From Naegleria gruberi (Eukaryota), in the NCBI GenBank assembly GCA_000004985.1, contig GG738919.1: 64,000 nt of DNA. One strand, 5' to 3'. Under the pieces are notes generated by a model. The model saw nothing but the letters and a program-made list of their open reading frames with translations, did no database searches and had not been told where the DNA came from. The stretch's first letter is position 1. Each line of letters begins with the position of its first letter. The translations under genes were made by a program, and so were the position numbers. Below, piece after piece: positions 1 to 64,000 of the stretch.

Positions 1-626
1 CATACATTGTCCATTCGAATAGAGGACACGAAGGATCCACCTATCTGAAATACATCATTGACCATTATGAAACTCTACCTGAAAATATTGTCTTTGTCCA
101 TGGCCATAGGATTGCATGGCACTGTCGAGATATGGTCACAATTTTGGAAAATTTACATTGGGGAAAGTTTGATTATGTTTCGTTGAATCCAGCTTATTTT
201 CAGGTTCTCAATTCGACCAGTAGTGATTATTTGGCTGTGTCCAAGTATTGGCCACGTCTTTTTGAGGACACACTCGGTCAAATGCCTCCTCTCATTAAGG
301 ATTGGTGTTGTGCCTCATTTCATGTGAAAGGAAAACGAATTAGGAGACATCCAAAGAGTTTCTATCTGAGATTATATGAATGGTTACAATCTGGAGAGGA
401 GGAAAATTATTGGTCGAGTAGAATTATGGAACATGTTTGGGTTTTGATGTTTGCCTCGAAAACACCTGAACCTGATGTGAATTTGTGTGACATTGCCAAT
501 TGTAGAAATATTGTGGGACATAGGGCATTTTCATTCAAGACAGTGAATGGTGAATTGAGGGAATTAAATCAATTGGAACAGAAATTGTTGTATTTACAGA
601 GGAATCCACATATTAAAGATATTTAG
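1..626 (+). CDS. Hypothetical protein, 5'-partial (reading frame open to window start; first ATG at 132; TAG stop at 624-626)
   Basis: Frame 3 is open from position 3 and continues into the listed 132..626 ORF (…STYLKYIIDHYETLPENIVFVHGHRIAWHCRDMVTILENLHW…). I recognise no domain. Confidence 0.45.
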   Translation, partial: YIVHSNRGHEGSTYLKYIIDHYETLPENIVFVHGHRIAWHCRDMVTILENLHWGKFDYVSLNPAYFQVLNSTSSDYLAVSKYWPRLFEDTLGQMPPLIKDWCCASFHVKGKRIRRHPKSFYLRLYEWLQSGEEENYWSSRIMEHVWVLMFASKTPEPDVNLCDIANCRNIVGHRAFSFKTVNGELRELNQLEQKLLYLQRNPHIKDI

Positions 627-739
627 ATCAATAACTTTTCAAGTTAGTGGAACCAAACTGAAGAACCGATGTGCAAGAGTTTACGCAGAGAAGCCCCTTC
701 TTAGTTTTATGAAAGGAATATTTTCATGATGAATAAGAT

Positions 740-811
740 TCCCGTGTAGTCCAATGGCTAGGATACCTGGCTTTCACCCAGGAGGTCCGGGTTCAATTCC
801 CGGCATGGGAG
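740..811 (+). tRNA. tRNA-Glu (anticodon TTC)
   Basis: TCCCGTGTAGTCCAATGGCTAGGATACCTGGCTTTCACCCAGGAGGTCCGGGTTCAATTCCCGGCATGGGA. The acceptor stem is 7 bp (tcccgtg/catggga) and the anticodon loop is cTTTCAc. It closely resembles canonical eukaryotic tRNA-Glu. Confidence 0.85.
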
Positions 812-1213
812 AATCATTTTACCTTTTCTAAAAATAACAATTAAAGAAATAAGTATTTTCCTTCCACCCAATTCTTTATCTGGAGTTGAAGAATACAATT
901 ATTTAAGGCTTCATTCTTAAATGTTTCATGCATTTATTAATTTGCAATTTTACACACTCTATCAAGAAATAATTAGAATAAAGCCATGGCTTGGTACAGT
1001 TTCTCAAATGCTTGCTACATAATGTTTAGATATTGCAGGCTCAGTCGCTGCACCACCTTAATAGTGAAGCAACAGTAATCCAATTTTTATGAGAATGAAA
1101 GGTTCTTAATAAAATTATTAGAAGTAAAATCGAAAACCCAAAAACGGAAGGAAGATCATACCCTTAACTTTATTGTTGTGTGAGCCTCGTGCCTTAATAT
1201 AAGTAGATGTAAC

Positions 1214-1287
1214 GCCGTCATAGCTCAGTTGGATAGAGCACAGGACTTCTAATCCTGGGGTCGTGGGTTCGAGCCCCATTGTCGGTA
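1214..1287 (+). tRNA. tRNA-Arg (anticodon TCT)
   Basis: GCCGTCATAGCTCAGTTGGATAGAGCACAGGACTTCTAATCCTGGGGTCGTGGGTTCGAGCCCCATTGTCGGTa. The anticodon stem is cagga/tcctg, the loop is cTTCTAa, and the T-arm is GTGGG-TTCGAGC-CCCAT. The acceptor stem has one U·U mismatch. Confidence 0.75.
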
Positions 1288-1486
1288 TCATATTTTTTCT
1301 TAAACACACATGGAGACATGATGTTTAAGAAAATATTGATTGACAATTTTAGCATTTATTAATACCATAAATTACATAAAAGGAAAGTCAATTAAATATA
1401 TTGGAACAAATGAATCGAACAATCTTTTGATTTGTGACTGAACGTCCCGACTATTCATCCTTTCAAAAGCTTACTCATCAAAAAAA

Positions 1487-3329
1487 ATGCACACCACAGC
1501 TGTTTTCGTTCTCTTTCTAATCCTCTCGGTAATTGTTTCGTTTAACACGCAAGGAGTTTCTTCACTCGTTACTCCAAAGCAATCCTATTTCTTGTGGCCA
1601 AACACTACCACAGGTGATGCAACAGTCTTTTTCAAGGTAAGATGATTTTTTCATTCGCTCACAAATATTATTGGAAATATTTAGGATGGCAGTTCGAAAC
1701 CAATTGTCACTTTATGGGTAGGTTACGCTGCCTATGATGATATTGCAGGAGTAAAAACAAGTATTGCCAACATTATCTCTTCAGGTTCCATTCCATACAT
1801 GTAAGTATTTAATTCAATACACTTTACAAGTTTATTAACTATTTAACACAGCCAATCTTACAGTTTTGGTGATAATGGACTTCGTGGGAATTACAATCTC
1901 TCCGTTGAATTTGATAAACAAGTTGCCATTGCCCTTGGATCAAATTTTGCCTTTGTCAACTTGGAAACTGAATGGGATGTCGAAGAAGTTTTGACACTTT
2001 TCCAAACAGCTGAAGGAACTCAATGTTTGAAAGATAGAGTCAACATGTTCAGAACCTATGCTCCTAATACTATCGTTGTGAGCTCTCCTGGATTATGGAA
2101 GTCAACCAGTAGTTATACTTTCTTTTCTTCAATTGATGCTACGTTGAATGCTCGTGCCATTTTGACACATATTGTCAATATTGGAAACACAACATGTTCT
2201 TTGAAATATGATGGTAGTTATTGGACAAGTGGAGCAAATTCATTGAGTGATGCTCTTGTTTTATTGGACGATACCATTACTTCTGATTTGCAAAAGATGA
2301 ATGATGCTTGGGGAACAGTTTCACCAATGGAATGGATTATTGCTGACTCTGGAGTGACTTCATGTGGTTGGGGAGAAAGTGGACAAGCAACAATTTTGAA
2401 TATTCTTGTGAAGGTAAGTTTACAATTTTTTTCACATTGTAATCAAAATTGATTTTCAAAAAAATTTCAATGAACAGAATCTTGATTGTTTATATAAAGG
2501 AGGTTTCAGAGGATTCATCCTACGTAACTCTGGTCCATCCCTCTCTGAACGTGCCATGGGTATCAATAACGAAGGCATGTTCACTTACACAACTTCACCT
2601 TCCTCAGTTACTGTCTTGAACACTGGATTGACAAGAGCAAGGCAATTATTTGTCAATAATCAAACACCTAATTGTGTCCAAGCTGATACTGTCTATACTG
2701 TTACCATTAATTCAAATTCTAATGCTTATTGGGCTCAGATTAGTGTCCTTCCATATTCAACCATTCAAAATGTTACCTTTACATGTTCTGGAATTAGTTC
2801 ATTGTTGGCTACCTCCGCATGGTCTAGTTCTGTCTTTGTAAAGAGTTTGTCTCCAGGGTGTCCATTGGATTCTTCCATAACTGTTACTATAAACGGAAAT
2901 GCCAAAGTGTCAATGAATTTTACAGTGGGAACAAGCGCCACTTCTGCATCATCCTCATCAAATGGAGGAAGTAGTTCTGGAAATAACACAAATACCAATA
3001 ATGGAACTGTCATTAATCCAAGCAATGGAAATAACACCAACACCAATAATGGAACTAGCTCAAATAATGGAACAGTCATTACTCCTACCACTTCCACTGT
3101 AAAACCTACCACCTCAACAGTCGTACCAAAGACTTCATCAACCAATAGTGGAAGTTCCTCATCCAACTCAACCACAAATCCAACAAGCTCAGGAAATTCC
3201 AATAGAAATGGAACTGTAATAAGCTCTGCCAATTCATTCAAGAGTTCCACTAGTGCTCTATTCACTCTCTGTCTACTCTCTTTCCTATTCTTGTTAGACT
3301 TTTCAAAGTTGATATGTGTTAACAATTAA
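1487..3329 (+). CDS. Secreted Ser/Thr/Asn-rich, GPI-anchor-like cell-surface protein. Multi-exon; approximate exons 1487..1636, 1685..1800, 1864..2413, 2499..3329.
   Basis: The ATG follows an A-run. The N-terminus is a signal peptide (MHTTAVFVLFLILSVIVSFN). Three short introns are bounded by GTAAG…TAG/CAG. A globular N-terminal domain (…FGDNGLRGNYNLSVEFDK…CGWGESGQATILNILVK) is followed by an S/T/N-rich stalk with tandem GNNTNTNNGT repeats and a C-terminal hydrophobic tail (ALFTLCLLSFLFLL). Splice sites were inferred by eye. Confidence 0.5.
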
Positions 3330-3539
3330 CAACTTTACAAAGTTAGTAAAGTTAATTGACTGAATTTTTATCAACCTCTTTTTTATTCATGAAAATGGAA
3401 ATTTCTGAGCAATTTCGAAAACAAAACAGAAATGACCTTTTATCTATAAACTTGTTGAATGCAAATTAATGAATTTATGAATCAAATAATTAAATAATTT
3501 CAACAATTTGAATAAAAATTTAAAAATTCAAAAAAAAAA

Positions 3540-4556
3540 ATGTCCAATAAACTCTTATCCAATCTTCCACCACTTCCATCACTCCGAGAAATTCTCAAAA
3601 TGTATGGCCTTCAAGCCAGTAAACAACTCTCACAAAACTTTTTATTAAATCTTCATGTAACGGATAAAATTGTGCGAGTATGTGGTGATATTTCTAATAA
3701 GACTGTGATTGAAATTGGACCTGGACCAGGTTGTTTAACCCGATCGATTCTTCAGGCTAATCCTAAACGATTAATTGTTGTTGAGAAGGATGAACGATTT
3801 ATGCCTGCTCTTCAAAATCTTCAACAAAGTGTGGATGATGGTAAAATGCATATTGTTCAAGGAGATATATTAAAAGTGGATCAATTTAAATTAGTGGATC
3901 ACTTTTTGGAGAAGGATGAAAAGGTTTTAAAGAATTCGGATGAATTGGCCAATGTAGTATTTATTGGTAATTTACCTTTCGGAATTGCAACACCATTATT
4001 GATTAATTGGTTGAAGGATTGTGCTAATGGAACTGGTGCTTTTGCATTTGGAAAGAAAATTCCGATGGTTTTAATGTTTCAAAAGGAGGTTGGATTGAGA
4101 ATGAGTGCAAAAAATTCTACAAAGGAATTTGGTAGACTTTCAGTTTCTTCACAGAGTGTGTGTGATGTTGAACACATGTTTGTAGTGAATGCCAAGAGTT
4201 TCGTACCTGCTCCTAAAGTGGATGCAAGTGTAATGAGATTGATACCAAAGACAACACCACTCATTGATAATTCACTCGTTCAATTTGAGGATTTGGAACA
4301 ATTTTGTAGAATTATTTTCAATGGTAAACGTAAACAATTGAATACTAATTTGAGTTCATACTTTTCTCCCAAGCAATGTGCTTATATTGCTGCAGGTGCA
4401 GTTGAGGGTGGTTCAAAGAATATGGATAGTGTCAATGCTGTTCTTTCACAACGTTCTCAAGACTTGACAGTTGAGGAAATTACTTCAATGGCCAGAAGAT
4501 TTGTCAGACTGCGTGAAAGTGATCCAGCTATTAAGGATTTATTAAAGAGAGCTTAA
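3540..4556 (+). CDS. TFB1M: Mitochondrial dimethyladenosine transferase / transcription factor B1 (KsgA/Dim1 family, TFB1M-like)
   Basis: LSQNFLLNLHVTDKIVR, VIEIGPGPGCLTRSIL, VVEKDERF, FIGNLPF, LMFQKEVGLRM and RLSVSSQSVCDVEHMF align block-for-block with TFB1M. The ATG follows a 10-nt A-run. Confidence 0.85.
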   Translation: MSNKLLSNLPPLPSLREILKMYGLQASKQLSQNFLLNLHVTDKIVRVCGDISNKTVIEIGPGPGCLTRSILQANPKRLIVVEKDERFMPALQNLQQSVDDGKMHIVQGDILKVDQFKLVDHFLEKDEKVLKNSDELANVVFIGNLPFGIATPLLINWLKDCANGTGAFAFGKKIPMVLMFQKEVGLRMSAKNSTKEFGRLSVSSQSVCDVEHMFVVNAKSFVPAPKVDASVMRLIPKTTPLIDNSLVQFEDLEQFCRIIFNGKRKQLNTNLSSYFSPKQCAYIAAGAVEGGSKNMDSVNAVLSQRSQDLTVEEITSMARRFVRLRESDPAIKDLLKRA

Positions 4557-4701
4557 ATTGTTTCCTTCTAAATATTGTTTCAATGAGTGCAAAAAGTTAT
4601 GAAAAAGGAAAGATTCATGATAATCTCTAGCCTTAAAATTATTGAAATATTTCACAAATTAAAAATAAATATTTATAATAGTATTATTAATATAAATTAA
4701 T

Positions 4702-5709
4702 TTATTCCTCGTCTAATCCAACTTCTGGAGTATCTTCCATGCTCAAATATTGTCTATCCAATTGATATAACCTCACATAACCGTCTTCTCCTCCAGAGGC
4801 ATATGATTTACCATCTGGTGAAAATGCCAAAAAGTGGATTGGACCAAAGTGACCTCTAACAGTTCCTATTTCTTCTTCAAAAACTTGATGGAAAAAGTGA
4901 GTATCGAAATATGTTTGCTTCTTAACAGTAGTTGTAACATCTTGAGCAGCTGTACCACCACCCAAAATTACGTGGCGTTTGATTGGTGAAATGGCAGCAG
5001 TGTTGACTGGATCAGAGTGTTTATAGACCTTAAGGAGTTCCAGTGTTTGACTTTCAAAGAGTTTAGCAGTTTTATCGGTAGAAGCAGACATGAAAAGCAT
5101 TCTATCCTTTGAGAATGACAATCTAACAACAGTATGAGTGTGTTCTCTAGTTGATCCTAATTGCTTACCACTCTCGGCATCGAATGTTCTAATAGTACCA
5201 TCATCAAATCCACAAATAATGGTCTTGTTCAAAGGTCCCCAAGCAGCAGATGTAATTTTATCCTTTTGTTCAATTTTTCTTGATGGAATTAATTTTCCAC
5301 TTCTAGATTCCGTTCCTTCTTCTGGGAGTTTAAAGATTTGAATGGATGGAGTTTGTTTGAATGAAGAGTCGGTAACGGCAAGGAATTGTTTATCACCTTC
5401 ACTGAATTGAACAACCTTTGTTGGTGTAGCAAAATCTACAGATAATAATTGAGCACCAGTTTGAACATCCCACAAGGTAACCTTCATATCAGCGGAAGCA
5501 CACAACAATCTAGTACAAGCAGCATTAACATCAATACAATTGACAGCACCGCTATGTTTAAAGGTACCAAGCAATTGTCCATTGTGAGTATACCACACTG
5601 AAACACTTTGGTCTTTTGATGATGCGAACAACAAATCGCCTTCTCTGCTATATTTTAACCAAGAAATTGGTTTCAAGTGAACGTGGAGATTCAAAGGTTT
5701 GATGGTCAT
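4702..5709 (-). CDS. EIF3I: Eukaryotic translation initiation factor 3 subunit i (WD40 repeat protein)
   Basis: It is collinear with eIF3i throughout, with blocks such as YSREGDLLFASSKD…VWY…G…LGT…H.GAV and a C-terminal …GGEDGYVRLYQLD. The ATG follows an A-run. Confidence 0.85.
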   Translation of the reverse strand: MTIKPLNLHVHLKPISWLKYSREGDLLFASSKDQSVSVWYTHNGQLLGTFKHSGAVNCIDVNAACTRLLCASADMKVTLWDVQTGAQLLSVDFATPTKVVQFSEGDKQFLAVTDSSFKQTPSIQIFKLPEEGTESRSGKLIPSRKIEQKDKITSAAWGPLNKTIICGFDDGTIRTFDAESGKQLGSTREHTHTVVRLSFSKDRMLFMSASTDKTAKLFESQTLELLKVYKHSDPVNTAAISPIKRHVILGGGTAAQDVTTTVKKQTYFDTHFFHQVFEEEIGTVRGHFGPIHFLAFSPDGKSYASGGEDGYVRLYQLDRQYLSMEDTPEVGLDEE

Positions 5710-6258
5710 TTTTTATCTTCTTCAAATTTTTAATAATAAATTAATAATTTTGAATAAATTTTATTGAATCATTTCTTCTAAAGCCTTTCTAGCTTGCTTT
5801 CTGGGAATATTCATCAACTCTGAAAAGAACAAATTGTAGGGTTGGATGTGATAAGAATAGAGTGTAAGCTTGTTTCTATATTTTGCTTTAAATCAATAAT
5901 GAAATTGAATTATTATTTGTTTTTGGATTGTATTGATGAATAAAGCGATCAAAGAAGGCAAACCTACCAGTAGCAAGACGTCATTTAGATTATCGGTACT
6001 ACCTTCCGTAATTCATCACAGCAGCTGGATTGTCATCACGAATAAACTATTATAAGAACATCTTCATAAGCTGGCTGTTGAAACCCATGATGATGTCATT
6101 GCGATTTTACCCTTAAATTTTGTTAGTTGCAAATTTTTCAATTTTTAAATTATTTAAAAAAAACAACAACACATCATCCACAAACTTTACTTGTTGGTAG
6201 TATTATCGGAGTTGTGATTTATTAAACCTGAACAGAAAAAAACTTGTACAAATAGAAG

Positions 6259-8295
6259 ATGATTGATAATTTTACAATTCTTACAAAAGGAGGATTGGTA
6301 CTTTATAGTTTTACTGGATTTGCATTGAATGGAAATCCTATCAATGAATTAATTCGATCAGTATTGTTGGAAGATCGTCTCTCCGATAAGACATTTAACT
6401 ATCAAAATGAATATTTGCTGACATGGCTTCAAGAAAATGAATTTGATCTTATTTTCGTAGTTGTTCATCAAATTGCAATTCAAATTACATTTATTGATAC
6501 TCTCTTGGAAAATATTAAAAACAAATTCACTTCAACATTTAAGAAAGTACTTCAAGATGCTAAAGGAAAAGGAAAGGGTATGTCAGTCCTCAGTGAACAC
6601 GAATTTTCCTTTGATAAGGAATTTACAAAGATTTTGAACAATCTTGAAGAAAGATCGCGAGAAGAAAAACAATTGCAAAAGGAAGGTTTGCTCATCAGAC
6701 AATATAGAAAGAAGGACGACGAAAAGAAGGATGAATCGACAAATAATGAAGAGGAAAAGAAAAAGACAACCTTTATTGAAAAGCAAATTCAAAAAGGTGA
6801 AGAAATGCTCCAAACAAGTTCACCAAAACAAATGTCCAAATATGAAAAGAAGAAGGATAAGAAAGCAGCCACACCAACCACCACCCAAATCGAAGAAAGT
6901 GATTCGGAAGAGGAGGATGATGAAGCTCAAACACCAAAATCAGCCACAGAAATGAATGAAAATGTTAAGGCCAATATTGAACAAATGAAGAAACGTTTCG
7001 GAAAATTCAAGGGAGTCAACATGGCAAAGAAGGGTTCCAAGAAGAATGTTACAGAACCATCCACTCCTGAAGATGAAAATTCCATCCCAACAGTTCAAAT
7101 GAAGGAAAAGCCAAAGAAGGTTGCCACCAACTGGGATCAATTTGATACCACCTACACTAAGAAGAAGGCCGAAAATATTGACTTTTCAAAGAAGACAAAA
7201 ACTGGTGATGAAAATGGCTCACCAGAAGATGATCTTCAACGTCACAAGGAAAAGTACATGCCAAATCCAAATCAAATGACTGATATTGATGCCGATATTT
7301 ATGATTCAAGCAGTGAAGAAGAAGAGGAAATTGATGAAAAACCAAAGAAGGGTAACATTTTCTCTACCTTCTTCTCCAATTTGACTAATGGTAGAACTCT
7401 TACAAAGGAAGATCTTGATCCTGTCATGGAAGATTTCAAACAATCACTCATGAAGAAGAACGTTGCTCAAGAAATTGCAGTTAGCATTTGTGATTCAGTC
7501 TCTGAAAATTTGGTTGGTAAAAAGTTGGGTACCTTCTCCTCCATTAAGAGTGAAGTCACTAAGGCTATGGAAGAAGCCCTCACAAGAATCTTGACTCCAA
7601 GCAGAACTATTAACATTCTCAAGGAAGCCTCAACTGTCAGAGAACAAGGCAGACCATATGTTATTGTCATGTGTGGTGTCAATGGTGTTGGTAAGAGTAC
7701 CACCTTGTCAAAGATTTGCTATTGGTTACTTCAAAAGGAATTCTCTTGTTTGATTGCTGCTTGTGATACTTTTAGATCTGGTGCTGTTGAACAACTTCAA
7801 GTCCATGCTAGATGTTTGAATGTACCAGTATTCCAAAAGGGTTATGGTAAGAATGCTGCCTCTCTTGCTAAGGAAGCTATCAACCATGCAAAGAAGAATG
7901 GTTTTGATATTGTACTTGTAGATACAGCTGGTAGAATGCAAGATAACGAACCATTGATGAAATCTCTCATTGAATTGATTCAAGTCAATACTCCAGATCT
8001 TGTCTTGTTCGTTGGTGAAGCTCTCGTTGGTAATGACGGTATTGACCAATTGCAAAAGTTCAACTCTTCACTCAAGGTTTTGGCTAGCTCTGAAAATGCT
8101 GCCACCAAGCAAACTAAGGATTTAATTGATGGTATCGTCTTGACCAAGTTTGATACTATTGATGAGAAGGTGGGAGCTGCAGTTTCAATGGTTCACAAAA
8201 CTGGTCACCCAATTGTATTTGTTGGTGTTGGTCAAACTTATACCGATTTGAGAACACTCAAGGTTGAATCAGTAGTGAAATCCCTCCTTAAATAA
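6259..8295 (+). CDS. SRPRA: Signal recognition particle receptor subunit alpha (SRalpha)
   Basis: It has an N-terminal SRX-like domain, a long K/E/D-rich charged linker, and a C-terminal SRP54-type NG GTPase domain (VIVMCGVNGVGKSTTLSKI…LVDTAGR…TKFDTIDEKVGAAVS). Confidence 0.85.
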   Translation: MIDNFTILTKGGLVLYSFTGFALNGNPINELIRSVLLEDRLSDKTFNYQNEYLLTWLQENEFDLIFVVVHQIAIQITFIDTLLENIKNKFTSTFKKVLQDAKGKGKGMSVLSEHEFSFDKEFTKILNNLEERSREEKQLQKEGLLIRQYRKKDDEKKDESTNNEEEKKKTTFIEKQIQKGEEMLQTSSPKQMSKYEKKKDKKAATPTTTQIEESDSEEEDDEAQTPKSATEMNENVKANIEQMKKRFGKFKGVNMAKKGSKKNVTEPSTPEDENSIPTVQMKEKPKKVATNWDQFDTTYTKKKAENIDFSKKTKTGDENGSPEDDLQRHKEKYMPNPNQMTDIDADIYDSSSEEEEEIDEKPKKGNIFSTFFSNLTNGRTLTKEDLDPVMEDFKQSLMKKNVAQEIAVSICDSVSENLVGKKLGTFSSIKSEVTKAMEEALTRILTPSRTINILKEASTVREQGRPYVIVMCGVNGVGKSTTLSKICYWLLQKEFSCLIAACDTFRSGAVEQLQVHARCLNVPVFQKGYGKNAASLAKEAINHAKKNGFDIVLVDTAGRMQDNEPLMKSLIELIQVNTPDLVLFVGEALVGNDGIDQLQKFNSSLKVLASSENAATKQTKDLIDGIVLTKFDTIDEKVGAAVSMVHKTGHPIVFVGVGQTYTDLRTLKVESVVKSLLK

Positions 8296-8506
8296 TGTAA
8301 ATAAAATTAGTGATGGATTGAGTTGTGCATGATTAATTGAATGAGAAACTTTCTGAAATTTTATTAATTCCAAAGAAAATGCAAGTTTACAATTTCAGAA
8401 CCTTCATGATGAACTCTCCTATTTTTATCATTTTGTTCAACTCCAAGTTGGAAAAAATATCATAACATAAAGACTCAATATCACGTCACAACCCCAATAT
8501 TTCAAG

Positions 8507-10444
8507 ATGGACATTACCGTGAAAGAATCAAAGTCTACCTGGAGCCATACCTTCCCACAATTAGACACCTCGCTGACTGTTCTCAAATTTCGTGAATTAA
8601 TTGTAGAGAATCACAACCAAGCACTTCCTTCCGATGTGTGGCTTTTATCAGAAGTAACCATCATTAACGGAGGTAAATTTCTCAAGAATGATGATGAAAC
8701 TCTTGCCGATGCTAAAGTAAAAGCAAGCGTGTTAGTCTATTTGAAAAAACAACCTGCTTCATCATCAGCAGCTAGTTCTACTTCCACAACAGCAACAACC
8801 ATCACATCAAACTCTACCTCTTCAAATACTGTAAATAATAATAGCACAACCAATAGTACTGTTGGTAATAATTCACCTCCTCCTGTACAACAACAACAAT
8901 CAATTGTCGATAAACAATTGGAACAAGCACGTCGTCTTGAAAAGATCAAGTTGGCTGCTTTGGAAATGGCTAAACGATCCAATGGTGGAGATAGTCGATA
9001 TGAACAATACCACTTTGTTTTGGAAGATCAGAATGGAAATAAGATTAGATTACCAGAATCTGAAAGAGAAGCTCTCGTGGTAGGAATGATTTTGCAACAA
9101 AAGAGTGAAGAATTTATCAAGAAGAAGCAATACAGAGAAGCATTCGATTGTTTGCAAGTAGCAGATGAAGCATTCAAAAAGTTACCAATTGAATTACTTT
9201 CCATGATTGATAATTATGCAACCTTATTGATTGATATTGTTTGGGTAATGTACAAATTAAAGGATCCAACAATGCTATTTGATGCTATTCAAAGATTGCA
9301 ATTGGCTGAAAAGATTCTCAAGGCCTCACATGGTGAAAATTTGGAAAGATTAATGACAATTCAAGGTGGCAAATTTGCACAATTCCCTCTCTATTGTAAA
9401 CTATCATTATTGAAGGGAATTATTTGTTTGGAGGTTGATGATAAGAGTTCAGCAAAAGTTTATCTCGAAAAGGCCAATCAAGATTACAAAAAATTAGTTC
9501 TCGATCCAACCCTTATTGAACAAGTTGTTGGTATGGGATTTACCTATAAGGAGGCTAGAAAGGCTTTGAAAGAATGTCAAGGAAATGTGGAAAATGCACT
9601 CACTGCAATTATTGAAAAGAGAGAACTTGCCAAGAGAAGAGAAATGGAAGAATTCGAAAGAAAACAAGATAGAAAAAAGCAACTTGCATTTGGAAACACT
9701 AAGAATGGAAAGCTTGTTGATATGAAACTCTTAAAGGCTTTGCATTCTGTATTCTCTCAATTGGATGAAGAGACTATTGCTGAGGCAATCAAGATGGCTG
9801 ACAATGATGAACTTGTTTCAACCCAACTATTGTGTGATCCACAAACTTTGGAAGAGTTAGCCTATAAGGTTGAGGAAAATATTCATCACAGATATGTAGA
9901 TTATGAACAAGTTTATAACTTGTGCATGCTGGGTTTTGAAATGCAAAGTGTTGTCTTTGCTCTCAAGAAAGCACAAGGTATGGGAAATAGAGGTAAAATT
10001 GAAGAAATTGCTGTCGACATGATTATTAATGGTAAGGCAAAACCAAAGATTCAATCCAAAGATTTGGATGATATTGCTGCTTACATTATCAAAAAGTCAA
10101 CTTCTGGAACTCTCCTCTCACAACCAGCCACTACTGGTGAAAGTGCAAGCAGTGAAGTACCAAACAGCCAAGACTCGATGCTCGATGAAGGAGAGGATGA
10201 TCAACAATTTCCACCTGAAGGTGCTAGCTCTATAAATGCTCAAGAGGACGACGAATATAGCGAGGAAGATGATGAGGATGAACAAGAACCAAACACACCA
10301 CTCGATGATGTCTTTAAGAAGAAACAAGAAATGGAAGATATCATTGATGAAGAAATTGTTGAATCATTCTACAATTCTCAACAAGACGATGACTATGCAG
10401 ATGAAATGGAAGCATTGAATTTGTATCTTTCAAAGTTAAATTAA
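8507..10444 (+). CDS. UBL plus multiple UBA domain protein (NUB1-like ubiquitin/NEDD8 shuttle factor)
   Basis: There is an N-terminal ubiquitin-like fold, UBA-type helices (LIEQVVGMGFTYKEARKALKECQGNVENAL; EQVYNLCMLGFEMQSVVFALKKAQGMGN) and an acidic C-terminus. The NUB1 assignment is tentative. Confidence 0.5.
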   Translation: MDITVKESKSTWSHTFPQLDTSLTVLKFRELIVENHNQALPSDVWLLSEVTIINGGKFLKNDDETLADAKVKASVLVYLKKQPASSSAASSTSTTATTITSNSTSSNTVNNNSTTNSTVGNNSPPPVQQQQSIVDKQLEQARRLEKIKLAALEMAKRSNGGDSRYEQYHFVLEDQNGNKIRLPESEREALVVGMILQQKSEEFIKKKQYREAFDCLQVADEAFKKLPIELLSMIDNYATLLIDIVWVMYKLKDPTMLFDAIQRLQLAEKILKASHGENLERLMTIQGGKFAQFPLYCKLSLLKGIICLEVDDKSSAKVYLEKANQDYKKLVLDPTLIEQVVGMGFTYKEARKALKECQGNVENALTAIIEKRELAKRREMEEFERKQDRKKQLAFGNTKNGKLVDMKLLKALHSVFSQLDEETIAEAIKMADNDELVSTQLLCDPQTLEELAYKVEENIHHRYVDYEQVYNLCMLGFEMQSVVFALKKAQGMGNRGKIEEIAVDMIINGKAKPKIQSKDLDDIAAYIIKKSTSGTLLSQPATTGESASSEVPNSQDSMLDEGEDDQQFPPEGASSINAQEDDEYSEEDDEDEQEPNTPLDDVFKKKQEMEDIIDEEIVESFYNSQQDDDYADEMEALNLYLSKLN

Positions 10445-10501
10445 ATAATTCTTTAAAAGTAAATCAAAATATTAATGGAAAAATAATTTGGAAAAATAGA
10501 T

Positions 10502-11944
10502 TTATTTAATTAGAACATCTGATAAAGTTGAATTATTAATTATTAATTTTAACTTTTTAAACATTTCTTTGAGTTGTTTGGTTTCGTTTTCATCTTTTTT
10601 AAAAGCAATTAAAAAGTAGCCACCTGCATAAATAGAATTAACCAGATTAAATAAATTATCATCACAATGTAATGGTTGTGGAATTTTCTTATTGTCTCCA
10701 ACAATTTTCCATTTAGATCCACATATCATAACTTGATTACTTCTAGTTAAAAAGCTTGTAAAATAAAATCCACATGAAATATCTTTAAATTTCAAGTTAT
10801 TGGATTCAACCAATTTAAATACTGGCGATGCTTGATTGGTATTTATACCTAATTCACCATTTTCATTATATCCTGCACCATATACATTTCCTAACTCTGT
10901 TAATACCATTGTATGATGTATGCCTAGTGATACTTTAATTGCCTTTTCAGGAAAATCAACTTTGGTAAATACCATTAAATTAGAATCTGATCTACCCAAT
11001 TTACCATTGTCATTTCTTCCTGCAGTCCATACTTGTCCTTCCATATCTATTATCACTGAATGAGAATATGAAAAATCTGCATCCATTACCTTGTTAAATA
11101 TTAATTCAAATTTGTATAATAATTCATTTGGTTTACCTCTATTTAAATATTATTAATCAAACAATTATAGAAATAATAAACACATACAATTCACCACTTG
11201 AATTATTACCTGCAGCATATAAATTTCTATCTTTGGTAATAATAGCACAAGTATTAAATCTAGAAATTAATCTTTCAATTTGATTTAAAGGAATATGATC
11301 TGTATTTGCTTTCACAAATGTATTTGTAGATGATGCATTACCAACACCCAATTGTCCATGATTATTAAATCCAGATCCAAGGAGAGCTAATTCTCTATTA
11401 TTATAAATATTATCAATATTACTGTCAATACTATTATCATCAGTATCATATTCAACGAGAATCATACTATGATTCCATCCACATTGTGCTTGTAATATTT
11501 TAATGTTCTTTCTTTTAATATGTTCTATTATTGGATCAGTAATATCACGTAATTCACAACTACTACCACTATTAGTTGGTACTCCTTGTTCTCCTATTAT
11601 AATATTGGATTATTATGAATATTAAATAGTTTGTGATGATTACAAAGTTTACAAAATATTAACAATATATGAATTGATAATAACATACCAGTGCCATTAT
11701 AACCTGCAGAGAATAATCGATTTTGCAAAGTTACTTTATCTTGTAATAATAAAAACAAAAAATCACCACCACAACTAATACTAATAACTTTATACTTTGA
11801 ATACTTGCTTGGATCGATGATCAAATGTGTTGAATTGGATTCCTTTAAAATTTGATAACTGGTGCTCTCACCAACTCCGAATATGATTGGATCATCGTTT
11901 GCGTAAGAAGATTCCTTTGATGATGAAGAAGTTGATCGCTTCAT
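10502..11944 (-). CDS. RCC1-repeat protein, multi-exon (at least 3 exons; ORF pieces 11597..11944, 11157..11465+, 10502..11086+)
   Basis: RCC1-type repeats are present (GRNDNGKLGRSD, YGAGYNENGELG, LGSGFNNHGQLGVGN, CGWNHSMIL). Introns are bounded by GTATGT…ATAG. The ATG follows an A-run. Confidence 0.55.
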
Positions 11945-12094
11945 TTTTTTGGTTTTGATTACAATAAAATTGTTGTGCTATTTTTAAAATACATAAAGTT
12001 CATCTGTGTGGAATAATGAGCTTGTTTGAGGTCAATTACATGAAAGATGCTTAAAAAAATGATAAGATAAATGTGTAATGTTTGAAAAAAGCAA

Positions 12095-12415
12095 ATGGCA
12101 CCGTGTTCGGAATTGTTTTATATAATTTTGCATCATAAGATAATAATATTAATAATGGAATTAATTGGAATAATTAGAACAAGTAGCAAGGCTGTTAAAG
12201 CTGTATGAGCTCCAAAACTTGGAGGTGCTTTCACTCTTGTTAATACTAAAGGAGAAGTTGTTACAGATTCTGAATTTAGAGGAAAATTCATGGTCATGTA
12301 TTTTGGATTTTCTAATTGTCCTGATGTTTGTCTAACTTGAAATGAAAAAGATGAGCTCTTCAAAGAATTGAAAAGGAAAATCCAGAGTTGGCAGCCAAGA
12401 TTGTTGCAATTTTAA
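12095..12415 (+). pseudogene. SCO1/SenC-like fragment with two in-frame TGA codons; probable pseudogene relic
   Basis: It encodes a hydrophobic N-terminal anchor followed by …APKLGGAFTLVNTKGEVVTDSEFRGKFMVMYFGFSNCPDVC…DELFKEL, which is collinear with the SCO1 CxxxC core. TGA lies in frame at 12206-08 and 12338-40. Homology stops about 100 aa in, so the C-terminal half of a normal SCO1 is missing. Confidence 0.45.
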
Positions 12416-12464
12416 GTAATGAATATAATATCTAGCTTTTCTAGTGGGAGAATTCTTGCTGTGA

Positions 12465-13749
12465 CTATCTGGTAACGTTTTTTGTGACATTGAACCACTG
12501 CTCAAAGAATTGTTGTACAATTCGATTTTGGAAAGAGAGTCTGTAGGGGTCATCCTTATACAACCCTTTCCTTATTATGTTCGATTTGTAAATTACTTCT
12601 GATAATTCTGTTTGAAAATCGAGTGGAAGCATAAGATGTTCAAAAGGTGTTTCAATTAATTTCTTAGCCCATTCCAATACAATCGACCTAATTGTTGAAT
12701 CTAAATTATCTATTTTTTTCAATATCAGATCATTGATTGAACCTTGCAATTGTTCAATATCAACAGAACCATCACTCTTCACAGTTTCTAATACATAACC
12801 TAAATAAACAGGCTTCATTCCAGTTACTAGAAGTATCCTGTCAATTTCATAAGTATCTGTAATATTTAGAGCTTGAAGATATTTGACACCAAAATCGCGA
12901 GAAGGTTCGAATAACTCTACAGACCTAAGCCTATCACCAGCTGATTGCAACTCTTTGGCATAACCGTCAGAAGATATGACCAACAAACCAATTCCAGTTG
13001 GGAAATTCTCTTACCATGCTAATGAACCTATTGGCTATTGGCGCGTTTCGATTAGCATTGTCAATTATGAATAAAGGACAATGCATAGATCTGAGGTTTT
13101 TAGAATGTAAGTCAATATATTTCTTGACAGTAAATTCAATATCCGACCAAGATGTTTCCTTCTCAAGCATATTCATTTGAGCTGCTATTTCTGCAATGGT
13201 TGTGGTTTCACTCAAGCTGATCAACATATAGGGATGAGGATTTAGTAATCTTATAGAATCCTCTAACATGGTGGTTTTTCCAATTCCACTCTCACCATGA
13301 AAGCCTTTCATATGTAGTTTACAATTATGCATCAACGTTAGGGTTTTTGAAAATATGTTAGAGTACTCATCATTTGGAATTAGGTTTGGATGTTCTGCAA
13401 TCTCACTCGAATACAATGTAGAATTCAGGGATACGATCCTATCTTGAATTGGATGAACCAATTCAATCTTTGTTACGCCTCCTGAATACAAGTAGCTGTA
13501 CAAACAGGCTGTGATAGCGCAGAATATGGCAACAGCATTAAGGATATTACTACAAGAAAAATCACAACAAGCAAGGTAGCTGGTTTTCCTTGCCTCCTTT
13601 TTTTTCTCTTCGTCCTTTTCAATACGGTAGTTGGAAGAAGACCCTTTGATGATAACGGAAGAATCAACGGATGTTGTTTGTTGGTCCTCAACATCCCTGC
13701 TGTTGTAAGGGAATACAGTGCTTTTAGATTGCAAGCTGTGTGTGGCCAT
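12465..13749 (-). CDS. Membrane-anchored P-loop NTPase (STAND/NB-ARC-like Walker A and B) with an apparent frameshift near 12970-12990
   Basis: It has an N-terminal TM helix (ILNAVAIFCAITACLYSYLY), a Walker A (HGESGIGKTTMLE) and a Walker B (LFIIDNANR). The downstream ORF 12465..12986 is in another frame and continues as a helical domain. No GT..AG intron can reconcile the two frames. Confidence 0.5.
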
Positions 13750-13767
13750 TTTTTTTTTGATGTAAAA

Positions 13768-14208
13768 TCAGCCCTGTAAACAAACGGCGGTAGAGACAAC
13801 TTTCACAACCGAATAAATATTATTAATTTTGGAATTTATTAAATGGTTCTCTCTGGACGGTGACTCCTTAATATTTGAGTGGCATTCACATTCTCCCTTA
13901 ATTTTGCACTCTCCATGACCAGTGCAATTAATACTGCTATCGCAAAAAGTTGGCGTTATTTCCAATTAGTCCTCAAAACCACTCGAACAAGAACAGTTAT
14001 TCAATGATATGCATGCTCCTCTCCCCGAACAAGCACTCGTATCATTTGCTCTCATTCCCTCACATATTATAATTTCCTCACCTAGCTTATTCAATTTACA
14101 TTCAATCCAAGAAGAATTTAATAAAACAAGCAGCACAGCCATCAAAGTTAAAATTATCGTAAATTTCATGGTATTGTAACATTGTTTGGTGATGCTGGGC
14201 ATCGCCAC
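13768..14208 (-). CDS. Small secreted EGF-like cysteine-rich protein interrupted by one in-frame TAA (13963-13965)
   Basis: A signal peptide (MKFTIILTLMAVLLVLL) is followed by EGF-like Cys spacing (C…CSGRGACISLNNCSCSSGFED | …CDSSINCTGHGECKIKGECECH). The two ORFs are in the same frame and separated by a single TAA. Confidence 0.35.
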
Positions 14209-14667
14209 TAATTGGTGCTCAGAAAAATTCTATCCAAAATTTGTCTATTTGTGACCATCCTTATCTACACCACTTGAGTTTCATTCTCATTTGTTCGGCA
14301 TTGAGTGGTAAGAAGCATTTGGTCTTTTTTCATAAGTCTCCTGAATTCTGGAAGTGTAACTGTTTCACAATTAGAAAGAAATTTAATTGCACCTAAGCAA
14401 GAAATTACGACCACAAGGTTCTTGTGCTACTGATCTAGACCAGCTACGGATCAACTTTTGAAGAAATTTATTTTGAGGGTCAAAATCAGCTTTAAAATCA
14501 TTTAAGACTCCAAATGATTTTGATTATTCATTAACTCGAATTGCCACTTGTGTTTCTGTTCAGGAACATTTTAATATTGGCTTTCAATACGACAATAATA
14601 TAATACTTTTTTCTGATAAAAGTACCGTAGTTGGTTCACCAAAGTTCAAACAAAAAACTCAAAAAAA

Positions 14668-15897
14668 ATGTTCTCACATTCAAACGATGTTGTCGATCGG
14701 CTAAATCCTGAAGAGCAATTAGCCTTGGTCACCTACCTCATCAATACAAAATTCAATTATGAGCAAAAGAAACACCTCCGACAATTATTGAATGCCTACA
14801 CTCTCTTGGCTGAATCAGATGTTATCTATGAGGTGTTTTCCTTCATTGATTTTAAAGAATTGATCAATTTGAGATTGTGTAGCCGAAAATTCAATCAATT
14901 CATCATGAGTGATGATTATTGGAGTCGAGTGTTTAATAGATATTTTAGCAATCAAGTGGCTCCTCAATCAGGAGGAATATTTAACAGATTTATTGAAGGT
15001 TAGTATTCGTAATATTTCACAACATGAAAGATTACATAAATATTTAAAGAATTGAAGAAATCACTCAGATTCAGGTTGGAACCTCTTCATGGACAGTACA
15101 TGTGGAACAAAACTTGGACCTTCCCAGATGATAATCCTTTGAAAATTGTCACATTCCAAGCAAAAGCTCAAAATGATATTCACATTAGTTTGGCAACTTC
15201 TCCACTCGTTACTAGTCCAATGTATGAGATTGTGATTGGTGGTTGGGGAAATGGTCAAAGTGTTATTAGAAGAGAAGCTCAGGGAGGAGCTTGGGCAAGT
15301 ATTGGACATCATCCCTGTAATCCTGATCAATTTTTGGATTATTGGGTCTGTCTCAACTCTGATTCTGGATGCATTTCTTGTGGAGCTGGTAAAACAGTTG
15401 GAGAACAACAATTTATGATTTTATCAGATAGTAATGTCTTGAATGTCAAGTGTGTTGGATTTACCACTTGGGATAAGCCTATTGAATACAGAAATGTGAA
15501 AACTAACTCAATTACACCATCAAGTTATGAATTTTACCTGCAATTTGGAAGTCTATTATGGCTACCAATGGTAGTCAATTCTGATGTCTTGGTTTTCAAC
15601 GTGAAACAGGGACGACACAATCTCACAATTCAATTCTCATCATTGTACAGTACCACTGAGATTTCATTTCCTACAAAATCAAAACAGAAGAAAGGAAATT
15701 GGATCAGATATTATCTTGTCTGTAGTGGAAATAGAGTTGCGAGTTATGTTGGAGAAGATGATGATAAATCAATTCCAAAACTTTATGAAACTAAACAAAT
15801 TCCAAACAATTGTTCTCAATTTGGGTTCAATTGTGATGTGGTCAATTTTAATAGAATATCATTGGAAGATTTCGGAAAACAACTCAATAAAAAGTAA
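14668..15897 (+). CDS. F-box protein with a C-terminal DM9/FAMeT-like (PF12248-like) domain; 2 exons, intron 14999..15049
   Basis: There is an N-terminal F-box (VFSFIDFKELINLRLCSRKFNQFI). A donor at GAAG|GTTAGT and an acceptor TTTAAAG| join in frame to 15050... The C-terminus contains …HISLATS…MYEIVIGGWGNGQSVIRR…, which is reminiscent of FAMeT/DUF3421 domains. Confidence 0.5.
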
Positions 15898-16275
15898 GAT
15901 TCGCAGGTTGACCATATTATTACTGTAGTCATTGTATAAAAAACATAGTTCAAAGATAACAATAGCATCATTTACAATAGGAACTGTCACGCTATTAAGT
16001 TCTTTACCAACCAAACTTCCACATCCACGTATTGAGTGTTTCTATCTCTCCTATCGAACAACCATTCAAATAACAATTATTCTCACCATAAAAGTCAATC
16101 ACGATGAAATCATTAAATAACATAGCAAAAAAATAGCACAACTTGTCCCTTCATTTTCCCTCCAAAAATAATAAGCGCTCCGAGTAGTATTTTGAGCGTT
16201 TTTGGATCGTTATTGATCATCATAAGATCTTTGAAAAAACAATTAAACAAGGAAGATCAGAGTGTGTGAGAGAAA

Positions 16276-17280
16276 ATGGGTATGTTCCACAGTACGAGTG
16301 GAAAGTGGGGTTATAATCTGCACCAGAAGAAAACTTCCTATGAGTTGAGCAAGGAAGTGGCCATTCAATTGTTGAAGGAAGAACAACGTCTTCGGAGATT
16401 GTCCTCTACTCAACAGTCATACACGGAAGCTGATACGAATTTTAGAATGCTCGAGAATATTACCTATGATTTGCAAGAGAAGGCTTTGCAGAATGTATTG
16501 GGCATTGATCATTCGGATCCAATGTGGCATGAAGCATTGATTGCCTTTAGAAATTTGAGAGCAATTTATCAAAATGATCCTGATGTGAATCAATTAACAG
16601 ATTATTTCAAGTATGACATGTCTAGAGATTTCTTTGTTCAAAAGGTTAATTTGGAAACTATCAAGATTGTAGACTTGCTTGGTTATTATGATTTTGAGAA
16701 GGAGATTAATAATTTTGATCAAATGCCTAGCTCTGAAGAATTAGTTGCAAATAATACGAAAACATTGGCTCAATTTTTAACAGAAAGAAATACCAATAAC
16801 TTACCAGTTGCAATTATTGGAAGCTCATACTCCTGACCACCGTTTAGACAACACCAGCAATATCTCTTTGAAAGTATCTTCCAAGAATTCAAAGAGAAGG
16901 TGTTTGTCATTACCATTTATATTAAGGAAGCCCACGCTTGTGACCAATGGAAATTAGGAAACAGAATTAATATCAAACAACATCAAACAAGTGAAGATAG
17001 AGTAGATGCCACTAGATTAATGATGAAGGAAATGAATTTCAGAATTCCAACCATTGTCGATTCTATTGAGAATGGTTATGAGGAAGCTTTTGCAGTTTGG
17101 CCTGAAAAGTTTGTCATTATGAACAATAATGGAATAGTCGAGTATCAATCCAAACCAGAAACATATGGACATTCTCCAACAAAATTCCGTGAATTGATTG
17201 AACTTTATTTGAGTCGTACTAATCCTCCTTCTGATAAGGCTAGTACAACTACTCCTTCTGATCTTGGTCAAGTTTTGTAA
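16276..17280 (+). CDS. Iodothyronine deiodinase-like selenoprotein; in-frame TGA (Sec) at 16834..16836
   Basis: ORFs 16276..16836 and 16900..17280 share one frame, are separated only by a TGA, and have no other stop between them. The translation …LPVAIIGSSYS-U-PPFRQHQQYLFES…VFVITIYIKEAHACDQWKL…IPTIVDSIENGYEEAFAVWPEKFVIMNNNGIVEYQSKP matches deiodinase motifs (FGSCTUPPF; YIEEAHASDGW; PERLYIIQEGRILYKG). Confidence 0.8.
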
Positions 17281-17292
17281 CTTGCATGCTTG

Positions 17293-17360
17293 TTAGAGTG
17301 TGTGACATTGACTCAAACAAATCACACGAATGTGAATCCAAGTCAATTGAAATTCTCTTA
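17293..17360 (+). promoter_or_regulatory. Candidate SECIS element in the 3'UTR of the deiodinase-like gene
   Basis: Thirteen nt after the stop there is a stem-loop. The 5' GUGA (17302-05) and 3' GAaa (17349-52) form tandem G·A/A·G pairs that flank a 7-bp helix (attgact 17307-13 / agtcaat 17341-47). Unpaired AAA lies at 17315-17317, and the apical region has a mini-stem tcac/gtga. The lower helix is ttagag/ctctta. The 5' quartet is GUGA rather than the canonical AUGA, and helix II is slightly short. Confidence 0.4.
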
Positions 17361-17481
17361 CAACATCCATTTACTAACCTTGTGTCAAGAAATAAATGTA
17401 CATTTGATAATATTTATTTAACATTGAGGATTATTTACATTATGTATTTTGTTTATACTACTAGAATAAAGATTTCAATCT

Positions 17482-17730
17482 TTAATTTTGAGATTTGGAA
17501 TCCTTATCTGGTTTTCTATATTGTTGTTCGAAAGATTTAATCTTATTCCACACTTGCTCAGTTGACCATTTATTTCCTTCTTCCTTTTCTTCACTTGATT
17601 TATTCAATTCCTCTTCTTTATGATTTGTTGAACAAGATGAGGGTTTCACATCTTCTACAAATTTCTCAACATCATACTTGTGGTAAATGTACATTCCAGA
17701 TGCAACTCCTGCCATAAAACTGAACATTTT
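17482..17730 (-). CDS. Small hypothetical protein (about 82 aa) with an N-terminal hydrophobic helix
   Basis: MFSFMAGVASGMYIYHKYDVEKFVEDVKP… followed by a K/E-rich tail. The true ATG is the second start of the listed ORF. I recognise no family. Confidence 0.3.
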   Translation of the reverse strand, partial: KMFSFMAGVASGMYIYHKYDVEKFVEDVKPSSCSTNHKEEELNKSSEEKEEGNKWSTEQVWNKIKSFEQQYRKPDKDSKSQN

Positions 17731-18512
17731 CAATATGATGTTTTGTTGTTGTTATTAAATTTAACTTGTATTTGTTTTTTTTTGTTGAGATTATTGGAAT
17801 ATTCAAGTTTACTCTATTTATAGTCAACTTTGTAAAATTGATTGAATAAAAAGAAATATTGTCAAGTTGATGATTCAAATCAAAATGGTTGTTGTTTGTT
17901 TGTCTGTTCACTAGTACATGTAGTTGATTGAATAATTTTAGGAACATGTGTTTTGATTAAATGTTTTTTTGATTATAGCATTTAACCATTTTCAAATAAT
18001 ATATATTGTTGGATTTTTGCAACTTTGAAGAAAGATTGCAAATATTTAACCAATGAGAAACAGTACATGAGCAGGACACTTGACAATTATCATGAATTTA
18101 AGTTATGTTTAAATGATTGTAAAATTTCAGAATTATTCATTCAATTAGGGTTTAATATGTTTGTTTTAGAATTGTGCATGATGTGAACTCATGTCTCCCA
18201 ATAAACACCTCTGAAAGTTTATTCTAGTAAGTAAACATGAATTTGGAAGCAACAAAATGGTTTCGTATACTTTTTATTCCGCCACTTTTTTGTCATTTCA
18301 ATGATAATGAAAGTAAACTGCACATTGACAAAGATTTGGTACATTAATGTATGGTAATTTCGAGTTTCCATAAATGTATTTTTCAAAACCGAAAGTTGAT
18401 TGGAGAGATAATATTGAAACCTAACAAAATACAAAACTAGCAATTTTTAAGAACGCAGTCATCGTATTGAGATACGTAGTAGGACTAAAAAGATTAGAAA
18501 AAACATCTCAAC

Positions 18513-19186
18513 ATGTATTCGAATGCAAACTACTGTCGTGTCACTATCAGACAAGATGTACCTGCTTCATCTTACAATGACAATTGGCAACCATGTATAC
18601 CAGATCCAGTTATTGTTCCACAACAAAGAAATCAACAATACTTGGTTTCTACAAGTGCTGCTAATGGACTTTCGAATAATGATGAGTTTCTTTCAATGTT
18701 TGCAACACTTCAACTTGATTCACAAGAGAAATTAATTAGATTGTATACCTTGATCTTTCAATTACAACAACAAGCAAACATTGCTACTAGTCCTGCTTAT
18801 CAACAAGATAAAGTTTCTACAGACGAAACCATTCCTCCAGTTTCTTCCATTTCACAAAACCCCCAAACAAATGAAAGCAGCACCAGCACCTTCTCCTCAT
18901 GCTTTACAACATCCACCTCTCCAATCATCCAACATTCCAATCAAGTTTCCTCCAAAATCACCAAGCCATCCAAAATGAAAAACCAAAACCCTCAAAAACT
19001 CTCAAAACCACAAAAATCTCAAAAACCAGAAAAATACACAGAATTGTGTTCTTCATTTCGATCTATTTAAAGTTCGAGATGAAAACGATTGAATCCTATC
19101 AGAGAGAATTGGACTTGAAGAATAGTCAACCAAAGAGAAAAAGGGGAAGACCAAGAAAGGGATTTTATCAAGATGAAAGGGAGTGA
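18513..19186 (+). CDS. Low-complexity Q/S/T/P-rich hypothetical protein; possibly frameshifted onto an AT-hook-containing C-terminus
   Basis: ORF 18513..19070 is low-complexity. The overlapping ORF 18899..19186 ends with …PKRKRGRPRKGFY (AT-hook GRP core). Whether they form one gene is unresolved. Confidence 0.25.
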
Positions 19187-19238
19187 TGTTTTCCTGAAAG
19201 TTTAGGGCAATAAAAAAAAATTTATTCGAAACTTATTC

Positions 19239-21289
19239 TTAATCTTTCTTCTTCATATAGGAATTATTAAACAAGGTCAAATGACTCTGATAAATACGAA
19301 ATCCAAGTTTATCTACAAACTTGTTCAAAACCTTCTTGTAATCATCGTGGGATTTAATGCAAAAATGGAAAGAATTAGTTACAAGTGAGAGAAAGTAGAA
19401 ACAATTCAAATCAGTTGTGTGATCCAAAGTGGAGAGTCTTTCCAATACTTGTTTCAACATTTCGTCCAAGAATTTCATATCTTCTTTTGGGTAAATTCCA
19501 TCTCGATTTGAATTTGTAAAATTCGTTCAGTTGTAATGGAAGATTCCAAATCTAGACTGTTTCGAATAATGAGCAATACAATCTTACTAACCACTGAATA
19601 GATTTGAGTATTGAACCCATAAGTTAAACTGGAAATTGTCTTGAAAAAGAAAAATGGAAAGTAATGACTGGCAGTTTCGTTCCAATTAGTTGAGAAGGAA
19701 GAAACTTTTTCCTCAAATTTGAAATCTTGCAAAAAGCTCACAACCAATTCATTCTCCATTTCTGAATCGATTAATGAAAATAAAAAGGAAATTTGTTCAA
19801 TTTCAATTTGATAATAATTTTCAGGTTGACCAAACAATTTTTCTCCTCCACGACCACTTCCAGATTCCAATCTTTCAAAATTATCATTCGGCTCCACATA
19901 GACACTATTAAATTCAATCTTCTTATCACAATTCCAAAAGTGATTTTCATATTGATTGTCAGCTCTTACAGAGCTAGAGCAGAGTAAATGATGGAGAGCG
20001 AATTGACAAGCAAACATGAGAAATTGTTTGTCTTTTTGGAGGTTGACTGGTTGAGATTTCAACTTTTTAAAACCGAGATTGAATAAAATTTCACAATATT
20101 TTCTCCACTTGTTGAGTTTGATGTCGATTTGGATTTCTTCTGGAAGAGTTGACTTGGATTTTGATTCGTCTGGCTTATTTTCTTGTTGGAATTTTGAGTT
20201 GGATTGATAATTGTAAGATAATTCAGCAATGTTTTCAAATGGAACAGTCTTATTGTCATGAGTTACAATAGTTGTTGGATTAGTTTCACTTTCAGAAATA
20301 TTGGAAACTATTGAACTGCCACAAGTACAACTACTCGAACAACTAATGCAACTTCCTGACCTTCCAGAAATAGTTTCACTATTGGCTAACCCACCACTAT
20401 TTACAGAACTTTCGTCTGAAATCTCATAATTGTTAGTTCTAAATCTAACAATACTTTGCAACATTTCAAAGCACTGTTGTGCATCATATTCATCTTCCAT
20501 TAGAAACAACTCAACTAAAATGGCCTCAATCTTATCAACGGCTACACCCAATTCATCCAACTTTCCAATATCACATGGTAAGAATCTCAAGAATTCCCTC
20601 TTAAATCCATTCTTAAATTCAATGAATTCTCGATCATGGAGAGATCTCACAATTTCTTCTTTCTCTTCTTCTTTTTTCTCTTCAATCTTGCCACCATTTG
20701 CTTCATAATCTTTAATTTCTCGATTCAATTTCATGCCTAATTGCCTCTCCTCTTCACATCTCTTTGCATCTTTTCCATGTTCTTCAATTTCTTTTCTTCT
20801 CTTTTTTAAGTTTTCTTCAAAACTCAGTGTTAGTGGTATGTTTGTGGTTGTGGATTTTGATTTTGAGACAAACATTGAAACATCTAAATTAAATAAATCT
20901 TCATCATCATCTTCTGTTGGGATTGGATTCAGAGTGGAAGAGGTAGGAATAGGAATCATTGGAATGAGTGCGCCATTTGATTGTAGTGCAAATGTTGATA
21001 AAGATGGATCAGAATTGGAGCTGTCAATTTGTTCATTTGCTTGTTCTTCATCTGTTGTGTTAAGAGGTACAGAAGAAATTGGAGCAGATGAAGATATAGA
21101 AGGGACATCAGCAGATGAGGATTGTTCTGTTGATGATGAACAAGATTGGTAAATTAATTGATCAATCTTTGCATCATGTTCGGAGGTGGAAATTTCCTTG
21201 ATTTTCTTGACTGAATTTTCCTCTTCACTTGCCAAAGTGCTTTCCTTTCTCTTCTTGCCAGTATCTTCGATCGAATGAATAACAGTCAT
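19239..21289 (-). CDS. Hypothetical protein (about 680 aa if joined): acidic/Ser-rich N-terminal part, K/E-rich coiled-coil region and a helical C-terminal region; apparent frameshift at 19475-19478
   Basis: ORFs 19475..21289 and 19239..19478 abut at an ATGA overlap in different frames. The ATG follows an A-run. I recognise no domain. Confidence 0.4.
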
Positions 21290-21689
21290 TCTTGAGTATT
21301 GTTTTTTTTTGCTTGTAAATTGTGCTAAATTTAATAGAGATTTTTACCGAGAAAACAAAAAGAACAAAAATATTTGTTAGGTGACGAGTTGAAAGACAAG
21401 CTTTTTAGTATGTGATTTGTTTTCACTGTTGAACATTGAAAATTGAAAGATCCTTATTCTCTTTGGACCATAGAAATTTTTGTAAATTTGATACAATGAA
21501 GCAAATCAAATGTTTCAAGTCAAAAATATTGAAAAAAATGGGCACGAATCTGAGATTATTATCTCAGTGAATACAATTATTGAATAGTTGAAATTTGAGA
21601 ATTTTATACCCGTGTGAGTTTACTTTGAGTGATATAAAAATAAAATTGTGAACTAGAGCACGAAGAAAAAATAAAGTGCTTCCTTGATT

Positions 21690-22415
21690 CTATAGCTTTG
21701 TGATTGTAAACCGTCCATTCAATTCTCCAACATTAATATCTGTTCCATTTGAGCGTACAGAGTACTTCTTTTCCTTCCCAATACGTTCAATTTGGTCATT
21801 TACTGGTTGTATTTGTTTTATCTTACCAAAAACTCCAGCCACTACACTAACAGCAGACGTCAAACCACTTGTAATAGCAACAGAAGCTCCAGTAGCAGCA
21901 GTGACAGAAGTAGTTGTTACCACAGCTGTTCCCAATCCAATTCCTTTGGTAACAGCAACACCACTACCAATTCCAAGTCCTGTTGAGGCAGCAAGTCCTG
22001 TACCAATACCAACACCACTACCAACACCAGAAGAGCCAGCAATTATTCCAGTACCACTCACAGTTGACCCAACCACAACACCACTTCCAACAGTAATACC
22101 ACTTCCTGCACCAACTCCAAGAAGAGGCAATGCAAGACTTCCAAGCACAGCTAATCCAGCAATTACAACTGCAGTTCCACCCACACTGCCCAATACTGTT
22201 GCAACAATTGGGAGGGCAATTTCACTGGTTCTTAGTGTTTTAGTTTCATCCAAGCATTCTTCTACAGAAACAGTAAAGAAAACATTGCCAATGCCATCAA
22301 AATGAAAGGATTGTCCTGTTTGAATGATGGCTTCATACAAGGGTCCAACGTGGGACAATCGAACACGAATTACTTTTTCAGTTTGGTTGTTGACTCTGAT
22401 ACCTGAGTGGGACAT
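21690..22415 (-). CDS. Glycine-rich hydrophobic repeat protein (VGSG/IGTG repeats) flanked by short globular N- and C-terminal segments
   Basis: MSHSGIRVNNQTEKVIRVRLSHVGPLYEAIIQTGQSFHFDG… is followed by about 120 aa of G/V/A/S/T repeats and then …YSVRSNGTDINVGELNGRFTITKL. The ATG follows an A-run, which supports this strand. The plus-strand ORF 21700..22305 is a shadow ORF. Confidence 0.45.
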   Translation of the reverse strand: MSHSGIRVNNQTEKVIRVRLSHVGPLYEAIIQTGQSFHFDGIGNVFFTVSVEECLDETKTLRTSEIALPIVATVLGSVGGTAVVIAGLAVLGSLALPLLGVGAGSGITVGSGVVVGSTVSGTGIIAGSSGVGSGVGIGTGLAASTGLGIGSGVAVTKGIGLGTAVVTTTSVTAATGASVAITSGLTSAVSVVAGVFGKIKQIQPVNDQIERIGKEKKYSVRSNGTDINVGELNGRFTITKL

Positions 22416-22557
22416 TTTTTTTCAGAAGAAACTGAAATTTCAAAGAAGGGGATTTTCTGTTAGTAGTAATTTGGTTTATCCTTCAATCTAGATCAAGAAT
22501 TCCTTTCTCGAATTTAAAGTCGTTACACTTGTGATAAACAAGTTCTATGAACAAGAA

Positions 22558-22628
22558 GCGTCGATGGTATAGTGGTAGAATACGGCGTTGCCATCGCCGT
22601 GACCCGGGTTCAATTCCCGGTCGACGCA
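22558..22628 (+). tRNA. tRNA-Gly (anticodon GCC)
   Basis: GCGTCGATGGTATAGTGGTAGAATACGGCGTTGCCATCGCCGTGACCCGGGTTCAATTCCCGGTCGACGCA. The acceptor is gcgtcga/tcgacgc and the anticodon loop is tTGCCat. It closely resembles eukaryotic tRNA-Gly-GCC. Confidence 0.85.
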
Positions 22629-22889
22629 TTCAGGAATTACCTTTTTACATTCATATTGCTCATGTTCACAATTTTATTTTTATACCGCTAAAAGTAAACT
22701 CACACATCTACAAAATTCTCAAATTTCAAGCATCCAATACTTGTATTCACTGAGATAATAGTCTCAGTTTCATGACCAAATTTTTTTCCAAAATTTTTTC
22801 CTCACTGAACTTGAACTTCTCCTCCTTTTTGAATGCTTTTGTGTTGCATCGATTTGTTATGAACTTTTCATTTTAAACATCAAAAAAAA

Positions 22890-23777
22890 ATGACAAATAT
22901 CGAATCACACCAAGACCCTTTTCCACAAGATGACATTTTACTGCCATTTACAAACGAATCCAACAAGGAAAACTCCCCAACACCATCACTTGGTCAATTG
23001 GAAGACTTTCCTTTCGAATTATTAATTTCCATTGCAACCCATTTGAACGGAAAGGACATTTATTCATTGTCAAAAGTCAATTCAGTGTTTTTAAAATTAT
23101 TGTTCAATCAGACAAGTTCTAGAATTGCAAAAGTGTTGCTTCCATACAAGATAGAAGGAAGAAATCAAAAATTAAATTCATTTTCCATTCTAAGACAAAG
23201 ATCAACAGCTTTCGAATATAGAAAAGATGAGCTAGATCAGCAACTCTTCAACATGGTCCAAGAAAGAATTTGGAAACCACTTGTTTGTTATTATTTTCCA
23301 AGATTTAACATTGGACTTGATGTCAAAAATTGGATGCACTTATTAAGGAGAAGAATTGCTCATTTGCAAGTCAACTCGCCACATTATTTACCTCTGACTA
23401 AACATGAACCTATTAAGAGACCTCTAAAAGAGGGAGAAACTAAACCTCCAGTCAAATTTAATCCGTATATGGATCCTTTCGAATGGGCAACAAAAATGGA
23501 AGAACGAAACCCATACGAAATTGATGGAATTGAAAATTGTGAGTGGGTCTATAAGTGTCCAATGGATTATGATTCCATGATTGAAGATGATCCAGAGAAG
23601 AGGTTTTGTACTAATTGTGGAAAACATGTTTATAAGGTTTATTCTCAGGACGATGTGGAATCTCATTCGAAATTGGGACATTGTATTGTAATGATGAAAT
23701 TGGAAATGCCTCCTATTCCACCAGTTCTTGGAATGCCTGTTTTCCTGCCTCCTACTCCTCCACCACCAGCTCAGTAA
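22890..23777 (+). CDS. F-box protein with a C-terminal Cys/His-rich (zinc-finger-like) region
   Basis: F-box: LEDFPFELLISIATHLNGKDIYSLSKVNSVF. The C-terminus has CEWVYKCPMDY…CTNCGKHVYKVYSQDDVESHSKLGHC and a Pro-rich tail. The ATG follows an A-run. Confidence 0.5.
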   Translation: MTNIESHQDPFPQDDILLPFTNESNKENSPTPSLGQLEDFPFELLISIATHLNGKDIYSLSKVNSVFLKLLFNQTSSRIAKVLLPYKIEGRNQKLNSFSILRQRSTAFEYRKDELDQQLFNMVQERIWKPLVCYYFPRFNIGLDVKNWMHLLRRRIAHLQVNSPHYLPLTKHEPIKRPLKEGETKPPVKFNPYMDPFEWATKMEERNPYEIDGIENCEWVYKCPMDYDSMIEDDPEKRFCTNCGKHVYKVYSQDDVESHSKLGHCIVMMKLEMPPIPPVLGMPVFLPPTPPPPAQ

Positions 23778-23867
23778 TTAGTTTATCATTCTAATAAATT
23801 TCAGATACATATTTATTCTATTTCGAATCCATTCGAATCATACAAATTTTTATGGAGAATTATAAAG

Positions 23868-24946
23868 TTATGGCTTTAAGCAACAGGTTGGAATTTGGAA
23901 AGTAACTTGTTTGACTTCAACTTGACCAATTGAGCTTTCCTTAAATTCACCATAATGAAATTCTCTCTTATTTGGAAATTGGACGAAATGATTCGAAAGC
24001 CAAGCACTTTCCTCTATGGCAGAAGCAACATTTCCACTAACACTTGTTGGCTTTCCACTCTCAAACTCCAACTTGTTATCAAACTTGTAACAAGTTGGAT
24101 AACCTTCAATACTACCTTTATAGGTAATGACATTTCCGTAATCCTCTTCGGTCAACTCTGAATTCTTGAGTTTGAATAAACGATAGGTAATACTAAAGAA
24201 TTTTGCATTTCCAACAATTAATTTTGCATATCTGGATTGGAAGCAACAATTTCAACACGGTTGACTTCTCTAATAACATCAAAACCAATCTTTCTGCAAG
24301 TATTCAAGAAATCATTGACATAGTAAACAGTTCCAATACATGAACCAAGTATGGAAAGTTTCTCACGAGCTGCTGGATGAATCTTCCTGTCAGAATAAAT
24401 GTCAGAAAAGACAAATTCACCGCCAAACTTTAAAACTTTGTAAACTTGACGAAGGACTTGTTCTTTCTTAGGGGACAAGTTGATGACACAATTGGAAGTG
24501 ATCAAATCGATGGATTCACTGGTAACACCTGGAATTTGATCCAATTCTTCAATTAGACCTTCATGGAATTCAATCTTGGCAATATTCATATTTGCATTCT
24601 TGATTGACTCGATGAATTTTGGAGTAAACTCTCTAGCTTGCTCCACTTGACTCTTGGTCATGTCCACGCCAATAACCTTTCCTTGCTCACCAACAATGAT
24701 CGATGCAAGAAAAACATCCCTTCCAATGCCACTTCCCAAATCAAGAACTGTCAATCCCTTAATACCAAGTGGGACAGCTGAACCACAACCATAAAACTTT
24801 TCATGAACCTCAGCTGGAATCAATCCAAGATACTTTTGAATTAACAAGTGAGGTTTTGAAGCTAGGAAACAACTATTGGAAATCAAAGCTTCATTACTTT
24901 GCTTGTTGGAGTAGTGTTCTTTAATAGAGTCATAGATGGATTCCAT
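23868..24946 (-). CDS. AS3MT: Arsenite methyltransferase (AS3MT/ArsM)-like SAM-dependent methyltransferase with an apparent -1 frameshift in an A-run near 24212-24226
   Basis: ORF 24218..24946 covers the MTase domain (VLDLGSGIGRDVFLAS…VIGVDMT…SNCVINL…ILGSCIGTVYY) with the conserved Cys positions. The downstream ORF 23868..24155, in another frame, aligns to the AS3MT C-terminus (AKLIVGNAKFFSITYRLFK…VITYKGSIEG…IPTCCLKP). The frames swap at minus-strand CAAAAT. Confidence 0.7.
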
Positions 24947-25326
24947 ATTATTATTTTGAAAATTGAGAGAATTGAGATAATTTCACAGAAAGCAATTAAG
25001 ATTTTGTTTTTTGAATTGGTTTTTAGATGAATTGCTGATGAATACAGTAGAATTTATACCAATTTAAATGCACAGAGATGAATAGATGAATGAAATTGCG
25101 TGCGTTCTAAAGCATAGGTCTTCCTGGATGCGTGCGGATTTTGATCGAATAGTTCAATCCAAAGTTTAATTTTGTAAGTAGGGCACTTTATGCGCACGCA
25201 AAACTGAACTGTATTTGATACACGTCTTGTTGAAGATTTGTTTTTCATTAAGATGATACACAACAGTGGATATTATTATTGCATGGTTCAAATTAATTGA
25301 GAATTAAGTTAAATTTGTGAATTGTT

Positions 25327-26261
25327 TAATAATAGTTTAATAATATAAATGTACAAATTTGAGAGAGCTTATTTCCTCTTCTTCTTGTGAATGGCTTCTA
25401 CGAGGGCCATGAAAGCATCACTATTTAAATGTTGTTAAATATTATATTTGAAGAAAATACTTACTTGACATTTTGTCCTGATTTGGCACTAACCTCAAAA
25501 ACTATTTCACCACAACATATTAGATCTATTTCCATAATTATTATAAAACTAAATACATACCTCTATCCACTACACATGAAGTATTTTTACAGAATGCATT
25601 GGCTTCTTCAGTTTTAACCATTCTTTCATCAGCCAAGTCAGCCTTATTACCAACAAGCAATACTGTAATATCATCTTGAGGTGAAGTATTCTTTTCAATA
25701 TTAGTAATCCACTTTTGAACATTTTGGAATGATTCAGAATCTGTCATGTCATAAACAACCAACACTCCAGCACATCCACGATAATAAGTAGCTTGAATAG
25801 TATTATACCTTTCCTGAAAGAAATGTGTCAGAGAAATTCTTTCAAAAACTTACTTGACCTGCTGTATCCCAAATTTGTAACTTTATCATTTGATTGTCAA
25901 TTGTAACATCCTTCTTTTTAAAATCAACACCAATAGTTGCAATATAATTTTCCTGGAATGATCCATCAACCCACTTGATTGCCAAAGAAGTTTTTCCGAC
26001 GCCAGCATCACCTATTGTTGTTATTATTTTCCAATATTTAATTCATTAATCCAATATTATTGTCATTCCAATAATATTATTATTATTATTATTACACAGT
26101 TGATGATGATGATCAGCAACATCAACACACTTACCTAACAGAAGAATTTTGTAGGTAACTTTTTGCTCCACCACTTCACCATGTCCATGAACATTCAACT
26201 TGTTATTTCGGGATGAACCTGATGATGATGATGAATTTGATTTTGAATTATTACAACCCAT
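25327..26261 (-). CDS. Rab-family small GTPase, 5 exons: 26135..26261, 25854..26011, 25574..25813, 25465..25493, 25327..25420
   Basis: Exon 1 is MGCNNSKS…KILLLG|. Exon 2 is DAGVGKTSLAIKWVDGSFQENYIATIGVDF…WDTAGQ|. Exon 3 is ERYNTIQATYYRGCAGVLVVYDMTDSESF…LLVGNKADL…. A 29-nt mini-exon encodes VSAKSGQNV. The last exon encodes …DAFMALVEAIHKKRGNKLSQICTFILLNYY*. All exon phases are consistent. Confidence 0.6.
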
Positions 26262-26787
26262 TTTCTCCTCTTTTATATTAATTCCAAATCCGCAATCTCG
26301 CTCTATTTAATAATAATAATTTAATAAATCAAACTCTAATGATCAAAGACGGTTTGTTCCTTTGTTCTCCTTTATTTTTTCCAACAACTCTGAAGAGGTT
26401 AAAGTTTGTTGCTTTTTTTGTTGTTGTTCCTTCTTCTCATCCATCATCAATCACAAAACAAGCGTAATTTGATGATGAGGAAGGGAAAAAGCAAATGGAA
26501 ATCGAAAATCAAGAAAGATATTATTGATTTGATTGTTAGTAAGATTGCTGTGCCGTGTTGATGTTGGTGATCGAAGTATTTTTCTATTTGAGTTGAGAAT
26601 GTAAATGCTCTTACGGAGAAAAAAACCTTAATTGGTTGGATCACTCAGACTAAAGAGTGAAATAATGAATTGTTTGGATCAATTTCAAAACTTACGAATT
26701 AATTTGCTTCAATTCTTCATCATCAAAAAAAGCTGAAAATGAATTAAAATTTTAAAAATTAATTTTTTCATCTCAAAATTTAAAAAA

Positions 26788-27546
26788 ATGGCACCAAAGA
26801 AAAAACCAATTAACAAGAAACCAGAAAGACCAGACAGAAACAAGCAAACAAAGCTTGAAGTCCTTGCTGAAGATCTTGAAAAACTTGATTTGGAAAACAA
26901 ATTGAGAGAAGAGGAAGAAGATTCTGATGAAGAAGAAGAAATTGTTGTTAGCCGAGTTGAAGCCAAAAAAGTTGATTACTGTGCCGAATGTTCATTCCCA
27001 ATTGAATATTGCGAATTTTCTGATAAATGGCCATTGTGCGAAAAGTGGCTTGAAACTAGATTCCCAGAAAAATTAAAAGAATTAATTGAATTGAGAGAAG
27101 GTGATAAAAACAAGAATAAGAAAATTGATAAAAAAGTCGCCAGAGAAGTCAAGGAAATTGTGGAAGGTACCGAAGAAAAGAGAGTTGCAACCAAATCAAA
27201 TAGAGAATTACTTATTCGTATCGATAAAAGAAGCAAGAGAAAACGTTTGACACTCATTACAGGAATTGAAGCTTTTATGGAGGATGCATTCAGAGGTGAT
27301 GAAAAGTTTTTCAAGGATGTTGTCAAAATTTTCGGAAAGAAATTTGCTTGTGGATGTAGTATTGTGAAAAAACCAGAACTTTCTATTGAAATTCAAGGTA
27401 ATGTTCCTGGCAAAGTTGCCAAGTACTTTACTAAAGAATTGGGTGTTGACATTAATCAAATCTATGTCCTCGAAGATAAGAAAAAGACGAAAGCCTCTGA
27501 TTATGTTTTCGACAGTGATGAAGAGGAAGATGATTCAGATGAATAA
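26788..27546 (+). CDS. DENR: Density-regulated protein (DENR; SUI1-domain translation reinitiation factor)
   Basis: There is an N-terminal Zn-binding motif (YCAECSFPIEYCEF), a SUI1 domain (…KFACGCSIVKK…IQGNV) and acidic termini. It is collinear with DENR. Confidence 0.8.
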   Translation: MAPKKKPINKKPERPDRNKQTKLEVLAEDLEKLDLENKLREEEEDSDEEEEIVVSRVEAKKVDYCAECSFPIEYCEFSDKWPLCEKWLETRFPEKLKELIELREGDKNKNKKIDKKVAREVKEIVEGTEEKRVATKSNRELLIRIDKRSKRKRLTLITGIEAFMEDAFRGDEKFFKDVVKIFGKKFACGCSIVKKPELSIEIQGNVPGKVAKYFTKELGVDINQIYVLEDKKKTKASDYVFDSDEEEDDSDE

Positions 27547-27710
27547 ACATTTCTATTATCTCAACAACTGTTTCAATTATTATCAAAAATCAATTTAAAA
27601 TACTGATTCAGTACTTCACACAAATTCTTCAGATTCACTATTGAAATAATCAAATCAGGAAAAAAGAAATAAATGATTTGAAAAACTAATAAATTAAATT
27701 TACAAAGAAC

Positions 27711-29004
27711 TTATTGTTGCTTGCATTCTTGTTGGCCAGCAGCAGGTTGTTCACCACCTTCTCCTTGTGGTTGAGTAAGACCAGCTTGGATTTGAGTGAG
27801 CATGTCAGCAACTTCTGGGACAGTTGAGAAATCACCTTCCTTTGGCAAAGCAACGTTCAAGAAGTAATCAACAGCGTTTGGAATAATTCTTTCCTTGAGA
27901 ATGTCTCCGATTTCAGCATCAGCTTCCAACAATTCTTGCAAGATCATGTTTTCTTCATTTTCTTCCTTTTGAATTTCTTCATCGAGATTCTTGAAGAAGT
28001 TGAAGAAAGAGTCCTTTGGTTCCTTAACTTGAATAGTTCTGGTTCTGTTTCCAGACTTGTGCTTTTGCTTCTTGGTGGTAACCTTGACAGTCAAATCCTT
28101 ACCTTCAGCCCAGGTAATTTCAGTACCTTCAGAAGTGGCAATATCTTCACTATCGGCTTCTTCGTAATAGTATGACTTGACGAGTTGAGTGTTGGTGAAG
28201 AATGGATTTTCATTGAATTGGAAGATAATTCTGAAACCTGGATTATGCTTGTAATCAATTTCTTCTTCTTCTTCTTCTTCCTTCTTTTCAGCAGATTCTT
28301 CCTTTGGCTTGGCTGGGAATTCTTCCATGACAACATTCTTCAAGAACTTCAAAGCTTCCAAATCATCTTCTTGGATCAATTCAGCCTTGATTTCAGAGTG
28401 GAGCAAAACCTTGTACCAGAAATCTGGAACACCCTTCAAATCTTCAGTCTTTTCAGTGGTAACTTCGGACAAAGCAACAGTAGACAATTCTTCAGAGGTA
28501 GCTTCAACTTCACCAGTAACAATTTCGTTTCTTCTAATAATAACTGGAGCATAGAGAGCAGCATACTTTTCTCTGAGCTTCAAGTATTCTTCTTCGAATT
28601 GCTTTTCCAAATCAGAGTACTTTTGTTGGAGGTTCTTCAAAACACCAATAACCTTTTGAGTCTTGGCTGGATATTCAGCAAGTTGCTTCTTTTCAATCTT
28701 TTCGAGTTCTTCTGGGGTAGCCTTTCTCATGAGCATTGGGTGCTATTATTATTGTTAGATTAATTGTTGTTGTCAATAGTTATAAAGTACATCAGCAGAG
28801 AGGGAATGTTCAATAATATCAAGTTGTTTCCACATCATCGTCGGTTAAAATTATTATTATTAATAAATTTCATAGATTAACTTCCTCAACATTCTAACCA
28901 GCAAAACTACTTACACCATACATTTCTTCTTCGATATCTTCTTCTTCATCGAAGTCTTCTTCTTCAGCAGGAGCAAAGTTAAAGTTGAACTTTTGTGGAG
29001 GCAT
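27711..29004 (-). CDS. NAP1: Nucleosome assembly protein 1 (NAP1 family), 2 exons: 28915..29004 and 27711..28742; intron 28743..28914
   Basis: The main exon matches NAP1 (KTQKVIGVLKNLQQKYSDLEKQFEEEYLKLREKYAALYAPV…, acidic stretches). An upstream exon encodes the acidic MPPQKFNFNFAPAEEEDFDEEEDIEEEMYG and joins in frame through GGT|GTAAGT … AATAG|. Confidence 0.8.
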
Positions 29005-29841
29005 GGTTAGTTATTGGTGATTTTGTTATTTTTTTTAAGACCGGATTTTTGAATCTCAAACTTGGCTTGCACCTTCATGGTTTAAAATTGCAAGCTGCTT
29101 AGGTGTGTGAAGTTGTTTGCATTGGCTTTGAAGAAAAAAACAAGGATTGATGTTGGTTGAAGATGGTGTTTGTTGGAATGATGGTTGGATTGGCAGGGTA
29201 TGGATTGGGTGGTTAACGGTTAAGATACTAGTATTCGAAAGAACAATTGTGAAGAGAAACAACAGTTCAACAAAAAAGATGATTTGCTATTATTGGATCA
29301 AGCTTATTGGAAAGATTGAATTGTTTCGAAAGATCTTGATTCAATTTGATTCAGTGCACTATTTTTACCGTAATGGCTTGAATTGGATGCATTCTGGATT
29401 GTGTTCAGTTAAGTGTTGGATTTGACAATAGATTACAATATCCATCACAATTTTAACACTACTTTAGAACAATATGAAAATCTCCAAACGAATAAAATTA
29501 AAGATCATTTTCATATCAAATATTTGAGTTCTTTTCTCAAGAAGTAGGATCAATAATTAGTTAGTAAATTATTCCATGGATCATGACAACCAAACTCTTG
29601 AAATCTTTCAGAAGGAAGAAATTTCAATGTGTTCAATGATTGTTAGGACTTATTTGCACAAATTCCATTCTTCTTTTCATCATGTTAAATTATTATTAAA
29701 TTTAAATAATATTCGTTTAATATTTTACACATATTTACATAAAATCATCATTACTCTCTAGCATTCCAGATTCAGATATTCTCTATCTGGAATTGAATAA
29801 ACTCAATTATATGAAAATTTCAAATTCTTTTTCCAATATTA

Positions 29842-30345
29842 TTATTGAAAGGAAGGAACAGGAGCTTGAACTGGTCTCGTTTGTTTTCTCTTCTTGGCAC
29901 CTATTAATACACAACTCGTTGAATTATTGGATTGTTTCAAATGTGATTTTTTGAAATTTTCATCTTGTTGGTGCACAATCGAGACAATTGAACGTTTCCT
30001 TGAGGAATTAATTTCCTTTCCGAAAAGAATTGAATTTTCAGAAAAACAATTATCCAAATCATTAACATGCCCATTCAGTTTCATCATTCCCATTTCCTTC
30101 TTAATGTGTTGGGGTGTAATGAATGGAATTGAATTTCTCATATCCTCATCATTATATTTCTGATCTGCTGCTACTGCTAAATTAGCTCGAGTGGATTTCT
30201 TTGAAGAGGATGAGGATGAGGCTGAGGAGGTGGATTGTTTCAATTTTGGTGAATTATTTTCTTCACTCGATGAAGGAGTTGGCGAGGAAGAAGGTGAATC
30301 TGGTTTATTCCTTTTCGTGGAAGCTCTTCTCTTTCTCGAAGTCAT
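29842..30345 (-). CDS. Basic Ser-rich hypothetical (nuclear-type) protein, about 167 aa
   Basis: MTSRKRRASTKRNKPDSPSSSPTPSSSEENN…KKRKQTRP. The ATG at 30343-45 follows an A-run. The listed ORF start at 30576 overlaps the archaemetzincin 3' end and is probably not used. Confidence 0.35.
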   Translation of the reverse strand: MTSRKRRASTKRNKPDSPSSSPTPSSSEENNSPKLKQSTSSASSSSSSKKSTRANLAVAADQKYNDEDMRNSIPFITPQHIKKEMGMMKLNGHVNDLDNCFSENSILFGKEINSSRKRSIVSIVHQQDENFKKSHLKQSNNSTSCVLIGAKKRKQTRPVQAPVPSFQ

Positions 30346-30523
30346 TTTTTTTTGTGTTTTTGTAATGAAATTATTTAATATTTCGAAGTGTGGTGATTGG
30401 ATGGAAAATTGTCCTACCAGTTTTTTTGTGTTTTGCATGATGGGATGATGAATTAATTGTGAATTAATTGGATGTATGAGTACATATTGTGAATTGAAAT
30501 TGTTTTGGAATATTGTGTGTGAA

Positions 30524-31901
30524 TTATTTTCGTTTTTTATTGGGTGAAGAAATAATGTCTTCGTTGAGAATGTCATCAGTGTGGTCGCTTTCCTCGTCCT
30601 CTACTTGGTCCTCCTCATCATCGAGATTGATAATTTCACTCTCGTCATTGTGAGATCTCTTTGTGATATATTGAATCATGTCTTGGGTCCAGCTAGCTGC
30701 TTCCTTCATGTGATAGGACTCGTAGAAGTTTAAAAGTGCTCTATATCTTTGTGCAATGTCGAATCCTATCAAGTATTGGAATTTTCTCAAATCTACAGGA
30801 CACAAATGAATAGATTGTCTAAAATCTTCTTCCAAATGACCAGATCCGTTCATGATACAATCAAAAACTGTGAAATAAAAGTAAAATTGAATTTAAATAT
30901 TAATTCAAATAATTTCCACAATATTATAGTCAATAGTTTTGTAGTGGTAATGGCATGAAATAAAAACGCAAAAGAAAATCAATTATTAAAATTATTAATT
31001 AAATCAACATGTAACAATTCAACTTACAGACACAATGCCCAACTTGAACCATATGAGCAATTTCATGAACTACAATCTTACAACATCTCTCCAAAATAAC
31101 AAGATCATTCTCTGTGAGAGTATCCTCATTGATAATTCCATCCTCTTCCCAAGAGACTGTAATTTTCTTATTTCTCTTCTTTGGAGCTGATTTTCTAAAT
31201 AATGGATCATATCTACACATTGAAAATACTCCAATAGAGTCACCTCCCTGAGCTAGGCCACAAGTGAAACTATCCTTTGCTCCAATATACAAATCATCCA
31301 TTGTCACACCACAAACACATGATACCTCATCCTGTAAATGTTTTCTGAGCTTATTCAATGGTACAATGACATCAGCTGCTCTGAATTGAATTTCATCCTC
31401 TCCAGCTTTATCTTCATCATATTCGTGACATCTTCTCGATTTGATTCTATAAATGATATCCTCAGATTCCACAAAATGACCATGTTTATCCTTCTTTATA
31501 TGTACACTATCCAATATCGTTACATTAATTCCATAATAAAAAGCCTCAACAAATCTCTTCAAATGTGTCAAATACTTTCTCCTATCATTCGAATCTCCAT
31601 CCTTCTCAATCCACAACAGGCCAATATTCTTCTTCAAATGAAAATTCTTTCCAGCAATTTTCTTCCTCAGCCCATTCCACTCATCAAACGTATCGCGATC
31701 CTCCACATATTGTGCCAACCAATCATCAATACTTGTAGGATCCGGAACTGGACAATAAAAATTAGTTTCATCATCGGAAGGCCTTTTCATTTCAAAGTGA
31801 TAGTGTCTCTCATTGTGACAATCGCCAATTGCTTCACGAATCTCCTCTGGAGTGGCGTGTTTGAAACCTTGTGCGAATTTGATCTTCTTTTGTCGTGGCA
31901 T
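30524..31901 (-). CDS. AMZ: Archaemetzincin-like zinc metalloprotease, 2 exons: 31028..31901 and 30524..30867; intron 30868..31027
   Basis: HEIAHMVQVGHCV|…|FFDCIMNGSGHLEEDFRQSIHLCPVDLRKF reconstitutes the HExxHxxGxxHC…C.MNGSGHLEE…LCPxC motif across a GTAAGT…TTTCACAG intron. The ATG follows an A-run. Confidence 0.75.
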
Positions 31902-32148
31902 TTTTTTTTATTGATTTTGCCGCCAAATTTTCAAGCTTGGTTAATAAAGAATAGAATTTGATTCGAAAAATTTGGTAATATTCAACAATTTTCATTGACT
32001 TTACAATGAATTTTTTTTCACTTTCAACAAATGAGTACTGTCATCTTTCCATTTCTTAATGTTCCTTCTCAAAAAACTAATCAACATGTTAATAAAAAAG
32101 GAAATTTCTTCTCTCTAAGAATCTCCACTTTTCAAATTTGCAAAAAAA

Positions 32149-32403
32149 ATGGATCCAATTCAACAGAAGGGATTGATTGCCACATTTTCAATCGTGCTGA
32201 TTGCCTTGATTTTGTATTCGATCCGAGATTTGCTCGGAGTGAGTTTGATGCAAATTCTCTCGATTTGCTTTTCATTGTTGGTTGGAGTTTTGCAATTGAT
32301 GAGGTTGAGGATCAAGAAGGAAAGTTTGCAAGCCAGTTTACCTATATCAAAGAAGAAGATGAAAAAGAATCAGATCGCTGCAGATGTGGATTTAGATGAT
32401 TGA
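32149..32403 (+). CDS. Small predicted membrane protein (2 hydrophobic helices, 84 aa)
   Basis: MDPIQQKGLIATFSIVLIALILYSI…ILSICFSLLVGVLQL…; the ATG follows an A-run. Confidence 0.3.
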   Translation: MDPIQQKGLIATFSIVLIALILYSIRDLLGVSLMQILSICFSLLVGVLQLMRLRIKKESLQASLPISKKKMKKNQIAADVDLDD

Positions 32404-32902
32404 TGGACTAAATAATTTTTATATTAATTTTTATTAATTTTCTTTTAGTAAGGAAAAGGAAGAATTCGTGTTTGATGAGGAATTGTTTTACAAAAAAATT
32501 GGAACTTGGTGTAACTCAATATTAATATTGAATATTGATCATTGTAAAAATAGATAAATCAAATATTAATGAAAACCAAAAGTTAGCCAATACTGTCTAA
32601 TTTTAACAATTTATGATTGTTGAAAGAGATATGAAATACTTGGGAATGTTTCTAGTGATCGATTCGGCAAACACTTTATTTAAAACAGTTTACAGCTTTC
32701 ATAGCTGAGTGGAAACCTGGCGAAGATTGCTGTGATGGAATCATTCCTCCAGGTCGTTCCTTTTATATTTAAAGGTCTTTTGAATTGTTAGCTCTCCCAC
32801 TAACATGGCACAATTTTTGAGATAGGTTCGTCTGCATCTTAGTTTTGCTGAAAACGAATTTGCAATCTTATTTCAATTCGAAGAATTAAAATTTCAAAAA
32901 AA

Positions 32903-33406
32903 ATGCCTTTATCAAACCACTTTCACAACACTCCAGTTCTTTCACACTTTTTGGTAAACGTTGGCTTGTTGAATCTTCGTTTGTTTTTGATTGGAAGATT
33001 GTCAGCAATAGCCAAAAGACGTGAGAAAACTCCAGCCACAGTTGAAGATTTAGGAGTGATTATGGGTGGTGAAAGACAAGCTCAATTGAGTAAGGAGCAA
33101 ATTGATCAAATTAATAATCCGAACAGTTTAGTGAATAGAACTTTGAGAATTCACAGAAATGATATTGAAAATAGTTTGCCATTTGTGAGTGCTGCTGGTG
33201 TGATGGTCTTGTTGTGCTTGGTTCAGGATGCATCTGATGAGAAAACTCAATGGATTGCGAATAGTTTAATGTATTCCTATTCCATTGCTAGATTCGTGTA
33301 TGTCTATGCTTATTGGAATGGTAAACAACCTCATAGATCAATTTCTTGGATCTTGGGTTTCTTGACAACTGCTGGAATTTTGGGATTTTCTTACAAATTA
33401 TTGTAA
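32903..33406 (+). CDS. Microsomal glutathione S-transferase (MAPEG family, MGST1-like)
   Basis: RTLRIHRNDIENSLPF…YSYSIARFVYVYAY…ILGFLTTAGILGFSYKLL. The ATG follows an A-run. Confidence 0.65.
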   Translation: MPLSNHFHNTPVLSHFLVNVGLLNLRLFLIGRLSAIAKRREKTPATVEDLGVIMGGERQAQLSKEQIDQINNPNSLVNRTLRIHRNDIENSLPFVSAAGVMVLLCLVQDASDEKTQWIANSLMYSYSIARFVYVYAYWNGKQPHRSISWILGFLTTAGILGFSYKLL

Positions 33407-33471
33407 AGTAATTCAATTATTATTAAATAAATATTTAATTGTGTATTTGATATTCAGAGATGGTAGTTAGA

Positions 33472-35405
33472 TTAAATTGGAACAATTAATCCAATAAGGA
33501 CAGCTGCAATAGCTCCCACAAATACAACCAATGGATGCCAGAAATCAATCCAATTTACCAATGCAAATCCTAATATTGAAACAGCAGCTAGAGGAACACT
33601 GAGTCCAACAACAGAAATCCACAAAATTACAATATTGTTAATTAAATAGCCAACACAAACAGCATTAATTCCATTCATAGCTTTTTGTACGATTGGCTTA
33701 CTTCTTAAAGATCCCCACAGTGGCACTATTCCCAAAATGAGTAGAAAACCTGGAGCATGGAATGAAATACCAGCAATCATACTATAGATAATGACAATAA
33801 TGAATTTGGTAAATGGTGAAACGGATGATTCTTCTACTGAGCTATTGAGAGTCTCATTATTTGAAAATCCAATAAAATTATTGTTAGAAATTTCATCAAA
33901 ACTAATTGTAGAGTTGGTAACATCCTTGTAGAGTGAACTGGTATAGTTAGAATTTAAAAGATTACCAGCAACAACTGAACCAAAATAAAAACCCAAATTG
34001 AATCGAGGTCCAGGAGCTGCATTTGTGAGAGAGTAGCCATTAATAAATTGTTCAGGTGTTATCCAACCTCTTTCAATCATTTCATCTCGAATGATGACCA
34101 CATTGACAACAGCTCCATTAAAAATCAATGAACCTGACTTGAAAAAGAATGATGACATGATAATCCACTCTGTCCATAAATTAATCTTTCTCTTTTCTAC
34201 TTGATTCGAGAGTTTAACAGTTGGAGAGGTTGATTCCACAATCAGAGCTGCTCCAATAAGACAACCAAGAAGGATAAAAAAGAGAATGAACAAGAATACG
34301 CCAAGTTTGATTGAGGCCATTTTGGCGAATGGATTCGCATCAATTTCAGCAGGTTCCTCTTCTTTCCTCTCTTCTAATAATTCAATTTCTCTCATTTGCC
34401 TTGCATATTTTGGAATAAATGATTGGAAGAATAGTTTGAAAAATGTGAGTTTTTGTCTAAACTTCAAATCTCCATAACTTTTAGCTCCAATTTTCTCAAA
34501 TAATCCAAATTCCTCAATTCTCTTCTTTGATCGATCTCTCACTTCACAATAAAGTATCGATAAAATAGCTCCAATTACTAAAAGTACAGGCAAGAGCCAT
34601 GTCTTTCTATAGAGTAAGGTTACCATAGCAACAATGGTCAATAAAATATAGGGAAACATTTCAGGTTTCTTCTCCTTCTTGGGTTGCCCTTTCTTTTTCT
34701 TTTCATTATCTAACATACTTGAGAATCTGGACATGGATTGCAAAGCAAATGCAATGCCAGAACATGCCAATCCTTTCTGGGCATGAATAAACCATTGAGG
34801 AGCAGTTGAGCTATCATAATCATACATTGATAGACCCAAAACCAAGCAAACAATAAATCCAGGTATAGAAAAGAATAGGTATGATAATATTCCTCCACTA
34901 AATCCATATTTTGGCATTGCTATTTTTCACAATCAATTATCATAATTTTCCACACAATTTTCAATCTTATTTACACACATTTAACATTCAAACTTACCAA
35001 GTGCCATGGCAATTTGACTTGGCTTAGGACCAGGAACAATGTGACTCATCATGTAAACTTCCATAAACTCATTCTCAGTCAACCATTTAGCTTTATCACA
35101 AAATCTTGCCATTAACTGAACAACCCCTCCTCTAAACGATGTTCCTCCCACAATCGACATGTTATAAGCAACATCCCACAACATGTACAAGAATTGTCTT
35201 TTCGAATTATTCCCTTCAACAATAGGAGCAATTATTTCATGATGATCCAAATCGTCTTCCGAATAATCATGATGATTGGAAATTAATTTTTCTTCGTGAT
35301 GATTCAATTCTTCTCTTCTTCATGATGATGATGATGATTTAATACTTCTTCTTCAGCTATTTGATTTTTATCTTCACCATCCGTGAGGGTTTCATCTTGT
35401 TTCAT
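33472..35405 (-). CDS. chrA: Chromate ion transporter (CHR/ChrA family)-like membrane protein, 2 exons (34998..35307+ and 33472..34919; intron 34920..34997). The His-rich N-terminal leader shows an apparent frameshift near 35300-35320.
   Basis: The first half has the motif …SIVGGTSFRGGVVQLMARFCDKAKWLTENEFMEVYMMSHIVPGPKPSQIAMALG. It joins across G|GTAAGT…AAAAATAG| to a multi-TM second half. An ATG at 35403-05 after an A-run opens MKQDETLTDGEDKNQIAEEEVLNHHHHHEEEKN* in another frame. The shift falls within a CAT-repeat region. Confidence 0.65.
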
Positions 35406-35615
35406 TTTTTTTTGATTTTATCAATTGATTGAATGTAATGGCGGGATTTTTAATATTAAATAGTCCGAGTTGATTTCAATATTCACCGATAAAGTGCACA
35501 CCCCATGCATGTCATTTTCTGCATTTCTGGGTAATTCATCGGGCAAAGGATGATTCGATTGGATTCGAAAATTAAAACTTTCCTTAATCTTTAAGATGCT
35601 TAATTCTTCTTGAAT

Positions 35616-37052
35616 TTATTGTAATTTATACGATTCTAGGCCAAGATTTGCATTTTCAACCATGCTATAAACTCTGCCATTATCAGCAGTGATAATATTG
35701 GCATATCCAAAGTTCCACTTTGATGGCACAACCTTCTCGACCTTTCCTTTACTAATATCAAAAACACTGTAGCTTCCATTGGTGTAATAGACAAGTTTTG
35801 AGTTGTCCTTTGCAATGCTTGCTCTTGGGACTTCGTAACTGGTATTCAAATCAGTTCCAAAGAAGGCAAATGGTTTGGAGATTTTGACACTTGTGTCACT
35901 ACTCACATGAACTAGAGTTGTGTAAATGTGAATAGCTCTACTGGTGGTTCTGGCCTCACTTGAAAAGACAACTGTTTTGAAAACGTAGGAGGACAATAAG
36001 GAATGATCTAAATAAGTGAGAGAAACCATAAATCCCACCCCAACAATTCCAAAATGTGGAACAGAGTTGTAATTTCCAGAATCAACGTGCATGACACCAA
36101 AATGAGTTGGATTAGAAAATGAAAATGATAAAAATCCATCCACTCCCATATGATTAATTGAGGAAAGGAAATATGTTCCAATACTAACAGAATTAATGAC
36201 TTTTCCAGAAGAAACTGAAATCTTCATAATGTAATGCATCAATGACACGTAAATAAAATCTTGATCCTTCTCCCTGGCCATCAACATTTGACTAGCTCCA
36301 TATGGTTCCTCAGGAGTTGTGATATTCCATTTGACATTTTTTGGATTATCCAAATCAATGCAACTCAACCATTTGGATGCCAAGAAAACAAGACAATTAT
36401 TCTCCTCTGAAATTATGGAACTAACTTGTTGATAGGAAGGTGTTAAAGGAGTAATGGAAAATGAGGTCCAATCATTGGTGTTAATTTTGAGTAAACTAGT
36501 GCCAGAACGATTCAAATTATCATACACTGGAACATAGAGCATTCCCTTGGAATCGAGAAGTAAATTATTCTCCATTGAGTATCTCTGTTCTAATTGGAAA
36601 GGTGTTTTTTCTGCCTTTCCACTTTTTACATCAATCAAATAAAATCCAACCAAGTAAATGATTTGTACATTTGGTTTGGAATAAACTTGTCCCACTGGCA
36701 TGATCAATTTCTGTAAACCAGTGTGAAAGATAACCGAATTGTAAGAGTAGGAATTATCATGAAGGAATGGAACGGAAAGATTGGTGGCAAAATCAGAATG
36801 ATCCACCAAGTAAGGAACACGTCTCGTATGCATGGAATCGAAACCAATTTGTGGCCATGCTGTTGTTGCGTTGGTGGTGGTGGCGGCCAATTTTGTGATT
36901 TTCCACAATTTGGAATTGAGCTTTCCTTTGCCAGCAGAAATACCGAGACATGTCGATGCATTCATCATCATCAACATGATCAGGAGTACAGCACCAATCA
37001 ATACAAGATTGATCGATCTGAGCGAGGTGAAGACTCGATCTGTATTTAACAT
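35616..37052 (-). CDS. Hypothetical secreted/type-II membrane protein with a beta-rich (propeller-like) ectodomain
   Basis: There is an N-terminal signal anchor (LVLIGAVLLIMLMMM), many N-glycosylation sequons and repetitive beta-strand-like segments. I recognise no specific family. The ATG follows an A-run. Confidence 0.4.
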   Translation of the reverse strand: MLNTDRVFTSLRSINLVLIGAVLLIMLMMMNASTCLGISAGKGKLNSKLWKITKLAATTTNATTAWPQIGFDSMHTRRVPYLVDHSDFATNLSVPFLHDNSYSYNSVIFHTGLQKLIMPVGQVYSKPNVQIIYLVGFYLIDVKSGKAEKTPFQLEQRYSMENNLLLDSKGMLYVPVYDNLNRSGTSLLKINTNDWTSFSITPLTPSYQQVSSIISEENNCLVFLASKWLSCIDLDNPKNVKWNITTPEEPYGASQMLMAREKDQDFIYVSLMHYIMKISVSSGKVINSVSIGTYFLSSINHMGVDGFLSFSFSNPTHFGVMHVDSGNYNSVPHFGIVGVGFMVSLTYLDHSLLSSYVFKTVVFSSEARTTSRAIHIYTTLVHVSSDTSVKISKPFAFFGTDLNTSYEVPRASIAKDNSKLVYYTNGSYSVFDISKGKVEKVVPSKWNFGYANIITADNGRVYSMVENANLGLESYKLQ

Positions 37053-37544
37053 TTTTTTTTTGTGAAGTGTGTTGGAAAAAGGAGCTCCTGTAACAAGGAG
37101 TTTGTTAGTGTTGGGAATGTGGAGAAATAAATAATGATGGTTCGTTACTTTTCTCCCATTCCAATTAGTTTCTGCGGCGCTTAATTTTCCTTAGCACACT
37201 ATACGGTATGTTTGAAGTTTCAATTGAGTAGGAGAATTTTGTTTGAAATCTCTTTTGGTTTGTTGATCTTGTAATTGTTGAAAATCATTGTTTAAGAGAT
37301 TACGGAACATTGTTGAAATGTTACAATGGAGATTCCAATGTAATTAAACTTTGAACAAATAGCAAATAAAGGATCCACATCTTGAAATCAATTAAACAAA
37401 GTTTTTCTTCATTTTCGCTCATCATATACATTTCTTGAGAAAGATTACACTTCGGTAACATCCTCTCCTAATGAAAATTGAGAATTACGTTGAATGGATT
37501 CTAAAATAAGGAACTTTCGGAAATTCGAATAAAAATTAAAAAAA

Positions 37545-38528
37545 ATGTCTCAAGATGATTCTTCTTCCCTCTCTCAAGTAGTAGTAAATTTGCAAGATTT
37601 TATCATGAAAGAGAATAATGATTTTTCTCTGTTAGATTCTTGGTTGAAAACTAAATTCCGATCCTCATCAAGTGTTCCATTCTCTCTCCGAATGAATAGC
37701 CTTCCACCCATCATCGTTAAAAACATAGATGATGAAAGAGGGGAATCTTGCTATGATGTTGTAATTTCATATGAACATAATTATATTATTATGGGCGGAA
37801 TGAATAGTATTCATGTTTTTGATTATACCACAAAGAAACATGTAAAGTCAATCAAGCTTGATGTTGAAGTGCATGAAATGGAGATTGACAAAAATGGGTT
37901 GAATTTGTACTTGACTGGGTTGTGGGAAACTAATTATGCTTACAGAGTTGCAAAATATGATCTAGTAAAGCTCTTGAATGGTGAGGAGGGAAGTTGTTTG
38001 TGGGTTTGTGCTGAGAATTTGTTACAGAATTTGTGGGGAATCGGATTATTTGAATGTCAAGACGAAACATTTGTTTATGTGATGGATTATGGAAGTGGAT
38101 TAATGGTTTTTGATTCCAGAACTGGTCAGAGAGTTCATCACAAAGTACCAACAGTTGCTAATGGATACGGTGTAGCTTTTACTCCTGAAAATGAAATGAT
38201 TATCACATCAGCTCACCCACATGCTAGTCCTGTTGAAATTTACACATTTGATGAGAAGAAGGAACAGTGGAATCTGAAAAAAAATTGTTTACGAATTGAG
38301 AGTGATTCCACGCCATACGGAGTGTTTTATGAAGTGCCAACCCAAAGAATTTACGTTACTGATACTGTAGGAAAGTCAATCACAGTGTTTGATATGCACA
38401 CTCTGACAAGAGTATTCCGTCACGAATTTCCCTCAAATATGCCTCAATATTATGGTATTATGATAGATAGGAAAACAGGAATTCTGTATTTACCAGATGT
38501 TACTGGACAATTGCTATGCTTTGATTAA
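37545..38528 (+). CDS. NHL/YVTN-type beta-propeller repeat protein
   Basis: Repeated motifs such as …IYVTDTVGKSITVFD…, …YVMDYGSGLMVFDS… and …ILYLPDVTGQLLCFD are typical of NHL-like six-bladed propellers. Confidence 0.4.
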   Translation: MSQDDSSSLSQVVVNLQDFIMKENNDFSLLDSWLKTKFRSSSSVPFSLRMNSLPPIIVKNIDDERGESCYDVVISYEHNYIIMGGMNSIHVFDYTTKKHVKSIKLDVEVHEMEIDKNGLNLYLTGLWETNYAYRVAKYDLVKLLNGEEGSCLWVCAENLLQNLWGIGLFECQDETFVYVMDYGSGLMVFDSRTGQRVHHKVPTVANGYGVAFTPENEMIITSAHPHASPVEIYTFDEKKEQWNLKKNCLRIESDSTPYGVFYEVPTQRIYVTDTVGKSITVFDMHTLTRVFRHEFPSNMPQYYGIMIDRKTGILYLPDVTGQLLCFD

Positions 38529-38886
38529 TACCAAGTACTTGAAGACGAGCAGTACAAGAACCTAAACGTGATTCGAATAGTACATTATTGTAAAAAATCA
38601 TGGCCGAAGAGCATCAGTTGAAAACAATACAAATATTGGTTTTATGAAAAGTTCAATTTTGATGCCATAATAATTGGGAAGATAAGGAACAAAAATTGTT
38701 CTAAATCTAATTGGTGATTGATATTGGTTGCGAATTGGAGGGAATTGTAAAAAGTATTTCCATTCTTGGAAACGTAACGTAAAAGGAAGCAAATATTTAT
38801 TCAACTTTCATTACATTTAGATTATAGGATTAAAACAAATATATGATCTTGATGATTCTCGATAGAAGAGCATAAAAAATAGACGA

Positions 38887-41479
38887 ATGAACCCCTCCAA
38901 TATCATTCAGAGTCGAAACATTCTTTGTAAAGTCATTTATGACTTTGATGCGAAAGATAAGCAGGAAATGAGTGTCAAGGCAGGTGATGTTGTAGAGGTG
39001 GTGAAACGATACAAAGACGGTTGGAGCTGGTGTTATTTGAAAAGTCGATCAACCGGAACCTTTCCAACAGATTCGCCCTATGGAATGATTCCAACTGCTT
39101 ACCTGACAGAAATTGAAGATTCGCCAGAAGCAACCTCCTCCATAGAACCAACTTCTACTTCTCAATCATTTACAGATTCGAGTAAGAATAATAACTTGGA
39201 ATTGACCACAAGTTTCGTCATTTCCAAAAATATTCATGCCAATGCAGAACCAAAGCAAACTCACATTTTTCAAGACGAAGACTTTAACCAAGTAATGACT
39301 GAACAGAGTGATAACCTCTCTGTGGCAAGTTATAGAACTGATTGTACTGATCTTTCAATTGGAGGAGAACGAAGGTCGAAAAAGAAGGAACTCTTATCCA
39401 AGATTGGATCCTTCTTTAGAAAATCAAAGAAGAATGAGAATTCTAGTGTAGAAACTCCTAAAACTCCAAGATTTATCATCAAACATGAAAGTTTTAAAAC
39501 TTCAAGTTCAATAATTACTGAGGAGAAGATTGAAAAGGTTGAGAAGATTGAAAAGACGAAAATTTCCAATGTTATTAATCCAACGTTTCCAATTGATGTG
39601 TTGAATGATGTCAAGAAGAAGGTTATTACCAAAACAGAAACAACCAAACGAGAATCCATCTCATTCAATTTATTCTCCAGACAAAAGAGGAGTAAAAGAC
39701 ATAATCACCATCAAGCAACTGCCACTGATCATATGCAATTTATTGCTGAAAAATTAAAGCATCTCCATAGAAGAAAAGCAATGCAACACTATTTGAAAAC
39801 TGAAACTCGTTTCAAAAAGGCAAAGAAGAGACTCGAGTTGATTAAGGAAACAATAGATACCGAGAGAACCTATGTGAATTTGTTGAAAGCTTTCATTGAC
39901 ATTTTCTATTATCCTATCGTGAATGATTCTGGTCATGGAAAGGGAATTTTGAAGAAGGAAGTTTACAACACTCTATTTAGTAATATTGAACAAATTTACA
40001 AAATTAATAATACCTTACTCCATGATTGGGAGAATGAATATAATACGAATTATCCATTTGTGAATATTGGAAAGGCATTCTCTCAAATTTCTCCCTTCCT
40101 AAAAGCTTACACCATCTATATCAACAACTTTGATAAGGCACAAGAAATGTTTGAAAAGCTCAGAGAAAAAGACAAGAGATTTAAGGAATATCTCACTGAA
40201 TGTTACAAGAACAAGTTGGTAAAGGGAACTCTATTGGGTGGTTTTCTCATTTTACCAGTTCAAAGGTTTGTTTTCAATTTTTAATAATGATTGTTGTTTA
40301 ACATTTAAAAGAATTCCGAGATATAAACTTTTAATTCAAGAAATGCTCAAGAATACGCCACCAACTCATCACGAATATGAAATCTTGCAGAAATGTGCCA
40401 AAGAAATTGAATCCATTGCAGCTTTTGTCAATGATGAGAAGAGAAATGTGGAACAGAACCAGACTGTATTTGAAGTTCAAAACATGGTTCAGAAACAATA
40501 TCCACAATTTGTCCAACCCAATAGAAAATTCATCAAGAAGGGATCCATGAAAATTAAGATTACCATTCACAGAATTGAGGAACAATTGGACAATAGAAGA
40601 GGTGCCACTTCAAGCAATCACTCCTCTTTGAATTCTACACAAGATTCAAATCTCAGTTGTCTAATGACATGTAGAGAGGCCAAATTCGATGTCTACCTCT
40701 TCACAGATGTATTGGTCCTCATTGAAATGGAAAAGAACAAATCCATGATTCTGACCGATGAAAAAGTTCATTTTGTCTTTTTACAATTTGTTGATTGTAG
40801 AGATTTTGTTAGAATTTCACAAAATGGAAGATCAAGAAATTTTATCGAATCACCAGATTCACTCCTTTCCAATCACAATTCCAAGCGAAGTAGCTTACAA
40901 TGGGATGATAATATTTTCAAGAGAATTGAACATGAAGATTTCTCCTTTGTGATTGAAGCTCTTTTCAAGGGAGTAAAGACTGAATATTCATTCATGACCT
41001 CAAATCTGAATGAGAAGAAGGCGTGGATGAAGAGTATTCGTGATTGTTTGGAAGGACTCTCAAGAGGCAATATTTCGAAAGGAATCGAACAAGACATTTA
41101 TCTTATTGGAAAGGAGAGAATTTCACTCAACAAGATTGCAAAATGCAAATTGGAAGAACATCAATCCTTAGAAAAGGGCTGCCTCCTAAAAGTTTCCTAT
41201 CTCACTCAATTGGAACAACACTTGAACAAGAAGAAACAACAACTCACCAAATTACAGAAAGAAATTGAAATTTACAATCTCGATCGAGATCAAGTCATGC
41301 TCGAAGCCAAAACTCTCCAGGAAAAGAAGAGCAAGATTCGTGAGGATTTGAAATTCTACTATCTCTCCATCCAAGAACGAGATCAAACCATGATGAAACT
41401 CTTGAATGAGGATCAATCTTTCAAATTAATTTTTGATGATGTCCCAACAGTTGATTCAGAAACTGTTTACAAAATGTAA
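38887..41479 (+). CDS. Rho guanine nucleotide exchange factor (SH3-DH-PH architecture), 2 exons: 38887..40265 and 40312..41479
   Basis: There is an N-terminal SH3 (ILCKVIYDFDAKDKQEMSVKAGDVVEVV…WSWCYL). The DH domain is split by a 46-nt intron (CAAAG|GTTTGT…TTAAAAG|) that joins …LILPVQR|IPRYKLLIQEMLKNT in frame. A PH-like region and a C-terminal coiled coil follow. Confidence 0.8.
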
Positions 41480-41611
41480 CAACCAATAAAAGATGCATCA
41501 AAAAATAAATCCCAATTCAATTTTTTTCCCTTACTCTGTTTTGTAATGTCCAAATAAGGATGGTTTCAAAAACATATTGGTGGACAAATTGGAATAATCA
41601 TTACAAAAAAA

Positions 41612-42697
41612 ATGCCGATAAAGCCAATGCAGAGAAACACCATCAGTAGCACCTCCAATCTGTTGAAAGATATGATCAGGAAGCAATTGGTGCAAGCCAT
41701 GATTCCGACTTGCAATGTTTCATCCTCATCAACTTCATCAAATTTAATATCAAACTCTGATTCATCAATAATTGTGGATCAACCCAATGTATTAAAAACA
41801 ACATTGTATTCCTTTCCGCCATCTACTTGTTCATGGAGAGTGAGAGCTGCCTTGTATCATCATCTTCCTCTGATATCGAAATTTATTTCCTGTTCATGTT
41901 GTTGTACAACAACAAATTCTCAATCAATATCAATAAGTAGTAAGAATAATAATACAATGATGATGAATAATGCAACAATGAAGAGTAATGATCATGATAG
42001 TACTGAGAAGAGAGTTTCCGACTATGAAAAGTACATTAAAAATCAAACTGTGAATGTTGATTTGTTTAGTAAGATGAATGAAAAGAATGAGTATGGACAA
42101 GTGAATCCAATGAAGCAAGTTCCTGCATTGGAATTCAAGTCGAGTAATAACTTGAGAATATTATTGACTCAATCGTTGCCAATTATTGAATTTCTTGATA
42201 ATATGGCAGAGTTGATTGTTGAGGAGGAAAGGAGTATAATTGGACAGACTTTGCATCCGGATTATCACTATCTTATTCCAAAGAATGATTTGTATCTGAA
42301 ATATAAGACTAATCAGTTGGCTGAAATTGTAAACTCTGGTATTCAACCGTATCAAAATATTAGATTATTAAGGAAAATTCCTAAAGAGGTCAGAGGAGAA
42401 GACAACAAATTATGGGTTGGTGAATGGCAAAGAAAGGGAATGAATCAGATTGAAGAGCTCATTTCAGAAGATTACAAAGATCATTCTGTTACAGAATTAA
42501 CACAATTAGCCACTCAACAGCCACTATACTTTGTCAGAGATTATAACAAATTATCAATGGCAGATTTATTCCTAGTTCCGTCAATTGAAGCAGCCATCAA
42601 TAGAAGTGATATCAATATGGAGAAGGAATTCCCTTACTCTTTTGCAATTTATAATAGTTTAAAGGATTTGGACATTTTCAATCAAACAAGAAATTAA
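41612..42697 (+). CDS. GSTZ: Glutathione S-transferase zeta / maleylacetoacetate isomerase-like, with a low-complexity insertion
   Basis: LYSFPPSTCSWRVRAALY (zeta-class SSCSWRVRIAL motif), VNPMKQVPALEF…LTQSLPIIEFLDN and …ADLFLVPSIEAAINR. An insert of about 70 aa rich in C/S/T/N/M follows the first motif. Confidence 0.7.
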   Translation: MPIKPMQRNTISSTSNLLKDMIRKQLVQAMIPTCNVSSSSTSSNLISNSDSSIIVDQPNVLKTTLYSFPPSTCSWRVRAALYHHLPLISKFISCSCCCTTTNSQSISISSKNNNTMMMNNATMKSNDHDSTEKRVSDYEKYIKNQTVNVDLFSKMNEKNEYGQVNPMKQVPALEFKSSNNLRILLTQSLPIIEFLDNMAELIVEEERSIIGQTLHPDYHYLIPKNDLYLKYKTNQLAEIVNSGIQPYQNIRLLRKIPKEVRGEDNKLWVGEWQRKGMNQIEELISEDYKDHSVTELTQLATQQPLYFVRDYNKLSMADLFLVPSIEAAINRSDINMEKEFPYSFAIYNSLKDLDIFNQTRN

Positions 42698-42724
42698 TTT
42701 AATTTTTTTTACATTTATTGTGTT

Positions 42725-44242
42725 TTAATCCAATCCATATTCTATTTTAATACGATTCACTATATCGATAAGTGAACGCAAAGATTTCTTTCTGTCATAA
42801 TTATTCAACAACTTCTTGACATGAGTATCATACATCTTTACAAGAGCCATTTTAACATCCTTATCACTTCCAAAGTATTTTTCCCTAGAAGTTTGGAATG
42901 TTTCGGCTGCAGCAATTGCAGAAATTGTCTCAAAACATCTAATAATTTCATGTTCTCCCATGTGAGAGACGGTCTTTTCGAGGAATTGAATGAGTTTTGG
43001 AAGTAATTTTCTTTCAATGGTCAAGTTTGAAATCTTGGATTCATCTAACTTTTCAATATGGACAAAGAGAGAACGAAGATAATCAATAACCAAGTACTCT
43101 GTTGTTTTGTATACATCATCACCAAGCTTTAACTTGTTATCCAAAAATGTCTTTGTATTCATATTCTTATTAATCAAGTCCAAAGTTTGGTACATGTCAA
43201 GTGTTTGAAGTGATTCTAGGGAATGGAATGAATACATCATCAAGACTGCAAGGTTCATTTCAAATTTGTTCATTTTGTTTGTAAGCTCTGTTTCATCCTT
43301 AATGTCTGAAGTTGTCAAGACTTCTTGCATTGTCTTTTGTCCTCCAGTAATCTTTGCTTGTTCATCCTTAAATTCGTCCAGAATTCTGAGGAGCATATTC
43401 AATTTTCCTTCCTCAACAATAAATCTAATGCAATATTCATCACGATCCCAAAGAGTCTGATCTCCAGAAAAACTTGTTGTTATAGCTTGTTGCTTGTGAT
43501 TTACAGAAGAATGAGTAGATGATGAAATTATTGATGATCCTGAGGTGGATGGACGGCTTGGTGAAGTTGGAGGCTTTTTCTGTGTGTTTGAGAATGTAGA
43601 GCCGTGTAATGTACTGGATCCAAATTGAATATTAGACTTTTTCTTTCTAGGATTATTAATTAGAGAGGCAGTACCTGGTCTTACTGTTGTTGTCTTTGGT
43701 ACTGGCTGTTCTTCATCAATATCATCTAAACTTGTATTGGTGGCTGAGGTAGCTCCTGAAGAAGTGGTTGCTTGAGTGCTGCTGTGGTCATTTCCTTGTT
43801 CATCGTTAACAGCAATAGAGGAGGTTTCCGAGTGTTTATCTTCTTCAATCTTTTTAGATTCATCCTTATTCAATTTAGCAGTGATGGCTTCAAAATTTAA
43901 ATCCTCTCTTTCCATCAATACTACTTTGGTAATCTTTTCTATTAAATCACATGATACAACCCATTCTATATTAAATTGTTATTTGAAATATATTATTGTG
44001 TTATTGATGCGAGAGTGTATATTATTTGACCATCAAATTAAAATTCAATACAACAACAAATTAAAAGAAATATATATAGTCTCAAAATCATTCAAAATCT
44101 TACCTTTCGAAAACAAAGAAGGGTGCTTCATGTCCTTAATTTCCTTACGAACATCCTCTGCAATTTTCTTAGAGACTGCATCCAAAGAATTTGCCTCCGA
44201 GCCGGATTGATAGTGCTTTTGTCTGCGAGCGCCAAAAAACAT
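42725..44242 (-). CDS. Hypothetical protein, 2 exons (44104..44242 and 42725..43938; intron 43939..44103): Ser/Thr-rich N-terminal region followed by an alpha-helical domain
   Basis: Exon 1 is MFFGARRQKHYQSGSEANSLDAVSKKIAEDVRKEIKDMKHPSLFSK. It joins through G|GTAAGA…TTTAATAG| in frame to …EKITKVVLMEREDLNF…. The ATG follows an A-run. I recognise no domain. Confidence 0.4.
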
Positions 44243-44874
44243 TTTTTCAAACTTGGTTTTTTTATATATTATTACGACTCCTATCGAGATGGTCTTTTTT
44301 CAAGTTATACCCTTAATTGTTGTCGTTGTGATAGACAAGGAGTCGATAGTTTGTTTTGTTTTTACTATGTATGATCTGTATACAACACTTAGCTATTGTA
44401 TCAAAGTGCTGTTATTGTTGTTGCTTTATTTATAAAATTTTATCGTAACGAGGAATGCAAGGGAAAAGTGCCTTCGCTTCTCTCACTTCAATAAAGTTGT
44501 AAAAAAATTGGCGGCAAAATCAATCTAGAGAAATCGAGACGAAAAGAGGAAGCACCATTTATAGTGGTGTGTTATGGATATTGGGTTTAAATTCAATGTT
44601 TATTATTCATGATGGGGTCAATTGTTTAAATTGTTTGATATTTGAAATAAGTATTGCAACACTCGCCTTCACATTTCCACAGTATTTCAAACATGAAAAG
44701 TCAATTTTAATTTTTAACCATTACTATTATGCAAATTACTTCATTATATAATTTAATTTTATTACTAAAACAGACAAATGATTTATTCTCATAAATATAT
44801 TAATTATTATAATACTTACTTCTCACTTTGAAAAATTGAAAAACAAATTCAAATAATTCTTGAAGAAAAAAAAA

Positions 44875-46296
44875 ATGACCAAAAAGAAATCCAAACAATC
44901 ATCCTCCTCAGCATCATCCTCACAACAACAAAAATCCTCCTCCTCATCATCATCTACTACTAATAATTTATCGGAAGACGTTTTTGATGGAGCTATTGGT
45001 ATTGATTTTGGTAATCATAATTGTACCGTAGCTTATTTTAATATGCAACATTTATTATCAGGCTTTCCTAATTTAAATACAACATCAGCCTTGTCATCGA
45101 CTAGTAAAAAACCATCCTATGTTTCTACAGTGATTCAACCTGTTCAAAATTTAAATACACACGTTGTTATTATTCAAAACGAAGATGGTGCTCATCACAC
45201 TCCATCAGTCATTAAAGTTAATACCATTGTTGAAGGAGAAGGTGATAATGAAACAACACGAGAGGAAATTATTGTTGGTTTTCCACCTCTTCCAGGAGCT
45301 TCAATTCCAGCAGATCAAGTTGTTTATGATTTGAAGGAATTTATTTTGGAATCCGAAGAAAAGATCAAGAAGGGAGAAGAAGAAGAATTAATTTCGTTTA
45401 ATGGAGCTGAATACACACAAGACCATATGGTCAGTATCTTGTTGGGAAAGATGAAGAATATTGCTGAACATTATTTGGGGAAGACTGTAAAGAAGGTTGT
45501 CGTCAGTTGTCCATCAAATTCTCCACACAGTGAAAAGGTGATAAAGAAGGCATGTGAAACTCTTGGAATGAATGTTTTGGCTGTTTTGAAAGAACCTTTG
45601 GCTGCATTGATTGGTTATGGTTTTGATTTACCTCCAGCAACAGTGGAAGAAAAGAAGGAAAAGATTGTTTGTGTTGTTGATGTTGGTGCTTTGGAAACAA
45701 ACATTTCAGTTGTTAGAGTGAATGAAAATGGCATGTTACAAATGATTAAGAGTGAATCTAAACGTCCATTGGGAGGTGAATCACTGGATCAAGTTTTAAT
45801 TCAAATGTGTTTACAAGAATTTAAACGTCTCTATTTCAGAAGTATGAATGAAAGAATGTTCCAAGATGAAGTTGGAAAGAATAGAAAGGTTTTAAGCAAG
45901 CTCAGATTTTCATGTGAAAATGCCAAGAATGTTCTTTCAATGAATCAACAAGCTATGGTTGACGTCGATTCACTCTATGATGGTATGGATTTCTCATTCA
46001 AGCTTACACGTGCCAGATATGAAAGTAGTGCCATGTCAATTTTTGCTAGTATTATTGAACATGCCAAACAAACTGTTGAATCATTGGCTGATCAAGGAAT
46101 TTCTCTTTCCTCAATAGAACACGTTGTTTTAGTGGGTGGTTCCTGTCAAATTCCTAAACTCAAAGATTCTATTCAAACTTTATTCTCACAAGCTAAGATT
46201 TATGATAATGCAGTTGAGGATAGTATTGCCATTGGTTGTGCCATTCAAGCCAATTTAATTAATACTTATCAACATTTAATGAATAAGGATGAATAA
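44875..46296 (+). CDS. Hsp70-family ATPase-domain-only protein (STCH/HSPA13- or HSPA14-like)
   Basis: It has the actin-like ATPase fold motifs of Hsp70 (GIDFGNHNCTVAY; VVDVGALETNISVV; VLVGGSCQIPKLKDSIQTLF) and no substrate-binding domain. There is a Ser-rich N-terminus. The ATG at 44875 follows an A-run; the listed start at 44860 is a TTG. Confidence 0.65.
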   Translation: MTKKKSKQSSSSASSSQQQKSSSSSSSTTNNLSEDVFDGAIGIDFGNHNCTVAYFNMQHLLSGFPNLNTTSALSSTSKKPSYVSTVIQPVQNLNTHVVIIQNEDGAHHTPSVIKVNTIVEGEGDNETTREEIIVGFPPLPGASIPADQVVYDLKEFILESEEKIKKGEEEELISFNGAEYTQDHMVSILLGKMKNIAEHYLGKTVKKVVVSCPSNSPHSEKVIKKACETLGMNVLAVLKEPLAALIGYGFDLPPATVEEKKEKIVCVVDVGALETNISVVRVNENGMLQMIKSESKRPLGGESLDQVLIQMCLQEFKRLYFRSMNERMFQDEVGKNRKVLSKLRFSCENAKNVLSMNQQAMVDVDSLYDGMDFSFKLTRARYESSAMSIFASIIEHAKQTVESLADQGISLSSIEHVVLVGGSCQIPKLKDSIQTLFSQAKIYDNAVEDSIAIGCAIQANLINTYQHLMNKDE

Positions 46297-46608
46297 ATCT
46301 TTGTAGATTTTGATCATGACTGTTTACAATCCCATAGAAAATATTAAATCATTGAACGTTTGATACCACAATTAATTGATAAAGAAACATTACCTTAAAT
46401 AGTGATTAATCTTTTAATTGTTCGTTGATACAGAATGGAAAGTTAAGTTTGTTGCTTTGATTATACCGTGTTCACGTAATGTTCCAGAGTCCTCAAGTTT
46501 ATATTTGGTGAAGCGGAAGGATACAGAACTTGATCAACCAACATAAACAAAGTCCAGCTCTACAAATTATCATTCGAATCCAACAGTCAATTGAAACATT
46601 TCAAAAAA

Positions 46609-47733
46609 ATGAAATCTCGTACTAATATTGCTATCAGTTATTGCATGTTACTACTATGGAGTGTAATCATGATTGACATGTGCATGTCAGCTGTTCCAAA
46701 CATTAAATCTGGACAAATTCAAACTCTTACCAACAGAATTATTGTTGAAGGAACAAACTTTGGATTACCAACTAATCCAATGGCATTTTGGGATGAAGCA
46801 AGTACACTCAAACAAGATTATCCAATGTCAAATACCATTCCACTTGTCAGATGGGGAGAAGTTCATTCCATGGCATTTTCCAACTTGACAACTGTTCCTA
46901 ACAGAAGTGGCAAGAACGATACTGTTTACTATGGGAAGGGTGGACACAGTTGTCTTCTCCAACCAAAATTCAAGACAGGTTTGATTTATGACAAGCTCTA
47001 TATTTCCTGGTGGTATAGAAATAATCAAGATCCATCTTCAGAAGGTGATTCCAACAAATTTATTCGTATCTGGGATGAATACAGTGGCTATGGCACAAGA
47101 ATTTCATGGACACACATGCATTTGACATGTGCCAATGGAACTTATTGGAATTCTTGGACTAAATATGGAAAAATCAATGCATGGAATCATCATGAATTCT
47201 ATGCCGACTTGGCGAATGACAGAGTTATTGCCACATTAAACGGCAAAACAATGTTCAATGTCACTTGTTCAAAAGATTCAGCACAAGCAGGAAGACCAAT
47301 ATTTGTCAGATTGATTGGATTTGATAATGGAAGTGATCATTACAAGAATATGACAACAGCTCTGGATAGTGTTTTCATTGGAAATTCTGCAAAGAGATTG
47401 GTTCTTGCTCATGTGCCAACTTTTGGTCAGATTGAGTTGAGTGAAGTTGTTCCTATTGATGAGTGGAATTCGAATAGAATTGTTGCTAGATGGATTGAAG
47501 GTGTTTTGGATTGGACTAAACCTATTTATGCCTATGTGGTAGATGAGAATGGAAATTTCAATTCACAAGGTTACTTGTTGAGTGTTGTATCTGAAAATGT
47601 AATTTCCAGTAATGATAATGGAGGCATATTGAGAAATTGTACAAATTGTGAATCATCTGGAAACAATATGCAATCATTTGTTTGTTTGAGAACATTTGCC
47701 ATTCTAATGATTATCATCTTCATTTTTCAATAA
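46609..47733 (+). CDS. Secreted, probably GPI-anchored hypothetical glycoprotein
   Basis: The ATG at 46609 follows an A-run and opens a signal peptide (MKSRTNIAISYCMLLLWSVIMIDMCMSA). There are many N-x-S/T sequons and a C-terminal hydrophobic tail (FVCLRTFAILMIIIFIFQ). Confidence 0.45.
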   Translation: MKSRTNIAISYCMLLLWSVIMIDMCMSAVPNIKSGQIQTLTNRIIVEGTNFGLPTNPMAFWDEASTLKQDYPMSNTIPLVRWGEVHSMAFSNLTTVPNRSGKNDTVYYGKGGHSCLLQPKFKTGLIYDKLYISWWYRNNQDPSSEGDSNKFIRIWDEYSGYGTRISWTHMHLTCANGTYWNSWTKYGKINAWNHHEFYADLANDRVIATLNGKTMFNVTCSKDSAQAGRPIFVRLIGFDNGSDHYKNMTTALDSVFIGNSAKRLVLAHVPTFGQIELSEVVPIDEWNSNRIVARWIEGVLDWTKPIYAYVVDENGNFNSQGYLLSVVSENVISSNDNGGILRNCTNCESSGNNMQSFVCLRTFAILMIIIFIFQ

Positions 47734-47849
47734 ACTTTAAAGTGAACCAAATCTTTACCACAGTTAACACGTTGTGAATGTTGTTGAGTAAAAATAAATA
47801 TTTATGTGGAAATGATTTAATAAATTAGATTGAATGTTTATTTTACAAT

Positions 47850-50764
47850 TTACTTCTTTTCCTTATTACCCTTACCACCACTCTTGTTATAGACCATTGA
47901 AATAACAGAGACTGGGACACCCACATAACTTGTTTCATAAGGGGACCAAGGCCAATATGGATATTGATCAGCCATAGAAGCAGCATAAATAAGGTAACAG
48001 AATTGAGCACTCAAAAACTTGGACAATTCCTTGTGAGGATTGTTAATTTGAACAACGAATTCTTCTCTTGATGGTTCACTTGGAGGCTTCAATCTACCAA
48101 GAATACCTGGCAATGGAACACTAGGTAAGTTAATTCTTGGTAAACCTGGAATGCTCAATCCCGGAATGTTCAATGACAACAAGTTGAAACCTGGCAAATT
48201 GTACTTGCCCAAATAACCAGCAATGGCTTTCAAAATAGCACTGACAAGAACTGGTGGATATGGGTCGAATTGAATATCTGGCATACCTCCAATTTGAGTC
48301 AAGTTTTCAACCAATTCATCAATCTTAGGGAAGGATTGACCATTACCGAGCATCTTGACAGCAGTATTATCAAAATCAGCCTTATTCTTATATGCTTCCA
48401 AAGCACCCTTGAGCAAACCACACATTTCAGAATATGGGAGTGGCTTTGGTTGATCAAAGGAGAGTGTTGGGTTAGTACCAGCTCTTTCCAATGAATAGAC
48501 GGCATAGTTAATATTTCTAATGAGAGAACTGATAGTGAAGGAACTTGGAATGTTCAAATCCATATTGTCAACATTTTGTTCCAAAATTTCACAAATTTGA
48601 CTGAGCAAGGTAATCAACTTCATATTTGGCAAGTTTGGTAAATCGAGTTCAATAGTTTCGGATAAAGTATCGAACATTTCAGCAGCCATTTCCAATTGGT
48701 GAGCAACATTAGCTTCTTGGAGACCACCAACACTAGCAACAGCTTCAACTCTATCCTTATATAAACTTGTGGAAGCAACTCTCAATAAGAATGCAGGAGA
48801 GTTGAACTTTGGTAAGCCTGGAATTTCAACAGTTGGTTCCTTTTCAGATCCAACAGCTTCTTTAAGTGGACCATCAACGAGGAATTTCAAAACCTTGAAA
48901 ACAAACTTCTTGACAGCCTTTGAGATGGCCTTTTCAGTGAAAATTTCCTTTCTAGATGTGATAATGTTAGTATAAATCTTCAAACCATAATTGGACAAAT
49001 CCTTCATAGCATCAGCAGCAGCATTAGCAACTGCACCAGCAACACCTCCACCAACAACACCGCCCAAATCTTCTTTAAGTGGACCATATCTTGTGGAATA
49101 GAGTTTGTCAAATGTATAACGGTGAGCTCTTCTCTTTGTGAGTTCCTTCTTCTTGTAATCATAGGCGAATGTATAGAGAGCCTTGTTAGTAATAACAGCA
49201 AGACGAGCTTGGACTTGACCTCTAAAGTTTGTCTTGTTAATATTGTATCCCTTCAAGACAGTTTCTGGGAACTTGTCACCTTCCTTAAATTCTTGTTGTT
49301 CCTCTTGATTTTCTTCATCTTCTTCATGAACTGGTTCGTCTCCATCATCATCATCTTCCTTCTTATCGTCCTTCTTTTTATCGTCTTTCTTGTCATCCTT
49401 CTTTCCACCCTTCTTCTTACACATGACTTCCTTGTAATAGGTGTTCAAACAAATATCAACTGCTTCAGTATCAGCTTCATCCAAAACTGGGAAGCATTTT
49501 CTCTTTGACAAGTCAAGGATTGGTTTCAAGTTACCGTATCTAATGGCATTGTGAGAACAAATTTCACGAACAGCACGAACACATCTATCCAAAGTATCAC
49601 TATCCAATGATGCATTAGCTTCAAAAGCTTCATCAGCTTCATCTAAAGCACAACCATAACCAACTGCACGTGTAATATCATAACTGTAAATGTATCCCCA
49701 CCATTCTCTATAAACACCTCTCAATTCCAAAGTTCCATTGGTCAACAAGGCATATGAGTGCCAATATCTCTTTTCAACACCATCATCTTCGGCATTGGTA
49801 AAGAGAACCCTCTTGACAGATTGTTTCAATCTATCTTGAGAGACATTAAAATCAGACTTGACCCAACGGAAAGCACGTGGCAATACTTGCAATGAATACC
49901 AACAATCCCAACGACCTGTTGTTCATCAATTAATTTTACCATTGAGTGTGATGATGGAGTAACAATGGTGATCATTGTTAAAATAATTATTGTGTGATGG
50001 TTCAATTTCACACACAAGAAATGGCAAATGTCAAATTGTCATCATCAAGGGGAAAATAATTATTAATTTTAACAAACTAATGATCGTGTAACACACTTAC
50101 CCATATTATTCAATGCTTGATCCATATGACCAGCATTTTGGAAACTTTCCCAATCAAAAACGATATCTACATCAAAGGTTGCGTCACCAACTTCAGTCTT
50201 GATTTCTTCTTTAGTCTTGGCAATTCTAGCTTCCAAAACTCCTTTATAATAAGCAACACTGACACTGAACAAGGCATTCAAAGTTTCCTTGACATAGGAG
50301 AAACTTGGGACACCTGTAGCACCAATACCCAATTGAACTAAAACGTTCAAAGCACCATCTCTCAAATATATTGTTGGTTTAGTTGGATTTTCTGCTTCTT
50401 CAAGTTTTTGTTTGTGTTTTTCTTGTGTTGTTAATTCCTTTCCTACTGGTTTTGGTGGAGGAGGATTGGCAATACATTGAAGTCTGACTTGAGCTAATTG
50501 TCTGGCAATTTCAGAACGAGCATTACCACCGAATTCATCAACCATTGATTGAATAGAATCGACAATTTTACCAAGAACAAGGAAACCATTCCAAGAACAC
50601 AAAACTTCATAGGATAATGGTAAGAAATCTTGTTGAATGTGTTGTTCAAAAGTTGCCCAATCAACTACAATTGAAACGTCAGTTTGGAGAGTTCCTTGCA
50701 GACGTGATTGAAGCTCATATATATTTTGTTGAGCATATTGTTGTACTTCTTCGAGGACTGGCAT
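47850..50764 (-). CDS. Large hypothetical protein (about 910 aa), at least 2 exons: 50101..50764 and 47850..49915
   Basis: …ALNNMG|GTAAGT-intron(185 nt)-…AACAG|RWDCWYSLQVLPRAF… joins ORFs 50069..50764 and 47850..49892 in frame. The protein contains a poly-K/D linker (KKKGGKKDDKKDDKKKDDKK) and a Gly-rich segment. I recognise no domain. Confidence 0.5.
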
Positions 50765-52065
50765 TCTATTTCATCAAAATGTCATCCGGATAATGATCAG
50801 AGATGATAATTAACACACACAAAATATACAGATCAAAGAGTAAATGATTCACCAACATTGAAATAATAACCATTAGAAAGAGAGAGTAAAATCATCAAAA
50901 ACATTAACAAAACGATTCGTCACAAATTATTGGTCCCCTCAAAGTAAAACCCTTTACTACTCACCTGCTGTTGTGTTATCAAAAAAAATTCAACGACGCG
51001 CGCGAAGAGTGAATGAGTTGTTTTTTTTAGGCTAGCAAATTGTTGATTTTCTCTGTGTTTGAGAGAGAACACGCAAAAACAATGCAGCGCTACTTTATGA
51101 AGATGCAAATTCGGTATGGAGAGGTTTTCTATCTTTTCTGTGTCATTGCTGTTGCCAATATCAGCGCCGTTGTGTTGAGCCATTGACTAGAAAGTGAAAG
51201 AGGCAATTACCCACCTGAGGGAATCAAGTGAGCGTGAAACATGGATTGGTGTCAGAAGATGTTACTTCTACTGGTAGCTAGTGGTATGAAATTTTGATGC
51301 AGAGAGATGATGAGGTAATGGAAAATTTTGATTCGTGTGTAGAGGTGGTTGACAATTCATTGTAAAATATTTCCATGGATATTTCCGAGAGGGTTTTTTC
51401 AAGCTGGAGGTTGAAATTCAATAAAATCGGAAAGTTCAGGGTGTGTTCCATTGAATTCCATTGAGGAGACAACACCATCTATTTACCCAACTACAATTAT
51501 TTGTTGATATTATTGCACAAAACTGTTTAACATACCAATCAATTTATTAATATAATATATTGATTTTTTATTTTCAATTTGATTTGGTATATATTCTCTT
51601 TTAAGATTAACTGTAATGTATTGAAATATACGGTGAATATCTTACGATACGGAATTACAGTTTTACAATAAACGTTTGCAAGTGTTTGTTAAAAACAATT
51701 CACAATATTAATTATTTCAGTTAACAGTTCAATATTGACGGGAGGACAATTGTCACTTTGGGAATTGGTTTCAATATAAAAGGAAAGAGAACATTTCGGA
51801 ATGAAACATTTGACCAATATTGTTATTGTAAAGATACATCTTCCTAACCAATCATTTTCAATCTAGCTACTGTAGTCGTCACATACAATTCCCAAAGTGA
51901 TTCAATTTTTATTAATTATTTGAGTTTTCTTTGATTTGTTTTCAGTTTTTAGTAATTTTTTAATAAATCAATTTAAAAAAAATCCAAAAATATGAAACTG
52001 AAGCGCAACCTCTCTTCGCTGGCCAGACCTTAATTTTTAATAGTAATTTCATCATTATAAAGAAT

Positions 52066-54618
52066 ATGAGGATACAAAATATTCAAGACAATCTAATTAG
52101 ATTTGAAGGTGAAGTGATTTCGGGAAAGGAATTGTTTAATAAAATCACCTGGAATATTGCGGAACAATGTAAATTTACGATCAATGATTTACAATTAAAA
52201 GGAGTTGAAATTTTGAAAGCTTCTTATCACTGTAGAGTGTTTAAATGTGTTGGAATACAAGATGATGAAGAATATGTTGTAAAATTTATCAAAAAGGAAC
52301 GTAAAAGATGTTATGAGGATGATGGAATAGAAGAAGGAGATGATTTTGATTCGTACGATTATCATATGGGAGAAATTGAATTGGGAGAAACGATTGGAAA
52401 TCTTTTGGATTCAAGTGTATTGACTTTTGAATGTTCAGTGCCTTTGGATGATCAAGTCTTTATATTAGTTTCAAAATATAGAGGAATTACATTAGCAGAA
52501 TATCGTCATTCCGAAAGGAAATTAATGTTATGTGAAGTGTTACAGATACTGATTCGACTTGTTAATGCTTTAAAATTGATTCATGACAAGCAAATAATCC
52601 ACCACGATATCAAACCAGCTAATATTTTCATTACAGAGATTGCTGTGAGTGATTATTCCCTTCCTGCTCTTTCGGTTGTTTTGGGCGATTTTGGAGCTGC
52701 TTCAATACACAAGACGAATGAAGAATTAGATGAAGACGAAGAATTTAATGAGTGCCAACGAGGAACGACAGGATACTTTCCACCAGAAAATTACTCTTGT
52801 CTAGAAGGAGATATTTGGAGTTTGGGACGATCATTTCTTTTATTGCTATTCCCGAAAAATAGTTTGAATTCTTCTGAAATGGAATCTGATTATTTGGATG
52901 AAATAACAGACACGATTCAAGAAATGTCCATTTACGAAAATTCCACCATTCGAAAGTTAATAGAAATGGGAGATTTGGAAGAGGATTTAAACGGATGGAA
53001 AAAATTCTTTCTAATTCTCAAAGAAATGTTAAATATAGATCCAAATCAAAGGCCATCATGTTCTCAAATACTAACAACAATATTTCCACATGCATCCAAT
53101 ATTTTACAAGGATTGGTTTCATTAGCGAATCAATTTGAGTTTCTAGATCATTCCTTCTCCAAGAATTATAATATTCAACTATTGGCTGCTGTATCAGGCG
53201 TTAGTTATGAATTATTAGACAAATCAAATAGAGATGTAACTGTTCAAAGCCTCAAATACAGTGCCACATATGATAATGCCATTGGCTATTTGAAAAATGG
53301 CCCTTTCAATTCAGATAGAGAAATAGTTTTGAGAGCTGTTAAATTGAATGAAAAGGGTATTTTACATGTGGACGAATCATTGAAAAGTGATAGAGAGTTT
53401 ATTCTACAAGCTGTTTCACAAAAAACGTCGTCTTTTCAATATTTGGATGATGCTTGGATGCGAGATAGAGAAATTTCTTTGATTGCTGTTAGAGAGCATG
53501 GTGCTTTTTTCAAGTTATTAGATGAATCATTGAAGAAAGATAGAGAAATTGTATTGGCTGCTACTAATAGGGATACTAATGCCTTCGAATATATTGATGA
53601 TTCTTTCAAAAGTGACAGAGAATTTATGGTGAATGCAATTAAGAAACATGGTATTGCTTTGGGATTCGTTAGTAAGGAGCTGATTGATAGAGAGTTGGTT
53701 CTCCTCGCCGTTCAACAAAATGGTTATGCACTAGGTAGTGTAGATAGTGCATTCAAATTTAATGAAGATAGAGAAATTGTGATGAAAGCAGTTCAGCAAA
53801 GTGGAGACGCCTTGAGATATGCTGCTCCATTATTAAGGAAAGATAGAGAAATTGTAAAAATTGCTATCTGTCAAGATGGAAAAGCCATTTACCATGTTGA
53901 TGAATCATTGAGGAACGATGAAGAAATCAAAGAGTTGGCTGAAAATTCAAGAAGGAATTTGAAAGTTTCAACAAAGTTTAAGGATACCAATTATTGTGAA
54001 AAACCTTTCACGCTTGTGAATACTCCTATCAGTGCCAATAAGAAGGACAGACATATTGTTCTTCTTGCAGTCGAACAAAACGGACTATCTTTGGAATTTT
54101 CTGATGATATTTTCAAAAGAGATAGAGAAATTGTAATGAAAGCAGTTCAGAAAAATGGTCTTGCACTTGAATTTGCAGACGAAACGTTAAAGAAGGACAG
54201 AGAAATTGTTTTAACTGCCATCAACGAAAATGAAAAAGCATTTGAATATGCAGACGAGTCATTAAAGTGTGATAGAGACTTTATTCTTCAGGCAGTTGAG
54301 TTATGTGGATGGGTGTTTCACTTTCTGGACAAATCCTTCATTACAGATAGAGACATTGTAAAGAAGGCTCTTTTAAACAAGGATATCGTGTGGATGTTCG
54401 AGTTGGCTCTACCGGAATCAATGAAAAACGATAGAGATATTGTAATGTTTGCTGTTTCAGTCAACGGATTCGTATTGGAATATGTAAACGAATCTTTTAA
54501 AAAAGATAGAGAAATAGTATTACTGGCGGTAAAAGAAAATGGAAATGCATTAGAATTTGCAGATGAATCATTGCAAACCGATTTGGAAATTGTTTCAGCT
54601 TGCAGACACCTTAAATAA
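52066..54618 (+). CDS. Ser/Thr protein kinase fused to about 16 tandem DUF4116-like repeats
   Basis: Kinase motifs are VVKFIKK (beta-3 Lys), HHDIKPANIFI, DFGAA and GTTGYFPPE. From about aa 400 to the C-terminus there are about 16 repeats of roughly 30 aa (…DREIVLxAVxxNGxALEFADESLKxDREIV…) with a conserved NG.AL.[FY]A core. Confidence 0.75.
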   Translation: MRIQNIQDNLIRFEGEVISGKELFNKITWNIAEQCKFTINDLQLKGVEILKASYHCRVFKCVGIQDDEEYVVKFIKKERKRCYEDDGIEEGDDFDSYDYHMGEIELGETIGNLLDSSVLTFECSVPLDDQVFILVSKYRGITLAEYRHSERKLMLCEVLQILIRLVNALKLIHDKQIIHHDIKPANIFITEIAVSDYSLPALSVVLGDFGAASIHKTNEELDEDEEFNECQRGTTGYFPPENYSCLEGDIWSLGRSFLLLLFPKNSLNSSEMESDYLDEITDTIQEMSIYENSTIRKLIEMGDLEEDLNGWKKFFLILKEMLNIDPNQRPSCSQILTTIFPHASNILQGLVSLANQFEFLDHSFSKNYNIQLLAAVSGVSYELLDKSNRDVTVQSLKYSATYDNAIGYLKNGPFNSDREIVLRAVKLNEKGILHVDESLKSDREFILQAVSQKTSSFQYLDDAWMRDREISLIAVREHGAFFKLLDESLKKDREIVLAATNRDTNAFEYIDDSFKSDREFMVNAIKKHGIALGFVSKELIDRELVLLAVQQNGYALGSVDSAFKFNEDREIVMKAVQQSGDALRYAAPLLRKDREIVKIAICQDGKAIYHVDESLRNDEEIKELAENSRRNLKVSTKFKDTNYCEKPFTLVNTPISANKKDRHIVLLAVEQNGLSLEFSDDIFKRDREIVMKAVQKNGLALEFADETLKKDREIVLTAINENEKAFEYADESLKCDRDFILQAVELCGWVFHFLDKSFITDRDIVKKALLNKDIVWMFELALPESMKNDRDIVMFAVSVNGFVLEYVNESFKKDREIVLLAVKENGNALEFADESLQTDLEIVSACRHLK
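53270..54610 (+). repeat. Tandem coding repeats of about 90-105 nt (DUF4116-like units) inside the kinase gene
   Basis: 'gatagagaaattgt[a/g]atgaaagcagttcag…' recurs at about 53770 and about 54120. Many 'gatagagaaatt…' units recur with about 30-aa periodicity. Confidence 0.6.
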
Positions 54619-54658
54619 TTTTGATTATTCTTTGATATCAATTAATTATAAACTATAG

Positions 54659-56878
54659 TTATTTATTGTTGATCCAAAACATTACAGTAAGAAATAAGAT
54701 AAAAAATATCATTGAGAACCTAATTATATACCTCCTCAATACATGGTACAGTAAAATATTGAGATTAATAAGTGAGTAACGATAACCATCATGCATGTTG
54801 AGAATGGAGAAGAAGTATCTAGCCACGAGTTTTGTTTCTTTTCCACTTTCAAAAACGTTATTCAAAATGAAATGTAATATTGGGGCAATGATTTTCTTTT
54901 GCCATTTGAATAATTTTGAATATCCTCGTTGATTTCTAGAAGAATTACTATTGAGTTGAATGTCTGTGTATCTAATATCATCTGATGAAGACATGATCCA
55001 AGGAATGGTATACATGAAATAGAGCGAATTTTGGAAGTTCAGACAAAATTCATTGTCGAAAAAATTCGATACTTTTGATTTCCTGAGAGAATGGTATCGT
55101 TCCTTCAATTGTTCCCTGAGAATTAGAACTGATTCTAAGGCCATTGTAAGACCCTGGGCATAGACAGGGTTGAGAGATGCAACAGAATCGCCCAATGAGA
55201 TGAACCCTGATAGCCTGGTTTCTGTAATTTGGTTAGTATTATCATTGCCGTTCGAGTGTGCGACGTGGTGCTTCATGAATTTCTCATAATGTACAAAAAT
55301 ACTTCCTTCCTTTTCGAAAATTGGTGGTATTGAAAGAGGTACATCTTTCATTTGGCCTAAAAGATGGATAAGATCCTTCTCGAATGGAGTTCCTTTGGCA
55401 TAAATGTTAATGATTCGTTCCTTAGCATTTTCCAATGTCAATCCATCACAAAATTCTTGATTATTCTTCTTTTCCTCATCTGCTATGGTTATCAGGTTAA
55501 TCATGAATAGATTCTTCTCGAGTGGAATGCACAAAGCACCTTTTGTGAAGGGATAAATGAGAAGGTAGTAGAAGGCAAGAAATTCAGTTTCAGATCCATT
55601 ATGAGATGGATCATAGGACGACCTGGCCACTGTCAATGGAGATTGAACAATTCTCTTCTTTCCATCCTTTCCCAAAACAAATGGTAGTGAATCATGTGGT
55701 TTGTTATAATAATCGAAGGCCTCCTGCTTTGGTTCAAAGTAAAAACAATGATATCTGACCTTGTTGTTAATCCTAGATGAGGAGAGGAGGTGATGGTTGG
55801 TGGGTATTGATTCTACTTGTTTCTGGAGTGGAAGATCAAGCATTGCACATTCTAATCCTCTTAACAATTTCGAATACTCTGTTGAGGTTTGGAAACTTCC
55901 ACAATTTACCAGCAAGTCACATGGTATTGTTTCAAAATTATTGTTTTGATTGAGTACTGATGAGTTGTCTTCATCATTAGACGGCTGAACAATCACACCA
56001 TTCACCTTGATATCAGCACTCGATCCATTCTTATCCACAGAATAGGTAATCCCCTTTCCATTCGAAACAACTTGATAGCCATCCATAACTCGTAAATTTT
56101 TCATTCCCTTCAGAATAAACTCTCTAATTGATGTTTCCCACATTCCTCTCGATACTATTGTCACATCTTCAACAGATGACTCCTTGGTGGAAGCTTGTGC
56201 AAGAGCTGGTCCATTTTCTTGGCCAGTTCCATAAATTATTTTCAAATCTCTAGTAGAGTCGATATAATTTTTAATGACAAACTCAATTTCTCCTTCTTTG
56301 GTACTGTATCCGTCCAATTCTATTGATTTCTTCCTAATATATTGAATAATACCAGGAAACAGCTTTTCCAAAATAACCTGACCTCTATTGACCAAGATAT
56401 GTGGCAGGTAGCCATGACGATGTTTGACCACTGACTCTCCTTCATTATATTTTGTCCTCTCTACAATAACAACTTCTTTAAAAAAAGGAGCAAGACAACT
56501 GGCAGTCAATAATCCAGAAATTGAGCCTCCAATAATGACAGCTCTTTCTCCCACAACAGTGTCAATCGTTCTTTCACTGATCATTGGTAAATTCTGAACT
56601 GCTGGATACGTTTCTTCATTCACTATAAAAGGTTGAATTTGATCGGAAGCCAACTGACAATCCATACACAGTTTTTTTAGCCTAAACATTTTCGTTATTA
56701 TTTTTGCTAGTCCAAATATCCAGGCTAGTACTACAATAATGGTCATGATGAACATGCCACATTGATAAAAAGTAATATTGTCTTGTGAAGTGATGATGGT
56801 AGTGGTTGCAGTTGTTGTTGTTGTTGTTGTGGTGGTGATTGGTTGATGATAGGAAAAATCTAGAATTTTGTCCATTGC
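54659..56878 (-). CDS. Membrane-anchored FAD-dependent monooxygenase-like oxidoreductase
   Basis: It has a poly-Thr tract, a TM helix (MFIMTIIVVLAWIFGLAKII) and a Rossmann GxGxxG (ERAVIIGGSISGLLTASCLA…VVIVER). A late motif GDSVASLNPVYAQGLTMAL matches the GD…P..GQG FAD motif of flavoprotein monooxygenases. The probable true start is the internal ATG at about 56876-78 (MDKILDF…), because the listed ORF begins at a TTG. Confidence 0.5.
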   Translation of the reverse strand, partial: AMDKILDFSYHQPITTTTTTTTTATTTIITSQDNITFYQCGMFIMTIIVVLAWIFGLAKIITKMFRLKKLCMDCQLASDQIQPFIVNEETYPAVQNLPMISERTIDTVVGERAVIIGGSISGLLTASCLAPFFKEVVIVERTKYNEGESVVKHRHGYLPHILVNRGQVILEKLFPGIIQYIRKKSIELDGYSTKEGEIEFVIKNYIDSTRDLKIIYGTGQENGPALAQASTKESSVEDVTIVSRGMWETSIREFILKGMKNLRVMDGYQVVSNGKGITYSVDKNGSSADIKVNGVIVQPSNDEDNSSVLNQNNNFETIPCDLLVNCGSFQTSTEYSKLLRGLECAMLDLPLQKQVESIPTNHHLLSSSRINNKVRYHCFYFEPKQEAFDYYNKPHDSLPFVLGKDGKKRIVQSPLTVARSSYDPSHNGSETEFLAFYYLLIYPFTKGALCIPLEKNLFMINLITIADEEKKNNQEFCDGLTLENAKERIINIYAKGTPFEKDLIHLLGQMKDVPLSIPPIFEKEGSIFVHYEKFMKHHVAHSNGNDNTNQITETRLSGFISLGDSVASLNPVYAQGLTMALESVLILREQLKERYHSLRKSKVSNFFDNEFCLNFQNSLYFMYTIPWIMSSSDDIRYTDIQLNSNSSRNQRGYSKLFKWQKKIIAPILHFILNNVFESGKETKLVARYFFSILNMHDGYRYSLINLNILLYHVLRRYIIRFSMIFFILFLTVMFWINNK

Positions 56879-57322
56879 TTTCTGTTTTGCATAAATTTGT
56901 CTGTTGCCGTTGTTGATAAGAAGTGGAAGAATGGATTGCAATCTATTGGGTCAGTTTTGTGTGTTGATAACAAGGAACCAAGTCAGTTGTCACTGTGCAA
57001 TGGTGGAATTTTGGTTTTTTTTTGATATTTAGCGAGGGGACTCTTTGAATCAATTGATCATACAACAAGACACAGTTGTGAGGCGAATTATTTACTGCAT
57101 CATCATAATCGGGATAATCTGAGGGCAGAAAAAAGGAATAATAGGAATGATGAATTTTTTTTAAAAAATCTTAATAATTGATGAGGGCGTTTGATCGGGT
57201 TGATGATGAAATTGAGGCAAAATTCTTGTGATAAATTTTAGAGTTTTATATATGAAGTTTTATCCATATATTGTTACATATATTGGTATTAGTACAATTT
57301 TTGAACAAGGGAATGATGATGA

Positions 57323-57724
57323 TTATTTCTTTTCATCTTTTTTCTTTTCATCCTTTTCCTTGTGTTTCTTGTCTTCATGATCGTCCTTGTGTTTGGCTTC
57401 CTTTTCCTTGAGCTTCTTTTCTTCTTTAAGCTTCTTTTCCTCGTCCTTGTGCTTTTTATCTTCTTCATCCTTATGATTCTTGTCTTCCTTAGGCTTCTTT
57501 TCTTCTTCATCCTTGTGCTTGGCTTCCTTTTCCTTTAATTTCTTTTCCTCTTTGAGCTTTTTCTCTTCATCTTTGTGTTTCTTCTCTTCTTCTTCGAGAT
57601 GTTTCTTGTCTTCCTTTTCTTTCAATTTCTTTTCTTCCTTAAGCTTCTTTTCTTCATCCTTGTGTTTTTTATCATCTTCGTCCTTGTGCTTCTTCTCTTC
57701 CTTGTGTTTGATTTCTGTTGTCAT
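57323..57724 (-). CDS. Highly repetitive K/E/D/H-rich protein (tandem units of about 28-30 aa, KKHKDEEKKLKEEKKLKEKEAKH)
   Basis: The 133-aa ORF is made almost entirely of Lys/Glu/Asp/His. The DNA is a near-perfect tandem repeat. The plus-strand ORFs 57480..57772 are shadow ORFs. Confidence 0.4.
   Translation of the reverse strand: MTTEIKHKEEKKHKDEDDKKHKDEEKKLKEEKKLKEKEDKKHLEEEEKKHKDEEKKLKEEKKLKEKEAKHKDEEEKKPKEDKNHKDEEDKKHKDEEKKLKEEKKLKEKEAKHKDDHEDKKHKEKDEKKKDEKK
57330..57720 (-). repeat. Tandem DNA repeat (about 87-nt units) encoding the K/E-rich protein
   Basis: 'cttcttttcttcttcatccttgtgcttggcttccttttcc…' recurs at least 4 times on the plus strand. Confidence 0.6.
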
Positions 57725-58263
57725 CTTGATTTGTTTTTTTGTATTTGTTTGATCGAGAATTGTAACCTTTGATCAACCCTTTTAAATCCCTGAATATTCA
57801 ATGAACCTTTATGAACATCTTATTTGGATCGCTCCCATCTAACTTCATAGTAAATGATCTGTAAATTTTAAGGAAGAAAAACTGCTTTTTGAAGCTTGGC
57901 AAGTGTTGATGAATCAGATACTGGTGATTGTAATGCTTAATGTTAACAGGAAAGGTTGGATTTGATTGGGTATATTCTTGGATTGAATTTGATCAAATGA
58001 GAGGTTACTATATTGAAATAATTCATATTTGGAAATATTCTTAATTAAATTTTAACTATAATTCGACTCCATACTTTAAATGATAGTCGAAACATTCCAA
58101 ACCACAAACAAGGAAATATCACATTGACAGGGTATTGCACCTCAATACTTTCTCGAAACTTCTTCTAGACTGTTCAGATATCCTGAGCCGTTTCATCGTT
58201 CACTCATCATTAAAAGCCAAAGCTCTGTCAATAAAGGTTGCAGAGTTGAGTGTGAGTTGTAGG

Positions 58264-59811
58264 TCACTTCTTTAATTTTTTGAAGGAATTTTCCATACTT
58301 TGTGATTCTGTTTGGGAACAACTTCTTTTCTTGAGCATTTTTTCGTAAGATTCGGAAGTTGTATAATAATATTTGGAGATTGGTTTCGGACCATATTGTA
58401 CATATTCATTTTCTGATATTTCCAATATTTTCAAGCAATCTTCTGCTAGTGGTCTATCCTTAATGTCTTTTTGAGTCATTTTTGTAATGAGATCTATGAT
58501 AATTGGATAGTTTGTCAAGGATTGTAAAGAACTAACAGTAGAATTATGTGTGCTCAAAATCTGAATAAAAACAAGGCCCAATGAGTAAACGTCTGACTTT
58601 GGTGTTATTCCTCTGAGTGCACTTCCTTTTTCAGGTGGATTGAAGCTGCTGGTTCCTGAAGAAGATGTTAAGACTCTTCCATCATCAAAGCATTGCTCAT
58701 TTGCAGTGTCATATTTGTCAAATGTTTTGGAGGCTTCAAAATCAATAAAGTATGGATAATTATCATATACAACTATATTGTCTGGTTTGATATCATTATG
58801 GATGCGACCAAGACGAACTGCTGAATGCTTGTGAAGTTTGTAAAGTTGAACAAGTAATTGGGCCATTAGGAGTTTCTTATCATGTGCATGATTTAGAATG
58901 TATTCAGGTAATGGAATACCTTTCAATGTAACATCTGATTGTGTAAATGGTGTGAGTGATCCATTTACATAAAATCCTTGGCTATTCAATGTTAATGGAG
59001 TACGGCAGTTGTTACAAGCAATGTTGTTGTAAATTTTAACAATACACTTATGATTGGTATCAGCAAGTGTACCCTCATACATTGGTTTGTCTCTAGTGTT
59101 ATCTATCTGTTTTTCAATGATTACTGCAAAACCTTTATCTGTAGTATCGTCATTAAATATATCATTTTTACAATAGATTATATCTCCAACACTGAGGCTC
59201 TTTGTAATTTGTCCTTTTTTAGGGCTAAGGATAGTGGAATTCTCAGATTTCTTGCTTTTTTGCTCCATTAGATAGAAATATACACGTTTTGTGATTTGCA
59301 AAGCCATATAGGCGCTAGTCATTAGAAAATTACAAAGCTCAATTCTATGCTTGGTTGAGTTTAGATTGTAAACACCTGAAAGATACAAATTATAATCTGA
59401 ATATATCACATCATTATCTTTGACAGTCATTCGATATAAATTTGGTTTCATAGTTAGCGCAATAACTCTCTCCTTGCTGGTGAGAATTGCATGGCAACAA
59501 ATCGAGTTGTGAAAATTGTAAATGTCCTTTACCATACTAGCCCTTGTTAGTTGGGAAAGTATGAGTCTCATTTGTGCTACTACCTTGAGAAAGTCTTGAG
59601 GTCCAGAAGATGAATCCTCTTCTGGTTTGTTTTCTTCTAGAAATGTAAACATGAAAAATTTGGATTTTGAGATAAATGAAATAGTTTCGTCATTGTCTGT
59701 TTCGCTGTTGATGGGATACCAATGTTCCTTCCAAAATCCAGCAAAACTATCAAGTCTTGTAGATGAATGAAGCAATTCATGAAACTCTGTCCTAAATGGT
59801 TCATATGCCAT
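58264..59811 (-). CDS. Protein kinase (divergent; C-terminal kinase domain with HND/DFE variants) with an N-terminal domain of unknown function
   Basis: Kinase motifs are CIVKIY (beta-3 K), RIHNDIKPDNIVV (HRD→HND), IDFEASK (DFG→DFE) and SSGTSSFNPPE. It shares the DIKP.NI/PPE signature with the 52066 kinase. Confidence 0.65.
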   Translation of the reverse strand: MAYEPFRTEFHELLHSSTRLDSFAGFWKEHWYPINSETDNDETISFISKSKFFMFTFLEENKPEEDSSSGPQDFLKVVAQMRLILSQLTRASMVKDIYNFHNSICCHAILTSKERVIALTMKPNLYRMTVKDNDVIYSDYNLYLSGVYNLNSTKHRIELCNFLMTSAYMALQITKRVYFYLMEQKSKKSENSTILSPKKGQITKSLSVGDIIYCKNDIFNDDTTDKGFAVIIEKQIDNTRDKPMYEGTLADTNHKCIVKIYNNIACNNCRTPLTLNSQGFYVNGSLTPFTQSDVTLKGIPLPEYILNHAHDKKLLMAQLLVQLYKLHKHSAVRLGRIHNDIKPDNIVVYDNYPYFIDFEASKTFDKYDTANEQCFDDGRVLTSSSGTSSFNPPEKGSALRGITPKSDVYSLGLVFIQILSTHNSTVSSLQSLTNYPIIIDLITKMTQKDIKDRPLAEDCLKILEISENEYVQYGPKPISKYYYTTSESYEKMLKKRSCSQTESQSMENSFKKLKK

Positions 59812-59861
59812 ATTTATGCAGTCCTTAATTGCATTGTCTCTGTATTATTAAGCAAATTAAA

Positions 59862-60342
59862 TTAACCTAATACGCACTTGTTCATACAGAAAAATGGAAA
59901 TACTGAGAGAGATTGTAACAGAGACTTTGAATTCCTTGTTGCAAGAAATAACTCGGTCTTATTAACATCGTCCTTCGCTAAAAAAGAATGTATGGCCACA
60001 GCAACCTCAATTGGCTCTGATTCCTTTAATCCAAGAATTTTAGTTAATTCATCAATTACTGATTCCAAGACTGAAAGGTTTTTTGCATTGAGAAATTGAT
60101 TCTAGTAAATATTTAAAGTTGGGTAGGAGAATATTTTCTTCCTTGAGAAGTATTTCCTCTTCTTTCCAATCAAAGAATGAATCACAAAGGAACACTCCTA
60201 ACTCTGCTGTCGCACTCAATTTTGTCTTGAAAGTCTCACAGCTTGATATATTGTCCCAAAGAGTAGGATGAGGAAATACTTCTCGTGTTTGTGGATGAAG
60301 GGAATTAAAAATCATCAAAAATTTCTCATCAAATGAAGACAT
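59862..60342 (-). CDS. Hypothetical protein with an apparent frameshift near 60052-60068
   Basis: The ATG at 60340-42 follows an A-run (MSSFDEKFLMIFNSLHPQ…). ORF 60052..60408 and ORF 59862..60068 overlap in different frames. I recognise no domain. Confidence 0.3.
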
Positions 60343-60582
60343 TTTTTTATAATTATTTGGATTTGAAAATGGCGGGCTATCCTTAATTAATTTTATAATT
60401 GAAAACAATTAAGGGTGGTTCATTATCTGACGTTGTTGCACAGTTTCAACAAATGGAAATACATTATTATCTAACTTTCGAATACACATCAGAAAAGAAT
60501 ATGATTTTAATGGACCAAGTTTAAAAATTAATTATAGGATACAGATTTAGAGATATTGGGCTTTGTCAATTCTACGTCTTGC

Positions 60583-61593
60583 TTATATAAAACAATTCGT
60601 TGGAAGTGAACTGGCAGTTTTGGGTGTTTCATTGAGTAGCACTCTATGTGTTATATCTTTCAAATCCTTAAAGTAGGTAAATTGTAATTGAAAAAACCAA
60701 AAGGGAACAAAAACATGCTTCTTATTATCCATATCGACTTCCACAACTAATAATTTTCCAAATTCATGAAATGCTTTCCTTACAACCTCTCTTGGATTTA
60801 TCTTCTTCAATTCATAATTGGTTATTTGTCGATGAGGATGCAGACCAATCATTATTCCCATGGTTTCCAATTTCTCCTGTTTAATCAAATGATACCAATC
60901 TCCTAATTTCTCAAAGGTACATTCGTAATTGATTCCAAATGAAAGTAGAAATGACATGTTGTGTCTTATGAGTCCTCTAATAAATGTTTCTTTGGTTTGA
61001 TATCGTGGATCAAGATCAAACAGTACTTGAACTAGGCTAGATTCGTTTGAAATTGTAAATTCCTTCTTAATAGCTTCACTCTTCCAGAGACTTGTATTTT
61101 CATAATGACCAAACTGGACATGATTGAAAAATGTTGATTTTCCAATTGAATGCTCTCCAATAGGTGTATATTTAATGAGATATTCAACATTTTTCTCCTC
61201 TTTTTTACTCCAACTAAATACCGAGCGATAGAATCTCAACAATTTCAATTGTGGTTCATCTATTATCTTTTCAAATTCAGAAATTTTCATCTTTTCTGGA
61301 TTTGTATTTTCCAATTTAAATGCCAATTTCAATAAATATAAATTAACAAAATATCGACAATTTCCCAATAGGGGAATATTTTCATCCGATAATTCATTCT
61401 TCAAATCATCACGATCAGAAAATAAAATTCTAATATTCAATGATTCATTAAAACAATAATCGGAAATATTATCAAAAGAAACCACACATTTTTCAATCAG
61501 AGAATAAATTGTCCGATTAATAGTTAAAAGAGAGGCCAATACATCAATCGGTTCTAGAAATTGAATAATCTCTGTCCAATTATCTTGATTCAT
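60583..61593 (-). CDS. F-box-like hypothetical protein
   Basis: The N-terminus is MNQDNWTEIIQFLEPIDVLASLLTINRTIYSLI (F-box-like). The ATG follows an A-run. Confidence 0.45.
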   Translation of the reverse strand: MNQDNWTEIIQFLEPIDVLASLLTINRTIYSLIEKCVVSFDNISDYCFNESLNIRILFSDRDDLKNELSDENIPLLGNCRYFVNLYLLKLAFKLENTNPEKMKISEFEKIIDEPQLKLLRFYRSVFSWSKKEEKNVEYLIKYTPIGEHSIGKSTFFNHVQFGHYENTSLWKSEAIKKEFTISNESSLVQVLFDLDPRYQTKETFIRGLIRHNMSFLLSFGINYECTFEKLGDWYHLIKQEKLETMGIMIGLHPHRQITNYELKKINPREVVRKAFHEFGKLLVVEVDMDNKKHVFVPFWFFQLQFTYFKDLKDITHRVLLNETPKTASSLPTNCFI

Positions 61594-61741
61594 TTTTTTT
61601 AATTAGAAATAATTTATCAACTTGAAGAAATCAACACCACAGTCGCGAATGATGGAATTTATTGAAAGTCATGATTCAAAATACAGCTGAAATGGGAAAT
61701 TATTCGAATGTAAATTTGTCTCCAATTTAAATTAATAAAAA

Positions 61742-62761
61742 CTAAAATTGCGAATTGTTGCCATCAATCCAAACCAACTCATCCAATAAAGTTCTACTCT
61801 CACAGTATCTAAAGTCAACAAGGGACAACAAGATAATCAAACAGATTTCATCAGTAATTTTTGTGACATGCTCTCCAAATAATTGCATTTTCACAGAGGT
61901 AAACTCTTTTAACATCACACTTAATGATCCATCACCATTCAACAACTCATTTGAATTAACAGTCAACCTCCAATAGCCAGTTCCGTCTAAATTGGTTCAA
62001 AAAATTCTCATTATTATTAATTACTTACTTTCATTCTCTGAAGAAAAAAATGTGAATACATTAGAAGCAATATTAAATACTCCATCATATGCATAAAATC
62101 GAGGGTAGGAATCTACCTCTTCTCTTACATTCCAAGAAGTATATTCAACTTTTTGATAAACACATTTGGAAATTATTTCACAAACTTCCTCTCCACACTG
62201 AAATAAAAAGTATTCATTCATTAATCGGCTCCACATCCTCTTAATGCCATCAGTTTCCTTAATGGCGTTGGTTTTGAGTGTAGAGGATTTCTTTGATTGA
62301 TCAATTTTTGTCTCAATTTCAACAGTTAACCATTTTTCAAATGCATATTCCCTACTTTCTTGTATAAAATTTTCTCTACCATAAGTAGAAGTCAAACGGA
62401 ATGCTTTTGTAATTTGTGTAGTTGAGCATGTTTCTAATTCCTCATTTTCACTATTTAATTCATCATTCTCACTATTTAATTCATCAAACTTCCTCTTGTA
62501 TTCTTTTAAAATGTTTTGATCTTTTGGTTTTTGAAAAGATTGTTTCTTTTTTAAAGCCTTCATTCTCCTACAATTTATATTTCCTAATTTTCTAATATCG
62601 GAGGAAACCTTTAATGCTAGTACTAATGGATTTGATTCAAGTAGTTCCTCTCTTAAAACTTTACAACAGGATGAAAAACTAATAACATCTTTTGCAGAGT
62701 TTCCCATATAAAATATAATGTGATCCAAAACCTCGGTTGGCAATTGATGAAGTTGGTTCAT
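61742..62761 (-). CDS. F-box protein, 2 exons: 62029..62761 and 61742..61986; 42-nt intron 61987..62028
   Basis: The ATG at 62759-61 follows an A-run (MNQLHQLPTEVLDHIIFYMGNSAKDVISFSSCCKVL = F-box). The donor GAAA|GTAAGT contains the TAA that terminates the listed ORF. The acceptor …AATTTAG| joins in frame to …NGTGYWRLTVNSNELLNGDGS…. Confidence 0.5.
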
Positions 62762-62942
62762 TTTTTTTGTTTTGATCCAGTTCACACAAGAAACCAATCG
62801 AAAACCCACACTTTGTACTGTCTATCCACATACCAGTGTGATACGAATTCTAAATTTATTGTAATGTTTATCTAGATCAACATCTGAAGACCAGAGGCTT
62901 CAATGTTTTTCATAAGAAGACCATATTTATCGTGAATGAGAA

Positions 62943-63015
62943 GCCCGTCTAGCTCAGTCGGTAGAGCGCAAGGCTCTTAACCTTGTGGTCGTGGGTTCGA
63001 CCCCCACGGTGGGCG
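62943..63015 (+). tRNA. tRNA-Lys (anticodon CTT)
   Basis: GCCCGTCTAGCTCAGTCGGTAGAGCGCAAGGCTCTTAACCTTGTGGTCGTGGGTTCGACCCCCACGGTGGGCG is near-identical to canonical eukaryotic tRNA-Lys-CTT. Confidence 0.85.
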
Positions 63016-63421
63016 ATTGATATTTTTAACATGGGCATGAATCAATTTTTATGGATTTTGTTGGAAGAATCAGAATTTTAGTTTATTCTTCAGCAAATGT
63101 TATTACTTTACAAGGATGGTTTAACGATTGGCTTTGTTGGCTTCTTACATGTCTTTCTCTTGATACAAATCTTCTTCTTGATTGACTTGCAAATTTTTCT
63201 TTCCACCAACTAATTTGAATTTCTTACAAATCTTCTTACCCTTTGAACGTTTCAAACACTTCTTATAATACTTCTTCTTGATACATCTTGGTGGAATAAT
63301 AATTGTCTTAGCACAATACTTCTTCTTTTGATATTTGACACATTTGGAAATAGTCTTCTTTGCTGAGCTTTTCTTTCATTTTGTTGCAAAGAAGGAAAAA
63401 GCATTTGAGACGAATTAGAAC

Positions 63422-64000
63422 TTAAACTGTATTATTGGTTTTGGCTTGTAATTTGAGGAATGCTTGTGTTATCTTAATGTACTGGTCAAATGTCATGTGA
63501 TCTTGAATTTGTTTCTTGGTGTAACGTTGGTTAATGGCTGGCCAGTGACTAATAAGGGCTTGTACACATGCTTTTCGTAAGTGGTGATAAGGAGAAGAAC
63601 GATCGAAAAAGAAGGATTTTTGGAATTCTAAAACATTGCTCTCTGTCAAACCTTCAATTATTATTGATTGACAACGCAAGCTAATTTGATGATTAATGTC
63701 CATTGAATAAAAGTTCCACTTGGTTAAAAAGCTGACAGCATTGCTACCATTCAACAGTACCTGATTAGTGTATAGATACTTGATAAAGGAAATATGAGCT
63801 TGAACTTCTTCCTTGTCCTCTTCTTCCGAATCGTCAGAAATGTCAAATGAATCCATATCACACATTCCTGATGTAAATTTTACTCTGAAAAAATCGCACT
63901 TGACTGCCAGTATAGCCTTGTGAGCATGGATGGTTGTACTTTTAGAAAGAACAAGTTTAACATCACCAGAATTAGTTGTCTGTGTTTTTGCGTATAAACT
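63422..64000 (-). CDS. BTB/POZ domain protein, 5'-partial (continues beyond the window end)
   Basis: The minus-strand frame is open to position 64000: …GDVKLVLSKSTTIHAHKAILAVKCDFFRVKFTSGMCDMDSF… is a BTB core motif, followed by a BACK-like helical region. Confidence 0.55.
   Translation of the reverse strand, partial: SLYAKTQTTNSGDVKLVLSKSTTIHAHKAILAVKCDFFRVKFTSGMCDMDSFDISDDSEEEDKEEVQAHISFIKYLYTNQVLLNGSNAVSFLTKWNFYSMDINHQISLRCQSIIIEGLTESNVLEFQKSFFFDRSSPYHHLRKACVQALISHWPAINQRYTKKQIQDHMTFDQYIKITQAFLKLQAKTNNTV

Follow-up and report, generated by a model that had tools for sequence, protein, structure and literature searches.

Naegleria gruberi very probably carries a genuine, single-exon gene of the deiodinase family that encodes a selenoprotein, in which the UGA at codon 187 is decoded as selenocysteine (Sec) through a type II SECIS element. 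The gene lies in a 64-kb stretch of contig GG738919.1 (assembly GCA_000004985.1), referred to here as the window, and all of its features described below are on the + strand. The initial annotation of this DNA had proposed a recoded selenoprotein in a protist. For N. gruberi, this reading is supported by conservation of the TGA, by selection on the sequence downstream of it and by a covarying hairpin. Deiodinase-like selenoproteins of protists and the use of Sec by Naegleria are already established; the N. gruberi gene was previously unannotated.

The gene occupies positions 16276..17280 and translates as a single frame of 334 codons, including Sec187, that is closed by a TAA at 17278-80. The ORFs 16276..16836 and 16900..17280 had been described as sharing a frame and as parted solely by the TGA at 16834-36, and translation bears this out. 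That TGA is the sole in-frame interruption, and the 63 nt separating the two ORFs are stop-free. The translation around the TGA reads PVAIIGSSYS*PPFRQH, and the peptides quoted with the earlier description (GSSYS-*-PPF, IYIKEAHACDQW and PEKFVIMNNNGIVEY) are all found in the translation. The TGA, read as Sec187, stands in the context UCC-UGA-CCA-CCG. TGA is a normal but rare stop in the window, where it ends 4 of the 32 long ORFs, compared with 27 of 32 for TAA. Genome-wide reassignment of UGA is ruled out because TGA terminates these other long ORFs. A pair of open stretches, each of 100 codons or more and parted by one stop, occurs at just one other place in the 64-kb window. This second TGA-split frame (27828-28763, +) was rejected as an antisense shadow of a minus-strand gene for a nucleosome-assembly protein (Pfam NAP, E=4e-73). 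No family match was obtained for either half of the frame. The GC content is ~34%. Neighbouring ORFs are exact matches to the N. gruberi NEG-M proteins EFC37331/XP_002670075, EFC37332 and EFC37342, which are encoded on a 216-kb scaffold.

Assignment to the deiodinase family comes from a Pfam search in which the translation was given a Cys in place of the TGA. The T4_deiodinase model (PF00837, cut-off 27 bits) matches aa 124-310 over model positions 53-235 of 237, with 84.5 bits and E=8.8e-24. The thioredoxin-fold deiodinase domain is thus encoded by 16645..17205. The pre-TGA ORF alone has no Pfam match, and the post-TGA segment alone matches PF00837 model positions 115-235 with 70.3 bits, a match that the read-through form extends back to position 53. 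The TGA thus divides the deiodinase domain. HMMER also returned structure matches to mouse DIO3 (PDB 4TR3, E=3.6e-12) and to DIO2 (9H48, E=2e-7). The crystallised DIO3 and DIO2 constructs carry Cys in place of Sec, and the TGA lines up precisely with this catalytic position: GSSYS[TGA]PPF is aligned to GSCTCPPF in 4TR3 and GSATCPPF in 9H48. The proposal that the TGA occupies the deiodinase Sec position is borne out by these two alignments.

The proton-relay network of the vertebrate deiodinases is preserved in full. In Dio2 the proton relay comprises Ser127, Thr129, Tyr157, Glu160, His162 and His182, and Trp167 is a stacking residue (PMC11592359). In the HMMER alignments to 4TR3 and 9H48, the equivalents are Ser184, Ser186 (Thr to Ser), Tyr215, Glu218, His220 and His236, and the Trp is Trp225; Glu277 is listed beside them as a further domain residue. 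The same alignments place Pro, within a variable region, at the position of the substrate clamp (Dio3 Arg275; Dio2 Lys241). The position of Dio3 Cys239, the distal Cys described in structure work on DIO3, is occupied by Ile. The whole protein contains one Cys (C222), which is not kept in more distant orthologues. Thyronine specificity is doubtful because the Arg275 clamp is replaced by Pro, Cys239 is replaced by Ile and the lone C222 is unconserved, and the term deiodinase would here denote the fold and catalytic apparatus. Loss of the clamp lowers the claim to a thyroid-hormone deiodinase and leaves the claim to a deiodinase-fold selenoenzyme untouched.

The region upstream of the domain (aa 1-123, 16276..16644) has no Pfam match. 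Its ~120 residues hold the motifs L-x-K-E-x-x-L-R and Y-F-K-Y-D-x-S, and the N-terminus is kept in five lineages, including one that is distant (L012). Inspection by eye showed a hydrophilic N-terminus and no transmembrane-like segment. The conserved start MGMFHSTSGK, with G2 and S6, suggests an N-myristoyl membrane anchor that may replace the transmembrane helix of the vertebrate enzymes.

The TGA is conserved well beyond N. gruberi. Seven lineages have it: N. gruberi, N. lovaniensis (L001), Willaertia magna (L009) and four known from metagenome or SRA sequence. The latter are an SRA contig with 77% identity (L004), an ENA contig with 60% identity (L005), a lineage represented by JGI and ENA contigs with ~53% identity (L010/L011), and a distant SRA contig with ~34% identity (L012), whose database translation gives W at this codon. 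A second, near-identical N. gruberi strain (L002/L003) has TGA at the same codon; its L002 contig differs from the N. gruberi sequence at seven sites, four of them synonymous coding changes and three in the UTR. The TGA occupies an identical alignment column in all lineages, in the context UCC/UCA-UGA-CCN-CCN. Among N. gruberi, L004, N. lovaniensis and L005, the post-TGA region has a dN/dS of 0.16-0.31 at a dS of 0.8-1.8, which is near saturation, and the downstream part is conserved to the same degree as the upstream part. The region after the TGA is, to judge from these values, under purifying selection.

More distant relatives were sought by an exhaustive HMMER search with the 147 post-TGA residues as the query. 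The search returned 1190 relatives, 169 of them at E<=1e-10. The best 150 of the 1190 are mostly fragments of 100-150 residues that start immediately after the Sec position, and the full-length relatives among these 150 have Cys at the Sec position, or W as the product of translating TGA as Trp. Cys is found in P0041, P0095, P0128, P0161 and P0069, and amphioxus and coral deiodinases are among the Cys forms. Orthologues with a true stop at this codon, which the initial annotation had set against its own reading, were looked for; the seven lineages hold TGA, and distant full-length relatives hold Cys. At the level of sequence, a retained UGA, Cys-containing homologues and coding conservation past the UGA together are the classic signature of a selenoprotein. 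N. fowleri gave no match in either protein search.

Automated annotation had been expected to fail at such a gene, and it has done so in three species. Neither half of the gene is in NCBI or UniRef, and the gene is absent from the N. gruberi reference protein set. The two fragments are known solely as ORF calls from metagenome or SRA data (P0001 and P0009). In N. lovaniensis, the annotated protein C9374_007754 is truncated at the TGA. In W. magna, the model KAL9645640.1 treats 24 codons as an intron, the TGA among them, and the active site is spliced out. A literature search returned no paper naming Naegleria together with deiodinase and no paper pairing Dictyostelium with dio3. A Selenoprofiles survey that included N. 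gruberi may have detected the gene without mentioning it in the accessible part of the text (PMC4561486).

Downstream of the coding region, a hairpin at 17295..17358 has the layout of a type II SECIS element. The initial annotation had described a stem-loop at 17293-17360 with tandem G·A/A·G pairs, a 7-bp helix and an unpaired AAA, and the minimum-free-energy (MFE) fold of 17281-17380 in N. gruberi contains it as described. Helix I (AGAG/CUCU) pairs 17295-98 with 17355-58 and is followed by an internal loop. The 5' core GUGAC (17302-06) lies opposite the 3' core UGAA (17348-51). Above the core, the 7 bp of helix II (AUUGACU/AGUCAAU) join 17307-13 to 17341-47. A 5' bulge, CAAACAAA (17314-21), holds the unpaired AAA, and a 3' bulge, AUCCA, spans 17336-40. 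Between the bulges, helix III (UCACA-CGAA-UGUGA) pairs 17322-26 with 17331-35 around the loop CGAA. The SECIS core consensus is UGAN/KGAW, and an additional helix defines type II (PMC3753652). The N. gruberi core, UGAC/UGAA, fits this consensus, as do the variants UGAC/UGAU in L010 and UGAA/UGAA in L012 and Willaertia. The unpaired AAA lies 13 nt 3' of the UGA in N. gruberi and is invariant at 12-13 nt across five Naegleria-type lineages. Atypical points are the short helix II (7-8 bp) and a G before the UGA instead of the usual A.

The hairpin begins 15 nt past the stop codon on the same strand and precedes both a putative polyadenylation signal, an AATAAA hexamer at 17391..17396 (position 111 of the 3'UTR), and a convergent DUF4535 gene at 17482-17733, which lies downstream of the hexamer. 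Given this arrangement, the hairpin would lie in the 3'UTR. Similar AATAAA-type hexamers also occur 3' of the SECIS element in L004 and L005.

Comparison among lineages argues that the structure of the hairpin is maintained. Covariation was assessed for 17 pairs on an unfitted MAFFT alignment of five lineages. Pairing was retained in 95.1% of cells, versus 26-43% with slid partners. Both-sided changes were found in 6 of the 17 pairs (two in helix I and four in helix II), and the observed covariation score was reached by none of 500 shuffles. Helix III is uninformative for covariation because it is invariant. Three lineages with saturated synonymous sites share a 22-nt stretch, CAAACAAAUCACACGAAUGUGA, without a single difference. 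Helix II reads AUUAACUC/GAGUUAAU in L005, AUGAUCCU/GGGAUUAU in L010 and AUAA-CUC/GAG(A)UUGU in N. lovaniensis. The element of L012, AUGAA-AGUUGUUA-CAUCAA-GACC-AAU-GGUC-CUU-UAAUAAUU-UGAA, has identical geometry and unrelated helix sequences, with an AA 13 nt 3' of the UGA. The UTR differences of L002 are all unpaired; they fall in the internal loop, in the loop of helix III and 3' of helix I. The Willaertia hairpin is very stable (z=-3.3) and combines AUGA...UGAA with a long helix I, a 14-bp helix II and a mini-stem. The distance from the core to its unpaired AA is 17 nt, a non-canonical spacing, and the identity of this hairpin as a SECIS element is plausible only. A covariance model built from the heterolobosean elements (R1) matched orthologous elements only. 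It did not reach the divergent elements of L012 or Willaertia, and its best other matches in the window (E about 2-4) were noise.

Rfam SECIS covariance models had no match at E<=10, either on the 1.6 kb of 16200-17800 or on 17281-17380 in isolation, and the same cmscan returned noise only, such as CRISPR-DR and miRNA. The Rfam SECIS models are built mainly on metazoan sequences, and for this reason the miss is a weak negative. Folding energy was dropped as evidence for a SECIS element, since its z-scores were unremarkable (-0.7 to -1.6). The SECIS-like fold lies ~5 kcal/mol above the MFE in N. lovaniensis and L012. Nearest-neighbour models leave the non-Watson-Crick quartet unscored. A hand-written SECIS descriptor gave one match in 128 kb (window), at the 17295-17358 hairpin. 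Composition-matched random sequence gives ~1.8 descriptor matches per window (128 kb), so the motif alone is not significant. The chance of a placement 22 nt past the stop at 17278-80 and on the correct strand is roughly 0.003, and this placement recurs in orthologues. When the SECIS core was searched as a DNA pattern in metagenomes, three chance matches (L006-L008) were obtained, without a DIO homologue or a hairpin, and these were discarded. With Rfam silent and folding energy unremarkable, identification of the hairpin as a SECIS element depends on its anatomy and on covariation. The earlier SECIS claim is supported by the UGAN/KGAW core, the unpaired AAA and the compensatory changes, with the reservation that the Rfam structural search did not return the element.

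The most probable explanation is that the gene encodes a deiodinase-fold selenoprotein, and a mechanism can be outlined on this basis. A ribosome translating the mRNA would meet the UGA at codon 187, and the SECIS element at 17295-17358 would recruit a SECIS-binding protein (SBP2) and EFSec loaded with Sec-tRNA(Sec). Sec would be inserted in place of termination, and translation would run on to the TAA at 17278. The product is predicted to adopt a thioredoxin/peroxiredoxin-like deiodinase fold with Sec opening helix alpha-1 in GSSYS-U-PPF. Acting through its selenolate and the proton relay, the enzyme could catalyze reductive dehalogenation of an iodinated or otherwise halogenated phenolic compound, or a peroxiredoxin-like reduction. 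Sec-dependent reductive chemistry is the most likely function, and thyroid hormone would not be required as a substrate. In the absence of a conserved resolving Cys, an external thiol would reduce the oxidised selenium. Actual Sec insertion, enzymatic activity, the nature of the substrate and N-myristoyl anchoring are what we infer from the sequence.

Passage through UGA 187 could also be due to a near-cognate tRNA (Trp, Cys or Arg) or to general programmed read-through, with the hairpin serving mRNA stability or localisation. The lack of recognition of the hairpin by the Rfam SECIS models would be consistent with such a mechanism, as would the UGA-C context, which is kept in the lineages; UGA followed by C is a weak termination context. 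However, the position is that of the family's catalytic Sec and is occupied by Cys in relatives, the organism is Sec-competent, and the exact UGAN/KGAW core, the unpaired AAA and the type II layout are retained, with covariation, among lineages with saturated synonymous sites. Read-through of this kind is therefore quite improbable. It is less probable again that the TGA is a true stop that ends a 186-residue N-terminal protein and leaves the downstream ORF as a separate fragment or a decaying pseudogene. Gene callers have in effect treated it as such, with two metagenome ORF calls and a truncated N. lovaniensis protein, and other ORFs of the window do end at TGA. Such a stop would nevertheless cut through the Pfam domain and the thioredoxin fold and leave neither half complete, yet the downstream half is conserved like the upstream part, with a dN/dS of 0.16-0.31 in four lineages. 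Moreover, it is TGA, not the TAA that provides 27 of 32 stops in the window, that is retained in all seven lineages.

The remaining alternative is that an intron excises the segment containing the TGA and yields a shorter, Sec-less protein. Exactly such an excision is predicted by the automated annotation of W. magna (KAL9645640.1). The segment that would be removed is, however, the most conserved catalytic motif (NLP..IIGSSYS-U-PPFR), which is in-frame, conserved and aligned to the DIO active site, and the leftover protein would be without strand beta-1 and the catalytic residue. This makes splicing the least credible of the alternatives, and decoding of UGA 187 as Sec is the preferred reading.

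With this gene, the reported Naegleria selenoproteome gains a second family; as far as found, just thioredoxin reductase is on record for it. The abstract of da Silva et al. 2013 reportedly describes only a TR-like selenoprotein. The heterolobosean genes illustrate three separate routes by which automated annotation loses selenoprotein genes, namely omission, truncation and a false intron. They also provide a set of SECIS elements missed by Rfam. SECIS detectors could be retrained on this set, and the remainder of these genomes could be mined with it; the latter applies also to N. fowleri, a pathogen for which selenoenzymes are under discussion as drug targets. Two unrelated amoeboid lineages now have a selenoenzyme with the deiodinase fold, which lends weight to an origin of the family before thyroid signalling, and N. 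gruberi is a tractable organism for probing what such enzymes do.

A broader proposal, which we regard as speculative and on balance doubtful, is that the gene represents a protist-wide subfamily of the deiodinase fold. Such a subfamily would be myristoyl-anchored, have a conserved N-terminal domain of ~120 residues, lack the resolving Cys and the thyronine clamp, act on a non-thyronine substrate and use a compact GUGA-type SECIS element missed by covariance models. Candidate members are found in unassigned SRA or metagenome contigs (L012, P0041 and P0086). If the proposal is true, substrates could include halogenated phenolics, iodotyrosine from bacterial prey or peroxides, and the subfamily would point to an ancestral, pre-endocrine function of deiodinases.

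The closest precedent is the DI-like selenoprotein of Dictyostelium discoideum. According to Lobanov et al. 2007, this protein was labelled with 75Se and its mRNA has a type II SECIS element with an unpaired AAA (PMC2375036). Dictyostelium is not known to make thyroid hormone (PMC2375036). The two organisms belong to different supergroups, Dictyostelium to Amoebozoa and Naegleria to Discoba/Heterolobosea. In Dictyostelium SECIS elements, UGUA precedes the core and the mini-stem is very long, whereas the Naegleria element has GUGAC, a helix II of 7-8 bp and a mini-stem of 5 bp. The Naegleria protein has an N-terminal extension of ~120 residues that starts MG..., which may be a further difference. 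The N. gruberi protein resembles vertebrate DIO1-3 in the PF00837 domain, Sec within G-S-x-x-U-P-P-F, the proton relay, the stacking Trp and the predicted decoding through a 3'UTR SECIS element. It differs from them in its low identity (E=4e-12 to DIO3) and in its N-terminus, which starts MGxxxS and has no visible transmembrane helix. Similarly, the hairpin shares with eukaryotic type II SECIS elements the 3'UTR site, helix 1, the UGAN/KGAW kink-turn core, helix 2, the unpaired adenines and helix 3. Unlike them, it has a G before the UGA, 7-8 Watson-Crick or wobble pairs in helix II and a 5' bulge of 7-8 nt.

Finally, the genus itself provides a known selenoprotein for comparison. Two later papers credit da Silva 2013 with machinery for Sec synthesis and insertion in N. 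gruberi and with a thioredoxin reductase (TrxR) selenoprotein of Naegleria (PMC4561486, PMC8038987), and the supplement of one of them also lists SPS genes of N. gruberi (PMC4561486). None of the Sec machinery genes (tRNA-Sec, EFSec, SBP2, SPS2, PSTK and SepSecS) lies inside the 64-kb window. The published TrxR selenoprotein and machinery establish that UGA is decoded as Sec in Naegleria. The large thioredoxin reductase shares the genus and the recoding system with the deiodinase-like protein, but belongs to a different family and carries its Sec in a C-terminal redox motif.

The deiodinase-like (DIO-like) selenoprotein gene (window 16276-17280, +) has met three distinct annotation artefacts, in N. 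gruberi, Naegleria lovaniensis and Willaertia magna. It is missing from the N. gruberi reference proteins. The annotated N. lovaniensis protein (C9374_007754; 3001-3987 of the L001 sequence) ends at the TGA, and a false intron in the W. magna model (KAL9645640.1; L009 2501-3484) removes the active-site segment. Among the best 150 of 1190 protein relatives found by a HMMER search with the 147 residues after the TGA (P0012-P0161), most of those from the metagenome protein library are fragments of 100-150 residues beginning directly after the selenocysteine (Sec) position, and several full-length metagenome DIO-like proteins have W at that position, the TGA having been translated as Trp. Together, these fragments and tryptophans imply that mis-called Sec-containing DIO-like genes would be widespread in environmental data.

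The sequence around the recoded codon, UCC-UGA-CCA-CCG-UU (window 16828-16845 and orthologues), is identical in four lineages despite saturated synonymous sites, and the base following UGA is C in every orthologue. This could be a local context that enhances recoding, or it could merely reflect a preference among Pro codons. Only one further site in the window (27828-28763, +) has two neighbouring open stretches, each of 100 codons or more, with a lone stop between them (TGA at 28173). The pair is an antisense shadow, cast by a nucleosome assembly protein (NAP) gene at 27711-28736 (-), and was rejected as a selenoprotein candidate.

Compared with window 16276-17400, another N. gruberi-like strain, recovered from metagenome ERR1078381 (L002 1735-2860), differs at 7 of 1125 positions. 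The four coding differences are all synonymous, and the three in the UTR (17301, 17328 and 17364) fall at unpaired positions within or adjoining the SECIS. The 3'UTR of W. magna contains a very stable hairpin (L009 3523-3617; z=-3.3). Its core is AUGA/UGAA, helix I has 12 bp, helix II has 14 bp and an AU bulge, and the mini-stem has 7 bp. The unpaired AA is 17 nt away from the core, so this hairpin is either a SECIS that has diverged or an AT-rich structure that resembles one by coincidence.

A small DUF4535 protein is encoded convergently at 17482-17733 (-), approximately 200 nt from the DIO-like gene, stop to stop. Upstream are a Methyltransf_FA (farnesoic acid O-methyltransferase-like) protein (15052-15897, +) and an F-box protein (14668-15003, +). 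The N. lovaniensis DIO-like locus, which has aldolase and GAPDH as its neighbours, is not syntenic with this one. The 64-kb window contains four tRNA genes, Glu-UUC (739-812), Arg-UCU (1214-1287), Gly-GCC (22558-22628) and Lys-CUU (62943-63015), and no tRNA-Sec.

Cys222 (window 16939-16941; motif EAHACDQW) is the sole cysteine of the N. gruberi DIO-like protein. It is kept in four Naegleria-type lineages, and the position is Ala, Val or Ser in Willaertia and in the contigs L010 and L012. Since the residue equivalent to Cys239 of mouse Dio3 is Ile, the protein is, as judged from the alignment, without a conserved resolving cysteine. The N-terminus, MGMFHSTSGK, is near-invariant among orthologues (window 16276-16305; L004 13-42; L001 3001-3030; L010 1919-1948), with the variant MGMMHSSSGK in distant L012 (58-87); the exception to the MG start is the Willaertia model, which begins MFMFHYTSGK. 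The match of this start to the N-myristoylation consensus (Gly2, Ser6) suggests that, whereas vertebrate deiodinases have a transmembrane helix, a lipid anchor on a putatively N-myristoylated start may replace it in the Naegleria DIO-like protein.
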